In this document: positions 1-64,000 of the stretch, piece after piece
Numbering within the stretch: position 1 is the first letter of the stretch
Layout: each line of letters opens with the position of its first letter
The notes under the pieces: model-generated
What the model was told of the DNA's origin: nothing
Databases searched by the model: none
The model's input: only the letters and a program-made list of their open reading frames with translations
DNA from: an uncultured virus (IMG/VR IMGVR_UViG_3300042559_001081)
Lineage: Duplodnaviria; Heunggongvirae; Uroviricota; Caudoviricetes
Strand: one strand, 5' to 3'
Length of the DNA stretch: 64,000 nucleotides
Virus record (IMG/VR): IMGVR_UViG_3300042559_001081
Span: 62,001 to 126,000 of that record
Position numbers and translations under genes: made by a program

Positions 1-887
1 TGCCATATTTGTTCTTGTTTAGGATCTTTTTGCCACCATTTGTACATTCGACCAGCAGTCCAACAACAAGGCATTGCTATCCCTTCTGCTGTAATAAACA
101 AACTGCCTTCGTCTTTTACCTTGCATCTGATAGGAGTTTGTTGATAGTAAGCATCCATGCTTCCGTATTTTATTTCTAACAATGTTTGCTTCTTTAATGC
201 ATTGTTTACATATTTGTCATCGGGCTTTTTAAGTTCGGTTGTTTGATTACCTTTTCGATCAATTGCTTGGTGTGATTCTTTTTTCTTGCTATCTTGCGTA
301 ATAAATCTACCAGTTTTTTTAGCAACAAACTTTTCAAAGCCTAATTCCTTTGACAACGCTTCTGCGTCTTCGACCTGATGTTGGTTATGTTCAAATATTA
401 AAAAATCCCAACGTGCTCTGCCGCCGGCTGCAATAAATGCTCGCATACTACGTTCGACTATATTCCAGTTAACACCTTGACGATACAAATGATTTGTATC
501 ACCGAGTCCGTCTACACTAAAAATAACAGTACCTGCTCTTCCAAGTATAGTTGCAAGTTCTTGCCACCATTCGGGATCACGGGCGCCAGCATTTGTATTC
601 ATGCTTAACCACATCTTAGGATTATTTTGTCTAAAATAGCGAAATATTTCTAGTGTGTCTCGAGCAACAATTGGATCTCCTAAATTACCGCACATATACA
701 TGGTGTTTAGCTGTGCTATAAATTCCGGTGTGAATATTTTTTTACAATCATCGAGTGTTAGTTCACTTAAATCTATATGAGGATTTAGTGCTCCGCCGTT
801 TTGATTACGGTCACACATAGGGCAACTAGCTTGACAGTTTTGTGTTACTTCTAAGTGTATGGTTTTTATATCTTTATATTCATACAT
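1..887 (-). CDS. Radical SAM protein with C-terminal SPASM/twitch-like Cys motif (partial, runs off left edge)
   Basis: Not in the ORF track; manual translation from ATG at 887 gives MYEYKDIKTIHLEVTQNCQASCPMCDRN (CxxxCxxC), then MCGNLGDP, SMNTN and RCKVKDEGSLFITAEGIAMPCCW near the edge. Confidence 0.9.
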   Translation of the reverse strand, partial: MYEYKDIKTIHLEVTQNCQASCPMCDRNQNGGALNPHIDLSELTLDDCKKIFTPEFIAQLNTMYMCGNLGDPIVARDTLEIFRYFRQNNPKMWLSMNTNAGARDPEWWQELATILGRAGTVIFSVDGLGDTNHLYRQGVNWNIVERSMRAFIAAGGRARWDFLIFEHNQHQVEDAEALSKELGFEKFVAKKTGRFITQDSKKKESHQAIDRKGNQTTELKKPDDKYVNNALKKQTLLEIKYGSMDAYYQQTPIRCKVKDEGSLFITAEGIAMPCCWTAGRMYKWWQKDPKQEQIW

Positions 888-1107
888 CGTATATTAACTC
901 TACATCCTTTCCTGGACCTATTTTACTAGGAAGATCACCGTATTGCTCTATGTACCATTTAATTACAGCTATATACCAATTTTGACTATTATGATGTGCC
1001 TGTTTATTAAATTGAAAAATATTATTATTAGTTGCTTGTATTGTGCTTAACGCACGGGCACTTTCTTTTTGTAAATCTCTTAAACTTAACTTTGTTAAAT
1101 CATTCAT
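880..1107 (-). CDS. Hypothetical protein, 75 aa
   Basis: ORF overlapping both neighbours in operon fashion; no motif recognised. Confidence 0.7.
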   Translation of the reverse strand: MNDLTKLSLRDLQKESARALSTIQATNNNIFQFNKQAHHNSQNWYIAVIKWYIEQYGDLPSKIGPGKDVELIYDV

Positions 1108-1787
1108 TCTAATTCTAACATCCCATTAATGTTTTTAATGCCTTCGCTTGAAAAATTAAACATTCTTTCATTAAAAATTTCTTGTAGTTTGTCTTTATTT
1201 AAAACGTTTATTATTTTATATGGAGTTTTTCCAGGTTCGAATGTAGGACGTGGCGGAGAATCTTCAAATGGTAAATTTAATTTTTTATAATCAGTATAAC
1301 TATCAAAAGAAAGATCTTCAAAATAAATTATGTCGTTATGAATGTTATTTTTTTTTAATTCAGCAAACTTTGTCCAAAGATCAATTTTTCTTTCTAAAAC
1401 TTCTGTAAATTGATACTCGTCTATACTAATAGTTGTTTTTTCGTAAGGAAAATCGTTAAAATTTTGTAATTTATTAGCTACAACATGACTAAATGTATTT
1501 TGAAACAGATCTTTTCTTAAAAGAAAGATTTTATACCAAATGTTGTTATTTAAAAAAAATTTAATAGTCTTAGGTCTCTTAATCTCATATATTTGATTTA
1601 AGTGAGTTTTTAATATAACATTTTTATGTAACAAACAGGTTTTAATTATACCTTTTACATACGTGTCTGGCTGTTCAGTCATAAAGGGTTCTGTAAGAAA
1701 AAACGTATTCCTATAAAAATAACGATAGATGGTTCTAGCAAAATAACTACTTCCTGTTCTTGTACTAGATATTATAAGTATTTTCAT
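1104..1787 (-). CDS. PAPS-dependent sulfotransferase (Stf0-like)
   Basis: N-terminal IISSTRTGSSYF (5'-PSB loop), LLRKDLFQNTFS (3'-PB, R..S), IYFEDL. Confidence 0.75.
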   Translation of the reverse strand: MKILIISSTRTGSSYFARTIYRYFYRNTFFLTEPFMTEQPDTYVKGIIKTCLLHKNVILKTHLNQIYEIKRPKTIKFFLNNNIWYKIFLLRKDLFQNTFSHVVANKLQNFNDFPYEKTTISIDEYQFTEVLERKIDLWTKFAELKKNNIHNDIIYFEDLSFDSYTDYKKLNLPFEDSPPRPTFEPGKTPYKIINVLNKDKLQEIFNERMFNFSSEGIKNINGMLELE

Positions 1788-2635
1788 TATTTTATTCCAA
1801 TTTTCATAAATCTTGTATACTTAGGTAAAACTAATTCACCCTTAAAAAGTGTATTAGTCATAGGTGCTTTTTTATCAAACTCGTCTAAATCTGTTGAACA
1901 ATTAACATGTTCTGCAACTTCAAAATAATTATTTCCTTGTAAAATTACTAATTTTCCTGTTGGAATTTTTTCATACCAATCTTTAAAATTTTCTATATGC
2001 TCGCAACTAGTATTAATAATTGTATTAGGGATATCAGTTATAGGATAACTCATCCTGTTATTTGCATTGCTCCAATATTGCCAAGTATGTTCTCTGTAAT
2101 CAATGTCTTGTATATTTTGTATTAATGACTTAAATCTCCACTGATCTGTAAACCAAGGTTTGTTAAAAACTTCTGCAATATCTACTGTGGTAGGATCAAT
2201 ATCAAAACTTCTAATTTTGTCAATTTTAATTCCGCTTTCAAACAACATTACTGCAAGTGTACCATACCACCCTGCACATAAAAAAACTGTACCTAACTCA
2301 ACATCTAGTTTTTTTAATTCATTAACCAACCATAGTTTACTTTGTAATTGACCTCTACTAAAACAATCGTTGTCAATCTTTAAATTGTTAACATAAAAGT
2401 TTTTGAATGCTGAGACAAATTGAGTATCAACGTAATTGTCTAATAATGGCCAAAGTTTCCATGCATTGTCTTCTAGAATTAGTTTTCTTAAATCTTCTTT
2501 GTTTTGATCATTAACTATGCGAAAAATACTGTTTAAATCTCGGTCAATATAAGCTCTACGCAGGTCTGATAATTTATTATTATCAGAATAGAGTAATTCA
2601 AATCTATCTAATATCTCAAATATTTCTAGCATCAA
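1787..2635 (-). CDS. Class I SAM-dependent methyltransferase-like protein
   Basis: VFLCAGWYG glycine loop, SFDID acidic motif II, IINTSCEH motif. Confidence 0.6.
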   Translation of the reverse strand: MMLEIFEILDRFELLYSDNNKLSDLRRAYIDRDLNSIFRIVNDQNKEDLRKLILEDNAWKLWPLLDNYVDTQFVSAFKNFYVNNLKIDNDCFSRGQLQSKLWLVNELKKLDVELGTVFLCAGWYGTLAVMLFESGIKIDKIRSFDIDPTTVDIAEVFNKPWFTDQWRFKSLIQNIQDIDYREHTWQYWSNANNRMSYPITDIPNTIINTSCEHIENFKDWYEKIPTGKLVILQGNNYFEVAEHVNCSTDLDEFDKKAPMTNTLFKGELVLPKYTRFMKIGIK

Positions 2636-5189
2636 ACTGTTCCTTTAACCAATTAAAGTCGTTAATTTTTTTCAAAGTTTCGATGCTGTCTTTATTTCTT
2701 GCACCAAAAAGTGCACCAAATTTAGCACCATCTATTGCATATTTGCCAAACGGTCTATCTTTGCCTGTTGTACACCATGTTTGCAATCTGTTTTGCGTTT
2801 CTGTATCTTTTTGCCTATCGATAATTTTACTGCTTAATTTAGTGCATTCTCTAAAAGCACTTTTCCAAGTATTAAACGGGTCTGTGTTAAATCCTGTGAC
2901 ATTAGAGATTTCTTGCACTGCTTTAAACTTGCTGCTAATGCTAGTTGTCATATCAGGCTTTGATGTATCCATATTAATAGTTAGTTCTGTAGGAAATAGT
3001 TTTATGCCGCCGTATCCATATACAAGATCATTAATCGGATTTACAGATCGCCATACATGCACCATTTCTTTATCCCAACGAGGAACTTGATAATCAAATT
3101 TAAAATTAGATTCTACAAGTGCGTCGCCGTCGACAATCCAAAACATATCAGTTGAACATAGTTTAGCTGCCTCTATATGTGCCTGATGAATTCCTTTAAC
3201 TCCGTGAACACGCTTTGCTCTAGGAAATCTGGCTATCAAATATTTGTAATACTCGTCTGCGTTGGGTTCTTGATAACTAATAAAAACAATGTCGTATAGT
3301 GCAGGTGTTGATATAACCACGTTGACTTCTTTTTTATGAGCAATAAATCTATAATCTAATTCTCTTTTACTGAATTTTGCCTGTTTACTGCAAAGAAGAA
3401 TACCGTCATTGTACTTTCCATTTAAATATGCATGATTTATTGTTCTGTCATACGTATTATCATGCGTAAAATATGTGTCGTATTTAAATCGTGTTGTTGG
3501 ATTTACATAACTAGGAATAATCCAAAACATTTCAGTTTTAGAATTTTCAAGTGCATACAAGTATTCGTCATAAGTGTCAACATTAAACTTTTCGTATTGT
3601 ACAGGACCACTTGCTACAACAGGCCATTCTTTTCGGTTAAGTATAAACTTATGATTAATTTCTTTTTCAGAAATTTTTCTATTTTTACTAAACAAGAAAA
3701 CACCGTTATAATAGTCTTTATCATTTACTCGATGTATAAACGAATGATTTGTTGTTCTGTCATATTCGTTATCATGAGTAAAATAGATGTTAAACAAAAA
3801 GTTATCATCTATTTTTATATTATTGCTTGTACCCCAAAACATTTCAGTTTTAGAATTTTCAAGTGCATACAAGTATTCATCATACGTATCTATATTAAAT
3901 CTGTCATATTGCACAGGACCACTTGCTACAATGGGCCATTCTTTTCTATTTACAATAAACCTATGTTCTATTTCTCGTTGAGTAAGTTTCTTATTTTTAG
4001 ATAGTAAAAACACACCATTATATAAGTCATTGCCATCAACACGGTGTATAAAAGCGTGATTTATTGTTCTGTCATATTCGTTGTCATGAGTAAAGTATAC
4101 ATCAAAATCGAAAGAACTAAAGTCAATGTTATTACTAGTACCCCAGAACATTTCAGTTTTAGAATTTTCAAGTGCATACAAGTATTCGTTATAAGTGTCA
4201 ACATTAAACTTTTCGTACTGTATAGGTCCACTTGCTACAATGGGCCATTCTTTTCTATTAATAATAAATCTATGTTCTATTTCTTTTTTTGTCAAAACAC
4301 AATGCTTACTACATAAGAAAACTCCATTGTATAAGTCTTGGTCTTTAACTCTGTGTATAAAAGCGTGATTTGTCTTAGAGTCATAATTATCATGAGAAAC
4401 ATATATACGGTTTAACACACTGTCGTCAACACAAATGTTTCTCGACAACATCCAAAACATATCAGTATTAGAATTTTTAAGTGCATACAAATATTCATCA
4501 TACGTATCTATATTAAATTTGTCATATTGCACAGGACCACTTGCTACAATGGGCCATTCTTTTCTATTAATAATAAATCTATGTTCTATTTCTTTTTTTG
4601 TTAAAGGTCTGTTTTTACTACAAAGAAATATTCCGTTATAGTAATCTGTTCCGTCAACGCGGTGTATAAAAGCATGATTTTCATTTCTGTCATAGCTGTT
4701 ATGATGAGAAATATAAAAATTGATTATTAGTTCGTTATTTTCTTTTACATTTCTTGACAACATCCAAAACATTTCAGTTTTAGAATTTTCAAGTGCATAC
4801 AAATATTCGTCGTAAGTGTCAATATAAAACTTGTCGTATTGTATCGGACTACTAGCTTTTATATCGACTTCTTTTTTATTAATAAAAAATCTATGAGAGA
4901 TTTCTTTATTTGATATGTTAGAATTTTTTGGAACTAAACAAATTCCGTCGTAGTCTGTTCCGTTTAAAAAAACATGAATGTAATCTTTACTCCATTCATC
5001 TGGAGTATAAGAAAAATCAAAACTTTCTAATACATCACAGTCGTCCCAAATTACCCAAAACATTTCAGTCATAGAAATGTTTTGTGCTTGTCGAAAATCC
5101 ACTGCTACTTTTGCTATAGGAAAACGAGCTTTTATTTTTTTAAAGTTTTCATTTGAAAACTTTTGTTTAATGTAAATTATGTCATACAT
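2616..5189 (-). CDS. GT-A fold glycosyltransferase-like protein with six N-terminal ~100-aa repeats
   Basis: C-terminal YDIVFISYQEPNAD...RVHGVKG...MFWIVDGD (DxD) domain, paralogous to 22124-23056; repeated YDEYLYALENSKTEMFW...RKEWPIVASGP units. Confidence 0.75.
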   Translation of the reverse strand: MYDIIYIKQKFSNENFKKIKARFPIAKVAVDFRQAQNISMTEMFWVIWDDCDVLESFDFSYTPDEWSKDYIHVFLNGTDYDGICLVPKNSNISNKEISHRFFINKKEVDIKASSPIQYDKFYIDTYDEYLYALENSKTEMFWMLSRNVKENNELIINFYISHHNSYDRNENHAFIHRVDGTDYYNGIFLCSKNRPLTKKEIEHRFIINRKEWPIVASGPVQYDKFNIDTYDEYLYALKNSNTDMFWMLSRNICVDDSVLNRIYVSHDNYDSKTNHAFIHRVKDQDLYNGVFLCSKHCVLTKKEIEHRFIINRKEWPIVASGPIQYEKFNVDTYNEYLYALENSKTEMFWGTSNNIDFSSFDFDVYFTHDNEYDRTINHAFIHRVDGNDLYNGVFLLSKNKKLTQREIEHRFIVNRKEWPIVASGPVQYDRFNIDTYDEYLYALENSKTEMFWGTSNNIKIDDNFLFNIYFTHDNEYDRTTNHSFIHRVNDKDYYNGVFLFSKNRKISEKEINHKFILNRKEWPVVASGPVQYEKFNVDTYDEYLYALENSKTEMFWIIPSYVNPTTRFKYDTYFTHDNTYDRTINHAYLNGKYNDGILLCSKQAKFSKRELDYRFIAHKKEVNVVISTPALYDIVFISYQEPNADEYYKYLIARFPRAKRVHGVKGIHQAHIEAAKLCSTDMFWIVDGDALVESNFKFDYQVPRWDKEMVHVWRSVNPINDLVYGYGGIKLFPTELTINMDTSKPDMTTSISSKFKAVQEISNVTGFNTDPFNTWKSAFRECTKLSSKIIDRQKDTETQNRLQTWCTTGKDRPFGKYAIDGAKFGALFGARNKDSIETLKKINDFNWLKEQFDARNI
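3300..5189. repeat. Intragenic tandem repeat, period ~309-312 bp
   Basis: Block ccaaaacatttcagttttagaattttcaagtgcatacaa or close variant starts at about 3522, 3834, 4143, 4452 and 4764, with a degenerate copy at 5055. Confidence 0.9.
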
Positions 5190-5192
5190 AAA

Positions 5193-6719
5193 TCACCAAT
5201 TGTAACGAGAATCTAGAAATATGCTAGCAAATTCCGGAAATGTGTCAATAAAGTTTGTGCCGCGACGCTGATCGTGTTGCAATACATATTTTACAAAATT
5301 TATTTTATTTATATGCATTTCGTTGGGTGAAATATTTGACCTATCTCGAAAAATATCTAAATTTCTTTCTGCTTTTGCTATTTCAAAATCGTAAAATCCT
5401 GCAAAGTTAGATACGTCGGAATTTTTTTTCATAAAGTCAATTCCTTCTTCAAGGTATGAAGAAAATTCTAACGGAAGCACATTCATGTTTTGCCATGCAG
5501 GATTTCTTAAAATAGGAATGTCAAACCAAATTCTTTGTCTGGGATGAATTTCGTAATCCGGATGAGTATAATACGGATCATATATTGGTATGAATTGTAT
5601 GCCCTGCTTGTCTTTGCTAAATTCCGTTCTTAAATCGAGTATATATTGTAAGTAATCCTTAAATTTAGGAAAACTTAATGCATTAAATGTATTAATAAAT
5701 GTAACTGTAGTATTCTTAGTTTCATTTAAAAATCTACTAACGTTTTCTTGCATATAAGAATAGTTTAAACCTGTACGAATATACTCCGCTTGGGTTCCTA
5801 CCGAGTCAACACTTACAAATAATGCAAGATTTTTTAGTGCCATATTTACATACCAATGATTGTTAGCACCCGGGTTAAAGCGTTCTTTGTCTTCCCATAT
5901 TTGTATTTCCTCGAGTTTCTTAATTTTTTCTATAAACTTGTCCATTAACTCAGGCTTTGGAGGAGAAAAATTACTAGTGATACTTAACTCTAACCAAGTG
6001 TTAGGATTTTCATATATGTAATCTAAAACTTTAAAAGTATTTGCATCCATAAGAGGCTCACCGCCTGTAATTCTAAACACTTCTAATTTTTTATATAACT
6101 CAGGCCACCATTTCCAAAAAGCAGATATATAAGGATTTTCCGATTGTTTTGATTTTAAAGGCATTAACCCTGCAGATGCAAGGGCATCTAAATTGTTATG
6201 CCCAACTTCATTATTGTTAATATCTAAAATTTTAAACTCGCCTAACTTTTTAACTTCGTCTTCCCACTCAGTGCTTAAATGCGGAGAACAATACATGCAT
6301 TTTAAATTACATGCTTGATTAAAGTTAACTTCCATATATCTAGGATTTATGTTACTAGTGTCAAGAGAATCTATAATATCACTGCGAGAATTTTGTGCCC
6401 AATATTCTCCTGATCGATATATCCTGTCACTTCTATTTCCAGAATCTTCAATTTTCCAGCAATACGAGCATCCTGCCGGTCTTTCGCCTTTGAGCATTAA
6501 AGATCGTTCTGCTTTTTTTTCTTGTGTATTATGAAGAGCACTAGGATTTTTTTCTATTTCAGGAATACTTATTTTATGTAACGGCGGATGATAGCAGCTA
6601 TGTGTTGTTCCATTGGTTAAGTGCATCGACACTTGTGCCCATTTAGCATAACACATTGTTTTACTTATTTTTTTAAGTTGATTTTCGGCTATATCTGCAG
6701 ATTGGTTATAATCACTCAT
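5193..6719 (-). CDS. Radical SAM protein with N-terminal twitch-like Cys domain
   Basis: CNLKCMYC, ITGGEP, N-terminal CYAKW...SCYHP...GCSYCW. Confidence 0.9.
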   Translation of the reverse strand: MSDYNQSADIAENQLKKISKTMCYAKWAQVSMHLTNGTTHSCYHPPLHKISIPEIEKNPSALHNTQEKKAERSLMLKGERPAGCSYCWKIEDSGNRSDRIYRSGEYWAQNSRSDIIDSLDTSNINPRYMEVNFNQACNLKCMYCSPHLSTEWEDEVKKLGEFKILDINNNEVGHNNLDALASAGLMPLKSKQSENPYISAFWKWWPELYKKLEVFRITGGEPLMDANTFKVLDYIYENPNTWLELSITSNFSPPKPELMDKFIEKIKKLEEIQIWEDKERFNPGANNHWYVNMALKNLALFVSVDSVGTQAEYIRTGLNYSYMQENVSRFLNETKNTTVTFINTFNALSFPKFKDYLQYILDLRTEFSKDKQGIQFIPIYDPYYTHPDYEIHPRQRIWFDIPILRNPAWQNMNVLPLEFSSYLEEGIDFMKKNSDVSNFAGFYDFEIAKAERNLDIFRDRSNISPNEMHINKINFVKYVLQHDQRRGTNFIDTFPEFASIFLDSRYNW

Positions 6720-6761
6720 AGGTAATCCTTTTTTACAATTATAACTAATTTATTAAAAATG

Positions 6762-7607
6762 TCAAGCGTTAGGGTATTTTTCTTTAATAAAATTTGCTAG
6801 TTCTTCTGCTATTACTTTATATCCATCAACATTAGGATGAATACAATTGGTTAAATGTTTCTTTGGATAATCTAAATTGCTGTAATGGTTATAGTATTGC
6901 GGCTGCATTTCATCTGAAAGCCAGTTATCTTTTCTAACTAATAATTCTACAAATGTCTTATAATCTCTAAAATTGTGTATATAACATGACCAATCTACTT
7001 TATTTGCTAATTTGTCGCAATGCTCATATAAAAAGTCTTTGCCACGGTCATCAAATGCGTTTGCTAAAACAAATTTTAAATTGTTGGCTTTACAAAAAGT
7101 TTGCACTTCTAAAATATTACATAAAGTTTCGATTGCAGTTGCATCCTCGGCATAAACTTGTCTTGTGTATATATCCCATAATTTACTGTTGCCTAGGTGC
7201 GGCCACACTGTTTGAAAATTATAATGACCTGCATCTTTAGTATCACTTTTATAACAAATTTTAGTATTTTTCCAAGAATCTCTAAAAAAATCAAATCGTT
7301 CATACCCACTCATCATGAACACTACAATTCCGTTTTCAACTTTTGAAAAATCTATATTTGTAAGATACAGACTTCTTGCACTGCCTCTATTTCCTATGCC
7401 GCGTTGTCCGAGATTGTAAGGAATGTATTCTGACAAATAATCTCTACATAATACATTAACCCAACTATTTCTGTGTTCGTGTTCTATAAGATGATAACTT
7501 TTGTGCATTGGAAGATTAATTTTTCCATTGTATTCTTTCCAGATCTCTTCTGGATAACCGCCTTCGCCTTGTGTCCAACTACATCCTAAGCCAAATAAAA
7601 CATTCAT
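6762..7607 (-). CDS. SGNH/GDSL-like hydrolase or acyltransferase
   Basis: GCSWTQG block I, GQRGIGN block II, C-terminal IHPNVDGYKVIA block V. Confidence 0.65.
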   Translation of the reverse strand: MNVLFGLGCSWTQGEGGYPEEIWKEYNGKINLPMHKSYHLIEHEHRNSWVNVLCRDYLSEYIPYNLGQRGIGNRGSARSLYLTNIDFSKVENGIVVFMMSGYERFDFFRDSWKNTKICYKSDTKDAGHYNFQTVWPHLGNSKLWDIYTRQVYAEDATAIETLCNILEVQTFCKANNLKFVLANAFDDRGKDFLYEHCDKLANKVDWSCYIHNFRDYKTFVELLVRKDNWLSDEMQPQYYNHYSNLDYPKKHLTNCIHPNVDGYKVIAEELANFIKEKYPNA

Positions 7608-8647
7608 TATCTAAAATCCTCGTATTTGTCATCACGTACAGTATCTAATGTAACACAGTGTGGGCCACCGCTTAATGTTCTTGCATGTCGCATTTGTACT
7701 GGCATTACATCAAAACCACGTGACTCTAATTGTTTGATTAAAGGAATTTGATTTTTTTCAACTGCAACTAAATTTTCGCTAATACTTAGCACATTCATAC
7801 TTAACCAAGGACTTGCAGGAGCCCAGTGATCTATAAATGGTGTAGGAATTGGATCTTCTGCCCAAATTTTATCCCAAGATTTAAAATAGGCAGGAATGTT
7901 ATTATTGTTAACTCTGCTCGGATTTAACAATACCTTTCCTGGAGCCAAAGGTAATATTGTTGTATCGACATGAACATAAGCATATATGTTATCCATAATA
8001 TGTACATTATATTTTTCACCCAATGTTGATTGTAACCATTGAGATCCTAATTTATTACCAGAATTTGAAACAAGATAAAAAATGTCTCGACCGCATTTAA
8101 TAACGTTGGCTGCGTCGAACGCAATTTCGTATTCGGTTAAAGTAGGTTTAGACAAATCTGATCTGTCATAAAGGTCATCTAACAGTTCAGGTTTTGGAGC
8201 AGATATCCATCTGCTACCTTTAGAAAAGTATTCCTTAAAAAGTTTTCTATAACCTAAGGTTTCAAAGTATCTAGATCTTAACGGCATCGGAGTTTCTATT
8301 AGCATATCTCCAATTACTAAAACACTATCTCTAGGACAATACATGTAGTATCCATCAGACGTCCAGTCCGGTGTTGCACATAGCAACCCTAAGTTTTTTA
8401 TTTCAGGACGATGAACTGTAACATTAACAGATTCTAATTGTTTTTGAAATGCATCTAAATCTTCTACAGTTTCGTCTATAACTTGTTCAGGGTATTTTCC
8501 TGCTGGCAATCCGGAAACTGTATCGTAATTTGCATAGTCAACACAATGAATGTCATGTTTTTTTGTTTTAGGTATTTGTGCATTTTCTGCCCGACCTAAT
8601 ATTACTTCTTTTAGAGTTCCCCATTCTGTGTTCGAGTTAACTTTCAT
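7607..8647 (-). CDS. Amidinotransferase (glycine / inosamine-phosphate amidinotransferase family, StrB1-like)
   Basis: NSNTEWGTLKEVILGR start, CPRD, FDAAN (Asp), HVDTT (His), GGPHCVTLD (Cys) catalytic triad. Confidence 0.9.
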   Translation of the reverse strand: MKVNSNTEWGTLKEVILGRAENAQIPKTKKHDIHCVDYANYDTVSGLPAGKYPEQVIDETVEDLDAFQKQLESVNVTVHRPEIKNLGLLCATPDWTSDGYYMYCPRDSVLVIGDMLIETPMPLRSRYFETLGYRKLFKEYFSKGSRWISAPKPELLDDLYDRSDLSKPTLTEYEIAFDAANVIKCGRDIFYLVSNSGNKLGSQWLQSTLGEKYNVHIMDNIYAYVHVDTTILPLAPGKVLLNPSRVNNNNIPAYFKSWDKIWAEDPIPTPFIDHWAPASPWLSMNVLSISENLVAVEKNQIPLIKQLESRGFDVMPVQMRHARTLSGGPHCVTLDTVRDDKYEDFR

Positions 8648-9293
8648 ATATTCTGTAAGGCCAAAAGACCTTTTGCTCCTTTAAATCTTTATAGGTTAAG
8701 TTACTGCCGGTATCTGGATTTTCATCAGGTAGATTTTCTAAAAGTAATAATCCCGAAGCTGCTTCTTCCGGAGTCATGTACATGTGATAACCAATACATT
8801 CATAATCGTCCTCGTCGTGCTTAACGTATTTGTGACGACCATCGTAAATCATTGGTCTGCACCAATTTATAAAATCATAATCGTCGGTTAAAATGACACC
8901 ACCTTTTCCTATTTTAAGAGTTTTTCTATGATGGAAACTAACACAGTAATAAGAACCTTTTACATACATGCCTCTTTTAAACCTAGTAGCACCATCTATA
9001 ATAGGGGTAGGTTCTAAGTAATATTCTCCACTCCATTCTTTTTCAACAAATTTAATCCTATTTCCTGCATGTATTATTTGCATAGGTGTACTTGCGTAAG
9101 TATGCGAAGGTATGCTAATTATTTGATTTTTTATGCCTAAGTATTTCATACAAAGAAACATAGCATTTGAACAACTGTCAACACAAACAGCGTATTTTGA
9201 TCCTGCATATTCTGCTAATTTGTTTTCAAAAAGTGTTACTGCATCCCAAGGATCGTTAATTTCATATCCTTTATTTTTCAGTTGGGATATCAT
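8637..9293 (-). CDS. DegT/DnrJ/EryC1/StrS-family PLP sugar aminotransferase (short form)
   Basis: FENKLAEYAGSKYAVCVDSCSNAM, DGA, SFHHRKTL (PLP Lys), GKGGVILTDD. ATG 9293 with a GGGG RBS preferred over ORF-track start 9365. Confidence 0.85.
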   Translation of the reverse strand: MISQLKNKGYEINDPWDAVTLFENKLAEYAGSKYAVCVDSCSNAMFLCMKYLGIKNQIISIPSHTYASTPMQIIHAGNRIKFVEKEWSGEYYLEPTPIIDGATRFKRGMYVKGSYYCVSFHHRKTLKIGKGGVILTDDYDFINWCRPMIYDGRHKYVKHDEDDYECIGYHMYMTPEEAASGLLLLENLPDENPDTGSNLTYKDLKEQKVFWPYRIYES

Positions 9294-10011
9294 AAGGTTC
9301 CCCTGTTTCTTCGTCAAACCAATAAAGGCTTCTATGAGGCAAGTCTTTTGAATCGTATGCTGCATTGCTTACATAAAAGAAAAGTCTAAATGCATTTCTT
9401 GTTATTCCTTCAGGGCATGTTAACGGATCTGGAAATCCATGAAATCCTTTTTTATGGTGTCTCCATAATACTGCTCTGTTGAATAGCGGAGGTACTCTTT
9501 GTATTATATTTTTATTTTGAAAATCATTAAACTGTAAGTGGCCGCCCCACTCATCTTTCCAGTCACTATTTAAATATATAATAAACGAAAGCATACGATG
9601 AACTTTCATTGTATCGTTCCAATTAAAGTCAGTATGTATTTTTAACGACGACCCGGTTTTAATTTTGCTATATCCGGCTCCAACTAAGTAAGGGTCCGGA
9701 ATTAAATCTTTAATCCCAGTTATTTCTGTAAGCCATTTCATAAATTGTTGACTATGAAACTGATTTACAAAATTTTCTGCTACAGGTGCAACATCCATGT
9801 TTATACATTCTTTCATGCTGCTACCGCGTCTAGTAAATTCTGTCCAATAATAATCTGGAATATTATTGCATTCTTTTTCTAAATCGTAGGCTAACTCTAG
9901 TGGAAGAAAGTCGTCAAGCACAATCATAGGAAATGGAGGAGTGCCTACAAATGTGTCATTTAATTTTTTAGTATTGTTAAATTTTGTTCTAACGTGATCG
10001 ATTAATTTCAT
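9271..10011 (-). CDS. 2OG-Fe(II) oxygenase
   Basis: PPFPMIVLDDFL, HTD (HxD), YLNSDWKDEWGGHL, PLFNRAV, FHG, distal Arg. Confidence 0.9.
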   Translation of the reverse strand: MKLIDHVRTKFNNTKKLNDTFVGTPPFPMIVLDDFLPLELAYDLEKECNNIPDYYWTEFTRRGSSMKECINMDVAPVAENFVNQFHSQQFMKWLTEITGIKDLIPDPYLVGAGYSKIKTGSSLKIHTDFNWNDTMKVHRMLSFIIYLNSDWKDEWGGHLQFNDFQNKNIIQRVPPLFNRAVLWRHHKKGFHGFPDPLTCPEGITRNAFRLFFYVSNAAYDSKDLPHRSLYWFDEETGEPYDIPTEK

Positions 10012-10024
10012 CTTAGTACTTTCT

Positions 10025-11263
10025 TTAATATGCGTTGTTAAACCAATGGTCAGGTGGATTATTTAATAATAAATTATCAAAATCTTTATTAAATTTTTTG
10101 TATGTTATACCCGACTTTATATTAGCTAGTCTATTCATAACAACATTATAATTATGAGTTGTTTCAGGAATAGTTTTGTAAATAATTTTTTTAAATTCGT
10201 TGTCGGACATTCTGTTAAGATGATCTACTTGGTTATGAATATGATAAATTCTTTCCCACGCTGTATTTAGTGTATCGTATGATTCATCAAAAACATTAGA
10301 AAATGTCTTAAACCCATGTTGACGTGTACGAGATAAATGATTTTCTGTTGCATATACAAAAAATGGATGTCTATACATCATAGATTTATAAGTTTTTTCT
10401 GTACATTGAAAATGAGATGAGATGTCATAGTTGTTTGTTTCTACTAATAAACTCATAGCAGAATTTATAAATGCATCTTGAAGTGTATTAGAAATAAATT
10501 GTTGCCCTGGCGGTATTTCTTTAGACTCATTTTCTAAGAGACACGGCATAGATCTTACAATTTCTGTTTTTTCGTCGTTCCAGTATTCGTTTAATTCATT
10601 TCCCCAGATAGGATTTTTTGCAGATATATCAGCTATGCTATTTTTAAAAATAGTATCAATTTCTTCTAAAGAATAGTATTGGCGAGGTTCTATTCTATTA
10701 TCAGCATATATATTTTTAACATTAAAAAATGAATAATAAGAATTGTTTAATATTCCTCGGCGTCGTAAATCAACAAATGATACAAGTCTTGTGTTATGCC
10801 AATTTCTACTTAAAAATAGAAAACGTTTTTTAAATTTTTTAGTTAAAAATTCATGTAATACAATTAGTAAAGGTCCCGGTACTATAGCAAAATTTATGTT
10901 TGTTTTTATTATACTTTTTATTAAATCTACATCATGCTCAGAATGAGCCATTACTAGTATCTTTTCTTCAGAAATTTGATTTATTTCTATCCATTTTTTT
11001 AATTTTTCAATAGTGTAAATTGACGTGCCATCAGAGAAATTTACTAAAAATAATGCATTTAATTTTTTAAATCTTTCGTCATTAAACAACGAATCATTGG
11101 CTACTTTATGTTCTTCTAAATAAACAACCTTTTTTAAAGAACTCGAATCTTTAACAAATTTTTTAAAATCGTATATTATTTCTACTTTTTCCATGTCAAA
11201 GTGTCGCTGAAACGGAGGAGTTGCCTCCGAAGCTAACACTGTATAGAATAAGTATTCTTTCAT
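10025..11263 (-). CDS. Putative glycosyltransferase-like protein (GT10/GT-B-like C-terminal motif), paralog 1
   Basis: VET...TEKTYK...HPF...GFKTF...DESYD motif shared with three other genes here. Confidence 0.5.
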   Translation of the reverse strand: MKEYLFYTVLASEATPPFQRHFDMEKVEIIYDFKKFVKDSSSLKKVVYLEEHKVANDSLFNDERFKKLNALFLVNFSDGTSIYTIEKLKKWIEINQISEEKILVMAHSEHDVDLIKSIIKTNINFAIVPGPLLIVLHEFLTKKFKKRFLFLSRNWHNTRLVSFVDLRRRGILNNSYYSFFNVKNIYADNRIEPRQYYSLEEIDTIFKNSIADISAKNPIWGNELNEYWNDEKTEIVRSMPCLLENESKEIPPGQQFISNTLQDAFINSAMSLLVETNNYDISSHFQCTEKTYKSMMYRHPFFVYATENHLSRTRQHGFKTFSNVFDESYDTLNTAWERIYHIHNQVDHLNRMSDNEFKKIIYKTIPETTHNYNVVMNRLANIKSGITYKKFNKDFDNLLLNNPPDHWFNNAY

Positions 11264-12435
11264 TTTCTTGTATTTCCATAATGTATTGTATAATAATTAT
11301 TGCACGGTGCAATATGTCTCCATGGATCTATCACTGTGCAACCTTCGGGCCACAATATGTTTTCAACCCATTCTTCCCAATACCCGATTAAATAAACATC
11401 TGCGATAGGAAAAATAGTATCTCCTGTGTTTGGATCATAATACTGCACTGTACCACCGTGCTTTTCAATATAATGTCCTGTTAACATACTCGACGAGCCT
11501 ATAGTATAAGAAACTCCCGGTTTATAAGCTTTGCCTACAATGCATACATTGTTTCCAACAGTTAAACAACGTTTAGCTATATTTTCTGCTTGAATCTCTC
11601 TTGCTGTCATAATAGAATCAAAAAGATCATAACCTAAATCAAGTTTTTCAGCAAGATATCTAAGAGCAATGTTGTCTCTAGGATGACAAGCACCTCCGTC
11701 GCCCATTCCTGCTTTCATATATCCAGGGCCCATAATCCTGCGTGTTGACTTTGTTAATGCATCTGTGACTATATCTACATTGATGTTACCGTTGCGTTCA
11801 GCAACATCCTGTATCATATTAACTAACCCTAATTTTGCAGAAATAAAAGTATTATAAAAAATCTTAATACTTTCTGCTTCATCCCATGTTCCTACTTCAT
11901 ATCTAGGATTATTTTCCATTATAGGTTTATAAAATTCAATTAATTCTTGTGCGTCAGTTGTTAGACTGCCATCTTTGGTACCGATAATAACCATTTCAGG
12001 ATTTATCATATCCCATTTTACAGTACCCATTGCTATTAAATACGGATTATATATAAATCTTGCATTGTTTATTAAATCTATAAAATGCGTTCTAACAGTT
12101 CCTGGTAAAACTGTGCTTATTAACACTACTAGTTGAGATTTGTTAACATATCTATTAACTTCTGTTAATACTTCTTTAACTATAGTATAGTCAAAGTCTT
12201 TATTAGGTAAATGACTAGTCGGAGTTTCGCCGCCGTATTCAGATTCATGCGGGGTAGGAACAGCAATAAAAATTATATCACGATCTGCAACTGCTTCTTT
12301 AATAGTCGATGCCATATTGAAATTTTTAGGAGATCTTGTTTCAATGTCATATCCTATTACATTGTAAAATTCGGCTATTACTTCGGCACAATCTTGTCCG
12401 AGCTTGCCACATCCTATCATTGCTACGTTCTTCAT
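11260..12435 (-). CDS. ugd: UDP-glucose/GDP-mannose 6-dehydrogenase family
   Basis: GCGKLG Rossmann motif, IAVPTP, STVLPGT, AESIKIFYN, GGACHPRD catalytic Cys, AYKPG. Confidence 0.9.
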   Translation of the reverse strand: MKNVAMIGCGKLGQDCAEVIAEFYNVIGYDIETRSPKNFNMASTIKEAVADRDIIFIAVPTPHESEYGGETPTSHLPNKDFDYTIVKEVLTEVNRYVNKSQLVVLISTVLPGTVRTHFIDLINNARFIYNPYLIAMGTVKWDMINPEMVIIGTKDGSLTTDAQELIEFYKPIMENNPRYEVGTWDEAESIKIFYNTFISAKLGLVNMIQDVAERNGNINVDIVTDALTKSTRRIMGPGYMKAGMGDGGACHPRDNIALRYLAEKLDLGYDLFDSIMTAREIQAENIAKRCLTVGNNVCIVGKAYKPGVSYTIGSSSMLTGHYIEKHGGTVQYYDPNTGDTIFPIADVYLIGYWEEWVENILWPEGCTVIDPWRHIAPCNNYYTIHYGNTRK

Positions 12436-14495
12436 TTTTGTTCCTCGTTTATGTTAGTGTTTAAAATACAAAAATACTTGTTTAATCTTCCGTGATCAGT
12501 AAGTGGTGCCGGTTGAATTTTTTTGAGACAGTTTTTTATTTCACTAGGTATAAAACTTCTATCGTTAATTATTTTTAGAAAATTTCGATAATTAAATTCT
12601 ATTTTTGGTTTTAACAAATCATATACTTCTCTGAAGTTAGTTATTTTACTAACTGTTTCTATATTTTTTACATATAAATGAGCACGCTCATCTATATCAG
12701 CTACATCATCGAAGGTATAATCTATTATTTCGTCGTACAAAACAAATCCTAACTTTTGTAAATACTTATTAAAATGCATCGACGAAAGTGTTACAAACGG
12801 TTTTTCTAAAATAATAGGCGTTATAGTTTTTTCACTAATCATTATTGTTTCATGTGAGCATTCTGTAACAAAATCAAATAAACTTTCGTGGTACTGATGC
12901 GGAAGTAAAAACGAGTCAAGTTTTGTATCAAAATCGTCATCAATTTTTTTAACAGTATTATCAAAATATTTAAATTCAAAATTAGAATTTTCTTTTAAAA
13001 AGTTATGCCAAGTTACAATTCCTTTATCAAATAAATTATATTTCGAAATGTAATCTATTGTATAGCATCGATGTAAGTGCCCACGATTATTAAAACACAC
13101 AAACGGATACAAAAAATTCTTATTGTTTTTTAATTCTTTTATATTACGAGGTTTTAATACTGATAAAGTATAATTAAACCAATATGTAGGATAATGTTTT
13201 AATTTAAAATTTTTAATGCCAAAACTATTTACTAGATCTGTAAGATATTTGGATTCAGGTGCACCTGTAATCCAAATAACACTAACATTATAGGAATTTA
13301 CTACGTCAACAAATTCTTTAGTAACCCAAGGGTGCCATTCGTTTTCTCCATAGATCGTAACTAATTCAGGTTTTGTATTTTTAATACTTTGAATTAAATT
13401 GTCATAGTTAAAGTTATGCCACAAGTCTGCTTCGAGCTCGTAAACTTTGTGTTTATAGTGATCTATATTAATATTATAAATTTTAAACTTAGAAAAAAAC
13501 TCTAAAAGTTCTCTGTTATATTCGCTTACTTGAGTTTGTTTTTTAAGATTAATATTAACAAATGTTTTTACAATCTTAGGAACATAGTTGTCTGATTTTG
13601 TTATATCCAATGCTAGACTTTTATTGTAATCAATTTTCTCTTTTATTTTATTATATAAGTCATTCAAGTTATTTTTTTGATCAATAACGTTAGTTACATT
13701 TACCATTAACTTTTGTATGCGTTTTTCAACATCGGGTTCTGAATCGAACGAATAATCAAAAATTTCGTCATATAGTTTAAATCCTAGATCTTCAAGATTT
13801 TTATGATAGTACTGAGACCCAAGAGTTAATGTAGGTAATCCACATAAGATAGGATTAGCAGTTTTTTCAGACAAAAGAAATGTATCAGTAGTAGTTTCTG
13901 TTGGAATATGCAAAAAAGATTCCAAAAAAGTTTTATTAAAATGATAACTAGAAAAATGATTTTCAAACCCGTCTCCGGATAGTAATATCTCCCCTGTATA
14001 ATATTTCCAATTTTCTTTTAACTCGTTATTAGGAATTTGCTGGTACGATACTATGCCTTTATCAAGATAGTTATTTTTTGCTAATTCATCTATCCATTGT
14101 GTTCTATGAAGTCGAGTACGACCATTAAACGTTAAAAAAGGATTTACAAAATTAAATTTGTAATTTTCAATATTATTAAAAAGATCATTATTTTTTTCAA
14201 GTTCTTTAGCAGTTTTTAAAAACCAAAACGTCGGCCATGTAATAACTTTTTTTATTAAATCCTTATTAATTCCGGTCTTAAGTACATTAGAAAAAAGCCA
14301 TTTTTTGTCTTTTACACAAACTACAACAGTTATTGTAATTAAATTTTCATTGATATAATCAACTATTTTTTTTGTTAGATTTAATTCATATTCGTGCATA
14401 TAAAAAAAATTTATATGTTTTAAATTTTTTATTTTTATATAGTTGTATAATTCGTCATCGACAAATTCCCATGCATAAATTGTATTATCGATCAT
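12432..14495 (-). CDS. Putative glycosyltransferase-like protein with two tandem copies of the GT10-like domain
   Basis: Two copies: TET...SEKTANPI...GFKLYDEIFDYSFD and VTE...SEKTITPI...GFVLYDEIIDYTFD. Confidence 0.55.
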   Translation of the reverse strand: MIDNTIYAWEFVDDELYNYIKIKNLKHINFFYMHEYELNLTKKIVDYINENLITITVVVCVKDKKWLFSNVLKTGINKDLIKKVITWPTFWFLKTAKELEKNNDLFNNIENYKFNFVNPFLTFNGRTRLHRTQWIDELAKNNYLDKGIVSYQQIPNNELKENWKYYTGEILLSGDGFENHFSSYHFNKTFLESFLHIPTETTTDTFLLSEKTANPILCGLPTLTLGSQYYHKNLEDLGFKLYDEIFDYSFDSEPDVEKRIQKLMVNVTNVIDQKNNLNDLYNKIKEKIDYNKSLALDITKSDNYVPKIVKTFVNINLKKQTQVSEYNRELLEFFSKFKIYNINIDHYKHKVYELEADLWHNFNYDNLIQSIKNTKPELVTIYGENEWHPWVTKEFVDVVNSYNVSVIWITGAPESKYLTDLVNSFGIKNFKLKHYPTYWFNYTLSVLKPRNIKELKNNKNFLYPFVCFNNRGHLHRCYTIDYISKYNLFDKGIVTWHNFLKENSNFEFKYFDNTVKKIDDDFDTKLDSFLLPHQYHESLFDFVTECSHETIMISEKTITPIILEKPFVTLSSMHFNKYLQKLGFVLYDEIIDYTFDDVADIDERAHLYVKNIETVSKITNFREVYDLLKPKIEFNYRNFLKIINDRSFIPSEIKNCLKKIQPAPLTDHGRLNKYFCILNTNINEEQK

Positions 14496-16410
14496 TTACT
14501 TTTGTTATCCACGATTTTCCAAAATTTCGCCGTCTAGCAAAAAATATTTGTTCACAAAACTTTTGTAGACTAATATCTTTATCCTCAGGAAAATCAAATT
14601 TGTATCTTACTTTATTTTTTAAAATTTCGTTAGATTGTATGTATCCTATAAAGTCAAAGTCAAAATTTAAAATCTTTGGATAGTGTGTTGTTTGAGAATA
14701 GTCAATAATATAATTTCTTTGCAATTGTATTAATTGATCCGAGAGTTCTTTATCTAAGTCGAAATTTTCTTTTAAAAATTTATCTATTAAATCAAATACA
14801 TGTTGACTTTTATTTTCGCTATGAATATTAATTATGGTACTGTGAATCAAATTCCAACCATGTATTTCAATTCCTTGAATAGGAACATGATTTATTAAAC
14901 CGTAATCTGACCAATTTTTATAATGTTTTCTAATTCTATTAATTTCAGAATTAAGCCAAGGATCTTGTTTTATATAATCAAAAAGCTTTTCATAAAAATC
15001 TTCGTACAAAACATTTGAATGCTTATAAAGAAATCTGCTAATATAATTAGTTATACCGTTGATGTGAAAGGTATTCATAAACCAACTAAAAACTTGAGCA
15101 TCTAGCATTGTTTCTATTGGTAAATCTTTAGTAGAAATTACAACTTCTACTCCTTCTTTTAATTCATTTTCATTATATGTTCCAACAAGATAATCGTAAA
15201 CAATTCTACCTTTTAAATTGTACTCTTCTCTTTGTACCAGATTCATTTCAGCATTTTCAAGAAGCTGTGCTTGATAGATTGTTATTCCTGTGTGATTTCC
15301 TGCTCTATATAGTTTATAAAAGTTGTCTTTCCAAGATTTTAGTGTTTCGCCAGGTAGGCCTAGAATTAATTCTGTGTACAGAGGAATGTTGCTTTCTTCG
15401 CAAAGTTCAAAAACTTCTTCAATTTTGTTTGTATCGAGATTTTTTCTTTTTATGATTTCAAGAACATTTTCATCCATAGTTTGTACACTTAGATTTAACC
15501 CTATCTTAGCACCGCCATCATAGATTAATTTTTTAACAATATCAACTATTTCTTTTTTTTGATTTTTTGCCCAGCTTATTGTATAAGCTTTTGGATTATT
15601 ATAGGTTTTTTGAACTTCTATTAATTTGTCGGCTATTAACGAATCTCTGTCTGGAAATATTCCAAAATTGGCATCGGTTATACTAACAAAATCGCATCGA
15701 TTTTCGCCGATCCATTCGAGCTCCTTGTAAACCCTTTCAAGGTCAAACTTTTTAACTTTGTTGTATGTTAAACTACCCCAGTCACAGAATGTACAAGCAT
15801 ACGGACAGCCTCTATTAGTTTCTAAAGTTGCGTTCCATGTTATCTCAGGATACTTTTTCATTAAGTTGTCAAATATCCCAATTAAATAAGGACTAGGAAT
15901 TTCGTCTAATTCATTTATTCTTAAACTCGGCCCTGTGTCAATTGTTTTATTATCAACATTAACTAAGAGTCCTGGTATTTTTAATATTTCTTCTTTGCTG
16001 CTAGCTTCTAACAACTTCTTAAAAGATATTTCGCCTTCTTGTTTAAAACAAACGTCAATATAAGGATAAATTTCAAAAAAATTAGGATTTTCAATTGACG
16101 GTTCAGGCCCGCCGAACAATATCATTATATCAGGATTTATTTTTTTTAGTTCTCTTGCTAAAACATTATTATAGCTTTTATTCCATATATAAGTGCTAAA
16201 TCCTACTATAGAAGAATCTTTTAACTGTTCAACTGCTTCTTCTATAGGGTCTCTTCTCCAAATAAAGTCACCCAAGTAATAATTATTTTTTATACTTTCA
16301 AATTGTTGTGCATATGCCCATACAACCGCAGGACTGTATGGAAGATAATATGCATTAAATTCCTTAGGACCTTGCTGAAAGTTCGGGCTTACAAAACTTA
16401 CTTTTTTCAT
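14485..16410 (-). CDS. Cobalamin-dependent (class B) radical SAM enzyme
   Basis: N-terminal B12-binding domain (GFSTYIWN...FGGPE...GEISF), ETNRGCPYACTFCDWG, ITDANFG, ELILGLPGET. Confidence 0.92.
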   Translation of the reverse strand: MKKVSFVSPNFQQGPKEFNAYYLPYSPAVVWAYAQQFESIKNNYYLGDFIWRRDPIEEAVEQLKDSSIVGFSTYIWNKSYNNVLARELKKINPDIMILFGGPEPSIENPNFFEIYPYIDVCFKQEGEISFKKLLEASSKEEILKIPGLLVNVDNKTIDTGPSLRINELDEIPSPYLIGIFDNLMKKYPEITWNATLETNRGCPYACTFCDWGSLTYNKVKKFDLERVYKELEWIGENRCDFVSITDANFGIFPDRDSLIADKLIEVQKTYNNPKAYTISWAKNQKKEIVDIVKKLIYDGGAKIGLNLSVQTMDENVLEIIKRKNLDTNKIEEVFELCEESNIPLYTELILGLPGETLKSWKDNFYKLYRAGNHTGITIYQAQLLENAEMNLVQREEYNLKGRIVYDYLVGTYNENELKEGVEVVISTKDLPIETMLDAQVFSWFMNTFHINGITNYISRFLYKHSNVLYEDFYEKLFDYIKQDPWLNSEINRIRKHYKNWSDYGLINHVPIQGIEIHGWNLIHSTIINIHSENKSQHVFDLIDKFLKENFDLDKELSDQLIQLQRNYIIDYSQTTHYPKILNFDFDFIGYIQSNEILKNKVRYKFDFPEDKDISLQKFCEQIFFARRRNFGKSWITKVNDR

Positions 16411-17669
16411 CGTTGTTTATATTTTCCTGAAAATATTTCTTCTACAGTATTAAACAATCTTTTGTGAGATTCATATACATAATCATGTTGCATATAATTT
16501 AGTTGATTTTGTTTTACCATTTTTAATGATTCTCTAATAAAAGACTCTTTGTGTTTTCTACTTGTATTTACCCACTTGGTCAACGACTCATGTGCTGCAT
16601 AAAATCTATCAACTGGACTTTGAATATCATCATACGATTGATCTAACCCAGGAAAGTCTGTTTGATAGCCCATACTTCTTAATTCTTTTAAAATATTGTA
16701 TTGTCCTAGAATTATAAACGGATGACCGGCAACAATCGGTTTAAATGTTTTTTCAGTAATAAACATTCCCGGTTGTTGAAATGCTGTTTCTGTTACAAAA
16801 CTTAATAAACTATTTTTATAAATAGAATGATTAAAAATTGTTTCGTTGTTAAAGTCTGGATTTTCTACTGTAAAATCTTTGTCAACAATTAACGGTAAGT
16901 TTTTTGTTAACGTATTTTTATATTGATCATCATCTATATTTAACACTGTACTCGGAGGTACTTGAGTACTATTAGGATCATTACGATAATTACCGCTTAC
17001 TAATCCATGTTGTGCAAGATTTTTTGTAATCAAATAATACAAATGATCAATTCTATGATTTCTAGCTGTTCTATTTAAACTATTAAAGTCTTTTGAGTCC
17101 GATGACTTTAAAGCATCAAGTATCAATGGTTGCTTTGGAATGCGATCTTGAAAATAGAAAAATCCTGTTAAAAAGTATACATGTGCAACACTTTGTTTCT
17201 GTCTATTATTAATACACCATTGCTCGTATTGACTTGAGAACCATGAATTATTGTCTACTAATATCACGCTGTATCTAGGAAGATGTAAATTTTTTATTGC
17301 CTCATGAAGTTCAAAAAATCCATCAACTAATCCGTTAATTGTTTCTCTAATTAAAGGAAACCCTTCTGACTGATTGTCAATGACTATAAGAACTTTTCCT
17401 TTTCTAGCTGCCTGAATAACGTCTAAAGGTATTTCATATAATACATGTCTAGGAGGACCGTAGCGTTCTTTTCCAGACCAAGTTTCAGCATAACATCTTA
17501 CACTAACAAGATATATACCCGGATTATCGTATTCATTTGTTTCTGCAATTTCAAAACCTGCTTGCTTAAAAGAATGAAATGCGTTAGTATTGTCAAACGT
17601 AAGAGGGTGCGGTCCATCTGATAATTCATGCAAGTTGCTATGATTTAGGTCGTCGACATAGAATCTCAT
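16407..17669 (-). CDS. Putative glycosyltransferase-like protein, paralog 3
   Basis: SLNRTARNHR, VTET...TEKTFKPIVAGHPFIILG...DQSYD. Confidence 0.5.
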   Translation of the reverse strand: MRFYVDDLNHSNLHELSDGPHPLTFDNTNAFHSFKQAGFEIAETNEYDNPGIYLVSVRCYAETWSGKERYGPPRHVLYEIPLDVIQAARKGKVLIVIDNQSEGFPLIRETINGLVDGFFELHEAIKNLHLPRYSVILVDNNSWFSSQYEQWCINNRQKQSVAHVYFLTGFFYFQDRIPKQPLILDALKSSDSKDFNSLNRTARNHRIDHLYYLITKNLAQHGLVSGNYRNDPNSTQVPPSTVLNIDDDQYKNTLTKNLPLIVDKDFTVENPDFNNETIFNHSIYKNSLLSFVTETAFQQPGMFITEKTFKPIVAGHPFIILGQYNILKELRSMGYQTDFPGLDQSYDDIQSPVDRFYAAHESLTKWVNTSRKHKESFIRESLKMVKQNQLNYMQHDYVYESHKRLFNTVEEIFSGKYKQR

Positions 17670-18631
17670 TATTTACTTTTTTCTATTTGTTCAAGTATCC
17701 ACTTGTAAGTTTTTAACAATCCGTTTTCTAAATTATCCGGAGGAGACCAATTTAGTTGTTCTTTGATTAACTGATTATGACTTGTTCTTCCTGCTACTCC
17801 TATAGGACCGTCAACGTTTTTTATTTGTATATTTTTGTTTGTTAGTCTTCCTACTAGCATTGCTAACTCGTTAATGGAAATCATTCTTTCGCTACCTAAG
17901 TTTAAAGGAAGACTGTAATCTCCGTCTACAATTTTTTTAATTCCAACAATACATTCATCTATATACAAATAACTACGAGTTTGTGTTCCTGGGCCCCATA
18001 CTTCGATCTCTCCTGTTTCTGTTTCAGCAACTTTTCTACATATTGCAGCAGGAGACTTTTCTTTGCCACCAGTCCAAGAACTTTCTGGACCAAAGACATT
18101 ATGAAATCTTGCTATTCGAACACGTATTCCATAGTTTTTAGCAAATGACAAAAACAAACGCTCACTAAACAACTTTTCCCAGCCGTATTCGGAATCAGGA
18201 TTTGCAGGATATGCACTGTCTTCACTTAAAAGAGGATTGGACGGATCTGCTTGATTATGTTCAGGATACATGCAGGCACTGCTAGAATAAAAAATTCTGT
18301 TAACTCCCTTTTCTACCATTTCTCTAAGTATATTAAGATTAATTATAGAACTATTATACATAATATTTGCATCGTTGTCGCCTGTAAATATGTATCCAGC
18401 ACCACCCATATCGGCTGCAAGTTGATAAATTTCATATAAATCGCTTGTAACTATCTTACTTACATGTTCTTGATTTCTTAAATCAGCTATATGAAATTCG
18501 TCGGCAGTTGTTTGAGAAAATTCAGGATATCTTAAATCTACTCCTATTACATAAAAACCTTGACTTTTTAAATCATTGACTAAGTGTACACCGATAAACC
18601 CGCCTGCACCGCAGACTAAAACTTTTTTCAT
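17669..18631 (-). CDS. NAD-dependent NDP-sugar epimerase (GDP-mannose 3,5-epimerase-like SDR)
   Basis: GAGGFIG, LAADMGGAGYI, SSSACMYP, YGWEK (YxxxK), RFHNVFGP. Confidence 0.9.
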   Translation of the reverse strand: MKKVLVCGAGGFIGVHLVNDLKSQGFYVIGVDLRYPEFSQTTADEFHIADLRNQEHVSKIVTSDLYEIYQLAADMGGAGYIFTGDNDANIMYNSSIINLNILREMVEKGVNRIFYSSSACMYPEHNQADPSNPLLSEDSAYPANPDSEYGWEKLFSERLFLSFAKNYGIRVRIARFHNVFGPESSWTGGKEKSPAAICRKVAETETGEIEVWGPGTQTRSYLYIDECIVGIKKIVDGDYSLPLNLGSERMISINELAMLVGRLTNKNIQIKNVDGPIGVAGRTSHNQLIKEQLNWSPPDNLENGLLKTYKWILEQIEKSK

Positions 18632-19926
18632 ATATTTGCACCGTACTTTTCTACAAAGTTATTTAATTCAATAGGTTTTAAATTTGCAAGATTTTTGAAA
18701 TTATATTCTCTTATTTCTTTCGTTCTTGCATAAAATGTGTGTAATTCCATAGGACTCCATTTTGAAATAGTTCTACAGAGCGAAATTATCTTTTTCATTC
18801 TTTTTTTAGGGTCTGATTCATTATCGTAGCCTTCATCCCAGAAATCCGAAAACGTTTGAAATCCTAATTTTCTTAAAGATTCTAAAGTTTTTGCTGGACC
18901 AACAATAATAAAAGGTTGTTTAAAAATTATAGGTTTAATAGTTTTTTCAGTCATATGTATGATGTTATTCTCAAAGTTAGTTTCAGAAACTATACTTATA
19001 TAAGTTTTATCATACCAACTTATTGTGTCCTCAAGTCGATCTTCCATAGGAAATCTTGAAAAGTCGTGAGTATCTAAAACATAGGGCAACGAATCGTACA
19101 CTTGGTATAACTCGTCAATCTTTAATCTTATATCGTATTCTGCTACTGCCCGTTGTGCGTCGTGAATCCAATGTTCCACTGGAACATCTCTTGAAAAACT
19201 CATATGTGTACGTTTTAGCAAATCATGCTCAAAAAACTTTAATAATAAAATGTATCTATGCAATCTGTGACGTCTATTGAAATTTAGAAATAATTTTTCT
19301 TTTTTAACATTTGCATCTGTTCTCTTTGAGAATACAGGATCTTTGCATACCACACGTTGCTGCAAGACATATAATCCTGCATATTCACAGTTTATTCTTT
19401 CTTCGATACAATATTTATTGCAATATTTTTCATAAATTTCTTGTGAATTTGCACAATTATTTAAGTATATTACTTTATTCAAAGGTATTTGATTTTCTTT
19501 AAAATAATCATGTATACTTTTAAAAGTTGCATTATCAACAAAGCTTTCATATTTGTTAGAAAGTAAAATAAAACCATTCCTATTTCTTACAGCATCTAAA
19601 ACAGTTTGGCTTACAGGAGTTGTTTGAAAAACACCCAAGTGACTGTTTAATGTAATTTCTGTAAAAAACTTTCTAGGAGAAAGTAATATTTCATACATAA
19701 ATGGAGTGTCTCCAAGACTTTCAACGTCGTACGAAGGAACAAATCTACATTTAACATAATCTTTTATTAACATCGAAATCGGATCTTGCTCATCTGTTAC
19801 AGAATTGCTGTCCCATCTTAAATACGGCAATCGTTTTATTAAATCATACAGGTCCGGTACCTTGTAGTTATTCAACGGACCTTCTGGTCCTATCCAGTCA
19901 TATACAAAAACCAGTTCTTTATTCAT
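18628..19926 (-). CDS. Putative glycosyltransferase-like protein, paralog 4
   Basis: FNRRHRLHR, VSET...TEKTIKPIIFKQPFIIVG...GFQTFSDFWDEGYD; start codon uncertain (19926-19944). Confidence 0.5.
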   Translation of the reverse strand: MNKELVFVYDWIGPEGPLNNYKVPDLYDLIKRLPYLRWDSNSVTDEQDPISMLIKDYVKCRFVPSYDVESLGDTPFMYEILLSPRKFFTEITLNSHLGVFQTTPVSQTVLDAVRNRNGFILLSNKYESFVDNATFKSIHDYFKENQIPLNKVIYLNNCANSQEIYEKYCNKYCIEERINCEYAGLYVLQQRVVCKDPVFSKRTDANVKKEKLFLNFNRRHRLHRYILLLKFFEHDLLKRTHMSFSRDVPVEHWIHDAQRAVAEYDIRLKIDELYQVYDSLPYVLDTHDFSRFPMEDRLEDTISWYDKTYISIVSETNFENNIIHMTEKTIKPIIFKQPFIIVGPAKTLESLRKLGFQTFSDFWDEGYDNESDPKKRMKKIISLCRTISKWSPMELHTFYARTKEIREYNFKNLANLKPIELNNFVEKYGANI

Positions 19927-20761
19927 AGTCATTCCTACAGTCAAGTGCTTTTTTAAAATTTAATAATTTTTGATTTGTTGAAAGTCTTTTTTCTAACATA
20001 ATTAAATTAATCTGTGTTTGAAAGTCAAAATTTGTCATTACTTCGTCGACATATTCTTCCATTTTTACAATATTTAAATCTAATATTTTTAAAGATACTA
20101 TTTCTTTAATATACATTAGTGTGTAATTTGTTAATGGGTGATCGTCGTGATAGTGTTGCATTTTTTTATCATTGTCTACATAGTAACAATTTTTTATTGG
20201 CATTTTTTTACTACGAAAAAAAACCGTCATTGTTTTACTATCAATAAAATGATTTTTATATAATGAGAGCTTTTTAATTAACGAATTATAAAAATAAGAA
20301 AGAGTTGTATCTATAAACAATTTTGAAATTTCGTTAGAATAAACCATACTATCAGGAGACATAAACATAAAATACCATTTACAACCTGTATTTTCTAATA
20401 AATTTATTAAATTAACCATATACGTTAGTGTTTTTATTATTGAAGTTTTATCTGAAATTAAAAAATCTAATTTAGCTTTTGTTAACTGTTCAGATGTTAA
20501 ACTTCCTAAACACACCCAATCTCCATTTTCATTGATGTAATCAGTTCTGTTTGGTTCTGTCCACTGTATTATTACCGTATCAGTATTTTTTACTTTATTA
20601 CTGAGTAATACGTTGGTTGCTTTGTGAAATATATAAAAATTTCCACATCCTGGATTTCCATAATTTTTTGTCACATTGTAACTTTGTGCCACAATGTCTG
20701 GCCACATCGGCCACGAATATTGAGCAAAACTGCATCCAAACGTATATAGGTTACCCTGCAT
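19919..20761 (-). CDS. SGNH-like protein
   Basis: FGCSFAQ, GNPGCGN, IIQWT, DDHP. Confidence 0.6.
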   Translation of the reverse strand: MQGNLYTFGCSFAQYSWPMWPDIVAQSYNVTKNYGNPGCGNFYIFHKATNVLLSNKVKNTDTVIIQWTEPNRTDYINENGDWVCLGSLTSEQLTKAKLDFLISDKTSIIKTLTYMVNLINLLENTGCKWYFMFMSPDSMVYSNEISKLFIDTTLSYFYNSLIKKLSLYKNHFIDSKTMTVFFRSKKMPIKNCYYVDNDKKMQHYHDDHPLTNYTLMYIKEIVSLKILDLNIVKMEEYVDEVMTNFDFQTQINLIMLEKRLSTNQKLLNFKKALDCRNDYE

Positions 20762-22127
20762 TGGTAGTAGTATCCTTACATAGATTATAAAAATTTTCCA
20801 TTTCAGGAAATGTTTCTAAAAAGTTTACATTTCTTCTTCTATCGTACTCTTTAAACCAGTTATAAAAGTCTTTTCTACCTTCGACAATTTTATTTTCTTC
20901 GTATGCTACCGATGCAAAATAGTTTCTAACACGACGAAATCTTTCATATTCTAAATCAGAGAATTTAGTAGTATCTTTTTCGTCTGTATTGTCTTCTATA
21001 AATTTTAATATTTTATCAAAATAAGGAAGAAATTCTTCCTTAGGAAGAATATGCATATCATATTGCAACGGTTCTTTTAAATACGGAGTATCAAACCTAA
21101 TTCTTCTTCTCGACGGATGATGATATTGTTTACGCCATTCTAGTATTTTTTCTAAAAACAAAGTAAAACTAGTAACACTTAAAATATTAAAGGTACACAT
21201 GAAAGTAATATCTGCACCAGTAACGTCTAAGTAGTTTTTCATATTTGATTCCCACAAATCGACATCTAATCCGGTTCTCATATACTCAGCACGTTTTCCA
21301 AAAGAATCTATACTTGAATAAAGTTTAAACTTTTTTATGGAGTTTGTTTCTAATAGCTCGTTAACACTGGTTGATAACTTTGTTACTAATCTCGGACTTA
21401 TACCCAAGTTACTATTTAAATTAAGTTCAAGGTGAGGACGGGGATCTTTTTTCAATCTCTCAAATAAATTCCATGTGCTTTTATGCATCAACGGTTCGCC
21501 ACCTGTAATTCTTAAAATATTTAGAGTTTTTGAAAGCTCAGGCCACCATTCCCACCATGCTTTAATGTAAGGATTGTTATCTTCTTCCATTGGCTTAAAC
21601 CAGTCAATGTCTAGTGCATGGTTGTTAACACCTTCGACTTTTCCAAACTTTTTAATTTCAGCATGATAAGAACTACTTGCCATTGGGTGGCAATATCCAC
21701 ATTTAAAATTGCATTCATTTGAAAATGCAACTTCAACATATTCAGGATTAACGTTAAAATCCCACGGCTTTGTTAGAATTTCTTCAACTCTCTCAGGCTT
21801 ATAAATTGATTGGTTTCTAATCATTCTATCTGAGATGTGATCGTTACCAAGAGATTCTACATTCCAACAGTATTTACAGCCTTCAGGTTTTTCACCAATA
21901 AGCATCTTTGCACGTTCTTTTTTCTTTGTTAGAGTGTTGTGCAAAGCACTAGGATTATTTTTTATTTCCGACAAAGAAATAGCGTGAGGAGCAGGATGAT
22001 AACAACTGTGGGTATCACCTGTGTGCAAGTATATTGTTGTATGATGCCATTTAGCTAAACAAAACGTTGGACTTATTTTGTCCATTTCTGTATTTTGTTG
22101 CTTGATTAAGTCTGTTTCTGAAGTCAT
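20751..22127 (-). CDS. Radical SAM protein with N-terminal twitch-like domain (paralog of 5193-6719)
   Basis: CLAKW...SCYHP...GCKYCW, CNFKCGYC, ITGGEP. Confidence 0.9.
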   Translation of the reverse strand: MTSETDLIKQQNTEMDKISPTFCLAKWHHTTIYLHTGDTHSCYHPAPHAISLSEIKNNPSALHNTLTKKKERAKMLIGEKPEGCKYCWNVESLGNDHISDRMIRNQSIYKPERVEEILTKPWDFNVNPEYVEVAFSNECNFKCGYCHPMASSSYHAEIKKFGKVEGVNNHALDIDWFKPMEEDNNPYIKAWWEWWPELSKTLNILRITGGEPLMHKSTWNLFERLKKDPRPHLELNLNSNLGISPRLVTKLSTSVNELLETNSIKKFKLYSSIDSFGKRAEYMRTGLDVDLWESNMKNYLDVTGADITFMCTFNILSVTSFTLFLEKILEWRKQYHHPSRRRIRFDTPYLKEPLQYDMHILPKEEFLPYFDKILKFIEDNTDEKDTTKFSDLEYERFRRVRNYFASVAYEENKIVEGRKDFYNWFKEYDRRRNVNFLETFPEMENFYNLCKDTTTNAG

Positions 22128-23056
22128 TGTTCTCTATCTATAAATTGTTGATCGAATGTCCTTGCAGGATTTTGATATACTGTTTTAAAAAACTTACTTT
22201 GTTCTGCTTCTAGTGGATAAGCCGCAATAGGTAAATCCAACACCGGAATAAGTGCATCAGCTAAGTCCTCGCATTTACGGATAATGTTTTCTTCATTGAC
22301 ATTTTTAGTAACAGTATTGTTCCAGTAATCATTAAGCCAGTCAAAGTCTCTAACATTTACATAATCCCAATCGGATAACATTGTCTTATGTAATCCTTCT
22401 CGAGCACCGTAAATAGCCCACATACCGTTTTCTACATCAGCACCTATCATTAACCAAATATAAAGTCTGTGTAAATTTTTCCAATGGTTCTTTTTAAAAT
22501 CTTCTATCGATGGCTTAATGCCGCGGTCGAGCGACATTTTAACGCCTTCGCGAAAACCTGCACGCCATGCTTGTTGTGGAGTTGCGTTATTAAAAATTTC
22601 ACTGTAACAGCTATTCATTTGAATGTATTCTACATCCCAACAAAAATCTACTTGTGCGTGAGGGTTGTTTGGGTCTGCATTTTCATGAGTTTTCATGTTA
22701 AGAACGTATTCTTTTGGCCAGCATTTAAGGCCGCCGTTTCCGTACATAAGACCATTAATAGTATTTCGAGCAGTCCAACTAATAACGCACTTTTCTAAAT
22801 CTTTATTTTCATCAAAGTCAAACTCCTTTGTTAAAAACTCCGATTTAATAGTGTTGTCGCCGTCAACGGTGATAAATCTATCCGTTTCAGAGAGTTTAGC
22901 ACATGCCTTATGTGCTGCATCTGAGCCTTTGACTCCGTGAACACGTTTTGCCCATGGAATTTTTTTGCACAAGTCTGCATAATTTTTTTCTGCATTAGGT
23001 TCATCATAACTTAAGTATATAATGTCGTAATCAAGAACTCTAAATTTATTTCCCAT
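22124..23056 (-). CDS. GT-A fold glycosyltransferase-like protein
   Basis: YDIIYLSYDEPNA...RVHGVKGSDAAH...TVDGD (DxD); ATG 23056 with GAGG RBS preferred. Confidence 0.7.
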   Translation of the reverse strand: MGNKFRVLDYDIIYLSYDEPNAEKNYADLCKKIPWAKRVHGVKGSDAAHKACAKLSETDRFITVDGDNTIKSEFLTKEFDFDENKDLEKCVISWTARNTINGLMYGNGGLKCWPKEYVLNMKTHENADPNNPHAQVDFCWDVEYIQMNSCYSEIFNNATPQQAWRAGFREGVKMSLDRGIKPSIEDFKKNHWKNLHRLYIWLMIGADVENGMWAIYGAREGLHKTMLSDWDYVNVRDFDWLNDYWNNTVTKNVNEENIIRKCEDLADALIPVLDLPIAAYPLEAEQSKFFKTVYQNPARTFDQQFIDREQ

Positions 23057-23639
23057 TAATAACCTCGTGATAATATGTTTCAAGTCGTTTAATAGTATAT
23101 ACACTTAATAATCCAACAGTGTGTTCTATTTGATTTTCAAATAAAATTTCATAGTCATTGTAAATTAAATCTGTTAAATTAACAATAATGCATCTTTCCA
23201 ATTGATGCGGATCATTAAATCTAGTAATGCTAAACATTAAGGGTCTGTCTAAAGATACTTTTTTTGTTTTTAAGTTTTCTTTTATAGACTCATCTAGTTT
23301 AAAAACCCATTTTTTATTTTCAATGTCTTGTACTATAGTTAAGTCTGGCCTAGAACTACTCTTATATTCTGGTATTTTATGTACCTGTGTATTAATATCA
23401 AAGACAACTTCTTCGTTGTTAAATCTATGCTTTAATATATAGTTCTTTTTTATTGTATCAAAGATTACTTGATAAGTGTGAAACTGTTCCTGACCTGTGA
23501 TTAAATTATAAACTTCGTCAACGTCTACCTCAATATACAATCCTTCGCTGTCGTTAGAATTTCCTACTGAGAGTAAATTTCCCAAATCGTCAAAATAAAC
23601 AAATTTTTTGTTTGAAACATATAGATTATCTGTGTTCAC
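23046..23639 (-). CDS. Hypothetical protein, 197 aa
   Basis: In-operon ORF; no motif recognised. Confidence 0.7.
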   Translation of the reverse strand: MNTDNLYVSNKKFVYFDDLGNLLSVGNSNDSEGLYIEVDVDEVYNLITGQEQFHTYQVIFDTIKKNYILKHRFNNEEVVFDINTQVHKIPEYKSSSRPDLTIVQDIENKKWVFKLDESIKENLKTKKVSLDRPLMFSITRFNDPHQLERCIIVNLTDLIYNDYEILFENQIEHTVGLLSVYTIKRLETYYHEVINGK

Positions 23640-23640
23640 G

Positions 23641-24483
23641 CTATATTCCTAAAAACTTTTCGTATATAGATATTATTTCGTCCGAAGCAAAATCTTTTTC
23701 TGTATAATGAAATATACCCGATTGCTTGTAATTACCAATTTTTAAGTTTAAATTTTTATCTAAATACACGCCAACTTTGTCTTGCCATCGGTCAGTCTGA
23801 ATTAATTTCCAATCTTGACACCTAGCTTTCATGTGAACGAAGTACGGATAACTAGTATTCGGACTAGCTATTTTATTTTCGCAATTCAAAATCTTTGTTA
23901 CAATTGCTGCACTTAAATCAACACTAGGAAATTTTTGAAAATATTTTCCGCCGGCGTATTGTCCATAAAATAATTCCCAATTGTTCATCACTAATTCTAA
24001 CCACTTGTAAAAGTTATGTGCTTCGTCACTTTTTTCAAAATAGTTAAATGCACTATACAAGTTTGGCAAATTATGATTTATAAAGGCTTTACGATAATAA
24101 GGACTGGTAATTTCGTCGCCGCGATAAGTGATAACTTTTTTTGTAAAAAATACATTGTATCCTTTTAAAAAGTCCCACCAATGACTTATGTTTTCTAATA
24201 CTAATACATCAGAATCAAGAACTATTGTGCGAGAATATGGAGTAGCATGATATATTTTCCATCTATTTTCTATTTTCCAGCTTGATGATTGTGCAGTATC
24301 TTCCCAAGGAATATTAACTATGTCATCAAAAACAGACTTTGTTTTAGTATCAATGCTATCGTTAGTAATTAAGCAGATTTTGCTATCTGGATTTGTTGAT
24401 CGTATGCTTAATGCTGCTAAGTATGCCTGTTTAACATAATTATGCTCACTGTTTTGTGCTAAAATAGTAAAATTAAGACTCAT
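23641..24483 (-). CDS. Glycosyltransferase, GT8-like GT-A fold
   Basis: ALSIR...ICLITN, TPYSRTIVLDSD (DxD), FVHMK. Confidence 0.7.
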   Translation of the reverse strand: MSLNFTILAQNSEHNYVKQAYLAALSIRSTNPDSKICLITNDSIDTKTKSVFDDIVNIPWEDTAQSSSWKIENRWKIYHATPYSRTIVLDSDVLVLENISHWWDFLKGYNVFFTKKVITYRGDEITSPYYRKAFINHNLPNLYSAFNYFEKSDEAHNFYKWLELVMNNWELFYGQYAGGKYFQKFPSVDLSAAIVTKILNCENKIASPNTSYPYFVHMKARCQDWKLIQTDRWQDKVGVYLDKNLNLKIGNYKQSGIFHYTEKDFASDEIISIYEKFLGI

Positions 24484-25321
24484 TGTCGATAATCCTATTT
24501 AAGTTTATCTTATTCATTATGTGTACATTACTTTGTTTAATCTTAACAGGAAAATAATTAGTCGAACTTTTATTGTTTTCGACTAAAAATAAAAACTCCT
24601 CGTCTTTAATTTCAAGAATCAAATCTCTGTCAAGTGTATAATACATAGTGCCTGGTAAACTTTTTACAAAGTTTCCTGATTTATATCCATTCATAACATG
24701 TACAGCTATACTAAATGCATAGTCATTCCTAAACGTAGCATAAGGCAACTGATAAATGTTTTTGTAATGATACCAATTTTCTTGTATGTGCTGAATTAAA
24801 TTAAAAAATATTTTATTTTTTTCTGTTTTTCTAAAAAAAACTACAGTTGCCCAATAAAAGTTAGGGCCTGTTTCACTAATTTTAGAAAATTCACTAACAT
24901 CTCTCCATCCTGACAATTCAACTGCGTCTTTGTACATCATTAAATCGTGAGGTTGATTGAAACAGTTTAGTAAGTCTGCGTTAGAAATTATAAAATCTGT
25001 ATCAAGTAAAATAGTTTCGTCGTACGGAGACAGATCATATGCACGACTTCTAGAATCATTTTTATACTCTAAATTTTTTCTTACATAAATCCCGTCATTG
25101 TATTTTTTATATTGAATCGTTTTTTCGTTTTTTATTTCGATAACTTGATCAAAGATTGTTTTGTAATTGCTAAACGATTTTTTTAAATACGCTGCATTGT
25201 CTGTAATAATGCTAACAGGTAAATTTAAATATTTTTTAATACGATTTGCAGCATAAACCGCTTGTTTTGTATAATCTACTTCGCTATTATTTCTTGCTAT
25301 TAATAATGCTCCGCTAGTCAT
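24473..25321 (-). CDS. Glycosyltransferase, GT8-like GT-A fold
   Basis: LPVSIITD, SPYDETILLDTD (DxD), FRNDYAFS; paralog of the adjacent gene. Confidence 0.7.
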   Translation of the reverse strand: MTSGALLIARNNSEVDYTKQAVYAANRIKKYLNLPVSIITDNAAYLKKSFSNYKTIFDQVIEIKNEKTIQYKKYNDGIYVRKNLEYKNDSRSRAYDLSPYDETILLDTDFIISNADLLNCFNQPHDLMMYKDAVELSGWRDVSEFSKISETGPNFYWATVVFFRKTEKNKIFFNLIQHIQENWYHYKNIYQLPYATFRNDYAFSIAVHVMNGYKSGNFVKSLPGTMYYTLDRDLILEIKDEEFLFLVENNKSSTNYFPVKIKQSNVHIMNKINLNRIIDNES

Positions 25322-25665
25322 AAATCAATAATACCTTCAATACTTCTATTGCTTCGTAACTTATTGTATGCAACTAGATAAGTATTGGCAGCTTTCCAGT
25401 AAACATTAACAATATCGCTTGTAAACTTTTCAAGATCTTCGACCTCGATAGGAATGTCGTTGTCATCTATCAAAATAGTGTTGTTTTGATTCAATTGTTT
25501 CAAACTTTGACAAAAGCTTAACAATTGTTGAGTTACTGTAAACCTACCGCCACTAAAATAAAATATAATATTGTCTTGATACTGTTCTTTTAAAATTCTT
25601 TTTTGATTTTCAAGAGTAATCATGTAATTACTAAAATCAAGTGCTTTTTCTAAACGTTCATCCAT
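25318..25665 (-). CDS. Hypothetical protein, first gene of the tailoring operon
   Basis: ATG with AGGAG RBS just downstream of a sigma70-like promoter. Confidence 0.75.
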   Translation of the reverse strand: MDERLEKALDFSNYMITLENQKRILKEQYQDNIIFYFSGGRFTVTQQLLSFCQSLKQLNQNNTILIDDNDIPIEVEDLEKFTSDIVNVYWKAANTYLVAYNKLRSNRSIEGIIDL

Positions 25666-25689
25666 AGAAAACTCCTATTGTATCTTTTA

Positions 25690-25718
25690 ATGATACAATA
25701 TTTTTTTAAAAAAGTCAA
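25690..25718 (-). promoter_or_regulatory. Sigma70-type promoter for the glycan-tailoring cluster
   Basis: Minus strand TTGACT (25718-25713), 17 nt, TATCAT (25695-25690), in the intergenic gap. Confidence 0.65.
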
Positions 25719-25725
25719 TGTAAAT

Positions 25726-26730
25726 TTATGCTGGTGGGCTAGCATTATCCGCTGTCATAGCAACTGCTGTTGCAATTGTCGGTGCAGCTATGCTAACTGC
25801 TGTATATGTGACAGTATTGTATACAAAAGAACTATCGGGTTGAAATGTATTAACGCTACTAGTAACCGTACCGTTGACTGATTCGTCTACCGATACTCCA
25901 GTGTTGTCGTCGTTTAACGAGATTCTAAAGCGTAACACTGTGCTACTAACTGTTCTGCCTTCTATAATATAATCGTTACTTGCATATAACCCAGAACCGG
26001 CTTTAATAAATAGTTGACGGTATGAAGATGTTAAGCTATCGTATCCACTTCCGCCCGAGCCAGACGGAGTTGGTGTACCCGAACTTGCTGTTAATGCATA
26101 TTTTCCAAATCTTACTGTTCCCATAGCTGACAACAAAGATGCCCAATCAGTAGACTTCGAACCCGAACCTCCGGTAAGTGTACTAGAAAATCTTATTTCT
26201 CCGCCAGCATTAAAAAAACAGTTCATTACGGTTGAACTTGAAAAAGTTACAGTAATTACATGATAGATTGACTTAGCAACATCTGCTGACCCACCCCACG
26301 AAGTGCTTCTTGCACTACTTGTAGCAGTTCCAAGTGTAAAATTTCCTATCGGAAATGCTGTTGTGCTCGGATTAAAATTTGAAATATTAGTAATTAACGT
26401 CGAATAATCATTTACACCTTGTTTTGTTCCATCTGCCGGAGTTGCTTTTGCCCCAGTTGATTGGTTAAACGTTTGCGATGTGTCTGCTCCAATAGTTTGT
26501 CCAGAAGGAGGTACAGCTATAGCTGTACTAATTGCTCCTTGTTGATGCACATATGCACCTTGTGCATCTAAAAATAAGTTAAGCATTTGTTGTGATGTAA
26601 CAGAATTAACCGATGCGGTAACTGCCGATGATCGCATAGTTTGTCCATACAATGTAGAATAAACAGATGCTAGAGATGTTCTCACATTGTTATATTGTGC
26701 GGCAGTAATAGAATCACCTACTAACGGCAT
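25726..26730 (-). CDS. Ser/Thr/Gly-rich virion structural protein
   Basis: FFNAGGEIRF motif shared with neighbour; AGGAG RBS; TAAATA upstream. Confidence 0.7.
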   Translation of the reverse strand: MPLVGDSITAAQYNNVRTSLASVYSTLYGQTMRSSAVTASVNSVTSQQMLNLFLDAQGAYVHQQGAISTAIAVPPSGQTIGADTSQTFNQSTGAKATPADGTKQGVNDYSTLITNISNFNPSTTAFPIGNFTLGTATSSARSTSWGGSADVAKSIYHVITVTFSSSTVMNCFFNAGGEIRFSSTLTGGSGSKSTDWASLLSAMGTVRFGKYALTASSGTPTPSGSGGSGYDSLTSSYRQLFIKAGSGLYASNDYIIEGRTVSSTVLRFRISLNDDNTGVSVDESVNGTVTSSVNTFQPDSSFVYNTVTYTAVSIAAPTIATAVAMTADNASPPA

Positions 26731-26777
26731 TAAACTCTCCTAATAGCATTATTTATTAAAATAAATTGCTATTTAAA

Positions 26778-27695
26778 TTAGCTTGACAAATTGATAGTTG
26801 TTTGATATGTAGGTGTTGGAACACTAACATAATTACCTGTAGGTCGTAATTGAGTAATTGTACTAGTAATTGTTCCTACTACTTGTTCGTCAAGACCGCC
26901 TACATTTGCATCGTCAAAAATAACTAAAAATGTTATAACATTTGCGTTTTGAGCACCTTTGGCTCGAATTCTTATATAGTTTTGAGAATATAAACCAGAA
27001 CCATATTTTTCAAATACTGTTTGATATGTTGACGTTAAGTCAAAGTTTCCTAAATTGAAAGATGTACCAGATCCTGTTGCTATTGCAGTGGTGTAGTTAA
27101 ATTTTACTGTGCCCATGTTTGATAGCATAGTAACCCAGTCATTAAACTTAACACCCGACCCTCCGGTTGCCGAAGCTGCAAATCTTATTTCGCCGCCACC
27201 ATTAAAAAAGTGTCTTCTATGATCAACTCCAGTAGATAACACATTGTTTCCAGAAGTGTTAGTTGTTTGATAACCGCCTGGAAATGTAACTGTAAACTCA
27301 TGCATGATTGGGCCCGAGGTTCCCCAAGGAGACGATCTTACACTGCTTGCTTTCGATTCTGCTGTTACTCTACTAGGATGTACTGAATTTTTTGCAGCAT
27401 ATACAGTATCAACTTCTGATTCGTATGCGGCATACACTGCTTCAGTTATTTGATCTGTTGCTGCAACTGTTGGCACTGTGGTAGATATGTTTGTTTGATG
27501 AACTTTTGCTATATTGATGTCGGATTTTAAATTATTAATATGTTGAGCTTCAACTATGTCAACAGGCGGCGTGTTTCTTACTTGTCGACTCGACAAGGCT
27601 TGTCCGTAACCAAACTCCCCCGAACCATTACCTAAAATGGTTCGTATTTTTGCTTGCATACTGTTATAGCGACTTGCCTCAATGTTACGTGCCAT
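26778..27695 (-). CDS. Virion structural protein (paralog of 25726-26730)
   Basis: FFNGGGEIRF...DW...MGTV shared motif; TATAAATA upstream. Confidence 0.7.
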   Translation of the reverse strand: MARNIEASRYNSMQAKIRTILGNGSGEFGYGQALSSRQVRNTPPVDIVEAQHINNLKSDINIAKVHQTNISTTVPTVAATDQITEAVYAAYESEVDTVYAAKNSVHPSRVTAESKASSVRSSPWGTSGPIMHEFTVTFPGGYQTTNTSGNNVLSTGVDHRRHFFNGGGEIRFAASATGGSGVKFNDWVTMLSNMGTVKFNYTTAIATGSGTSFNLGNFDLTSTYQTVFEKYGSGLYSQNYIRIRAKGAQNANVITFLVIFDDANVGGLDEQVVGTITSTITQLRPTGNYVSVPTPTYQTTINLSS

Positions 27696-27720
27696 TAAAT
27701 ACCTCTTAAACTTATAGTTT

Positions 27721-27728
27721 TATTTATA
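27721..27728 (-). promoter_or_regulatory. T4-type late promoter TATAAATA
   Basis: Exact T4 gp55 consensus about 25 nt upstream of the ATG at 27695. Confidence 0.7.
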
Positions 27729-29214
27729 CCTTTAAAACGCATTCAACTAGCTTTTCTTCATTCGATTCATTAGTCTCTAGTGCAACACCAACTAATCCGT
27801 TAGTTGCTAATGTTGAGCAAACTCCGTCTTGCCATGCATATACTGCTTGTCCTTTTTTTACAGGACCAGTTATTCTAACCGGAACTCTTCCTTTAAGAGC
27901 AATAGCTTGCCCGTCGATATGAGAATTCATTAAATACGCCGGTTTTTCTGATATGACACCTATACAAACATTACTTGAGTTTGCAGGGCATGTTTCATGC
28001 TCACCGTTATAAGAAACTGCCATTGCAGTTCCAACTGGATGTGAAAATTCAACTGTATACTTTTCAGCTAAGTCGGCATATTGTGCAACTGTGGCTGTTC
28101 CTACAAAGAAAGTTGCCTTTAATGCACCAGCTGTGATAGTTTGGCCGCCAATTGTTTCATTTGCTGCTGTTCTAGATGCAACAGTATCTGCTGTTGCAGA
28201 TACAGATGCAGTTTTGTAAGATGAACCTACCTTTAATGTATCAGCTTGTGTTGCAATTCCATTAAAAGTAGTTGCATATACAGTTTGCCACTTTTCGGAA
28301 GACTTTCCTAAGTCAAAAGTATTTGTTGCACCTGGATGTATACCTGTACTGTCAATATAGGATATTAAGCTATTGCTTGCATTTTTAATTCTTAATAAAT
28401 TTCTAACTAACTTTATAACCGGAGTTTGTAAGTCAGTATCTATATTAATAATTAAATCGTTATCACTTCCGAGTGTGATACCGCTGTCATCAAAACTTAC
28501 TACGCTAGCAAACGATGTGTTGTCAGTAGTTAGGTAATCCGATGCTGCTCTTCCGTTTAGTTTTACAGCATTTGATGCTGTTCCCCAAAATCTATAATTT
28601 GATGATGTGACCCCTGCGGTGCTTGCTCTTGTGTCTATTAATGTAACACCTTGCTTAATTACATCAAAGCCTGTTATAGCAGTGCCAGTTGAGTTGGTAA
28701 AGTCGGCATCTTTACTAATAACAAAAACAACTGTATCGTTAATGGTGCCCGTAATTACGTTGTGTGATGCGGCTCCAGTGTCTGTTAGCGTTATACTTTT
28801 CATTTGTGTTTCGCCAACACCCGGTGCTGTTTGTGGTCCAACTAATATCCATTCATTTAATGAATTTTTTACATATAGTTGTTCTGTTGAATTATTCCAC
28901 CAAAACTCGCCCTCAACAAATCCAGATGGTTGTGTCGCACTTATTTCTGTACCACCTGTAGTTTTCCATTTTGTTCCATCGTAGACTTTTAATTTACTTA
29001 CGGAGGTGTCAAACCAGATCATTCCAGAAACTGGTTTTGGTGGAGCAGATGATCCTGCAAAATTTTCTAATAAAAACATAAAGTTTTCATTTTGAGCTTC
29101 ACCGTACCCAGCATAGTTTTTGCCGATGAATTTTAATTCAGTTGATGTATTTACTGTACCATCGTCAACTGTTGTTTGTACTGTACCGTTATATTTGTTA
29201 ATAATGTATGCCAT
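27724..29214 (-). CDS. Tail fibre/spike protein with C-terminal chaperone-like domain
   Basis: Shared N-terminal GKNYAGYGE..NENF..LLENF domain; C-terminal YADLAEKY...IALKGRVPV of the kind seen in fibre intramolecular chaperones. Confidence 0.65.
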   Translation of the reverse strand: MAYIINKYNGTVQTTVDDGTVNTSTELKFIGKNYAGYGEAQNENFMFLLENFAGSSAPPKPVSGMIWFDTSVSKLKVYDGTKWKTTGGTEISATQPSGFVEGEFWWNNSTEQLYVKNSLNEWILVGPQTAPGVGETQMKSITLTDTGAASHNVITGTINDTVVFVISKDADFTNSTGTAITGFDVIKQGVTLIDTRASTAGVTSSNYRFWGTASNAVKLNGRAASDYLTTDNTSFASVVSFDDSGITLGSDNDLIINIDTDLQTPVIKLVRNLLRIKNASNSLISYIDSTGIHPGATNTFDLGKSSEKWQTVYATTFNGIATQADTLKVGSSYKTASVSATADTVASRTAANETIGGQTITAGALKATFFVGTATVAQYADLAEKYTVEFSHPVGTAMAVSYNGEHETCPANSSNVCIGVISEKPAYLMNSHIDGQAIALKGRVPVRITGPVKKGQAVYAWQDGVCSTLATNGLVGVALETNESNEEKLVECVLKV

Positions 29215-29252
29215 TATGGAAGAACCCCTAGTGCTTTATGTTATTTATCGCA

Positions 29253-31064
29253 TTATGGATAAACTGAAGTTGACACATAAGTCCATTGATAGGCCCCGTC
29301 AACTTGAAATACTTTTAATGATCTAGCTACAGTCAATGACACAGATTCAACTGTGTCCGAAAAACCGACATCTTGTAAAACAGATTGATTTTCAACACCG
29401 TTTTTATCAACTGCAACAAATGTTTTATTAATTCCATCGGCCCCATTGTATGAGATTGTTCCAGAATATGCAGTGCAATGAACGTATGCATAAACTCCAA
29501 CATTTTTAGTAATACCTGGTACTAAATCTTCTATAAATGATGCTAATTGAGTATTGTTTACTCCTGTAATGTCAAATGTTAAGTATACATTTTGATCTTG
29601 GAATTTTTCATCTACGTATGTTTTATTTGCTATAGAACTTCCTGGATCGCTTACATCTGGTGTTGCTACCCCTGTTATTTTAACGTCTGCTAACAACGGA
29701 TCACTAAAAACTACTGTGCCATCGCTAACAATGTATAATGGATACCCTGTAGTAGTGATTGTTGCACCGTTTAAGTTTATATAATCAACATTTAAATTAG
29801 TTAAAACTCCTATAGATGTTAGACCTGGGGCCGAAGTAACCGAAGAACCTAGTGCAGTAGCAGACAACACTAAAGAATTATTAATTTTGTATTGATATCC
29901 AGTAGGTATGTTAAAGTGACTAGTTGCATTCCAATTATTATTTGCATTGTCCCATGTTAACGATTTATCGCTAACTCCAGATTTTACAACTATACCAGCA
30001 CCATCGAGTTCTATTTCTGAAAAAGTTGTGCCACCCGAAGTTATACCAAGTTCTATTGTTTTATCTTCAACTCGTATGTTAGTAACATCAAAATATGATG
30101 CTGAGCCGCCTACAATTAAGTCTCCGGTAATTCTCATACTGCCTGTTAAATCTAAAGAGTATTGCGGAGTTGATTGCCATATACCTATTCTTGAGTTTAA
30201 GTTGTCTATCTTAATTGCATCAACATTTGACGAGCCTTGGCGCACTTGTATTTTAAAATCAGATCCAGAGATTTGAGATCTCTGTACAACAGTGTTGCTT
30301 TCTACTTTAACAGTAAAATCCGAATCGTCTCCAACAACTAGTCCTGTATCATTTTTTACATGTAGCCAGCCAGTAGTAGTATTGTTAGATGCAATTTTTA
30401 AAAAACTGTTTGGAGTATATAAGTTTCCTAAGCTGTCTATTAATTGTGTTGTTGAGCTAGCAGGACCGTTAAATTTAAAGTCTGTGTGCTCAGAACTCAT
30501 ATTCCAACCAGCTAGAATGCTTGTTCCAAAGTTAGTAATAGATGTTGCTGCTGTAAAACTTTCGCTACTAACAATAGCGACAGTAGTATTTCCGATTAAA
30601 AATCTTGCTACAACTCTAGGTTGTCCTGTATTATCTGTAATAGTTGTTATACTAAATCCCGATTCTCCTTGCGAATCAGTGTATATAGGACCGGCTAGTA
30701 TTAAATTGCTTCCATCACTAAAGTAAATCTGTTTATTATTAGTGTCTACCCATATGTCTCCTGCTAACATTGTTGGTTGAGTTGCAGAAACAATTGTTGC
30801 ATCAGTTGATCTAAAAATAGATCCATCAAATATTTTTAATCTGTTTTCAGATGTATCATACCATAGCTGACCTCTAATAGGATTAGCAGGTGGAGAGGAA
30901 TTAGAAAAGTTTTCCAATAACTTTATAAAGTTTTCATTAAAATATTCGCCGTATCCTGTATAATTGCGACCTACTAGTACCAAGTCAGTTGTATCGGTAT
31001 CTATTCGTCCATCGACCAAGTCAACTAAGAGTGTACCGTCGGCTGTATTAATTTTATAACTCAT
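29253..31064 (-). CDS. Tail fibre-like structural protein
   Basis: GRNYTGYGEYFNENFIKLLENF...GQLWYD N-terminal domain; ANKTYVD fibre motif. Confidence 0.65.
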   Translation of the reverse strand: MSYKINTADGTLLVDLVDGRIDTDTTDLVLVGRNYTGYGEYFNENFIKLLENFSNSSPPANPIRGQLWYDTSENRLKIFDGSIFRSTDATIVSATQPTMLAGDIWVDTNNKQIYFSDGSNLILAGPIYTDSQGESGFSITTITDNTGQPRVVARFLIGNTTVAIVSSESFTAATSITNFGTSILAGWNMSSEHTDFKFNGPASSTTQLIDSLGNLYTPNSFLKIASNNTTTGWLHVKNDTGLVVGDDSDFTVKVESNTVVQRSQISGSDFKIQVRQGSSNVDAIKIDNLNSRIGIWQSTPQYSLDLTGSMRITGDLIVGGSASYFDVTNIRVEDKTIELGITSGGTTFSEIELDGAGIVVKSGVSDKSLTWDNANNNWNATSHFNIPTGYQYKINNSLVLSATALGSSVTSAPGLTSIGVLTNLNVDYINLNGATITTTGYPLYIVSDGTVVFSDPLLADVKITGVATPDVSDPGSSIANKTYVDEKFQDQNVYLTFDITGVNNTQLASFIEDLVPGITKNVGVYAYVHCTAYSGTISYNGADGINKTFVAVDKNGVENQSVLQDVGFSDTVESVSLTVARSLKVFQVDGAYQWTYVSTSVYP

Positions 31065-33091
31065 TAAAAGACTCCGTGATAAATGATGTATGTTACAGTA
31101 GCAAACGGTGGAACTGTGGTGAATTCGATTTGCGATGTATAATTATAGATACCTTCAGTCCTTGTAAGTCCAGATCCTGGGTCGCCGCCAACTATCGATA
31201 CACTTGATGATCCACCGTCAGCAACTCCAGTTACGTTGGTAGTTGCATAGAATTGTGTACCATCATCGCCCATTAAGCTATGTTTGTGTTCCGGTAATTG
31301 ATTTTCAATGATAAAATCACTTTCTGATCCACCATATTGTCCTACCGATTCAGACGCTATATCTTGTAATACTCTGTTTCCGCTTACTGCATCAGCTTTA
31401 TGACCTAGTAGGAATCTTCCTCTAAGATCCGGTATTTTAAAAAATGCAGTTGAGGAACCTGCTCCAAAGTTTGTTCCTATTGCTGTAAATAATGCGGCAT
31501 AAGAAACTTTTGATTTTTCTGTTCCGTCACAAATAAACCAACCCGGAGGTGCAGTGGTACCTGCATATGACATAATTGAGCCAACAGGTATAACCGGACC
31601 TACAGCAGTATTAGGAATTTTACTAGTCAATGTTTCTTGACTTACTCTTTTTAAACCTATATCAGCACCGGCTAATCTTCTAATAACAATTTGATCTGTT
31701 GAATCAATTGTTGATATAAGTGTTTTTGAAGTAAAATAGCTATCGCTAAGTGTAGTTGTAAAAGTTTTTGTTGTGCCGCCAGTCTGGCCGTCAAAAACAA
31801 AGCTCGGAGCCGTTATGTCTCCTGTCATTACAAACGTAGTAGGACTATTTAATCTTCCTGTAGTTGTTGAGGATCCTGTAACGTTTCCAGTTAAACTTCC
31901 GACAAATGTTCCATAAAAGTTTGTAGCATAAACATTGTTAAATCTTGACAACGATGAGCCTATGTTCTTGCCTGTTGTTTCTGGCAATATATTACCATTA
32001 ACAGTTAAAGAACCTTCTAAATCTATGTTACCACCAACATTTAAATTTTTAGCTATGCCTGCACCACCAGGTACAATTAAAGCACCATTTGAAATCGTTG
32101 TGCTTTCTGTAGTACCTCCTAATGTTAGTGTACCAGATGCAACTATATTTCCAACAACATCAAGTGCTTCTGTTGGAATTTTAGTTGGACTACCTATTGC
32201 AACTTTAGTATCATTATATACTCTAATTGCAGTTGTCGAAACACCTGCATTATTAACTTTAAAGTCAATACTTCCGTCACTTGCTTTATGTGAAATTTCA
32301 CCTACGCTACCACTAACAGAAAACACAAGAGTTTGTGTTTCACCGATGTCAAGGCCGCCGTTATTTCTTATTCTCAGTGTTCTAGATAAAATATTTTCTG
32401 TACTTTTTCTAACAAAGTCTGTTCCTGGAACATTTGTATTAGAAATAACTAAATTTTCTGCTTTTTCAGCAAGACCATAATACTTTGCAGCTTGGCCGCC
32501 GATGTTGCCACTTATGTTAATTCCTGGATATATTGTGCTATATCCTTGAATTACAGCTTTAGGAATAAATTCTACTGAACTTATTATCGACACCGGAATG
32601 TCGCTAACATAATTTATAATAACCGGTATTTCTTGATTTGTAGTCGAAGTAACGGTAACAAATTTTGATCCAGTGCTAGCACCTTCGCTATAATCCGGGC
32701 CTACTAAAATCCAACCAGAACCGCTATACAAGTATACTTGCTGATTTGCTGTATCTACCCACAGGTCACCTATTGTACTTGTTGAAGCTTCGGGTTCTGT
32801 AGTAGCTTTTTTTAAGCCGCCGGCACTAACCCATTGTGTACCATCGTAAACTTTGAGTTGGTCAATACCGTCAGTTGTATCGTACCAAAGTTGTCCTTCG
32901 ACCGGATTTTCAGGCGATGTAGTATTAGCAAAATTTTCTAACAAATGTAAAAAGTTTTCTAAAACAATATTTCCAAAATCTGAAAGATTTCTTCCAGGTA
33001 GTTGAAGAGAAGTGTCTGTGTTAACAGTATTATCTTCAACTGTTATAGAACCTTTGTTAACACTGTCAGTAAAGTTTACTTCATATGCCAT
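31064..33091 (-). CDS. Tail fibre protein with tail-collar domain
   Basis: Shared N-terminal domain; IPVGSIMSYAGTTAPPGWFICDG...PDLRGRF collar motif; PPFATVTYII end. Confidence 0.8.
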   Translation of the reverse strand: MAYEVNFTDSVNKGSITVEDNTVNTDTSLQLPGRNLSDFGNIVLENFLHLLENFANTTSPENPVEGQLWYDTTDGIDQLKVYDGTQWVSAGGLKKATTEPEASTSTIGDLWVDTANQQVYLYSGSGWILVGPDYSEGASTGSKFVTVTSTTNQEIPVIINYVSDIPVSIISSVEFIPKAVIQGYSTIYPGINISGNIGGQAAKYYGLAEKAENLVISNTNVPGTDFVRKSTENILSRTLRIRNNGGLDIGETQTLVFSVSGSVGEISHKASDGSIDFKVNNAGVSTTAIRVYNDTKVAIGSPTKIPTEALDVVGNIVASGTLTLGGTTESTTISNGALIVPGGAGIAKNLNVGGNIDLEGSLTVNGNILPETTGKNIGSSLSRFNNVYATNFYGTFVGSLTGNVTGSSTTTGRLNSPTTFVMTGDITAPSFVFDGQTGGTTKTFTTTLSDSYFTSKTLISTIDSTDQIVIRRLAGADIGLKRVSQETLTSKIPNTAVGPVIPVGSIMSYAGTTAPPGWFICDGTEKSKVSYAALFTAIGTNFGAGSSTAFFKIPDLRGRFLLGHKADAVSGNRVLQDIASESVGQYGGSESDFIIENQLPEHKHSLMGDDGTQFYATTNVTGVADGGSSSVSIVGGDPGSGLTRTEGIYNYTSQIEFTTVPPFATVTYIIYHGVF

Positions 33092-33093
33092 TA

Positions 33094-33705
33094 TTAAACC
33101 TCGTTAAACCCGCTTAGGCTTTGTACTCTTACAGTATAATCAATCTGGATTAGTCTGTTTAAACTCTTTTGGACAGGGTGAAAAATTACGTGAGTAATTA
33201 ATCTTCCTGTACCCGATGAACTGTAGCTCTTAAGTCCTAGTTCATCAAAAACAAATAATTGGTCAGTATTTGCTGCTGTATCAAATGCATCCTGACCGTC
33301 TGGTTCGCCGTAATCTAACAAACAACTAACTAGTATATCGGTATAGTTTGTGCCCGATACGTGTCTTATTTCGGTCTTGTTTCTAGTAGGATCTGTATTG
33401 TTTACACTTCTATCATCAACTACTTTGTTATATGTTTGGTTATACAAACTAGCATTTGTACCAGTTGTATTAGGAGTCAAGTATGTGATTATACCAGTTG
33501 GATCTACACTTGTGCCGCCGTTTCCGAACGCCATTTCGTATATAAATCCCTGTCCAGCATTTGACAAACTTTCGGCCAATGCTAAACTCATGTTTTCGTA
33601 ATGTATAGCATTACGCTTGTTAATAAATATTTCTCCTGTTTTTGGATCAAATATTTTGATGTGTCCTTCGACGTGTATTCCATTAAGATCGTTTAAATTT
33701 GTCAT
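33094..33705 (-). CDS. Baseplate/tail-associated structural protein
   Basis: Lies between giant baseplate gene and fibres; FDELGL...LITHVIFHPVQKSLNR; ATG 33705 with AGGTG RBS. Confidence 0.55.
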   Translation of the reverse strand: MTNLNDLNGIHVEGHIKIFDPKTGEIFINKRNAIHYENMSLALAESLSNAGQGFIYEMAFGNGGTSVDPTGIITYLTPNTTGTNASLYNQTYNKVVDDRSVNNTDPTRNKTEIRHVSGTNYTDILVSCLLDYGEPDGQDAFDTAANTDQLFVFDELGLKSYSSSGTGRLITHVIFHPVQKSLNRLIQIDYTVRVQSLSGFNEV

Positions 33706-33725
33706 ATGTTTCACCTATACTATAT

Positions 33726-36700
33726 TTATTTAGGTAAGAGTATTGTTGCTTCACGCAAGAATCTGCTTATATTATTATTAGAAGTTGTTAATGATTTGCC
33801 ACTTTCATTCCATACTTTACCAGTTGATCTTGCAATTACTACCTTAACTCCTGCTGGCGGTGCTATTGCCAACACCAGGTTATTATCTTCTATAGAAAAT
33901 TCTGGCGGAATTGTAACATCACCTTCGGGACTATCCTGTGCTATTGTTTGATCAAACAACTGTATTGAATTTTTTCTTAGGCGTCGGCCAGCAACAAAAA
34001 CTTCAATTTCGTCAACGCTTTCAGGAATCATATAATCTCTGAAAGCAAATGTTGTAGCTGTAGAACTACCATCTGCTATTTCAGTTTGTGTAAGAACAAC
34101 ATCCGAATAGTTAATAGTTTCTTCAGGGCCTTGTCCATAAGCAACTGTGCCAACATTATAAAGATTTTTTACACCTGTACCAAGTGTACCTCTTCTTAAT
34201 TGTTGTAACTTATTTCCAACTACTTCAAAATATTCAATTCTTTCACCGTCAATAAAAACTACTCCCGGTATATTTTTTGATTTGTTTGGCTGGAATATAC
34301 CACTTGTGCTTTCAAGTACAATTCTTAAGTCATAATAATTTAAAGGTTCTGCTAGTACATAAGAATTACTTTGATTTAGCCTCTTATAATGTGTTCTGTT
34401 TAGCATATCTTTAAAAATTCTAAAACCGTACTTTGGTGAAACAGGTGAATTTCCAAATTCAATAACATCTATTTTGTCATTATTAAATGGTAACGACGAT
34501 AATTGTATTGCATCCATTGTAGGAACTAAAACATAATCTATGTTTGGTGTTAACAACTCGCCATTAAGTGCTACCCAAACGTAGTTTGCACTCGATGTAG
34601 TGCCGTTTAATTTAATATATCCACTCGATGTAAGATTTCTTGTTATCCAATTTTCTGTGGTTTCGTCAACATATGTATCTCTAAGTACTTTATATAAAGT
34701 TCTCTTAAAGTTGTTAATGTCGTGGTTACTAAATTGATATATTTCAATATCTGTACCAGAGCTCGGAGGAGTAGCAAAAGTTAAACTGTCACTTAATTCG
34801 TAAGTTACATCTAAAATTGTTAACAAAGTTTCGCTTAATTCAAACTCTGGAGAAATTGTAAATGAATTTCTAATATCATTTCTAAAAGATCTTACAACAA
34901 TTTCGTCCTCAGAGACTGTTTTAACATACGCAGTATAAGATGAACTGTCGTTAGTAGATACCAAAGTAATTTCAGAGTCTGCAACAATCATGCTGTCCAC
35001 TGCACTTGAAAACTTTATTCTTGAATCTATAAAATAGTAATCTGCATCAGTTATAATATAAACTTCAAGTGTACTTCCTGAAATTCCAATATCTTCTTGC
35101 AACAATCTTACAATGCCGACTGTTGAATCAAATGTAAATTCTTCTTTTGTTAATTGTATGCCGTTAACAAAAACTAATACGTTTGCTTCATCTATAGTTG
35201 TTGTGTCGCTGTATTGCCAAGAATCGATTGCATATTCTCTCTCATCTGTTGTAATAAACGACTTACTGTAACCAGGACTTAAAATCTGGTTGTTAGATTT
35301 AACAATAAGATTGTATGCTAACGGTTGCTTGTTAAACGGAACAGGATTATCTGTACCATCAAAGTCATGATAATCTGTGCTGCCATCTGCTTCGAAAGTT
35401 CTGTCAATAATTATTTGACTATAAGTTTTTAATGGTGTATCGTATATCGAATATTGAATTAGATCTCCATTTGCAATTGCCGACGACTCGAAAACAATCT
35501 TAAGTCTGTTTGGATATTGCTCAGTATCTTGTGTTCTAATTTGATTGTAATCTCTGCCTTTTTCTTTAACTATTCCGTTAACAGTTACAAATGTTGACAG
35601 TGTTTCACTCCAAACTGCCGAAGTTACATAACTAGTTGTACTTCCGTCTGATATAGTATATTCAGTGTCTATTAGATTAGCACCGTTAACGCCAATAGTT
35701 AAGATTGACAATAATGATCCGGTTGGTATAGTACTATCAGAAAACGAAATTGTTTGATCTTCGTAATCAACTGTAAACATATCTGGTTTTAAGATTTGGT
35801 TATCAACTTTAACAATTATTCCGTCAGCTGTTTGAGGAATATTAGGAAGATCAAACACAGATCTTGTACCATCTATTTTATAGTTTGCAACAGTAACAAT
35901 TCCAACACCATCTGCAGATCTATGATATACTTTTAAGTCAAGTGTGTCTAGAACTTGTCCAGGTACTAACTCTTCTGGTCCTCTCGATGATGCAGTAACG
36001 AAGCCGTCACCGTCTATAGTTATATCAGCACTTGACAAACCTGTTGCTGTAGTATATGCAAAGTTACCTCCTGAGATAGAAGTATCGTAGCTTGTATCTG
36101 TTGGTGCAAAGCTTCCGTCACTTGTGCTTTTTCTTATTATAACTATGTCATTAGCAACTGTTTCGATTAGCTCTTCATCGATAGTAACAGTATCTGTTAC
36201 ACCATCTCCAATAATAGTAGCCATTTTTGCATTTAGATTACTTAACGGTGTACTAGTGCCGTAATTCTCGTCATCAAGTCTAATATTATTTAGATAAAAG
36301 TTGTATTCAACATTTAATTCTAGTGGCTTACTTAATGTAAGTATTGAAGTACTTCCATCTAATATAAAAATTTCATCTTCGTATGTATTGTCAAAAGTAT
36401 CCCAGGGCATGGATCCGTATCCACCGACACCAAATCCTTGCTCAGTACCAAAATCGACACTGTTAACATTTACACCTTCGAATGTAACGCCATCCATTAG
36501 TTGAGACAAATCTTTGCCAGCCATGCCTGTGGTTGGATTATAGAAAAAGTTTATTCTATCAGCAGCATGTAATAAAGATATGTCTTTTTTATAAGTAATC
36601 GATATTTGTGATCCCAATGCTGGTGCATCAACAAATTTTATGTATCCAAGATGACGGTCAAATCCTTTTGATTTGTCAATGTCATTTCCGATTACAAATT

Positions 36701-39700
36701 TGCTACTTAATTGCTGAATTCCATTTATTGTAACAACGTAGCTATCTGTTCTAACATTCATTGGCCATTTTAGTACAAATTTTTCTTTTGCTGCTGTTCC
36801 TACAAATGATTCTGTTTCTTCTAATTCAGTAAACAGATAAGAACTGCTAATTCTGTCAAATCTTAAAACAACGTGTGCTGATCTAACAACTCCGTTTCCT
36901 AAAATAGCAACAGCAACCGCTGGTTCTCCGCCTTCATCTTGTGTTCCGTTAATAGATATCAATGGTGCTTTATAATATTTTCCACCTTTATTTACTATTT
37001 CAATTTTTGACACACGGCCTCTACTTAAGTAAGCTTTTGCTGTAGTTCCGTTCTCGCCTTCAACTACAACAACCGGTGTTTCTTTGTATTTTGATCCACC
37101 GTTAGCTACTTCTATAGATACAATATCGTAACCGTTGTTTTCTGTCCAACTTCTGTAAGGGTATTGTAAGTATTTGTCAATAACATCTTGAATTTGATTG
37201 TTTTCATACTTAGCATAACTAGTTTCTATTTCTTTTGTTATTTCGTTATAGCTAGGAGGTAAGTCAAAATCTGTAACCAGTGATTCAGTAGGTTCGATAG
37301 AAGAATACGCACTTATATATTCTCTTACTTTTGTACTGTATGGCTTTACTTCGTTAACATAATCTTGATAATTTTCGAGATTATCGTTTTGGAAGTTAAC
37401 AGGTTGATGCAAGTTGCCAACATTGTGTTTTACTCTTACAAAGCTAGTTTTAAAGGCCCAGTCAAGTCCATGCTGCTCGTGTATTGCATATCTTAAACTT
37501 GCAAAGAATAGATTTATGTATTCAACTGCTAAATCGCCTATAAATATTTCATTTTTTAACGCTGATAAAATATTTCTCAATTCGTTTACAGGTTCTTTAT
37601 CATAGAATGTTAAGTCAAATACGTTTGCATCATATCCGCTGTTGATAGATGCATAATCGTATAGCCTTGTAGAAAGCTGTATAGTACCATTTTGTCTACC
37701 CACAGTTTTATAATTTACTGTATAATCTTCAGTTGTCGAATCTGCAATTTTTTCTAACAATAGCCAACCGCCAGAACCGATGTTATTAATTTTTATAACT
37801 TCTCCGATTTCGTCGTCGAGTCCAAATAATTCATAACTTTGATCTACAACATGATCGATTTGTGTTAGGCTTGTATAGTCCGATAGATACCAGTCAGCAT
37901 AGTCCCAATATCTAGTAGTGTCGTAGTTCTGATTGTCTTTTCTATTCCAAGTTTGTGTTGCTTTGTTCCATTCATAAATTGCCCAACGGCCGCCTATTTC
38001 GGCATCAGCCTTAACTAAAACACTGTACTTTCTAACATTCAATTTTACATTGTCAGTATAGTTTTTACCAGAAGATCTAATATATGTACTAGTAATTTGT
38101 CCAAGATTGTTTATTGTTGTTTTAACAATTGCATTAGTGCCATTGCTGTCAACTATTTCAACATTCGGTGCAACACGATAACCTCTACCTGGATTGTCAA
38201 TGTTTATAGAAATAATTTTTCCATTTTCAATCACCGGTGTTAATTGAGCTTGTTCTGTTTTTGATACTCCTACAAAACGAAGATCGTCTACTGTGTCAAC
38301 TATGCTGTCATATCGACCTGTAGTTATTGCTGGTTCCTCATCTTTTAAGAATAATGTAGAAATATCATAGTTGTCAACTATTTGTCTAGTAATTAAAACA
38401 CTGTTTGTTCTTTCAACAAGTTGTTTGACTGCTTCTAATCTATTTACAAACATTCCTTGACGTGGAGCATTTAAAATTCCATATTTCTGTCTAACAGTTA
38501 ATGACGAATCTGGAACATTTTTTGAATTTTGATCATAACCAACTAAACTGTCAACCCATTTGTTTTCAATTTCAGAATTTAATATAACATTGTTATATCC
38601 TTCAGTTATAAGCTGATATTCTGAATGTATATTTGAATTTAATGTTTCATCTTTGGCTATAGTAAAGTGGATCGCAGTATTTTTGTCTTCTATAAAAGTT
38701 TTTACATTATACAATGCAAAACTATTATCGCTTAACAACACTGCAAAACGATATCCTTGCCCAGCCGGATCTGCTATTAGATTTTCTATTGCAGATGCAG
38801 ATAGTTGACGTTTACTATTTTCTGGAACATTCTTTTTACTCTTAACCCAGAAATAGAATCTATCTACAAACGATCCTGACACAGGATCATAAACTTTTTT
38901 AGAACTGTAAATAGTATCGTCGTATAAAGGCTGACCACTTATGCCTTCGGCAAATCCAGAAGGAGTATCTGCTAATGCAGCCCATCTTGATGGAATTACT
39001 GTTGATTCTACCCATTCATAAACATCGATTGATGCACCTGGTAACAGCTTATTCCAATTCGAAATTCTGTATTGATCGTCTCCTTGATAAGGATTAAACC
39101 AACTAGCAGTTTCTAATTTCCACCAAAGTTTTCCAACTTGGCTTTCTGTCCAACTGTTAACTGTATCAACAACAACACCGTCTTGTTGATTTACATTAAA
39201 TGAATAGATAGCAGGATCGTAGAAGGTCTTCCATGTAATTTCTTGTTCAGCAGGACCTGGTATTTTTCCTTGACGAGGATCAATTACATCAAGATTTACT
39301 AATAAATCATTGGTATTAATCGAATACAAGAAGCATCTTTGTATTTTTTCATTATTCGGTTTGCCTTCTTGTATTGTTACTTCCGTCCAGCTATTTGAAT
39401 TCTTTGTAGAACGCAAGTCTGCAAATAATCCTAGAGATGAGTCTTCAGAAGACTCATAGTTATAAATTAAAGCAGAATCTTCAGTGTTAGCAGGATTTAG
39501 TTTAGGAAAACCTATATATAGATGATTATCTATTAATTTGAAGTTACTAATGTCGTTATACTTTGTATTTCGATTGTATGCAACATCCTCGCCATATATA
39601 TAAGAATCTCCAAGTTTTTGGAATAACGCAATTCTGCCAGTATCTTTCAACACATTGACAAAGTTTGTGTAACCGTTATCAAATGTTGTGTATTCTTTTC

Positions 39701-42700
39701 TTTCATCAGAAGTCGGGTCGTTTACATACTTCGAATACTTAATGCTTCCGGTTTCTGTTTTTCCAACCATAATACCATAAAGATTTTCAGTGTATCTGTC
39801 AAATGTTGTAACAACTCTTTTGTCTGTATTTTTTCCAGAAATAGCTAATTTATTTCCATAAAAATCTAAACCAGTACCAAACGACTCGTTCTTTTCTTCA
39901 AACGGGCTTCTTAATGTTTGTAATAATTCATAAGTTGATACATTGTCTGTTGTTACTTGTTTATAAATGTATACGCATCCGCCGTCTATTTCAATATCAT
40001 CGTTTCTCGGTGCACCGATACCAATTCTGTCTCCTGTGTCATTTATAGAAACTTTAAATCCAAAACTTTCTGACATGTCAGACGTATCGATATGTTGAGA
40101 AAACTTCCATCTACTTAAATTATTTCTATATATCGATACTCTTTCTGATCTTATCCCCGATCCAAGATTTACTGAGCTGGAAAGAATAATGATGTCGCCA
40201 AGTGTATTAACATCAAAGTTCTTTCCTATGTTGATTGCATCGTTATACAACGAGCTATCGCCTTCGTTGTCAATGATGTTGTTTATTCTTGGTATGTATC
40301 CTGTATATTCTACAGTTTCGTCATCAAGTAAGATCCACAATGATGACGCTTCTGGAATTGCAGAGCCTGGAGTTATATTTGTATCAGCACGGTATACCTG
40401 TCCATTGTAGAATACTATTTCATTTAAGTTATAACTAGCAAAGTCGCTGTATACTCCTCTATACATTTTATCTTTGCTGTATTCCCATGTATTATCCGAG
40501 TTATCAATAAAATAAATTCTTCCACGTGATAATGATTCTGTACCAGGTGCTCCAACAAATAACTTTACATCTCCAGTTGCTGTTGTTCTAAGCTCAACTT
40601 TATATCCAAATCTTTCGTTGTTTTTCGGATCTGGACTTGCTATACAATGTACTAAATTATAATATCCAGTAGTTTGTCTTTCATAAAGATATACAACACC
40701 TTGATTTGTAAGTCCTGATTCTGTACCGTCGTCAGTGGTTTCTATTATATAGACTGGTTCCCAGTCTTGATCGGTTGTGCTTATAGTACTGCTTTCATCC
40801 CAAGGTGCAAAGGAAGAAATAGCTCTCCATAGCATTCCGTTATCGTTTACAATATCTCCCATTTGATAAACTGTTCCAGGTGTTAAATCACCTTTAAATT
40901 TAGTTTTAATATTGCTTGCATATGGTGCACCTATTGCAAGATACTTACCATTACTGCTTAATGCAACATCGTATCCAAATGCAGAATATCCACTAACAGT
41001 GTCATCTTGTACAAGAGACTGTATTTCTCGTTTATCAATTGACTCTGTAGATCTTGCATAAATTCTTACTATACCTCTTTCGAAGTCGTCAGATACAGAA
41101 CCGATTGCTAGTATAGTGTTAGCTATATTTGAATCAAAGCTAGTAGCAAATCCGTCGCCGTCTAGTGTAGGATTAATAATTTCTTCTTGAAGAGAAAAAA
41201 TGTTTTCGTTTGTATAAACACCCCAGGCATTATCACCTTTGTTATCTATCCAAACAGTATCATTAAATTCTTGCTTAAGAGATTTTATGCTCGAATTCAA
41301 TGTAGTCGAATCAGCAAATCTTCTAGTAACAAATTTAGCTACTCCTACTTCATTGCTGTCAGGTAAGCCGACTGAAGAGTTGTTACCCTCTGTTGTTATA
41401 CTGTTTAAGTTTCCTGCATTTATTACTTGAACTTTGTTTAATGAAACTGCCCAAATTTTATAAAATTTAGTAATACTATCATTGGTAGACAGTAAGCCTA
41501 TGATTTCACCTTTTTGATATTGAGTTTCAATGTAATTTTCAAATACAACAGTGAATCCTTCGATTACGTTTCCGTTTTCGTCAATAACTTCATCGCTGAT
41601 AAAAGCACTGTCAAAACTTAAAATCTTGTCACCAGTTTTAACTAATCTTAATACATCCCAAGTTTGATTGTAATTTGTTACCCAAATAAAATCACCTACT
41701 CTAATATTAAATGCCGACAGTTCGAGGATTGAATCGTAGCCATTAACAACTGCGGCTACATCTTGTTCTCTAATATAACCGTTGTCTTTAGTGTATATTG
41801 TGTTTGTTGTATTAGATTCAAACGGAGCATGATTATAGTCGTCTGGTCTCAGATAGACTTCGTAAGGTGCAATTTCTTGTACTAGATCTGTTCTAGTGCT
41901 AGATTTAGAATCTACCAGTTCGATAATTTGAGGCTCAAGTTTATATTTTAATTCGTCGATGAGATACTCTATCTCATAAATGTTATCGGTAGAACCGTAT
42001 TGTCCAAGACGAACTGCCCATTCTTCGTAGAATTCTAGACTTTCTTCTCCCGCAGTGCTTAATGCATCAAACAGTTTTGTTAAAGCGTTTTTAGTACCTT
42101 TTTCGGCTATGTATCCTTGATAAAACTTATATTGGCTTACACTGTCTGTAATAATGTTTGAAAGATATTCTCTCTTTTGATATCCGATTAAATGTTGTCC
42201 AAGACGTTGTTGTTCAGTGTCAAAGTTATCTGTATCCAAATCATAGAAATCAGCAAATTGATTAGCTTTATAATCCCAGTTTGCATACAACCTTGATTCC
42301 GGCTTTTCAGTTAATCTATTCCAATTATTAGCATCAAAGAATTCATTACTTGTATGTTTAATGTTAGCACTGTAATAAAATTCTTTATACTTTACTAAAT
42401 CACCTATTGCATAATCTGTCCAGATACTCCAATTTGTAATCTTCGCTTCATCAAAAATAAATCCAGGAATATTTAGACTTCCGTCCCAATTATCTGTTCT
42501 GTATCCAACAACTTTGATTCTCTCTTGTCTATACCCTGGAACTTTGTCATAAATTGTATCATTAAACACTGTTTGATTATCAATTATTATAACATGTTCT
42601 TTTTGTATTAGAGGTAATTTTACTAAGAAAATTCCTTCATCGGAATTTACCGGAGTTACTCCAAATGTATTCGACGAAGTTCTAAAAATATTAGAAAATT

Positions 42701-45700
42701 CTTTAGATATTCTACTGCCGTTACCGCTTATCAATGAATAATCGTAAAACGAGTCAAAGATATCATCTACTACAAAATAATCTCTTGAAAATTCAACCTT
42801 GTTCGCAACTGGACTTACTGTTAATACAGTTCCGTTATCCCAGTTTTGTGTAACCCAAAACATATATTCTTTAATGCAAAGTAACATATCTTCTAGGGCT
42901 TCTGTGTTTTTATTATAAAAATTAAACACAAATCCTTTACTAACAAGGTATGCTTCATAACCTTGCATAAAATCTACAACATCTTGTACAGTTGTTAATA
43001 TAGATCCGTATGGCATTGCTGTTACTTGAGTTTCAAATTCTTTTCTAAGTAACGCAGTAACCCCACCCACAACTGGCAATCCTGATAACTTTACAAACTT
43101 TAATGGATCGAAAGATTCATCACTTAAATGTGTAACTTTTGTTCTATAGTATTCACTGTTATATCTAACAACTATACCAATAGTATAATTTTTATTAGAA
43201 TCCCACTCAACAAATTGCTCACTTATTCCACCAACTGCTATAGCAGAATCTGTTGATCTTGTAATCGGTTTATTATAATAAAAAATAGGATCTTCTTTAT
43301 CGTAGCCCGAAATTAAATATCCTGACTCTATCTTTTCTATAATAATTCCACTAAACACAACTGTCTCTAAAACACTGCTCTTAGCTAGTGTAATTTGATA
43401 ATTTTCGTCCGGAATAAATACAGAGGTTTTATTCAACGGATTTCTGCTATCTAATACTAATTTTAACTTAGACTTATCAGCATACCCACTGAGTTTTAAT
43501 GCTAATTGATTGTCTAAATTAGCTAATTGAGTTTTATAAGTTTCGTATTTCGATGTAACCTTACTCGAAATATAACTACTAATATAGTTAACTAATCCAG
43601 ATGTTAGAACTAAGTTTTCTGTTGTTGTAATTGTTGGGAATTTTAAATCTTTAAGATTAATTCTTTTCTTAGTGTCCTTGTAAACCAAGTTTCCAGCATT
43701 GTCTCTCAACATTCTGCTTAAATCAAAACCAACGCCAAGCAACTTAGTCGGCTGCAATAATACCCATGCTGTAATTAACGAAAATGGATATTCACTGCTT
43801 CTTCTCCACGCTGTTTCTACAGGCGAAATATCTCCAAAAACAAAATTATTTTTAGATTCAAGTAAAACAAAGTCTTGTGCTAAACTTGAATCTAGAGGAC
43901 TTAAAAGTTGTCCGTATTCGTTTACAGGAATGTAATCGAGCAATCCTGGGCGAGCATATTTTTTGTTTCTTGATACAGGTTTTCCTGGTTCTCTAATTAT
44001 ACCTTCGGCTAAATCATTCCATAAAATAAGATTATCTTTTGTATACGGAGCAGGACCGTACAGAGATTCCCACCAAGTTGGCTTTATGTTAAATCCGAGC
44101 ATTTCCCAAGGATGCGAATGTGGGCGGTCTGTATCAAAATATTCTTTGTAAACATTTCTCCAGTAACCTTTTAGAGGGTTGCCGTTTCTATCCGACATCG
44201 ACGAATAATTGTAAGTAAAGCTTACATCTTTATCCCACCAGCTATGATCTGCATAGTTCGGCGATCCAGCTAATTCTAGCCATTGTGCAAAATCTGACAA
44301 TAATACATTATCAATATCGGTTTTTGAAAATCCGGTATTTCTGTTTATAGAACCTACAAAATCATCCAAGTTAAGTTTGTCTGTATCGTAAAGTATTTTA
44401 ATATTATTATAAATTCGGGTTTCAAGTTCTAGTAACAGGTCGTCTCTGTAATCGCCAAACCCAATTGTTAAACTTCCGTCGTGTCCCTGTATTACAATTT
44501 TAGGTTCACTGTAAGTATTGTCAACAAATATAGACGGTTCAAACTTCGGATAAAGTCCGAGTTTAGTTGGTGTTGGAGGGATGTTAGATCCTGCTGTTGA
44601 CTCATATTCATAAATTTCAACAATATCGCCGTATTGTAAATCTCTATTAATGTACACATAGTTTTCAGTAAATGTGTAATCCTTACTATAAAGAAGTTGA
44701 TTGCCGTTTAAATAAACTCCAACCGCATTAATAGATAAAGAATCTAAATTAAATACTTTTGACATTGAAAAATATGCAGGTCCTACATATTCTACAGTAT
44801 GTATTGTTTTCTTTGCAGCACCAAATCCTAACATATCACTAAAATAGAAAGATTTATTGCCAATGTTTTCTTTAACAATTTTATCTATAACTAAGTCAAA
44901 ATGAGATTTTGTTGGACCAACATAGCCTGTTTGTTCAGATTCAAGTAAGAATTTACGCTTAAATTTTGCATACTCTTTTCTTGCATATTTTAAAGATTTA
45001 ATTATATTTGCATTCTTGTCAGTTATGTGATATAGTGCAATATTTAATGGACCACTGTGTTGAACAAATCTAGTACCATACACAGATGCAGGAGACAAGT
45101 CTCTTAAGTTACTTACTCCAGGATAGCTTCCTGTAAACCCTGGAACATTTTCAACTATAGAATTTACGTGGTCGTTAACTTCGCCTAGTGTAAAATATGT
45201 TACATTATCATTTAATGGATTTCTTTCTAAGTTTGACGGTATCTCGTAAAATCCGTTTTGATTTTTCGAAGCACTACTATAACACTTTAAAAGTACAATG
45301 TCGCCTATTGTTAGATTATTTAAAAATTCAACAAAAGCATATCCATTTTTAACAGAAATTACGTAGTCAATATTATTTTTTTGTTTAACGCTGTTAACGT
45401 AAACTTTTACTTCTAAATCAGACAAATCACCACTGTTATTGAAAACATCTACTTTGAATGATTCGTTAATAGACGATACTGTAAATTGTCTAATTACGTA
45501 TTGTTTACTATTATTTTTAGCTTTTGTCCATCCGTTAACATATGAAAATGTATTTTCATTAGGTTTAAATTTTTTTAAAAACGCAGTATCAGTTGGCAGA
45601 TCTGTTTCAACTTGTGAATCTGTTTGATATATTATAGAATCGTTTAATAAATTAAATTCAAAAATAATATCGCCAACATTATTGATATTTCTGTAACTTA

Positions 45701-47537
45701 AAGGAAATCCTAATTCTGGATCAACAGTACCAGTTCCTTCTTTATATGAAAATACTTTATTTCCACTAAAGTTACTAGAAGTATAAACCGATGTATCGCC
45801 GTAGCTATATCCATTTTCGTCAAACAGATCAAATCTTGGAAATTGGTTTACTGATAATTTTTCTTGAGACTGTTTCCATGTAGATCCGTCATAATAAAAC
45901 ATTTTTCCTTTATATGTTAGACCATCAGTGATTAAAACTACATCCTCAAATTGAGGTACAGAATCAGCAGCTTCTATTAATGATATCTGTCTACGACCGT
46001 TGTGTGTAATAAACTTTACTTCATAAACTCTTCCGTTAACTAGTATGTCAGTGTCAGCAGAAAATATTACACGCATGCCTTCGACTAAATCGATACCATC
46101 TATGTTATATCCTAATGCACCTTCTATTTTACTAAATGCATCTTGGGTATAAGTATCGATTAAGGTAACGTTATTTTTTGCTTTAGTTCCATGTTTCCAA
46201 AGCTTTAATCCTCCCTCAAATTCGATAATAGGTCTTTTAGCACGATTGTTTTCATCTAATTCAACAGGCAAGTTATTTGCAGTAAATGAAGTTTCAATTA
46301 CTGATCTGTGAAACCAACGATTATATCTTGACCAAGGATTTTTGTCAGCACTAGCACGATTTATTACAATATAGTCTTTTGTTCCTGGAAAACTAGTTGC
46401 ATCTTCAAAAGGTAAGTTGTCAAATCCGTCGTTGTCAAACGGAACTTCGTACTCTTGAGTAAAAATTGCAGGTACTTCTAGGTTTCTTTCTGATACTAGA
46501 TATATCTCAGATCCTACACCACTAATGTACCAATATCCAGTTTCGTATTCTTCAGGAATAACCGATCCTTGGAAATAAACCTTCATCCCGTTAGAAAGTT
46601 CTACACCACTAGATGTTTTATAAGTTTTTTTACCTATTATTTCATTAGTAACATTAATTTGTGTGTTTTCAGATATTTCAAATATTGTTACTATACCACT
46701 TGTGTTGATATCATTCTGACTAACATAATATAAAACTGCTGGAGCATCATCAGGCACTGTAAATTCAATAACACCATTTTCAACATAATCAGAATCCGAT
46801 GTTATACCTTTTTTGTAAAGAGTGCTTTGATTTAGGTAATCAGTGTTAGATGTAGGATCAGTATCTAAGAAATTTCTAGATGTAACAAAAGCAATAGGAT
46901 GACCAGGAGTATTAACTTCAAATCTATAAGTCTGTCCTTTGAACAACTTAATTGACGGATTTCTAGTTAAACCATTAGGTGTAAAAATGTATGCAGTGTT
47001 GTCACCTTCATCAGAAGTGACTACTGTATATGTACTTACAACATCTCTTGATTGTCCTGCAATACCAATAGGTTGAGGACCCATAGGCAACCAATAATAT
47101 TCTCTAAAGTTTACAAACTTATCCCAACAAATATGAGGATCCCATGCATAAAATTCTTGACTATTTAATAAACTGTGGTTATCGACTGTACCTTTAAAGC
47201 TACTAATTTGTCCAATATAGTCGTTATAATTTTTAAAAAATTCAATATTGTTTAAATCGTCTTTATACAAAAGAGATGGTTCTAATTGATAATTTTCTCT
47301 AGATGGCAAAACATCAGAAAGATAAACATCTGACGATGTTGCTGCTTTTGCATGTCTTCTTCCTGCAAATGCATTCACCTTCTCAACAACACCCGGCTTA
47401 ATCATTTGATCCATGGTGCTGCTTAAAAACTTCTTGTTTACAGAAGTTCTAAAATACTTTGGCAAAAAGTCTGAAGAAGTTGCATTATTTGATCCTCCAG
47501 TTGGAAGAGGAAAATCTGATTGATCATTATGTGCCAT
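33726..47537 (-). CDS. Giant (4603 aa) virion/baseplate protein with FG-GAP-like and CBM-like repeats
   Basis: Uninterrupted 13.8-kb ORF directly downstream of the gp6-like gene; FGYDVALSS..LAIGAP repeats, WxxxxxYxxGDxVxY modules, GGSKY-type repeats. Confidence 0.75.
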   Translation of the reverse strand: MAHNDQSDFPLPTGGSNNATSSDFLPKYFRTSVNKKFLSSTMDQMIKPGVVEKVNAFAGRRHAKAATSSDVYLSDVLPSRENYQLEPSLLYKDDLNNIEFFKNYNDYIGQISSFKGTVDNHSLLNSQEFYAWDPHICWDKFVNFREYYWLPMGPQPIGIAGQSRDVVSTYTVVTSDEGDNTAYIFTPNGLTRNPSIKLFKGQTYRFEVNTPGHPIAFVTSRNFLDTDPTSNTDYLNQSTLYKKGITSDSDYVENGVIEFTVPDDAPAVLYYVSQNDINTSGIVTIFEISENTQINVTNEIIGKKTYKTSSGVELSNGMKVYFQGSVIPEEYETGYWYISGVGSEIYLVSERNLEVPAIFTQEYEVPFDNDGFDNLPFEDATSFPGTKDYIVINRASADKNPWSRYNRWFHRSVIETSFTANNLPVELDENNRAKRPIIEFEGGLKLWKHGTKAKNNVTLIDTYTQDAFSKIEGALGYNIDGIDLVEGMRVIFSADTDILVNGRVYEVKFITHNGRRQISLIEAADSVPQFEDVVLITDGLTYKGKMFYYDGSTWKQSQEKLSVNQFPRFDLFDENGYSYGDTSVYTSSNFSGNKVFSYKEGTGTVDPELGFPLSYRNINNVGDIIFEFNLLNDSIIYQTDSQVETDLPTDTAFLKKFKPNENTFSYVNGWTKAKNNSKQYVIRQFTVSSINESFKVDVFNNSGDLSDLEVKVYVNSVKQKNNIDYVISVKNGYAFVEFLNNLTIGDIVLLKCYSSASKNQNGFYEIPSNLERNPLNDNVTYFTLGEVNDHVNSIVENVPGFTGSYPGVSNLRDLSPASVYGTRFVQHSGPLNIALYHITDKNANIIKSLKYARKEYAKFKRKFLLESEQTGYVGPTKSHFDLVIDKIVKENIGNKSFYFSDMLGFGAAKKTIHTVEYVGPAYFSMSKVFNLDSLSINAVGVYLNGNQLLYSKDYTFTENYVYINRDLQYGDIVEIYEYESTAGSNIPPTPTKLGLYPKFEPSIFVDNTYSEPKIVIQGHDGSLTIGFGDYRDDLLLELETRIYNNIKILYDTDKLNLDDFVGSINRNTGFSKTDIDNVLLSDFAQWLELAGSPNYADHSWWDKDVSFTYNYSSMSDRNGNPLKGYWRNVYKEYFDTDRPHSHPWEMLGFNIKPTWWESLYGPAPYTKDNLILWNDLAEGIIREPGKPVSRNKKYARPGLLDYIPVNEYGQLLSPLDSSLAQDFVLLESKNNFVFGDISPVETAWRRSSEYPFSLITAWVLLQPTKLLGVGFDLSRMLRDNAGNLVYKDTKKRINLKDLKFPTITTTENLVLTSGLVNYISSYISSKVTSKYETYKTQLANLDNQLALKLSGYADKSKLKLVLDSRNPLNKTSVFIPDENYQITLAKSSVLETVVFSGIIIEKIESGYLISGYDKEDPIFYYNKPITRSTDSAIAVGGISEQFVEWDSNKNYTIGIVVRYNSEYYRTKVTHLSDESFDPLKFVKLSGLPVVGGVTALLRKEFETQVTAMPYGSILTTVQDVVDFMQGYEAYLVSKGFVFNFYNKNTEALEDMLLCIKEYMFWVTQNWDNGTVLTVSPVANKVEFSRDYFVVDDIFDSFYDYSLISGNGSRISKEFSNIFRTSSNTFGVTPVNSDEGIFLVKLPLIQKEHVIIIDNQTVFNDTIYDKVPGYRQERIKVVGYRTDNWDGSLNIPGFIFDEAKITNWSIWTDYAIGDLVKYKEFYYSANIKHTSNEFFDANNWNRLTEKPESRLYANWDYKANQFADFYDLDTDNFDTEQQRLGQHLIGYQKREYLSNIITDSVSQYKFYQGYIAEKGTKNALTKLFDALSTAGEESLEFYEEWAVRLGQYGSTDNIYEIEYLIDELKYKLEPQIIELVDSKSSTRTDLVQEIAPYEVYLRPDDYNHAPFESNTTNTIYTKDNGYIREQDVAAVVNGYDSILELSAFNIRVGDFIWVTNYNQTWDVLRLVKTGDKILSFDSAFISDEVIDENGNVIEGFTVVFENYIETQYQKGEIIGLLSTNDSITKFYKIWAVSLNKVQVINAGNLNSITTEGNNSSVGLPDSNEVGVAKFVTRRFADSTTLNSSIKSLKQEFNDTVWIDNKGDNAWGVYTNENIFSLQEEIINPTLDGDGFATSFDSNIANTILAIGSVSDDFERGIVRIYARSTESIDKREIQSLVQDDTVSGYSAFGYDVALSSNGKYLAIGAPYASNIKTKFKGDLTPGTVYQMGDIVNDNGMLWRAISSFAPWDESSTISTTDQDWEPVYIIETTDDGTESGLTNQGVVYLYERQTTGYYNLVHCIASPDPKNNERFGYKVELRTTATGDVKLFVGAPGTESLSRGRIYFIDNSDNTWEYSKDKMYRGVYSDFASYNLNEIVFYNGQVYRADTNITPGSAIPEASSLWILLDDETVEYTGYIPRINNIIDNEGDSSLYNDAINIGKNFDVNTLGDIIILSSSVNLGSGIRSERVSIYRNNLSRWKFSQHIDTSDMSESFGFKVSINDTGDRIGIGAPRNDDIEIDGGCVYIYKQVTTDNVSTYELLQTLRSPFEEKNESFGTGLDFYGNKLAISGKNTDKRVVTTFDRYTENLYGIMVGKTETGSIKYSKYVNDPTSDERKEYTTFDNGYTNFVNVLKDTGRIALFQKLGDSYIYGEDVAYNRNTKYNDISNFKLIDNHLYIGFPKLNPANTEDSALIYNYESSEDSSLGLFADLRSTKNSNSWTEVTIQEGKPNNEKIQRCFLYSINTNDLLVNLDVIDPRQGKIPGPAEQEITWKTFYDPAIYSFNVNQQDGVVVDTVNSWTESQVGKLWWKLETASWFNPYQGDDQYRISNWNKLLPGASIDVYEWVESTVIPSRWAALADTPSGFAEGISGQPLYDDTIYSSKKVYDPVSGSFVDRFYFWVKSKKNVPENSKRQLSASAIENLIADPAGQGYRFAVLLSDNSFALYNVKTFIEDKNTAIHFTIAKDETLNSNIHSEYQLITEGYNNVILNSEIENKWVDSLVGYDQNSKNVPDSSLTVRQKYGILNAPRQGMFVNRLEAVKQLVERTNSVLITRQIVDNYDISTLFLKDEEPAITTGRYDSIVDTVDDLRFVGVSKTEQAQLTPVIENGKIISINIDNPGRGYRVAPNVEIVDSNGTNAIVKTTINNLGQITSTYIRSSGKNYTDNVKLNVRKYSVLVKADAEIGGRWAIYEWNKATQTWNRKDNQNYDTTRYWDYADWYLSDYTSLTQIDHVVDQSYELFGLDDEIGEVIKINNIGSGGWLLLEKIADSTTEDYTVNYKTVGRQNGTIQLSTRLYDYASINSGYDANVFDLTFYDKEPVNELRNILSALKNEIFIGDLAVEYINLFFASLRYAIHEQHGLDWAFKTSFVRVKHNVGNLHQPVNFQNDNLENYQDYVNEVKPYSTKVREYISAYSSIEPTESLVTDFDLPPSYNEITKEIETSYAKYENNQIQDVIDKYLQYPYRSWTENNGYDIVSIEVANGGSKYKETPVVVVEGENGTTAKAYLSRGRVSKIEIVNKGGKYYKAPLISINGTQDEGGEPAVAVAILGNGVVRSAHVVLRFDRISSSYLFTELEETESFVGTAAKEKFVLKWPMNVRTDSYVVTINGIQQLSSKFVIGNDIDKSKGFDRHLGYIKFVDAPALGSQISITYKKDISLLHAADRINFFYNPTTGMAGKDLSQLMDGVTFEGVNVNSVDFGTEQGFGVGGYGSMPWDTFDNTYEDEIFILDGSTSILTLSKPLELNVEYNFYLNNIRLDDENYGTSTPLSNLNAKMATIIGDGVTDTVTIDEELIETVANDIVIIRKSTSDGSFAPTDTSYDTSISGGNFAYTTATGLSSADITIDGDGFVTASSRGPEELVPGQVLDTLDLKVYHRSADGVGIVTVANYKIDGTRSVFDLPNIPQTADGIIVKVDNQILKPDMFTVDYEDQTISFSDSTIPTGSLLSILTIGVNGANLIDTEYTISDGSTTSYVTSAVWSETLSTFVTVNGIVKEKGRDYNQIRTQDTEQYPNRLKIVFESSAIANGDLIQYSIYDTPLKTYSQIIIDRTFEADGSTDYHDFDGTDNPVPFNKQPLAYNLIVKSNNQILSPGYSKSFITTDEREYAIDSWQYSDTTTIDEANVLVFVNGIQLTKEEFTFDSTVGIVRLLQEDIGISGSTLEVYIITDADYYFIDSRIKFSSAVDSMIVADSEITLVSTNDSSSYTAYVKTVSEDEIVVRSFRNDIRNSFTISPEFELSETLLTILDVTYELSDSLTFATPPSSGTDIEIYQFSNHDINNFKRTLYKVLRDTYVDETTENWITRNLTSSGYIKLNGTTSSANYVWVALNGELLTPNIDYVLVPTMDAIQLSSLPFNNDKIDVIEFGNSPVSPKYGFRIFKDMLNRTHYKRLNQSNSYVLAEPLNYYDLRIVLESTSGIFQPNKSKNIPGVVFIDGERIEYFEVVGNKLQQLRRGTLGTGVKNLYNVGTVAYGQGPEETINYSDVVLTQTEIADGSSTATTFAFRDYMIPESVDEIEVFVAGRRLRKNSIQLFDQTIAQDSPEGDVTIPPEFSIEDNNLVLAIAPPAGVKVVIARSTGKVWNESGKSLTTSNNNISRFLREATILLPK

Positions 47538-50500
47538 TAGTAAATAAAGCCTCCGGTATTAGTAGAATTTGTTTCTGTAGAACTTTGAAGTCCTGCTGTT
47601 GTAGTTGTATAGCTTGTAACTATATTTCCTGTAGATCTTAAACGCTCTGCTGTAATTGCTGATATTACTTCAACATCATCAACTGTTGCACTGCTTATAA
47701 AAATTTCATCCGATTCTGCTTTTATTTCATGCAAACTACCAAATGAACTTTCTGAAGATCTTGGAACAATAACAATGCTACTTAAATCTGGCGATAATTC
47801 TTTTATAATATAAGCCGACAATTCGCTCCAATAAAATGTTTCGCCAAAATCCCAGTTGTCTAATGTAAAGTATTGATTTATAGCTGTTATAACTCGAGAC
47901 TTTAAATCATTATCATTTACAACTCTTTCAGGATTTTTTACTATTTTAAAAACTGCTTGCATATTTGTATCACTTTTACTACCAAACAAGACTTTATATC
48001 TAACCGAATGGTAAATTATTTCATCACTAATAGATTTTATAGCATTTATTTCAGATCCGTATGATCTGAAAAGTTGATCTGTGCTAGGTGGATACGGCAT
48101 CTGAGTAGTAGTTCCTGCGAGCCACTGTCTAAAATTAGTATCATATTGTTTTGTTAAAATGTATGTATCAATTATATTTGAAGAACTAGGATCTATTCTA
48201 TTGTTTTCATCACTTGCGTGTATATACTGAAATTTCAACTCCGGTCTTCCGATATAAGCATAATAATCATAAACTACAGTTAATGTTCTCGAAGCTGTTG
48301 TTAACTGATAAAAACGGTCTTCGTCGATAACATAATATATAGGATCATTTTCAACTAACATATTTATGTCGGATTTTCTAGTCACTGTTATTATATTTTC
48401 GCTCGACGCATCAACATAAATTATAAATTCGTTGTTGTTTATAATAACTTTTTTATTAAAAATATAATTGCTTTGATTTACAATTTCAGTAAAAATTTGT
48501 GGATCGTCGATTACACCATCGTCGTCACTGTCAAAGAAGTTTACTTCTACTTTTTTACTATCAATGTATCCGTCACCGTCTCTATAAACTCCTGAAATTT
48601 CCCAATCAAAATCTCTAGTAAATGGCGATGTTCCAGTGCCTGTGTTTATATCATTGTTAATATTAAGAACAGTAATTTTATCTTTAATTATTTTTCCAGA
48701 CTTACTATCAAATATTTTTTTGTTATTGTCAAAGTAAAATCTTATTTCGTTGTTACTTTCAAAAACATATCTTAGTGTTCTATATGTTAATTCGTAAGAT
48801 GATCCATTTGTTTCAAAAAGAATTATCCAACTGCTATCAAGAGACTGACCTGTTTCGTCGCCAGACAATCCTAAGTTGAAATCGTCAAGCACATTTAGGT
48901 TGTCTTGAGTAATTATTTCCCAGCTTCTTGTTTCTCTATCGTATCGTAATCCAAAAGTTCTATAAGCGAATATTTGATCAACCATAGATACTTTTACATC
49001 TTCTGATATTTCTCTTACAAACTTTGGTTTAACTAAAGTTAGAACAGAATTATTAGGAACAATATCATTAAAAATTATAGGACCTAGCCCTGTTGAAGTA
49101 ACTGTTGTGCCATCACCTGTTACACTTATTACTTTAATCCACTTATAAGAAGTGGCATTTTTTGCATTAGCATTGTTAGTTACAGTTCCGTCTGGTAAGA
49201 AATAATATCCAGCTGCTGGAACAAACTTAATCATTGCTCCTGCTTCTATGAATCTCAAAGGACCTTCTGTGAAACTACCTACTTGATACTTTATCAAGTT
49301 TGTATCAGTAAAATAACCTGTTGATCTATTTGTATCCAATGTTACAAGATTCCATTTTAAATCTAATTCTACATAGTTTTGATCAGGGAATTCTTTTAAA
49401 TAAAAACTTCTTACATTGTTGTCACTGAGTATATCTGTAATTTTATTTTCAACAATGCTTTCGATATCTGTTCTAGTTACAAAATTAAAGTTATCTTTTT
49501 TATCTTTGTATTCTGTATACAATATGCCGTCGGTGCCAAACAGTGTTGTCTTACTATATTTTCCTGTTGCATCTAACAGATCATAATATCTACTTATACC
49601 ACTTGATGTTCTGTTAACTGCTTTAACTTTAATAATATCTTGACTTACACCCAATGGTCCAACATTATAATCTTCAGCTGTTATTAAACGATTTTGAGTA
49701 TAATAAGTTGACGGAGCATTTGTTTTAATACTTTCGATTGTTTCAGTACTACTTGCATTATCAACGGCTGTTTTAAGTTCAAGTGTGCAAGTAATAGTTT
49801 CACTTCTTCCAATTTTGCTTATGTAAGGAATTCTAATTGCAACATTCTTTATACTTGCAGGAAGTATTGTGTAATCTTTATTTGCACTTGTTCTATAATA
49901 TACTCTAAATTTTCCCTTAGGAAGATTTCCAAATATTCCATCAGAAAAAACGAGACTTATTCTGTCATCAACACGAGTTAACACACTGTAAATATTTTTT
50001 ATTTGTTTATTTAAACTGTTATAAACAATGTTATTTCCTTCAACAGCAGAAACTTTTGTCCATAGCTCTGATTCGTTATTTGAACTGTCAAGGCTATAAA
50101 GCCAAACATCTGTGTCATTTATGTTTTGTACATCAACATCGACTTTTTGATTAGGAGTTGGAAAATCTATTAATAGATCATTTCTTTTTAAAGATCCTTG
50201 TCTAAAATGCATAAAGAATCCAGTGGAATTACTTCCTGCACCTTGTCCGTTGTCTCTGTATAAAAAGGAAAGCTGATTTCCGGGCAACGGTGGTTCTTCT
50301 GATATTTCTCCATTTGAAATAGTCGAACTAACTACTTCAAATTCAAAGTTTTGATTGTTAATCGGTTTTGAAAACGCATATACAGGGATTCCAGTTGTCA
50401 AAGACGAAAATCTATATTGTTCTGTTGGTATTCCGCCAACTACTTCGTATTTTACAGGACGACCAAATGTATTTTGTACTGGCAATGCTGCATTAATAAC

Positions 50501-50974
50501 TTTAACATATTGTTCGAACCAATCTGGATTTACAGTATCATTCCAATTTATAGTTCTATTACTTAAATTGAACCCGTTTGAATCGCTAACATTTTCTGTA
50601 GTGCTTACACTAACAATTTTTAACAAACCATTTGCTGATTGATTTCTTGTTGGATTATATGAAAGTAATTGTGCTAATCTTAATACACTTTCTTTTCTTT
50701 CAGCTAATTCTAAAAAGTTTTCTCTTGCATTTAAGTCAACTCTAAATGCAATGTTTTGTCCTAAAAATGCAATCATATCAACTAATGCTAAGTATTCCGA
50801 AGATTCGATATAGTCGTTAAAATCTTCAGGATAGTTAGTTCGTAAATACGAAATCATTGTTCGACGCAGGGTGTCGAAATCATAACTTTTAAAATCTGCA
50901 AACTTAAAACTTTGATAGATTTTTTTCCAATCTTCAGCAAGTAACAGTCTGTTTTGTCTGTCAGTATAAGACAT
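47537..50974 (-). CDS. gp6: Baseplate wedge protein, T4 gp6-like
   Basis: DFDTLRRTMISYL...EDFNDY...E.FL..A...SV..LA..L.Y.P N-terminus and ETIESIKTNAP...QNRLITAEDY; ATG 50974 with GAGG RBS. Confidence 0.8.
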   Translation of the reverse strand: MSYTDRQNRLLLAEDWKKIYQSFKFADFKSYDFDTLRRTMISYLRTNYPEDFNDYIESSEYLALVDMIAFLGQNIAFRVDLNARENFLELAERKESVLRLAQLLSYNPTRNQSANGLLKIVSVSTTENVSDSNGFNLSNRTINWNDTVNPDWFEQYVKVINAALPVQNTFGRPVKYEVVGGIPTEQYRFSSLTTGIPVYAFSKPINNQNFEFEVVSSTISNGEISEEPPLPGNQLSFLYRDNGQGAGSNSTGFFMHFRQGSLKRNDLLIDFPTPNQKVDVDVQNINDTDVWLYSLDSSNNESELWTKVSAVEGNNIVYNSLNKQIKNIYSVLTRVDDRISLVFSDGIFGNLPKGKFRVYYRTSANKDYTILPASIKNVAIRIPYISKIGRSETITCTLELKTAVDNASSTETIESIKTNAPSTYYTQNRLITAEDYNVGPLGVSQDIIKVKAVNRTSSGISRYYDLLDATGKYSKTTLFGTDGILYTEYKDKKDNFNFVTRTDIESIVENKITDILSDNNVRSFYLKEFPDQNYVELDLKWNLVTLDTNRSTGYFTDTNLIKYQVGSFTEGPLRFIEAGAMIKFVPAAGYYFLPDGTVTNNANAKNATSYKWIKVISVTGDGTTVTSTGLGPIIFNDIVPNNSVLTLVKPKFVREISEDVKVSMVDQIFAYRTFGLRYDRETRSWEIITQDNLNVLDDFNLGLSGDETGQSLDSSWIILFETNGSSYELTYRTLRYVFESNNEIRFYFDNNKKIFDSKSGKIIKDKITVLNINNDINTGTGTSPFTRDFDWEISGVYRDGDGYIDSKKVEVNFFDSDDDGVIDDPQIFTEIVNQSNYIFNKKVIINNNEFIIYVDASSENIITVTRKSDINMLVENDPIYYVIDEDRFYQLTTASRTLTVVYDYYAYIGRPELKFQYIHASDENNRIDPSSSNIIDTYILTKQYDTNFRQWLAGTTTQMPYPPSTDQLFRSYGSEINAIKSISDEIIYHSVRYKVLFGSKSDTNMQAVFKIVKNPERVVNDNDLKSRVITAINQYFTLDNWDFGETFYWSELSAYIIKELSPDLSSIVIVPRSSESSFGSLHEIKAESDEIFISSATVDDVEVISAITAERLRSTGNIVTSYTTTTAGLQSSTETNSTNTGGFIY

Positions 50975-51025
50975 TAGCACTTCCTCAGTTTATGTTATAT
51001 TTATGAGAATTAATAAGTGCGTAGT

Positions 51026-51469
51026 TTAAATAATACTATTATTTCTATCAAATCTAAATTGTAAATATTCCGAAATACTATAATCTAAATAGGTTAATTC
51101 ACACTGTATTTGTATACCGTATTCGTAACTATCTACTACAATTTTATCTACAGTTACCCTAGGATCATAGTTAATAATTTCAGTTACGTTTTTTACAATA
51201 ACTTCTTTTAAGGAATCAGTAAAAGGCTCATACAACACATCCCATATAATAGTTCCAAAGCTAGGATTTTCTAATTTTTCACCTAATCTTATATGAAAAT
51301 GATTTACAATGTCCTGTTTTATTAGTGCAATATCAAAAAGTTTATATTCTTTTGTGTCAGGATCAGTAGTGCTTATTCCTCTATAAGTTCTATTTTCAAC
51401 AGGACTTACAACCACATTTTGTGGTTGTATTTTTAAATTTTTATATAAATTTTTTTCTAAAGAACTCAT
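51026..51469 (-). CDS. gp25: Baseplate wedge subunit, gp25-like
   Basis: IKQDIVNHFHIRLGEKLENPSFGTIIWDVLYEP...YDPRV. Confidence 0.85.
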   Translation of the reverse strand: MSSLEKNLYKNLKIQPQNVVVSPVENRTYRGISTTDPDTKEYKLFDIALIKQDIVNHFHIRLGEKLENPSFGTIIWDVLYEPFTDSLKEVIVKNVTEIINYDPRVTVDKIVVDSYEYGIQIQCELTYLDYSISEYLQFRFDRNNSII

Positions 51470-51490
51470 AGTACTATATTTACCTTAACA

Positions 51491-52636
51491 TTATTTGCGA
51501 ACAGCATCCGACGGTGAAATAAACCTCCTTGACGTTGTTGTGACTGTTTGCACCTTAGGTGCTGTAACAGAGGATGCCGATGCGGTTGTTTGAGCCGGTG
51601 CTGTATAATTAGACAACCTCGGGCCACCTGGAGTTTCTACGACTTTATATTGTTGAGTAACTGTTACCAGACCTTTAGGTGTGTCGATTGTTTTTACACC
51701 TGTTACTATGTCGCCAACTTGAGCAACTCTATTTGCTACTGCATCATTGAGCTGTTCTTCAGTTAAGGGTTGTCCGCCAATGTCGGCAACCGGGGGTCTT
51801 CCGTTGTTTGATAACGTTCCACTATTTGCAACTGGATTTACTCCATTAATTAATAAGTCTCTTACTTTTTCACCTGTTCTAAAATCATATCTGTTATCCA
51901 GTGCATTTATAAGTTTGTAAGCATAGGGATCGCCAACTGGCGGCAATGACGAATTAGGTAATGGCTGAAATCCTGCTGATCCGCCAAAAACACGCTGGCC
52001 GCCGCCTGCTGCAATTTCTGCTTGAGTTTTTAGAGATGTACCAGTTGGTTGATAAGGTGCACTTCCATTTTCAATATCAACCGTTGAAAGATTTCCTGGG
52101 CCTCCATTTCTAATATCTGCAAGATTGTATGAAAAAACATCGGCATTATGTCCCGACGAATTAAGTCCGTCTCCTGAATAATAGCTTTGTCCTTTTCTAA
52201 CAAACCCATTTGGTCCTTGCGTATCATAAGGTACCGGAACAGATGCAAATTCTCTAGCTAATTCTAACTGAAAATCTAAATCTGATAAAGATCCAGACTT
52301 CCATTGATCGAGCTTTCTTAGATCTTTTAATCTTAAAATAATTAGATAATCTTGAACGTCGGGACTAAATCTTATTGTGCCCGGTAGTCCAGAAAGAGTA
52401 ACAACTTCTCTTAGTGTGCCTCTAATAAATTGATATCTTCCTATTGCCGATGATTTAAATCCTGCTCTAATTCTATCCGTTTGATATTGATCGATTTGTG
52501 CAAGTGTATATTCAGGAATCATTGGATCAGCAGTGCTTGGCCAAAGTGACGAATAAGGATCTGCTCCCCGAACTGCTTCTCCTTTAGCAACAAGGTCTAA
52601 TAATTTTCTTTCTTGATCGGAAATCTGTATTGCCAT
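51491..52636 (-). CDS. Virion-associated lysozyme-fold (lambda-like muramidase) protein
   Basis: LLDLVAKGE, SSAIGRYQFI..TL, FSPDVQD, LAREFASVP. Confidence 0.7.
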   Translation of the reverse strand: MAIQISDQERKLLDLVAKGEAVRGADPYSSLWPSTADPMIPEYTLAQIDQYQTDRIRAGFKSSAIGRYQFIRGTLREVVTLSGLPGTIRFSPDVQDYLIILRLKDLRKLDQWKSGSLSDLDFQLELAREFASVPVPYDTQGPNGFVRKGQSYYSGDGLNSSGHNADVFSYNLADIRNGGPGNLSTVDIENGSAPYQPTGTSLKTQAEIAAGGGQRVFGGSAGFQPLPNSSLPPVGDPYAYKLINALDNRYDFRTGEKVRDLLINGVNPVANSGTLSNNGRPPVADIGGQPLTEEQLNDAVANRVAQVGDIVTGVKTIDTPKGLVTVTQQYKVVETPGGPRLSNYTAPAQTTASASSVTAPKVQTVTTTSRRFISPSDAVRK

Positions 52637-52645
52637 GTTAAATCC

Positions 52646-55144
52646 TTACTGTGGTCCACTAGATGGTTGTTCTTTAGATATATAATCAGAGTTTTTAGGA
52701 GCCATAGGAATTATACCGTTTGCAGGAATATCTATAGTCCCGCCTTCGGCTCTAGCAACACTAAAATGCATTGCATCATCGATGTTTGGCCAATTGCCTC
52801 CCCAACCAAGACCCCATTTTGCAATTAATTGTCTAACTATAGCAACTGGCATATCTGTTCTTGGCGCATCTGGCGGGCGTGGTGAAAAATACCCGTTAGG
52901 ATATCCATTTATTATAGGTGTCGGTTTGTTAATATCAAGAGCTGCACCCGATGCATGATACGAGAACCCTGTTCCGCCTGTTACACTTCTGTAAGCATAT
53001 CCGTCTAGTCGTTTTATTACATAACCAGTTGCTTCTAGGTCATCAATAAATCCTTGGAAAGTATCTTTAAACACCTCTGCAACTTGTGCAGTTAATCCTC
53101 TTTTTGACCTAATAGTTGCAAGAGGACCTTGCCCTTCTGCTGGTATAGCTACTGAACCGCCAGCGGTTCTAGGATATTCAAGATCTCCGGAATTGCCAAG
53201 GCCGACACCTCCACTACCAGGAACCGTCACACTGGATTTTCTTCCAGTTACACTCTTTTGGAAAGTATCAGGTGTTAACACTCGATCATTCGTCGGCAAT
53301 TCTCCAGGTAATTCTCTATCTGTTTGTTCGGGTTTAAATGCATATGGGTTCATGTTTTCGTGTTGAGTCCACGGTTCTCTTTGTGGTGCTCTAGTTACAA
53401 TACTATCATATGGAACTGGAACTGTTGCACCAGGAAAGTTATAAGGCAAAATTACTGTAGGCAAAGGTTTTCCTGCATATGCACTTGTTGGTGCTGTAGG
53501 AGTGTTGCCGCCGATTGGTTTAATAGCCGGAGCAGGCGCTGTTGAGGTACCGCTGTTTAAATTAATAGATCCGCTGCCGTCAACATCGAACTTACTGGAA
53601 AGAACACTAAACGCATCTTTCGCTTCATTGAGAACTGTGTTGCCAATTTGGTGTACTTTATCTTTTGCCTGTGAATAAATGCTTGCTTGAGATGTAACGT
53701 GTACTTCGCCCGACGCTTGTGTAAAATACGAACCTGCAATGTCGTCAACCATGTCAGCAAAAGATTTTCTAAACCAACTTCCGACCGCAGTTTGATGTAC
53801 AGATCCTTCTGCTCTTGAATACATGTTTTGATTAGTATTCATGCTTATATCACCACTAGCTGTTACCTTAAGTTCTCTAGAGGAATTTATATCTATGCTT
53901 TCAACAGATCTAACAGATGTATTTCTTCCTGCATACAAACTTAGATCGTATAAAGATTCGATGTGTACGCGGCCACTTTCTTTTCCATCCATGATAGGAG
54001 CACCGTCACTCCAACGTGCTGCGGCTTTCATATTGATATTTCTACCAGCTTCGAGATTTATGTCTCTTTCTGCTGTTATATTTAGATCCTGGTTGGTCAT
54101 TATACTAATACTGTCATCAGCATGAATATCTATTTTACCGTCTGAAGTTAATTCTATCCATGCAGTGCCTCTGCTGTTTGCAATATAAATCAAATCTTCT
54201 GAATTGTGCAATAATATTTGATGTCCAGTTCTAGTTCTAATTCTAATACACTCGTTTTGAGGAATTGTTTCGTCGCCTCCGGGTTCTCCTGCTTCTTTGT
54301 TTATATAAAAAGGAGGACCATCAGCAGCATGTGTAGCTCTAATAAACTTATCATCGCCGTCGTCCATAACAATAGAACTTCCACCTAATCTACTCTTTGG
54401 TAAAGAAACTTCGTTGTTTGTTGTACCAGATTTTTTAGTAGGTGATTTTAATCTTTTATCTAAAGGTCCCGGAGTGTTTATACCAAACACTGCACTCGGA
54501 ACTTCACGTCTTGCCGAACTAGTAGTTAAACCTCTAACTTCGTCATACAGTAATCCCTGAACTTCTAGTATTTCAGTAAAATCTTTATTATAAGGTTTAG
54601 TATATTGTGTAGGATCGTTGTTGACTTTGGTTTCTAAAGCCTTGTTATATTCGCCAACTGGTAGCTTTTTTCCTTTTAAGTTTTGAGGTGTTGCTGGAGA
54701 TGTTAACTCAGTTGCTGCTCGACCGTCCGGAACCATAAAATTCATGTACGGCTCAGGAACACAGGCAAACCAATATCCTAAGTCTCGTCGACCTTCCACA
54801 AACATAACTAGTACTTTCGATCCTACATCTGGAGGAACTGCCCAAAAACCGTAACTTTGCTGAGTATGACGATATGCGTCTACACCTTCTGTATCAGTAT
54901 ATGGGGTTACTCCGTAAAACGGTGTTGCATAACTTACAACTACTGTTTCGTTTTCTGCTTTTTCACTGCGGAAGTCAGCATCACCAAACATACTTGTTTT
55001 TAAGAGCCTTACTTTTAAGGCTCCCATATAATTTCTATCTAAATGTCCAACAACTTCGGCAATAAATGGGCCAGGATTTCCAGACATTACTGCATCATTC
55101 GGAGAACGCGAAGTCTTGTTTGTTACTCTATTATTTACGCTCAT
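52646..55144 (-). CDS. gp5-like baseplate hub/spike with C-terminal M15-family peptidase
   Basis: N-terminal OB-like GALKVRL...WAVPPDVGSKVLVMF, RTRTGHQI, beta-helix-like repeats, C-terminal SYHASGAALDIN...WGGNW..DDAMHF. Confidence 0.75.
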   Translation of the reverse strand: MSVNNRVTNKTSRSPNDAVMSGNPGPFIAEVVGHLDRNYMGALKVRLLKTSMFGDADFRSEKAENETVVVSYATPFYGVTPYTDTEGVDAYRHTQQSYGFWAVPPDVGSKVLVMFVEGRRDLGYWFACVPEPYMNFMVPDGRAATELTSPATPQNLKGKKLPVGEYNKALETKVNNDPTQYTKPYNKDFTEILEVQGLLYDEVRGLTTSSARREVPSAVFGINTPGPLDKRLKSPTKKSGTTNNEVSLPKSRLGGSSIVMDDGDDKFIRATHAADGPPFYINKEAGEPGGDETIPQNECIRIRTRTGHQILLHNSEDLIYIANSRGTAWIELTSDGKIDIHADDSISIMTNQDLNITAERDINLEAGRNINMKAAARWSDGAPIMDGKESGRVHIESLYDLSLYAGRNTSVRSVESIDINSSRELKVTASGDISMNTNQNMYSRAEGSVHQTAVGSWFRKSFADMVDDIAGSYFTQASGEVHVTSQASIYSQAKDKVHQIGNTVLNEAKDAFSVLSSKFDVDGSGSINLNSGTSTAPAPAIKPIGGNTPTAPTSAYAGKPLPTVILPYNFPGATVPVPYDSIVTRAPQREPWTQHENMNPYAFKPEQTDRELPGELPTNDRVLTPDTFQKSVTGRKSSVTVPGSGGVGLGNSGDLEYPRTAGGSVAIPAEGQGPLATIRSKRGLTAQVAEVFKDTFQGFIDDLEATGYVIKRLDGYAYRSVTGGTGFSYHASGAALDINKPTPIINGYPNGYFSPRPPDAPRTDMPVAIVRQLIAKWGLGWGGNWPNIDDAMHFSVARAEGGTIDIPANGIIPMAPKNSDYISKEQPSSGPQ

Positions 55145-55153
55145 TGTTATCCT

Positions 55154-57538
55154 TTAAAATAATTTAAATTTGCCGAGCGAACTTTGAATAGTGTTCGGCA
55201 AAGACTTTACAGTACCTGATATTTGATTTATTGAGGTGGAAATTGCACCTATATTTTCCGAAAAGGATGAAAGTCCTGAAATAACTCCAGGAAAGCCGCC
55301 CGTTTTTATTTGATTTATACTATTTTGTAAATTTCGAAAATCTGACTGTATTTGGTTAAACGGTGCAGCAATACCGTTAATGGTACTTATAAAATTGTTT
55401 TGTATTAATTGAAAACTATTAATAAAATTGTTCGCCGATTCTATTGCTTGAAATATAGAAGTTTCTCCTAACGACTGGAATAATTCTACTTTCATTAAGT
55501 CTAAATTAAAACTTTGATATTGTTCGGGCAAGATTTGTAAAAATGGTTGTATTATCTGACTTACAGATTGTATAGATTGATTTAATGCAAATTCTGCTGC
55601 TTCAAGATTAATTGCCGATACAAACGCACTCGTTACCATGTTTGAAGTATCAATTGATTCCGATGTTTGATTCGGTCTTCTAAGTAAAGACAACTCTTGT
55701 GTAAATTGACCTTTTGAAAAAGTTGATGTTAGAGTAACTACTCTGTATATTCCATTAAAACCGTTTGCAGGATCTAATGTCATTAAACCTGTATTTTTAT
55801 TATAATCTATTCCACTTTTAATTTGTAATAAAACATCAACCTCTGACGATATATAATCCACTGTGCCATCTTCGTTTAAGTATATAGAATCTGGGCCTGA
55901 TCTATAATTTCCAGCATCGCTGTCATTTAGATAATAAGGGTCGCCTAGTATTTTTAAATTTAAAGACACGTTATCAACACTGCTGTTTAATATCATATCA
56001 TTAAATGCTCTAGCAATTATATTTTTTCTGTCAAACGACCCTAGACCACCTGCTAACATTATTTCTTTAGCTGTTTTTTCAACTCTTTTGTAGATATTAA
56101 AAGCTATCCAGGATACAGACGATTCTAACGGAACTATTTCCGGAGGTAATGTGTTTTCTCCGATAATGTTTTTCATATAAGCATCTTGTCCTGCTTCTGT
56201 ATTAAACGAAGGATTATAAAACCCGTTATCAATTGAAAATTCAAAATCAAGTACTTCGGTATTTTTGCCTGTATACGAATAATAATAAGCTTTAACACAA
56301 TCTGCAATGTTTGAAGCGTAGTTAAATGGTGTAGTAGATGTACTAAATTTAGAAAAATGAACTTTGTAAGGAATTACAATATATTCAATTTCATATGCTG
56401 GTCGACTTGATATCGATTCGTCTCCTAAAGTTAAAATTCTAACCTTAGAATCAATTCTAAACCAGTTTACCATTCCTCTGCCATCTGGTTGTGACAAACT
56501 CTGTGTTAAGTTTTTTCCCCATGCACTACTTAAAATAACTTCTTTTATTACTTCTTCTATTTTTGTTCCTTCATTAAAAGTATAAACTTTTTCACTAGGG
56601 TCAATAGTAATCGGTCCTCGTTGTGCTATATTATCAACTACTACATCTTCATCATTTGCAACGTTGTCTTTTGCAAAATCATTTAAATTTTCAATGATAT
56701 AAGAATTACCAAGTTCGTTTACATCTGTATTAAATGACGCACCTGTAGGTGTCGATATTATTCTTGTAGAATTACCGTTATTAGGAAAACTTATAATATA
56801 TCGATCTCCAGTTTTTTGATTTTTTTGTGCGGCAGCAGCTAGACCTGGGTCAACAGTGCCTTCGCCGTATCCTACTGGAATTATTTCTCTTCTGTTAAGT
56901 TCGTTTGCCAAACTATTCTCAGCAGAACTTAACATTTCACCAACTGTTGTTCCTTTAATAGATGTAGTCTTCTTTAATCTTGATATTTCATCCGTATACG
57001 CAAGATGATTGTAAGAAATAGCACTTACGTTATAAATTGTGCCGCCGGCGTCAACTTTAAAAGTAACATTTGTTAACTTTATAACAAAGCAGCGTCTTGA
57101 AACAAATTTTTCAATATTATTTTCTGAATCCCATCCTATAAAATCTAAAGATAACAAAAATGGTGCTTCGATATAATTTTTATAACCAGCTGCATCTGCT
57201 GCAACAAACAAAGACTGAAAAAACAATCCAACGCTGTATGGCTCAGTAACTGTAAATTCCATTGTCGTAACTGTAGTAACCCCAGTACCTGGGTTAGGAG
57301 AAACCAATGACGAAATCATAACATCGTCAATAAAATACTCTACATTTATTCCTAAGCTAGATTCTATTGCTGTCTTGGTTGGTTTATCTGGAAGACCCCC
57401 TGACCTTATTATAGGCAAATTTCCTCCAGTAGATCTATACAAATCAGGATTGTTAAGTTCGTCTGGTCTAAGCGGTCCAAAAGTCCACCGATAGTTGTAA
57501 GATCTAAACTTACTTAACTCGTTTTTTTGTACAGCCAT
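55154..57538 (-). CDS. Baseplate hub-like structural protein
   Basis: Directly upstream of the gp5-like gene; ILGDPYYL and FNGIYRVVTLTSTFSKGQFTQELSLLR hub-type motifs. Confidence 0.55.
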   Translation of the reverse strand: MAVQKNELSKFRSYNYRWTFGPLRPDELNNPDLYRSTGGNLPIIRSGGLPDKPTKTAIESSLGINVEYFIDDVMISSLVSPNPGTGVTTVTTMEFTVTEPYSVGLFFQSLFVAADAAGYKNYIEAPFLLSLDFIGWDSENNIEKFVSRRCFVIKLTNVTFKVDAGGTIYNVSAISYNHLAYTDEISRLKKTTSIKGTTVGEMLSSAENSLANELNRREIIPVGYGEGTVDPGLAAAAQKNQKTGDRYIISFPNNGNSTRIISTPTGASFNTDVNELGNSYIIENLNDFAKDNVANDEDVVVDNIAQRGPITIDPSEKVYTFNEGTKIEEVIKEVILSSAWGKNLTQSLSQPDGRGMVNWFRIDSKVRILTLGDESISSRPAYEIEYIVIPYKVHFSKFSTSTTPFNYASNIADCVKAYYYSYTGKNTEVLDFEFSIDNGFYNPSFNTEAGQDAYMKNIIGENTLPPEIVPLESSVSWIAFNIYKRVEKTAKEIMLAGGLGSFDRKNIIARAFNDMILNSSVDNVSLNLKILGDPYYLNDSDAGNYRSGPDSIYLNEDGTVDYISSEVDVLLQIKSGIDYNKNTGLMTLDPANGFNGIYRVVTLTSTFSKGQFTQELSLLRRPNQTSESIDTSNMVTSAFVSAINLEAAEFALNQSIQSVSQIIQPFLQILPEQYQSFNLDLMKVELFQSLGETSIFQAIESANNFINSFQLIQNNFISTINGIAAPFNQIQSDFRNLQNSINQIKTGGFPGVISGLSSFSENIGAISTSINQISGTVKSLPNTIQSSLGKFKLF

Positions 57539-57539
57539 A

Positions 57540-57842
57540 TTAAATCCCTATAACAGTAGTAAGTGTTGATTTTTTAGGCAAGTATATTTGAGTTCCTGCA
57601 ACAAAGTCAAATATAGGATCTTTAATTACTTCGATGTTTCTTACTGAAAATACCCACCAAAGTTTAGAACTTCCGTATAAGTCAAATGCTAACAAGTCAG
57701 GTCTATATGTGTATTGTGGTTGTATAGAATACACAATGTCATCTGCTTGTGGCGGTATTGATCTTTTAACATAAAAATCTAAATAGTTACCAATATTTAC
57801 TTTTGTATTTGCCCAAGGACTTGATTTTGAATACACCGACAT
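57540..57842 (-). CDS. gp53-like (LysM-like) baseplate wedge protein
   Basis: YRPDLLAFDLYGSSKLWWVF..RN...DPIFDF..G..IYLP. Confidence 0.75.
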   Translation of the reverse strand: MSVYSKSSPWANTKVNIGNYLDFYVKRSIPPQADDIVYSIQPQYTYRPDLLAFDLYGSSKLWWVFSVRNIEVIKDPIFDFVAGTQIYLPKKSTLTTVIGI

Positions 57843-58774
57843 TAAATAAATCCTTTATTTGTTGTACTTTGTTGACCTATATAACCACCTTGTGCAAATT
57901 CATCAAGGTTAAATTTGCTAACATCGTCTCTGCTGTATATTGGTTGGAGTGTTACGTTTAGATTACTTAAAACCGGAACATAAGAATAGGACGACGAGTT
58001 GTTGTCTGTTGAAAAACCGCCATTTATAGGAACTTTAATATAGTCAACGTCGTTTCTTAAATCTAATGTAAATAATTTTACGACACACGGTACTTTGTTA
58101 AAAATAAAATCTCCGTATCCACTCAAATAAACAATAGGTGGCGGTGCTCCTAGGTTTGTTGAGCTTCCATAAAACATTTTTGTTATAGATCTTAAAAAAT
58201 GAACCGATGCAATCCAGTAGCGTCCATCCGATTCGTTCTCAACTGGAAACTCGCCAGTTATAGTGATATCTTCAACTGCCGAGTTTTGGTATTGTAAGAA
58301 TGGATAATTTGTATGTGTCGGCGATAATGTATTATAATTTGCCGAGTGTGCAACAGTAATTTGAGGAGTAGTTGGCCATACCATTGCATTACCCGAAAAT
58401 TTCAATGGTGCAAACATAGAAGAATTTAAAAATTCAGGAGTATTAGGTAAACTTAATCTAACACGCCAATCAGCACCTGATGTTTGTGATGCTGCACTGT
58501 ATGATCCATACGCTCTAGTTTGTTCTGTATATTCTGCACCGGCGGGCAAATTTCCAAGTCTGATTTGAGATATATATGTTACAGGATTAGAAATATTTTG
58601 TATATTAGATGTAAAATTTCCTTGTCTTACGTTACTAAATGTATTTTGAAAATTATTTTGTAAATTTTGAAAACTATCAACTACTCCGCCAACGGTGTTA
58701 GCAAAAGAACTTATTCTATTTGCTGTAGAACTAATACTTTGTGTAATTTGTGTTAACTTTGTTAAAAATCCCAT
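57842..58774 (-). CDS. Baseplate/tail-tube initiator-like protein
   Basis: WPTTPQI, HTNYP, GAPPPIVYLSGYG...VPCVV; first gene of tail operon; ATG 58774 with GGAG RBS preferred. Confidence 0.5.
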   Translation of the reverse strand: MGFLTKLTQITQSISSTANRISSFANTVGGVVDSFQNLQNNFQNTFSNVRQGNFTSNIQNISNPVTYISQIRLGNLPAGAEYTEQTRAYGSYSAASQTSGADWRVRLSLPNTPEFLNSSMFAPLKFSGNAMVWPTTPQITVAHSANYNTLSPTHTNYPFLQYQNSAVEDITITGEFPVENESDGRYWIASVHFLRSITKMFYGSSTNLGAPPPIVYLSGYGDFIFNKVPCVVKLFTLDLRNDVDYIKVPINGGFSTDNNSSSYSYVPVLSNLNVTLQPIYSRDDVSKFNLDEFAQGGYIGQQSTTNKGFI

Positions 58775-58792
58775 GACACCATTCTCCATATA

Positions 58793-58798
58793 TATTTA
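58793..58798 (-). promoter_or_regulatory. Late promoter core TAAATA heading the tail operon
   Basis: Same hexamer found upstream of several structural genes. Confidence 0.6.
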
Positions 58799-58799
58799 G

Positions 58800-58828
58800 T
58801 TGACAAAATTATATACGTATATTAAAAT
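58800..58828 (+). promoter_or_regulatory. Sigma70-type promoter for the late sigma gene
   Basis: TTGACA, 17 nt, TAAAAT, followed by AGGAG RBS and ATG 58852. Confidence 0.8.
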
Positions 58829-58851
58829 AAAGTAATTTCCTAGGAGAAAAA

Positions 58852-59676
58852 ATGAAAAAAGTAAACTATCTTAATAACAAAGACATGTTATTAGAAATAC
58901 ACAAGTCAAAGAACACGTTTTCAAGCTTTGTTGACCCCGATTATGTTGATTATGATCTAATTTTGCCTGATCTAGACAAGATTAATATAAGAACTATTGC
59001 AGAAGCAAAGAAAAATAGAGCAAAAAAACTTACTTTAAAAAAGTACGAAGAAGAAAAACTTCTAAATAATAAAACAAAGTTATCTGAAATAGAGATAGAC
59101 TATAAAAAAATAGAAAAAACTGACTTAATTTTTAGAATTATGACATACGATCACATACCAGAAGAAGCAGGTCGTAAAAAAAATCCAAAAAATGTTGCAG
59201 ACACTAAAGTAAAATTAAATTTTCCACCATTTCAACATTGGAAATTTGATGAAAATGACAATCTTATATGTGTTGGAAAAAGTCATTGGCAAGGTGGCAT
59301 GGAAAACGGGCATTTTTCTAAAGATCACGGAAAAGCAACAAACAAGCTTGCACTTATGTGGATGAAATTATGTGATCGTTATGCTACTCGTGGTAATGTT
59401 CGTGGTTATACCTACAACGACGAAATGAAGGGACAAGCAATACTACAGCTAGCACAAATAGGGTTGCAGTTTGATGAGTCAAAAAGTCAAAATCCATTTG
59501 CCTATTACACAGCCGCAGTTACTAACAGTTTTGTAAGAGTTATTAATTTAGAAAAACGTAATCAAAATATTAGAGATGACATTCTCGAAATGAACAACTT
59601 GAATCCTAGCTTTACTCGTCAAAGTGCTGGTGAATTCGAAGCTGGCTTAAAAAGATTCAATGATAGCCATGATTAA
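58852..59676 (+). CDS. gp55: Late-transcription sigma factor, T4 gp55-like
   Basis: VNYLNNKDML, N.RGYTYNDEM, FDESKSQNPFAYYT...NSF.R.I..EK; adjacent to gp47/gp46 as in T4-like phages. Confidence 0.85.
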   Translation: MKKVNYLNNKDMLLEIHKSKNTFSSFVDPDYVDYDLILPDLDKINIRTIAEAKKNRAKKLTLKKYEEEKLLNNKTKLSEIEIDYKKIEKTDLIFRIMTYDHIPEEAGRKKNPKNVADTKVKLNFPPFQHWKFDENDNLICVGKSHWQGGMENGHFSKDHGKATNKLALMWMKLCDRYATRGNVRGYTYNDEMKGQAILQLAQIGLQFDESKSQNPFAYYTAAVTNSFVRVINLEKRNQNIRDDILEMNNLNPSFTRQSAGEFEAGLKRFNDSHD

Positions 59677-59683
59677 TTTATAG

Positions 59684-59712
59684 TTGACATTTGTTATCTT
59701 ATCATTTATATT
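59684..59712 (+). promoter_or_regulatory. Sigma70-type promoter for gp47/gp46
   Basis: TTGACA, 17 nt, TATATT; GGAG RBS before GTG 59737. Confidence 0.7.
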
Positions 59713-59736
59713 ATATAGAGTTACGGAGTTATCTTA

Positions 59737-60747
59737 GTGTTTAAGAAAGCAGCAGTGTTTACGGACCTTCATTGTGGTATGAAGGGTAATTCAAAAATTC
59801 ATAATCAGGATTGTGAAGATTTTGTTGATTGGTATATCGAAACTGCCCAAAAAAATGGATGCGATACTGGAATCTTTTGCGGTGATTGGCATCACAACAG
59901 AAATAGTTTAAATTTAACAACTATGGATACCAGTATTAGATGTTTAGAAAAACTTGGAAAAGCTTTTGACCAGTTTTTTATGTTTGACGGCAATCACGAT
60001 CTTTATTATAAAGACAAAAGAGATGTAAATTCTACAGCATTTGCAAAACATATACCTGGAATTACAACTATTAACGATATTTACGTTAAAGACGACGTTG
60101 CTCTTATACCTTGGTTAGTTGGCGAAGAATGGAAACGCATTCCTAAGATAAAATCCAAGTATATGTTTGGACATTTTGAATTACCAAGCTTTTATATGAA
60201 CGCAATGGTGCAAATGCCCGATCACGGAGAACTTAAAAGTGAGCATTTTGTAAATCAAGACTATGTTTTTAGTGGACACTTCCACAAAAGACAGAAGCAA
60301 GGCAAAATTCACTACATAGGCAATGCATTTCCGCACAACTACGCCGATACATGGGACGATGATAGAGGAATGATGATCCTCGATCGAGAAAACAATAAAG
60401 AACCAGAGTACATTAATTGGGCAGATGCTCCTAAATATCGAAATGTTATGCTTTCTCAGTTGATAGACAACAAAGATACTTTAATAAAATCAAAAATGTA
60501 TCTTCGAGTAACATTAGATATTCCTATTTCCTACGAAGAAGCAAATTTTATTAAAGAAACGTTCATGGAACAGTACGAATGTAGAGAGATTACTCTAATT
60601 CCACAAAAGCAGATTGAAGAAATTAGCACTGACCTTGATATAGGACAGTTTGAGAGTGTTGATCAGATTGTTAGCAATGAAATTTTAGCTATCGACAGTG
60701 AAAATTTTGATAAATCTCTTCTATTAAAAATTTATAGTGAATTATGA
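59737..60747 (+). CDS. gp47: Recombination endonuclease subunit (Mre11/SbcD-like)
   Basis: Phosphoesterase motifs DLH, GDWHH, GNHD, GHF, SGHFH. Confidence 0.92.
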   Translation: MFKKAAVFTDLHCGMKGNSKIHNQDCEDFVDWYIETAQKNGCDTGIFCGDWHHNRNSLNLTTMDTSIRCLEKLGKAFDQFFMFDGNHDLYYKDKRDVNSTAFAKHIPGITTINDIYVKDDVALIPWLVGEEWKRIPKIKSKYMFGHFELPSFYMNAMVQMPDHGELKSEHFVNQDYVFSGHFHKRQKQGKIHYIGNAFPHNYADTWDDDRGMMILDRENNKEPEYINWADAPKYRNVMLSQLIDNKDTLIKSKMYLRVTLDIPISYEEANFIKETFMEQYECREITLIPQKQIEEISTDLDIGQFESVDQIVSNEILAIDSENFDKSLLLKIYSEL

Positions 60748-62531
60748 CAATAAAAATTAAAGACTTATCTGTTAAAAACTTTATGAGTGTGGGTAATGTT
60801 ACTCAGGCTGTCGACTTTAATCGAGAGCAACTCACTCTAGTGCTTGGCGAAAACTTAGATCAAGGAGGTGACGATTCTGGTTCCCGTAACGGTACAGGCA
60901 AAACCACTATTATTAACGGTTTATCATATGCCCTGTACGGCCAAGCACTTACTAATATTAAAAGAAACAACCTAATTAACAAAACTAACAGCAAAGGTAT
61001 GTTAGTTACGTTAAATTTTGAGAAAAATGGGGTTGAATATAGAGTTGAACGTGGAAGATCACCTAATATTCTAAAATTCTTTGTTAACGGTGTTGAAAAG
61101 TCTAGTGAGATCACTGACGAAAGTCAAGGTGATAGTAGAGAAACTCAAAAAGATATCAACGAGTTACTAGGACTTAGTCACAATATGTTTAAACACATTG
61201 TTGCTCTCAATACATACACCGAACCATTTCTTAGTTTAAAGACCAATGAACAAAGAGAAATTATCGAGCAACTGTTAGGCATTACACTACTTTCGGAAAA
61301 AGCAGAATCTCTTAAAGAACAAATAAAAGTAACAAAAGATATTATTACAGAAGAAACTTTAAAGATTAATGCCATTCAAGCAAGCAATGAGAAGATAAAA
61401 GCCAGCATAGATCAGCTTGTTAGTCGTCAACGTGCATGGGAAAGTAAGAAAAAGCAAGATGCTGAGCATTTGCAAAAAGCTATTACCGAACTTGAGCACT
61501 TAGACATTGATTTAGAACTAGAACTTCATGAAAAATTAGTTAATTGGACACAATTAAACAACGAGATCTCTGGTTTAAACAAAGAAAAGTCAACTTTAGA
61601 AACTGCAATGCTACGTGCAAGCAATTCTGTAAAAAAGATCGAAGACGATATTAACAATTTAGATGATGCTGTTTGTTTTACATGCGGTCAAGCGTTACAC
61701 AAAGATAAAAAAGAAAAAATATTAGCTGAAAAAGAAAAAGAACTAGCAGATGCTAACGCATACAAAGACGAAGTTGATTCAAAACTTCAGATTGTTCTTA
61801 AGTCGTTGAGTTCTATCGGTGATATTAACGGAAAACCTGTTACATTTTATGAAACAGCTAAAGAAGCATACGAACATCGTAGCAATGTCGATAATTTAAA
61901 AGTATTATTAAAGAATAAAGAACTAGAAGAAGACACATACCAAGATCAAATAAACGATTTAAAGACAACTGCGTTACAAACAGTCGACTGGTCTACAATT
62001 AACAAGCTAACTTCACTAAAAGAACATCAAGAGTTTCTTTTAAAGCTGTTAACTAATAAAGATTCTTTTATTAGAAAAAAAATTATAGATCAAAACTTAA
62101 ATTATCTAAACAATAGACTGACTTATTACTTAGATAAACTAGGATTGCCTCATCAAGTAGAGTTTTTAAACGATCTAACTGTTCAAATTACACAGTTAGG
62201 TCAAGATTTAGACTTTGACAACTTGTCAAGAGGCGAAAGAAACAGACTTATACTTGGATTAAGTTTTGCATTCCGCGATGTTTGGGAATCTTTGTATCAA
62301 TCAATCAACTTATTGTTTATAGACGAGTTAATTGATAGTGGAATGGACACCGCAGGTGTAGAAAATTCCTTAGGTGTACTTAAAAAGATGGGTCGTGAAA
62401 GAGATAAAAATATATTTTTAATATCTCACAAGGATGAATTGATAGGAAGAGTTAATAATGTTCTTAAAGTTATTAAAGAAAATGGGTTCACATCCTATCA
62501 ACCTGACTTAGAAGTTACAAGTATAATTTAA
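60744..62531 (+). CDS. gp46: Recombination ATPase subunit (Rad50/SbcC-like)
   Basis: KNFMSVGN, Walker A NGTGKTT, zinc hook CFTC, signature LSRGE, Walker B LFIDE, ISH. Confidence 0.93.
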   Translation: MTIKIKDLSVKNFMSVGNVTQAVDFNREQLTLVLGENLDQGGDDSGSRNGTGKTTIINGLSYALYGQALTNIKRNNLINKTNSKGMLVTLNFEKNGVEYRVERGRSPNILKFFVNGVEKSSEITDESQGDSRETQKDINELLGLSHNMFKHIVALNTYTEPFLSLKTNEQREIIEQLLGITLLSEKAESLKEQIKVTKDIITEETLKINAIQASNEKIKASIDQLVSRQRAWESKKKQDAEHLQKAITELEHLDIDLELELHEKLVNWTQLNNEISGLNKEKSTLETAMLRASNSVKKIEDDINNLDDAVCFTCGQALHKDKKEKILAEKEKELADANAYKDEVDSKLQIVLKSLSSIGDINGKPVTFYETAKEAYEHRSNVDNLKVLLKNKELEEDTYQDQINDLKTTALQTVDWSTINKLTSLKEHQEFLLKLLTNKDSFIRKKIIDQNLNYLNNRLTYYLDKLGLPHQVEFLNDLTVQITQLGQDLDFDNLSRGERNRLILGLSFAFRDVWESLYQSINLLFIDELIDSGMDTAGVENSLGVLKKMGRERDKNIFLISHKDELIGRVNNVLKVIKENGFTSYQPDLEVTSII

Positions 62532-62533
62532 AA

Positions 62534-62800
62534 ATGACTAGAAAAACTTATCCTTTAAAAGTACACATTGATGATACACACGACAAACTAGCAAAGGCGT
62601 ATCTCGAATATTTCAAAGCAAACGAAATATTCGAGCAACGTCCATCTGAACCAAAACGCCGTATAGTTCGAAAATGGCTTCAAGAGATAAGACATTATGC
62701 TAAATTACGTAGAGTAGAGGTAATTGAGTCTCATCTTAACAAGCAAGAAAGATACAAACGCGGTGGCAAGCAAAAGCAAGACAAAGGGGAAGGGGTTTGA
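62534..62800 (+). CDS. Small basic hypothetical protein
   Basis: In-operon ORF between gp46 and the resolvase. Confidence 0.6.
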   Translation: MTRKTYPLKVHIDDTHDKLAKAYLEYFKANEIFEQRPSEPKRRIVRKWLQEIRHYAKLRRVEVIESHLNKQERYKRGGKQKQDKGEGV

Positions 62801-63278
62801 AAGAGAAATTGCAAACTTCTTATCAGAACTCTACGAAGATTCTTTTACTAGAGTACCTGATTCGGGTGCATTTACCGGAGGCAAAAACGCTCATAGACGA
62901 GATAAGCTCACTGAAGGTCAAATTAGATCCCATAAAGGCGACATCATTCCACCCGACGACTGGAAAAAATTTAACGCAGAGTGTAAAAACTATGCGGAAT
63001 TCCCGTTTCACCAATTAATTTCTTTAGGCCACATACCTTTACTCGAAGGTTGGATTTCACAAACACTAGAAGCAGCAGACCAAGGCGACATTAATATTAT
63101 CTTTATGAAGTTTAATCGTAAAGGCAGATATGTTTTATTTCAAAAAGAAAACGACTTTCAAACTTACAGGCACGTCGACTATCAAGATAAATCAGGCAAC
63201 TACTGGCGATTTACAAGCTTTGACGATTTCTTTTCCTTAAACAAAGATTTATTTCAAAAAAACTGCACAGGCATTTAA
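62763..63278 (+). CDS. Holliday junction resolvase-like PD-(D/E)xK nuclease
   Basis: SKTKGKGFEREIA, RVPDSGA, GDII, AECK; GTG 62763 is the likely start. Confidence 0.8.
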   Translation: MASKSKTKGKGFEREIANFLSELYEDSFTRVPDSGAFTGGKNAHRRDKLTEGQIRSHKGDIIPPDDWKKFNAECKNYAEFPFHQLISLGHIPLLEGWISQTLEAADQGDINIIFMKFNRKGRYVLFQKENDFQTYRHVDYQDKSGNYWRFTSFDDFFSLNKDLFQKNCTGI

Positions 63279-63299
63279 GGCTAACATCAAACAGCACAT

Positions 63300-63690
63300 A
63301 AGGTTGGCGGGCCAGTTTATAATACCGCTGTGGAAAAGTCGGCTTGATACCCGAACACGTGACATGTTGAGACATTGCCGGTAGTAGGCTCTAAGTATTG
63401 ACATTGAATGATTGCTGTCATTCAAAAACACCGCATACTCCTAAACACTTAAGGATTGAGGAACGAGCTTAAGACAGGCAGTGCAGCGTAAACAGTACAT
63501 TGAAAAGTGTATTGTTTATGACGCATTGCCTGGGTCGACGCAGGTAGGGAAAAGGTTAGAGTCCCTGGAGTTGGTGTATAAACAAAAAACCTGCTTCCCG
63601 TGTCTCGGCTAGTGCAACTCACATGAAGTCAACGACGACGGAACCTTAAAACAGGTTCCGTCTGACCAGATTAATCTACATGAAGTATTT
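63300..63690 (+). ncRNA. Large structured non-coding RNA of unknown family (candidate)
   Basis: No credible ORF; many helices with G.U pairs on the plus strand, a GAAA-capped ~25-bp arm (63475-63532), a perfect 10-bp hairpin (63637-63662), long-range and pseudoknot pairings. Confidence 0.7.
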
Positions 63691-63722
63691 CACTTCGTGC
63701 TTAATATTATTTAGAAAAGAAA

Positions 63723-63764
63723 TGTGTTGAGCGATAGCGAAACACAGATGAACGTAGTTCATCT
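63723..63764 (+). other. Two abutting mini-hairpins with GATA and GTA loops
   Basis: TGTGTT-GA-GC-GATA-GC-GA-AACACA and AGATGAAC-GTA-GTTCATCT. Confidence 0.6.
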
Positions 63765-63766
63765 TG

Positions 63767-63774
63767 TATAAATA
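63767..63774 (+). promoter_or_regulatory. T4-type late promoter TATAAATA
   Basis: Exact consensus, followed by AAGGA RBS and ATG 63803. Confidence 0.75.
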
Positions 63775-63802
63775 ATATTAACAACTCTAAAGGATTTCTC
63801 TT

Positions 63803-64000
63803 ATGAAAATATCTTCTATTATCGCAGAACAAGAAAAAACAAATGAAGGCCCACTAAGAAATATAATGCCTGCATTTACTAAAACACAAAAACTAAGAAA
63901 GGCAGCTGGTAAAGCTGCCGCTGGTGCTACTAAAGATGAAATTCGACAAATGGAAGTTGAATTATTAACTTATATGGAATACTCGGGTCAAAAAAGAGCA
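63803..64000 (+). CDS. Late gene (partial), possibly an internal head protein
   Basis: Manual translation MKISSIIAEQEKTNEGPLRNIMPAFTKTQKLRKAAGKAAAG..., open to window edge; product call is a weak inference from the short Glu-ending leader. Confidence 0.6.
   Translation, partial: MKISSIIAEQEKTNEGPLRNIMPAFTKTQKLRKAAGKAAAGATKDEIRQMEVELLTYMEYSGQKRA

What the first reader, a model, noticed from the sequence alone, without database searches (positions are those of the whole stretch)
63300..63690. Unassigned ~390-nt highly structured, probably pseudoknotted RNA after the resolvase gene
Seen: this is the only long gap in a window whose other intergenic spaces are under about 80 nt, and it is visibly more GC-rich. 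Plus-strand helices: CAGGCAGTGC/GCATTGCCTG stacked on CGTAAACAGTACATT-GAAA-AGTGTATTGTTTATG (63475-63532; several G.U pairs and a GNRA loop, which favours RNA and fixes the strand); TTGAATGA/TCATTCAA (63404-63425); AGGCTC/GAGCTT (63386/63465) closing a multiloop; GCAGGT/ACCTGC (63540/63589) enclosing AGGGA/TCCCT; long-range TGAGACAT/GTGTCTCG (63368/63600) and CATGT/ACATG (63363/63621); GACGGAACCT/AGGTTCCGTC (63637-63662). GAGTTG (63568) can pair with CAACTC (63615) across the GCAGGT/ACCTGC helix, giving a pseudoknot. It does not read as tRNA, tmRNA, group I/II intron or canonical RNase P. Inference: a ribozyme-sized phage ncRNA (scaffold, catalytic or replication-primer RNA) linked to the gp47-gp46-resolvase operon.
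Basis: partly seen in the sequence, partly recalled or inferred. Interest (0 to 1): 0.88.

Follow-up and report, generated by a model that had tools for sequence, protein, structure and literature searches.

The report
New large twin-box phage RNA
The gap after the nuclease gene holds a real gene for a heavily folded RNA of about 400 bases that matches no catalogued RNA family, recurs in many uncultured water phages, and carries two identical short boxes whose role is unknown.

Summary
Window 63279-63802 is the only long ORF-free gap. It is more GC-rich than its surroundings and its plus strand folds far better than shuffles (z -5.95).

The decisive evidence is comparative. On 25 full-length relatives, a 12-helix structure with three pseudoknots pairs in 96.1% of cells, against 33-41% when slid, and 34 of 63 pairs show compensatory changes. 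Its four long-range helices, including its pseudoknot, are at shuffle level.

No Rfam 15 family matches and ARAGORN finds no tRNA or tmRNA. The RNA is single-copy in two near-complete jumbo-phage genomes. It sits in a conserved slot: gp47, gp46, a swappable nuclease, the RNA, a late gene.

Its oddest feature is two identical 7-nt boxes flanking a conserved hairpin. They co-vary as direct repeats in 57 of 58 sequences, across 16 variants.

Function is unknown. My best guess is a trans-acting RNP or ribozyme-type RNA; an origin/primer RNA is the main rival. This scan noted the same RNA class twice before on other DNA.

The parts
63269..63282 (+). Two AGGCA/AGGCT boxes just upstream of the RNA's conserved 5' end. 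They may be a promoter element or binding sites.
   Evidence: (A/T)AGGCA-type boxes recur 1-4 times in the 100 nt upstream of the RNA in 24 distinct relatives. The last one often lies 8-15 nt before the conserved 5' end. This was seen by eye and has no statistics. No sigma-70-like promoter lies on the plus strand here.
63291..63423 (+). 5' domain. H1 63291-63296 pairs with 63413-63418, which is the loop of H4, so this is a pseudoknot. H2 is 63305-63310/63325-63330. H2b is 63339-63342/63351-63354. H3 is 63364-63370/63398-63404 and encloses a variable insert. H4 is 63406-63410/63419-63423.
   Evidence: helices 1-6 pair in 85-99% of cells, with compensatory changes in 3 of 6, 4 of 6, 4 of 4, 3 of 7 and 3 of 5 pairs. 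Model R1, built from 24 sequences, scores the window at 142.9 bits, once only in 64 kb.
63437..63473 (+). 5' strand of long-range helix H5 (ACTCC, 63437-63441), the conserved TAAACAC, and hairpin H6 (63448-63453/63468-63473), whose loop carries the near-invariant GGAACGAG.
   Evidence: H5, which pairs with 63567-63571, changes on both sides in 5 of 5 pairs (for example CUCC/GGAG, GCUA/UAGC, GUCGC/GCGAC). H6 changes on both sides in 7 of 7 pairs. Invariant columns are listed.
63475..63532 (+).
   Evidence: It is present in the minimum-free-energy fold. Its length and sequence differ between subfamilies, from about 10 nt to about 100 nt. Compensating changes in L005 and L006 were seen by eye.
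63535..63594 (+). Double-pseudoknot core. PK2 is 63535-63539 with 63555-60 (A63558 bulged). H8 is 63540-63545/63589-63594. H9 is 63547-63549/63563-63565. The 3' strand of H5 is 63567-63571.
   Evidence: (58 distinct sequences retrieved without fixing H8): 98.5% of cells pair, against 31-48% when slid. PK2 has 3 of 5 pairs changed on both sides. H8 column 11-70 is CG in 29 and UA in 29. H9 has 1 of 3 pairs changed on both sides. Model R2 scores the window at 152 bits.
63617..63628 (+). Twin box 1 (ACTC-ACATGAA-G).
   Evidence: The 7-mer of box 2 occurs exactly in the box-1 zone in 57 of 58 distinct sequences, across 16 different 7-mers. The mismatched control gives 19 of 2802.
63637..63662 (+). 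Conserved 9-bp hairpin H10 between the boxes, followed by the conserved TGAC.
   Evidence: 97.3-97.5% of cells pair. Changes are mostly one-sided (G-C to G.U, A-U to G.U).
63675..63686 (+). Twin box 2 (ATCT-ACATGAA-G).
   Evidence: As for box 1. In the window only, it also forms a weak terminator-like hairpin at 63679-63699. That pairing is not kept in relatives, which I judged by eye.
63700..63763 (+). A-rich spacer, then two abutting hairpins. Hairpin 1 is 63723-63746 (stem, GA, GC, GATA loop, GC, GA, stem). Hairpin 2 is 63747-63763 (GATGAAC-GTA-GTTCATC).
   Evidence: Hairpin 1 with covarying outer stems was found by a strict script in 12 of 33 distinct relatives. It was also seen by eye in groups B-D. 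The motif GAGC-N4/5-GCGA with this context occurs once in the 138.7-kb record. Whether this stretch is part of the transcript is not known.
63767..63774 (+). TATAAATA, a T4-type late-promoter-like box before the next ORF (ATG 63803). It belongs to the neighbouring gene, not to the RNA.
   Evidence: Sequence read. Similar GATAAATAA/TATAAATA boxes stand before the homologous downstream ORF in relatives. The consensus is recalled from T4 biology.

Best explanation
Window 63291 to about 63690, possibly to 63763, on the plus strand is a stand-alone gene for a non-coding RNA of about 400-470 nt.

Shown.
- The fold is conserved. A 5' domain is closed by a pseudoknot between the RNA's 5' end and a hairpin loop. 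A 3' core is built on a double pseudoknot.
- Then follows a hairpin flanked by two identical single-stranded 7-nt boxes ('twin boxes').
- There is one copy per genome.
- The RNA keeps a fixed slot in a clade of T4-like jumbo phages from lakes and rivers.
- Its neighbouring genes vary.

Inferred.
- The RNA is made as its own stable transcript and acts in trans as the core of an RNA-protein particle or as a ribozyme.
- The fold serves as a rigid scaffold that presents the twin boxes as its specificity element.
- Only the identity of the two boxes is conserved, not their sequence, and no partner exists inside the RNA. I therefore infer that both boxes are read by the same outside partner, either two copies of a nucleic acid or a dimeric protein that co-evolves with them.
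- The flanking SegE-type GIY-YIG or PDDEXK_15 nuclease genes are most likely homing nucleases that lodge beside a conserved gene, not partners.

My odds: real conserved structured RNA gene about 0.95; a family not yet catalogued about 0.85; this trans-acting mechanism about 0.4.
For: Structure.
- 96.1% of 1552 cells pair, against 80.2% in shuffles and 33-41% when slid. 34 of 63 pairs carry compensatory changes. The covariation score is 0.471, against 0.102 or less.
- The core was re-tested on 58 distinct sequences: 98.5% paired.
- Strand: conserved G.U pairs, for example columns 18-44 (UG in 23) and 86-176 (GU in 23). The plus strand also folds better.

Breadth and copy number.
- 50 loci match one pattern and at least 119 match another.
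- 79 of 79 sources searched score 63.9-152 bits with R2.
- There is one copy each in the 138.7-kb, 330-kb (93% complete) and 382-kb (100% complete) records, and one each in five further fragments.

Not a leader of one gene.
- Upstream and downstream genes differ between members.

Twin boxes.
- 57 of 58 sequences, 16 variants, control 19 of 2802.
- RNAduplex finds no consistent partner within the RNA.
- Neither the 9-mers nor the 8-mer ACATGAAG has a reverse-complement copy anywhere in the 138.7-kb record.

Nuclease turnover in the same slot.
Against: - There is no evidence of transcription. No RNA run is on record as holding the locus, so start, end and stability of the RNA are unknown.
- No promoter was identified.
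- No protein partner was identified.
- The trans-acting reading rests on exclusion and analogy.
- Iteron-like repeats upstream, an A-rich spacer and stable GNRA/GNA mini-hairpins downstream fit a cis-acting DNA-level role at least as naturally.
- A nuclease gene lies right beside the RNA in 5 of 6 examined contexts plus the window, which could mean more than homing.
Confidence: 0.45

Rival explanations
1. Cis-acting replication-origin element. The structured transcript is a pre-primer, by analogy to ColE1 RNA II or T4 oriE. The short direct repeats upstream act as iterons for an initiator. The A-rich spacer melts. The stable downstream mini-hairpins form on the displaced strand to load primase or helicase.
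For: - 10-11-nt tandem boxes stand right before the RNA in groups C, D and L015, and AGGCA boxes before group A.
- An A-rich spacer of 30-50 nt follows box 2.
- The downstream hairpins are of the GC-GNRA-GC / C-GNA-G kind and are unique to this locus in the 138.7-kb record.
- The RNA is single-copy and lies next to recombination genes gp46/gp47.
Against: - Cumulative GC skew in the complete 382-kb relative simply follows gene strand and shows nothing special at the locus, which lies 5 kb from a strand switch. The test is weak for T4-like phages.
- About 60 invariant positions and three pseudoknots are far more structure than known primer RNAs need; that comparison is from my own knowledge.
- The twin boxes have no obvious role in this model.
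- No initiator gene is identified beside the RNA.
Confidence: 0.2
2. RNA element at the 3' end of the gp55-gp47-gp46-nuclease operon. It is made by read-through and works in cis on transcription or RNA fate at the border between middle and late genes, as a terminator or insulator, a processing or stability module, or a protein-binding site of the nut/boxB kind.
For: - The upstream gene is co-oriented in most members.
- No promoter of its own was found in the window.
- A weak terminator-like hairpin lies at 63679-63699.
- The downstream hairpin has a GNRA-type or pentaloop top that resembles boxB; the resemblance is recalled.
- A late-promoter-like box follows.
Against: - Some members have their own sigma-70-like -35/-10 upstream (L048, L066; by eye).
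- Flanking genes differ, and L217 has a wholly different context.
- About 400 nt of conserved tertiary structure is excessive for a terminator.
Confidence: 0.15
3. RNA partner of the adjacent small nuclease. It would be a guide or activator RNA, as HEARO/omega-RNA is for IscB, with the twin boxes acting as guide-like elements.
For: - A nuclease gene (SegE GIY-YIG or PDDEXK_15) lies immediately upstream and co-oriented in 5 of 6 contexts plus the window.
- GIY-YIG genes lie downstream in another subfamily (by eye).
Against: - Two unrelated nuclease folds alternate in the same slot beside the same RNA, and L217 has none.
- The boxes are only 7-8 nt long.
- In phages whose PDDEXK_15 nuclease is 56-72% identical to the window's, the same slot holds an RNA that model R2 does not match.
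Confidence: 0.07
4. Not a functional RNA. The conservation would reflect a DNA-level signal or a degenerate mobile element, and the folding would be incidental.
For: - No expression data exist.
- One Flaviramulus MAG contig carries the 5' domain alone, fused to bacterial lepB.
Against: - Compensatory changes that preserve pairing occur in 34 of 63 pairs.
- G.U pairs are tolerated on one strand only.
- Three pseudoknots are kept across sequences whose variable regions no longer align.
Confidence: 0.04

Closest known systems
GOLLD and ROOL: large ornate RNAs often carried by phages or prophages. I read the abstract of PMC12286853 in a search listing; their phage association is recalled.
   Same: - A large, multi-pseudoknot, highly conserved non-coding RNA of unknown function.
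- Phage-borne and from lake water: 12 DNA runs from lake or river water hold half or more of the locus.
- A free-standing gene, not tied to one neighbour.
   Different: - No Rfam family, these included, matches at E up to 10 in the region or at gathering score in the window.
- The RNA is about half their size.
- There are no tRNA genes nearby.
- The twin-box module has no counterpart that I know of.
- Whether it assembles into oligomers, as they do, is untested.
ColE1 RNA II pre-primer and T4 oriE-type origins (from my own knowledge; no paper read).
   Same: A structured transcript of several hundred nt lies beside repeats, an AT-rich stretch and stable hairpins. It is single-copy and sits in a DNA-metabolism neighbourhood.
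   Different: - No sequence or structural homology was tested or is expected.
- This RNA has far more conserved tertiary structure.
- There is no evidence of an RNA-DNA hybrid or of initiation here.
- GC skew is uninformative.
HEARO / omega-RNA of IscB and the reRNA of TnpB: nuclease-associated structured RNAs (recalled).
   Same: A pseudoknotted RNA of 300-400 nt lies directly beside, and co-oriented with, a nuclease gene.
   Different: - The neighbours are small GIY-YIG or PDDEXK enzymes, not RuvC/HNH effectors.
- The nuclease type is interchangeable or absent.
- There is no transposon end and no long guide segment.
Polynucleobacter-1 motif (RF01718). In PMC2864571 I saw only its row in the table: 'Burkholderiales, fresh water/estuary'.
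   Same: Freshwater origin.
   Different: It is not among the matches at E up to 10 in the region, nor at E up to 1 in 16 related loci.

Membership tests
Any Rfam 15 family (4227 models) | Match to the family's covariance model at its gathering score. | tested here: not met
   There are 0 matches in the whole window and 0 in 12 related loci. At E up to 10 on 63100-64000 only six sub-threshold matches appear, to miRNA, snoRNA and sRNA models. The best is 21.2 bits against a gathering score of 54. There are 0 matches at E up to 1 on 16 diverse loci.
tRNA / tmRNA | Cloverleaf, or tRNA-like domain plus tag reading frame. | tested here: not met
   ARAGORN finds 0 genes in the window.
Group I / group II intron | Interrupts a host gene, and matches the intron core models. 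| tested here: not met
   The upstream nuclease ORF is complete: Pfam PDDEXK_15 profile positions 1-160 of 164 are matched. The downstream ORF starts with its own ATG. No intron model appears among the Rfam matches.
   The window scores 152 bits, E 4e-31, over all 157 model positions. The window was one of the sequences used to build the model, so its score is partly by construction. 79 of 79 sources searched match; many of them were not in the model.
Twin-box phage RNA | Two identical 7-nt boxes flanking the conserved hairpin. | tested here: met
   The window has ACATGAA at 63621-63627 and at 63678-63684. Family-wide the figure is 57 of 58.
Twin-box phage RNA | Window-type 5' domain (H1-H4). 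| tested here: met
   R1 scores 142.9 bits in the window. This feature is not universal. Loci of the L040/L044, L048/L060/L066 and L055/L075 types, and groups B-D, lack it and carry other 5' domains.
ColE1 RNA II-type primer / origin RNA | Persistent RNA-DNA hybrid at the origin, processed to a primer, with replication initiating there. | not testable with these tools
   Only indirect features are available. GC skew is uninformative.
Nuclease guide RNA (HEARO/omega-RNA kind) | Obligate pairing with one effector nuclease family. | tested here: not met
   The neighbour is SegE GIY-YIG in L218-L221, PDDEXK_15 in L222 and the window, and neither in L217.

The most novel reading that the evidence does not exclude
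The RNA is a new catalytic or programmable RNA, and the twin boxes are its working sites. One reading: they are two identical processing or jump sites that let the box-hairpin-box unit be excised, circularised or copied repeatedly by a polymerase. Another reading: they are a changeable address that directs whichever small nuclease sits next door. Either would explain why only the identity of the two boxes is conserved and not their sequence.
Probability: 0.1. Interest if true: 0.92.

Novelty: categorically new. Interest (0 to 1): 0.78.

Why it matters
New large, highly structured bacterial or phage RNAs are rare. Past examples (RNase P, group I/II introns, HEARO/omega-RNA, GOLLD/ROOL/OLE) each opened new biochemistry.

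This one is widespread in uncultured T4-like jumbo phages of lakes and rivers. It is kept as a single-copy gene in a fixed genome slot. It has enough covariation for a confident secondary structure with three pseudoknots, so it is ready for probing, cryo-EM and cleavage assays.

Direct repeats that co-vary and have no partner inside the RNA are unusual for an RNA. They give a concrete, mutable handle for finding what the RNA binds.

The locus also shows how homing nucleases of two unrelated folds take turns beside one conserved RNA gene.

Limits on the novelty claim.
- My literature check was limited to three full-text searches and found no description.
- This scan had already flagged the class twice on other DNA.

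Tried and rejected
- **Expression.** No RNA holder is listed. One run guessed to be RNA and three DNA runs were laid as contigs only and say nothing about transcription or ends.
- **Cultured phages.** blastn 'distant' found no match for the window gap, group D, the L044 type or group C. Model R2 found nothing in the whole records of PA5oct and Vibrio phage 2.275.O.
- **PA5oct look-alike.** A by-eye resemblance in the PA5oct slot was not borne out with filters off: the best full-length score was 8.2 bits. PA5oct's four published ncRNAs lie elsewhere (PMC7318152, passages and Table 1).
- **Groups B, C and D.** These are phages with a related nuclease and a gap in the same slot. Neither R1 nor R2 matches them. 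They look like the same architecture by eye (box, hairpin, box, then the two hairpins). Single-sequence repeat statistics are not significant there, so I leave their homology open.
- **Partner for the boxes.** RNAduplex finds no consistent site within the RNA. The 64-kb window holds no further copy or complement. Neither the 9-mers nor the 8-mer ACATGAAG has a reverse-complement copy in the 138.7-kb record.
- **Cellular genomes.** The core pattern gave 0 hits in genome contigs. The 5'-domain pattern gave 4 hits. One is a phage-like MAG contig (L093). One is a chance hit inside a transporter ORF (L094). One has no model match (L095). One is a Flaviramulus MAG contig with the 5' domain alone next to lepB (L092). 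R1 then matched only that MAG among 141 genomes of its family, so the 5' domain is not a host RNA family.
- **Origin test.** GC skew on the complete 382-kb relative follows gene strand only.
- **Model size.** I built a 157-position model instead.
- **Box 2 hairpin.** The pairing of box 2 with 63692-63699, seen in the window, was rejected as not conserved, by eye.

Full report
**What is at the coordinates.**
- The window is bases 62001-126000 of a 138.7-kb virus record that CheckV rates 39% complete, so the phage is a jumbo phage.
- Upstream of the finding lie a gp47-like phosphoesterase (59737-60747) and a gp46-like SMC/AAA ATPase (60744-62531). A small basic protein (62534-62800) follows, then a nuclease of Pfam family PDDEXK_15 (62760-63278, E 9e-26).
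- The next ORF starts at 63803. It encodes a 271-aa, A/G/P-rich protein with no Pfam match.
- The 524 nt in between hold no credible ORF. A mechanical ORF map leaves only one ORF-free stretch of 150 nt or more in the window, at 63432-63802.
- GC is 0.435-0.45 in the 200-nt bins starting 63300-63500, against 0.33 for the window.
- The plus strand folds with z -5.95 and the minus strand with z -3.42.

**It is not a catalogued RNA.**
- Rfam 15 gives no match at gathering score in the window or in 12 related loci.
- At E up to 10 on 63100-64000 only sub-threshold miRNA, snoRNA and sRNA matches appear. At E up to 1 on 16 diverse related loci nothing appears.
- ARAGORN finds no tRNA or tmRNA.
- blastn against 50,697 cultured-phage records finds nothing for this gap or for three other subfamilies.

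**Relatives.**
- A search with the nuclease protein returned 24 viral loci. Every locus long enough to show the slot has an ORF-free gap of 500-1060 nt after the nuclease gene.
- Only the closest loci (L002-L006) share the window's sequence.
- The third pattern did not fix helix H8, so it gives an unbiased test of that helix.

**Structure.** I write refpos for window coordinate minus 63287.
- On 25 full-length relatives (alignment A1) an all-against-all covariation scan, followed by inspection, gave 12 helices.
- In the tool's count they pair in 96.1% of 1552 cells. Shuffles give 80.2% and slid controls 33-41%. 34 of 63 pairs change on both sides. The covariation score is 0.471, against 0.102 or less.
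- 5' domain:
  - The 5' end ACAGCA (63291-63296) pairs with the loop of hairpin H4 (63413-63418), which is a pseudoknot.
  - Hairpins H2 and H2b follow.
  - H3 (63364-63370/63398-63404) closes a variable insert.
- 3' half:
  - H5 (63437-63441/63567-63571) is long-range, and all 5 of its pairs covary.
  - H6 has a loop carrying the near-invariant GGAACGAG.
  - A variable hairpin occupies 63475-63532.
  - A compact double pseudoknot follows. TCGAC (63535-63539) pairs into the loop of the GGG/CCC hairpin, across the 5' strand of GCAGGT/ACCTGC.
- On 58 distinct sequences retrieved without fixing H8, this core pairs in 98.5% of cells, against 31-48% when slid. H8 switches cleanly between C-G (29) and U-A (29) at one pair.
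- Conserved G.U pairs show that the plus strand is the RNA.

- The local hairpins it saw are real: H4, the variable hairpin, H8 with H9 inside, and H10.
- Its multiloop closure, its two long-range helices and its pseudoknot pair in 58.8% of cells. The shuffle mean is 58.5%, and there is no excess covariation.

**The twin boxes.**
- H10 (63637-63662) is flanked by ACTC-ACATGAA-G (63617-63628) and ATCT-ACATGAA-G (63675-63686).
- Across the family the 7-mer changes. I found 16 variants, among them ACATAAA, ACAGGAA, GCATAAT, GATTCAA and GGTGAAT. It changes in both copies together.
- The box-2 7-mer occurs exactly in the box-1 zone in 57 of 58 distinct sequences. For mismatched pairs of sequences the figure is 19 of 2802.
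- I found no conserved complementary segment inside the RNA.
- I found no complement elsewhere in the window or in the 138.7-kb record.
- So what is conserved is the identity of the two boxes, not a particular sequence, and their partner lies outside the RNA. I cannot say what that partner is.

**Downstream module.**
- After box 2 come an A-rich spacer and two abutting hairpins.
- The first (63723-63746) has a stem, tandem GA, GC, a GNRA-type loop, GC, GA and a stem. Its outer stems covary in 12 of 33 relatives by a strict script.
- Its motif occurs only here in the 138.7-kb record.
- The second hairpin (63747-63763) has a G-N-A triloop.
- Such hairpins are stable both as RNA and as single-stranded DNA. 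That statement is recalled, and they do not settle whether the locus acts as RNA or as DNA.
- A TATAAATA box at 63767-63774 precedes the next ORF.

**Modularity.**
- Model R1 (5' domain) matches only part of the family.
- Other members join the same 3' core to different 5' domains.
- L055 and L075 carry the 5' domain seen in groups B-D; I judged this by eye.
- Model R2 (3' core) does not match groups B-D.
- Those loci show, by eye, the same layout of box, hairpin, box and the two terminal hairpins. They may be a sister class. I leave that open.

**Genomic setting.**
- R2 finds one copy in the own record, one in a 330-kb relative (93% complete) and one in a 382-kb relative (100% complete). It finds one in each of five further jumbo-phage fragments.
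- In 5 of 6 contexts examined, plus the window, the gene order is as follows.
  - First come gp47 and gp46, then a small basic protein and variable inserts.
  - A nuclease follows: SegE-type GIY-YIG in four contexts, PDDEXK_15 in L222 and the window.
  - Then come the RNA, an A/G/P-rich protein, and a T4-type baseplate gene on the other strand.
- The small basic protein travels with gp46, not with the RNA.
- L217 has the RNA in a different neighbourhood with no nuclease.
- Two unrelated nucleases taking turns beside one conserved gene is what free-standing homing endonucleases do. That comparison is from my own knowledge of T4 seg genes.
- The locus is held by DNA runs from lake and river water.

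**What it does.** Nothing here shows function.
- The fold is rich in invariant unpaired nucleotides and pseudoknots, like ribozymes and RNP RNAs.
- The gene is single-copy and independent of its neighbours, and the boxes point to an external partner.
- I therefore favour a trans-acting RNP or ribozyme-type RNA (about 0.4).
- The main rival is a cis-acting origin or primer element (about 0.2). It is suggested by iteron-like repeats, the A-rich spacer and the stable hairpins. GC skew in the complete relative only tracks gene strand.
- A 3'-end regulatory element (about 0.15) and a nuclease partner RNA (about 0.07) remain possible.

**Earlier notes and literature.**
- Two earlier notes of this scan describe look-alike RNAs on other genomes.
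  - One calls the RNA a twin-box RNA that is independent of its nuclease and names Polynucleobacter-1 as closest. I found no such match.
  - The other proposes a ColE1 RNA II-like role. I keep that as the main rival.
- Full-text searches found no description of this RNA.
- PA5oct's four ncRNAs (PMC7318152, passages and Table 1) lie elsewhere in that genome, and R2 does not match that genome.

Noticed in passing
L092 2757-2920 (minus strand): A 2.9-kb contig of a Flaviramulus MAG carries a complete window-type 5' domain (R1, 95 bits) at its very end. It is followed directly by a bacterial signal peptidase I gene and has no 3' core. R1 matched only this MAG among 141 genomes of its family. It is either a chimeric assembly or a relic of phage DNA. 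It may hint at a Flavobacteriia host.
   Followed up: partly
window 62534-62800: An 88-aa basic protein directly after gp46 has homologues in the same position in groups A and C (L219, L222, L008, L010). It stays with gp46 whichever nuclease follows. It has no Pfam match.
   Followed up: partly
L007-L025, about 3520-4400 in each locus: Phages with a 56-72% identical nuclease carry a different conserved structured RNA in the same slot. Shared motifs are TTTGGTCGRGG..GCTCGAC and GGTAYCGNNYAACCGCC. Its own twin boxes are, for example, GGGAAATAG, ATGGTAAA and AGATGAA. Tandem 10-11-nt repeats stand in front of it. R1 and R2 do not match it.
   Followed up: partly
window 63269-63282 and the 100 nt upstream of the RNA in L039-L084: (A/T)AGGCA boxes recur upstream of the RNA, some inside the end of the preceding ORF. 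In members with a sigma-70-like promoter (L048, L066) they lie downstream of it. This was seen by eye only.
   Followed up: no
L221 10949-12940: The gp46 homologue of one relative gives a weak Pfam hit to an intein splicing domain (E 1.1e-05, below the curated cut-off), so it may carry an intein.
   Followed up: no
L218 3324-6960 and L220 1478-6553: Radical SAM/SPASM enzymes and short-chain dehydrogenases are inserted between or after gp47 and gp46 in some relatives. In L220 one even lies between gp47 and gp46.
   Followed up: no
window 63803-64000, continued in L001 2025-2840: The gene after the RNA encodes a 271-aa A/G/P-rich low-complexity protein with no Pfam match. Only L222's 190-aa ORF matched it by blastp; the downstream ORFs of L219 and L221 look alike only by eye (similar N-terminus and A/G/P-rich composition). 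A T4-type late-promoter box precedes it in the window.
   Followed up: partly
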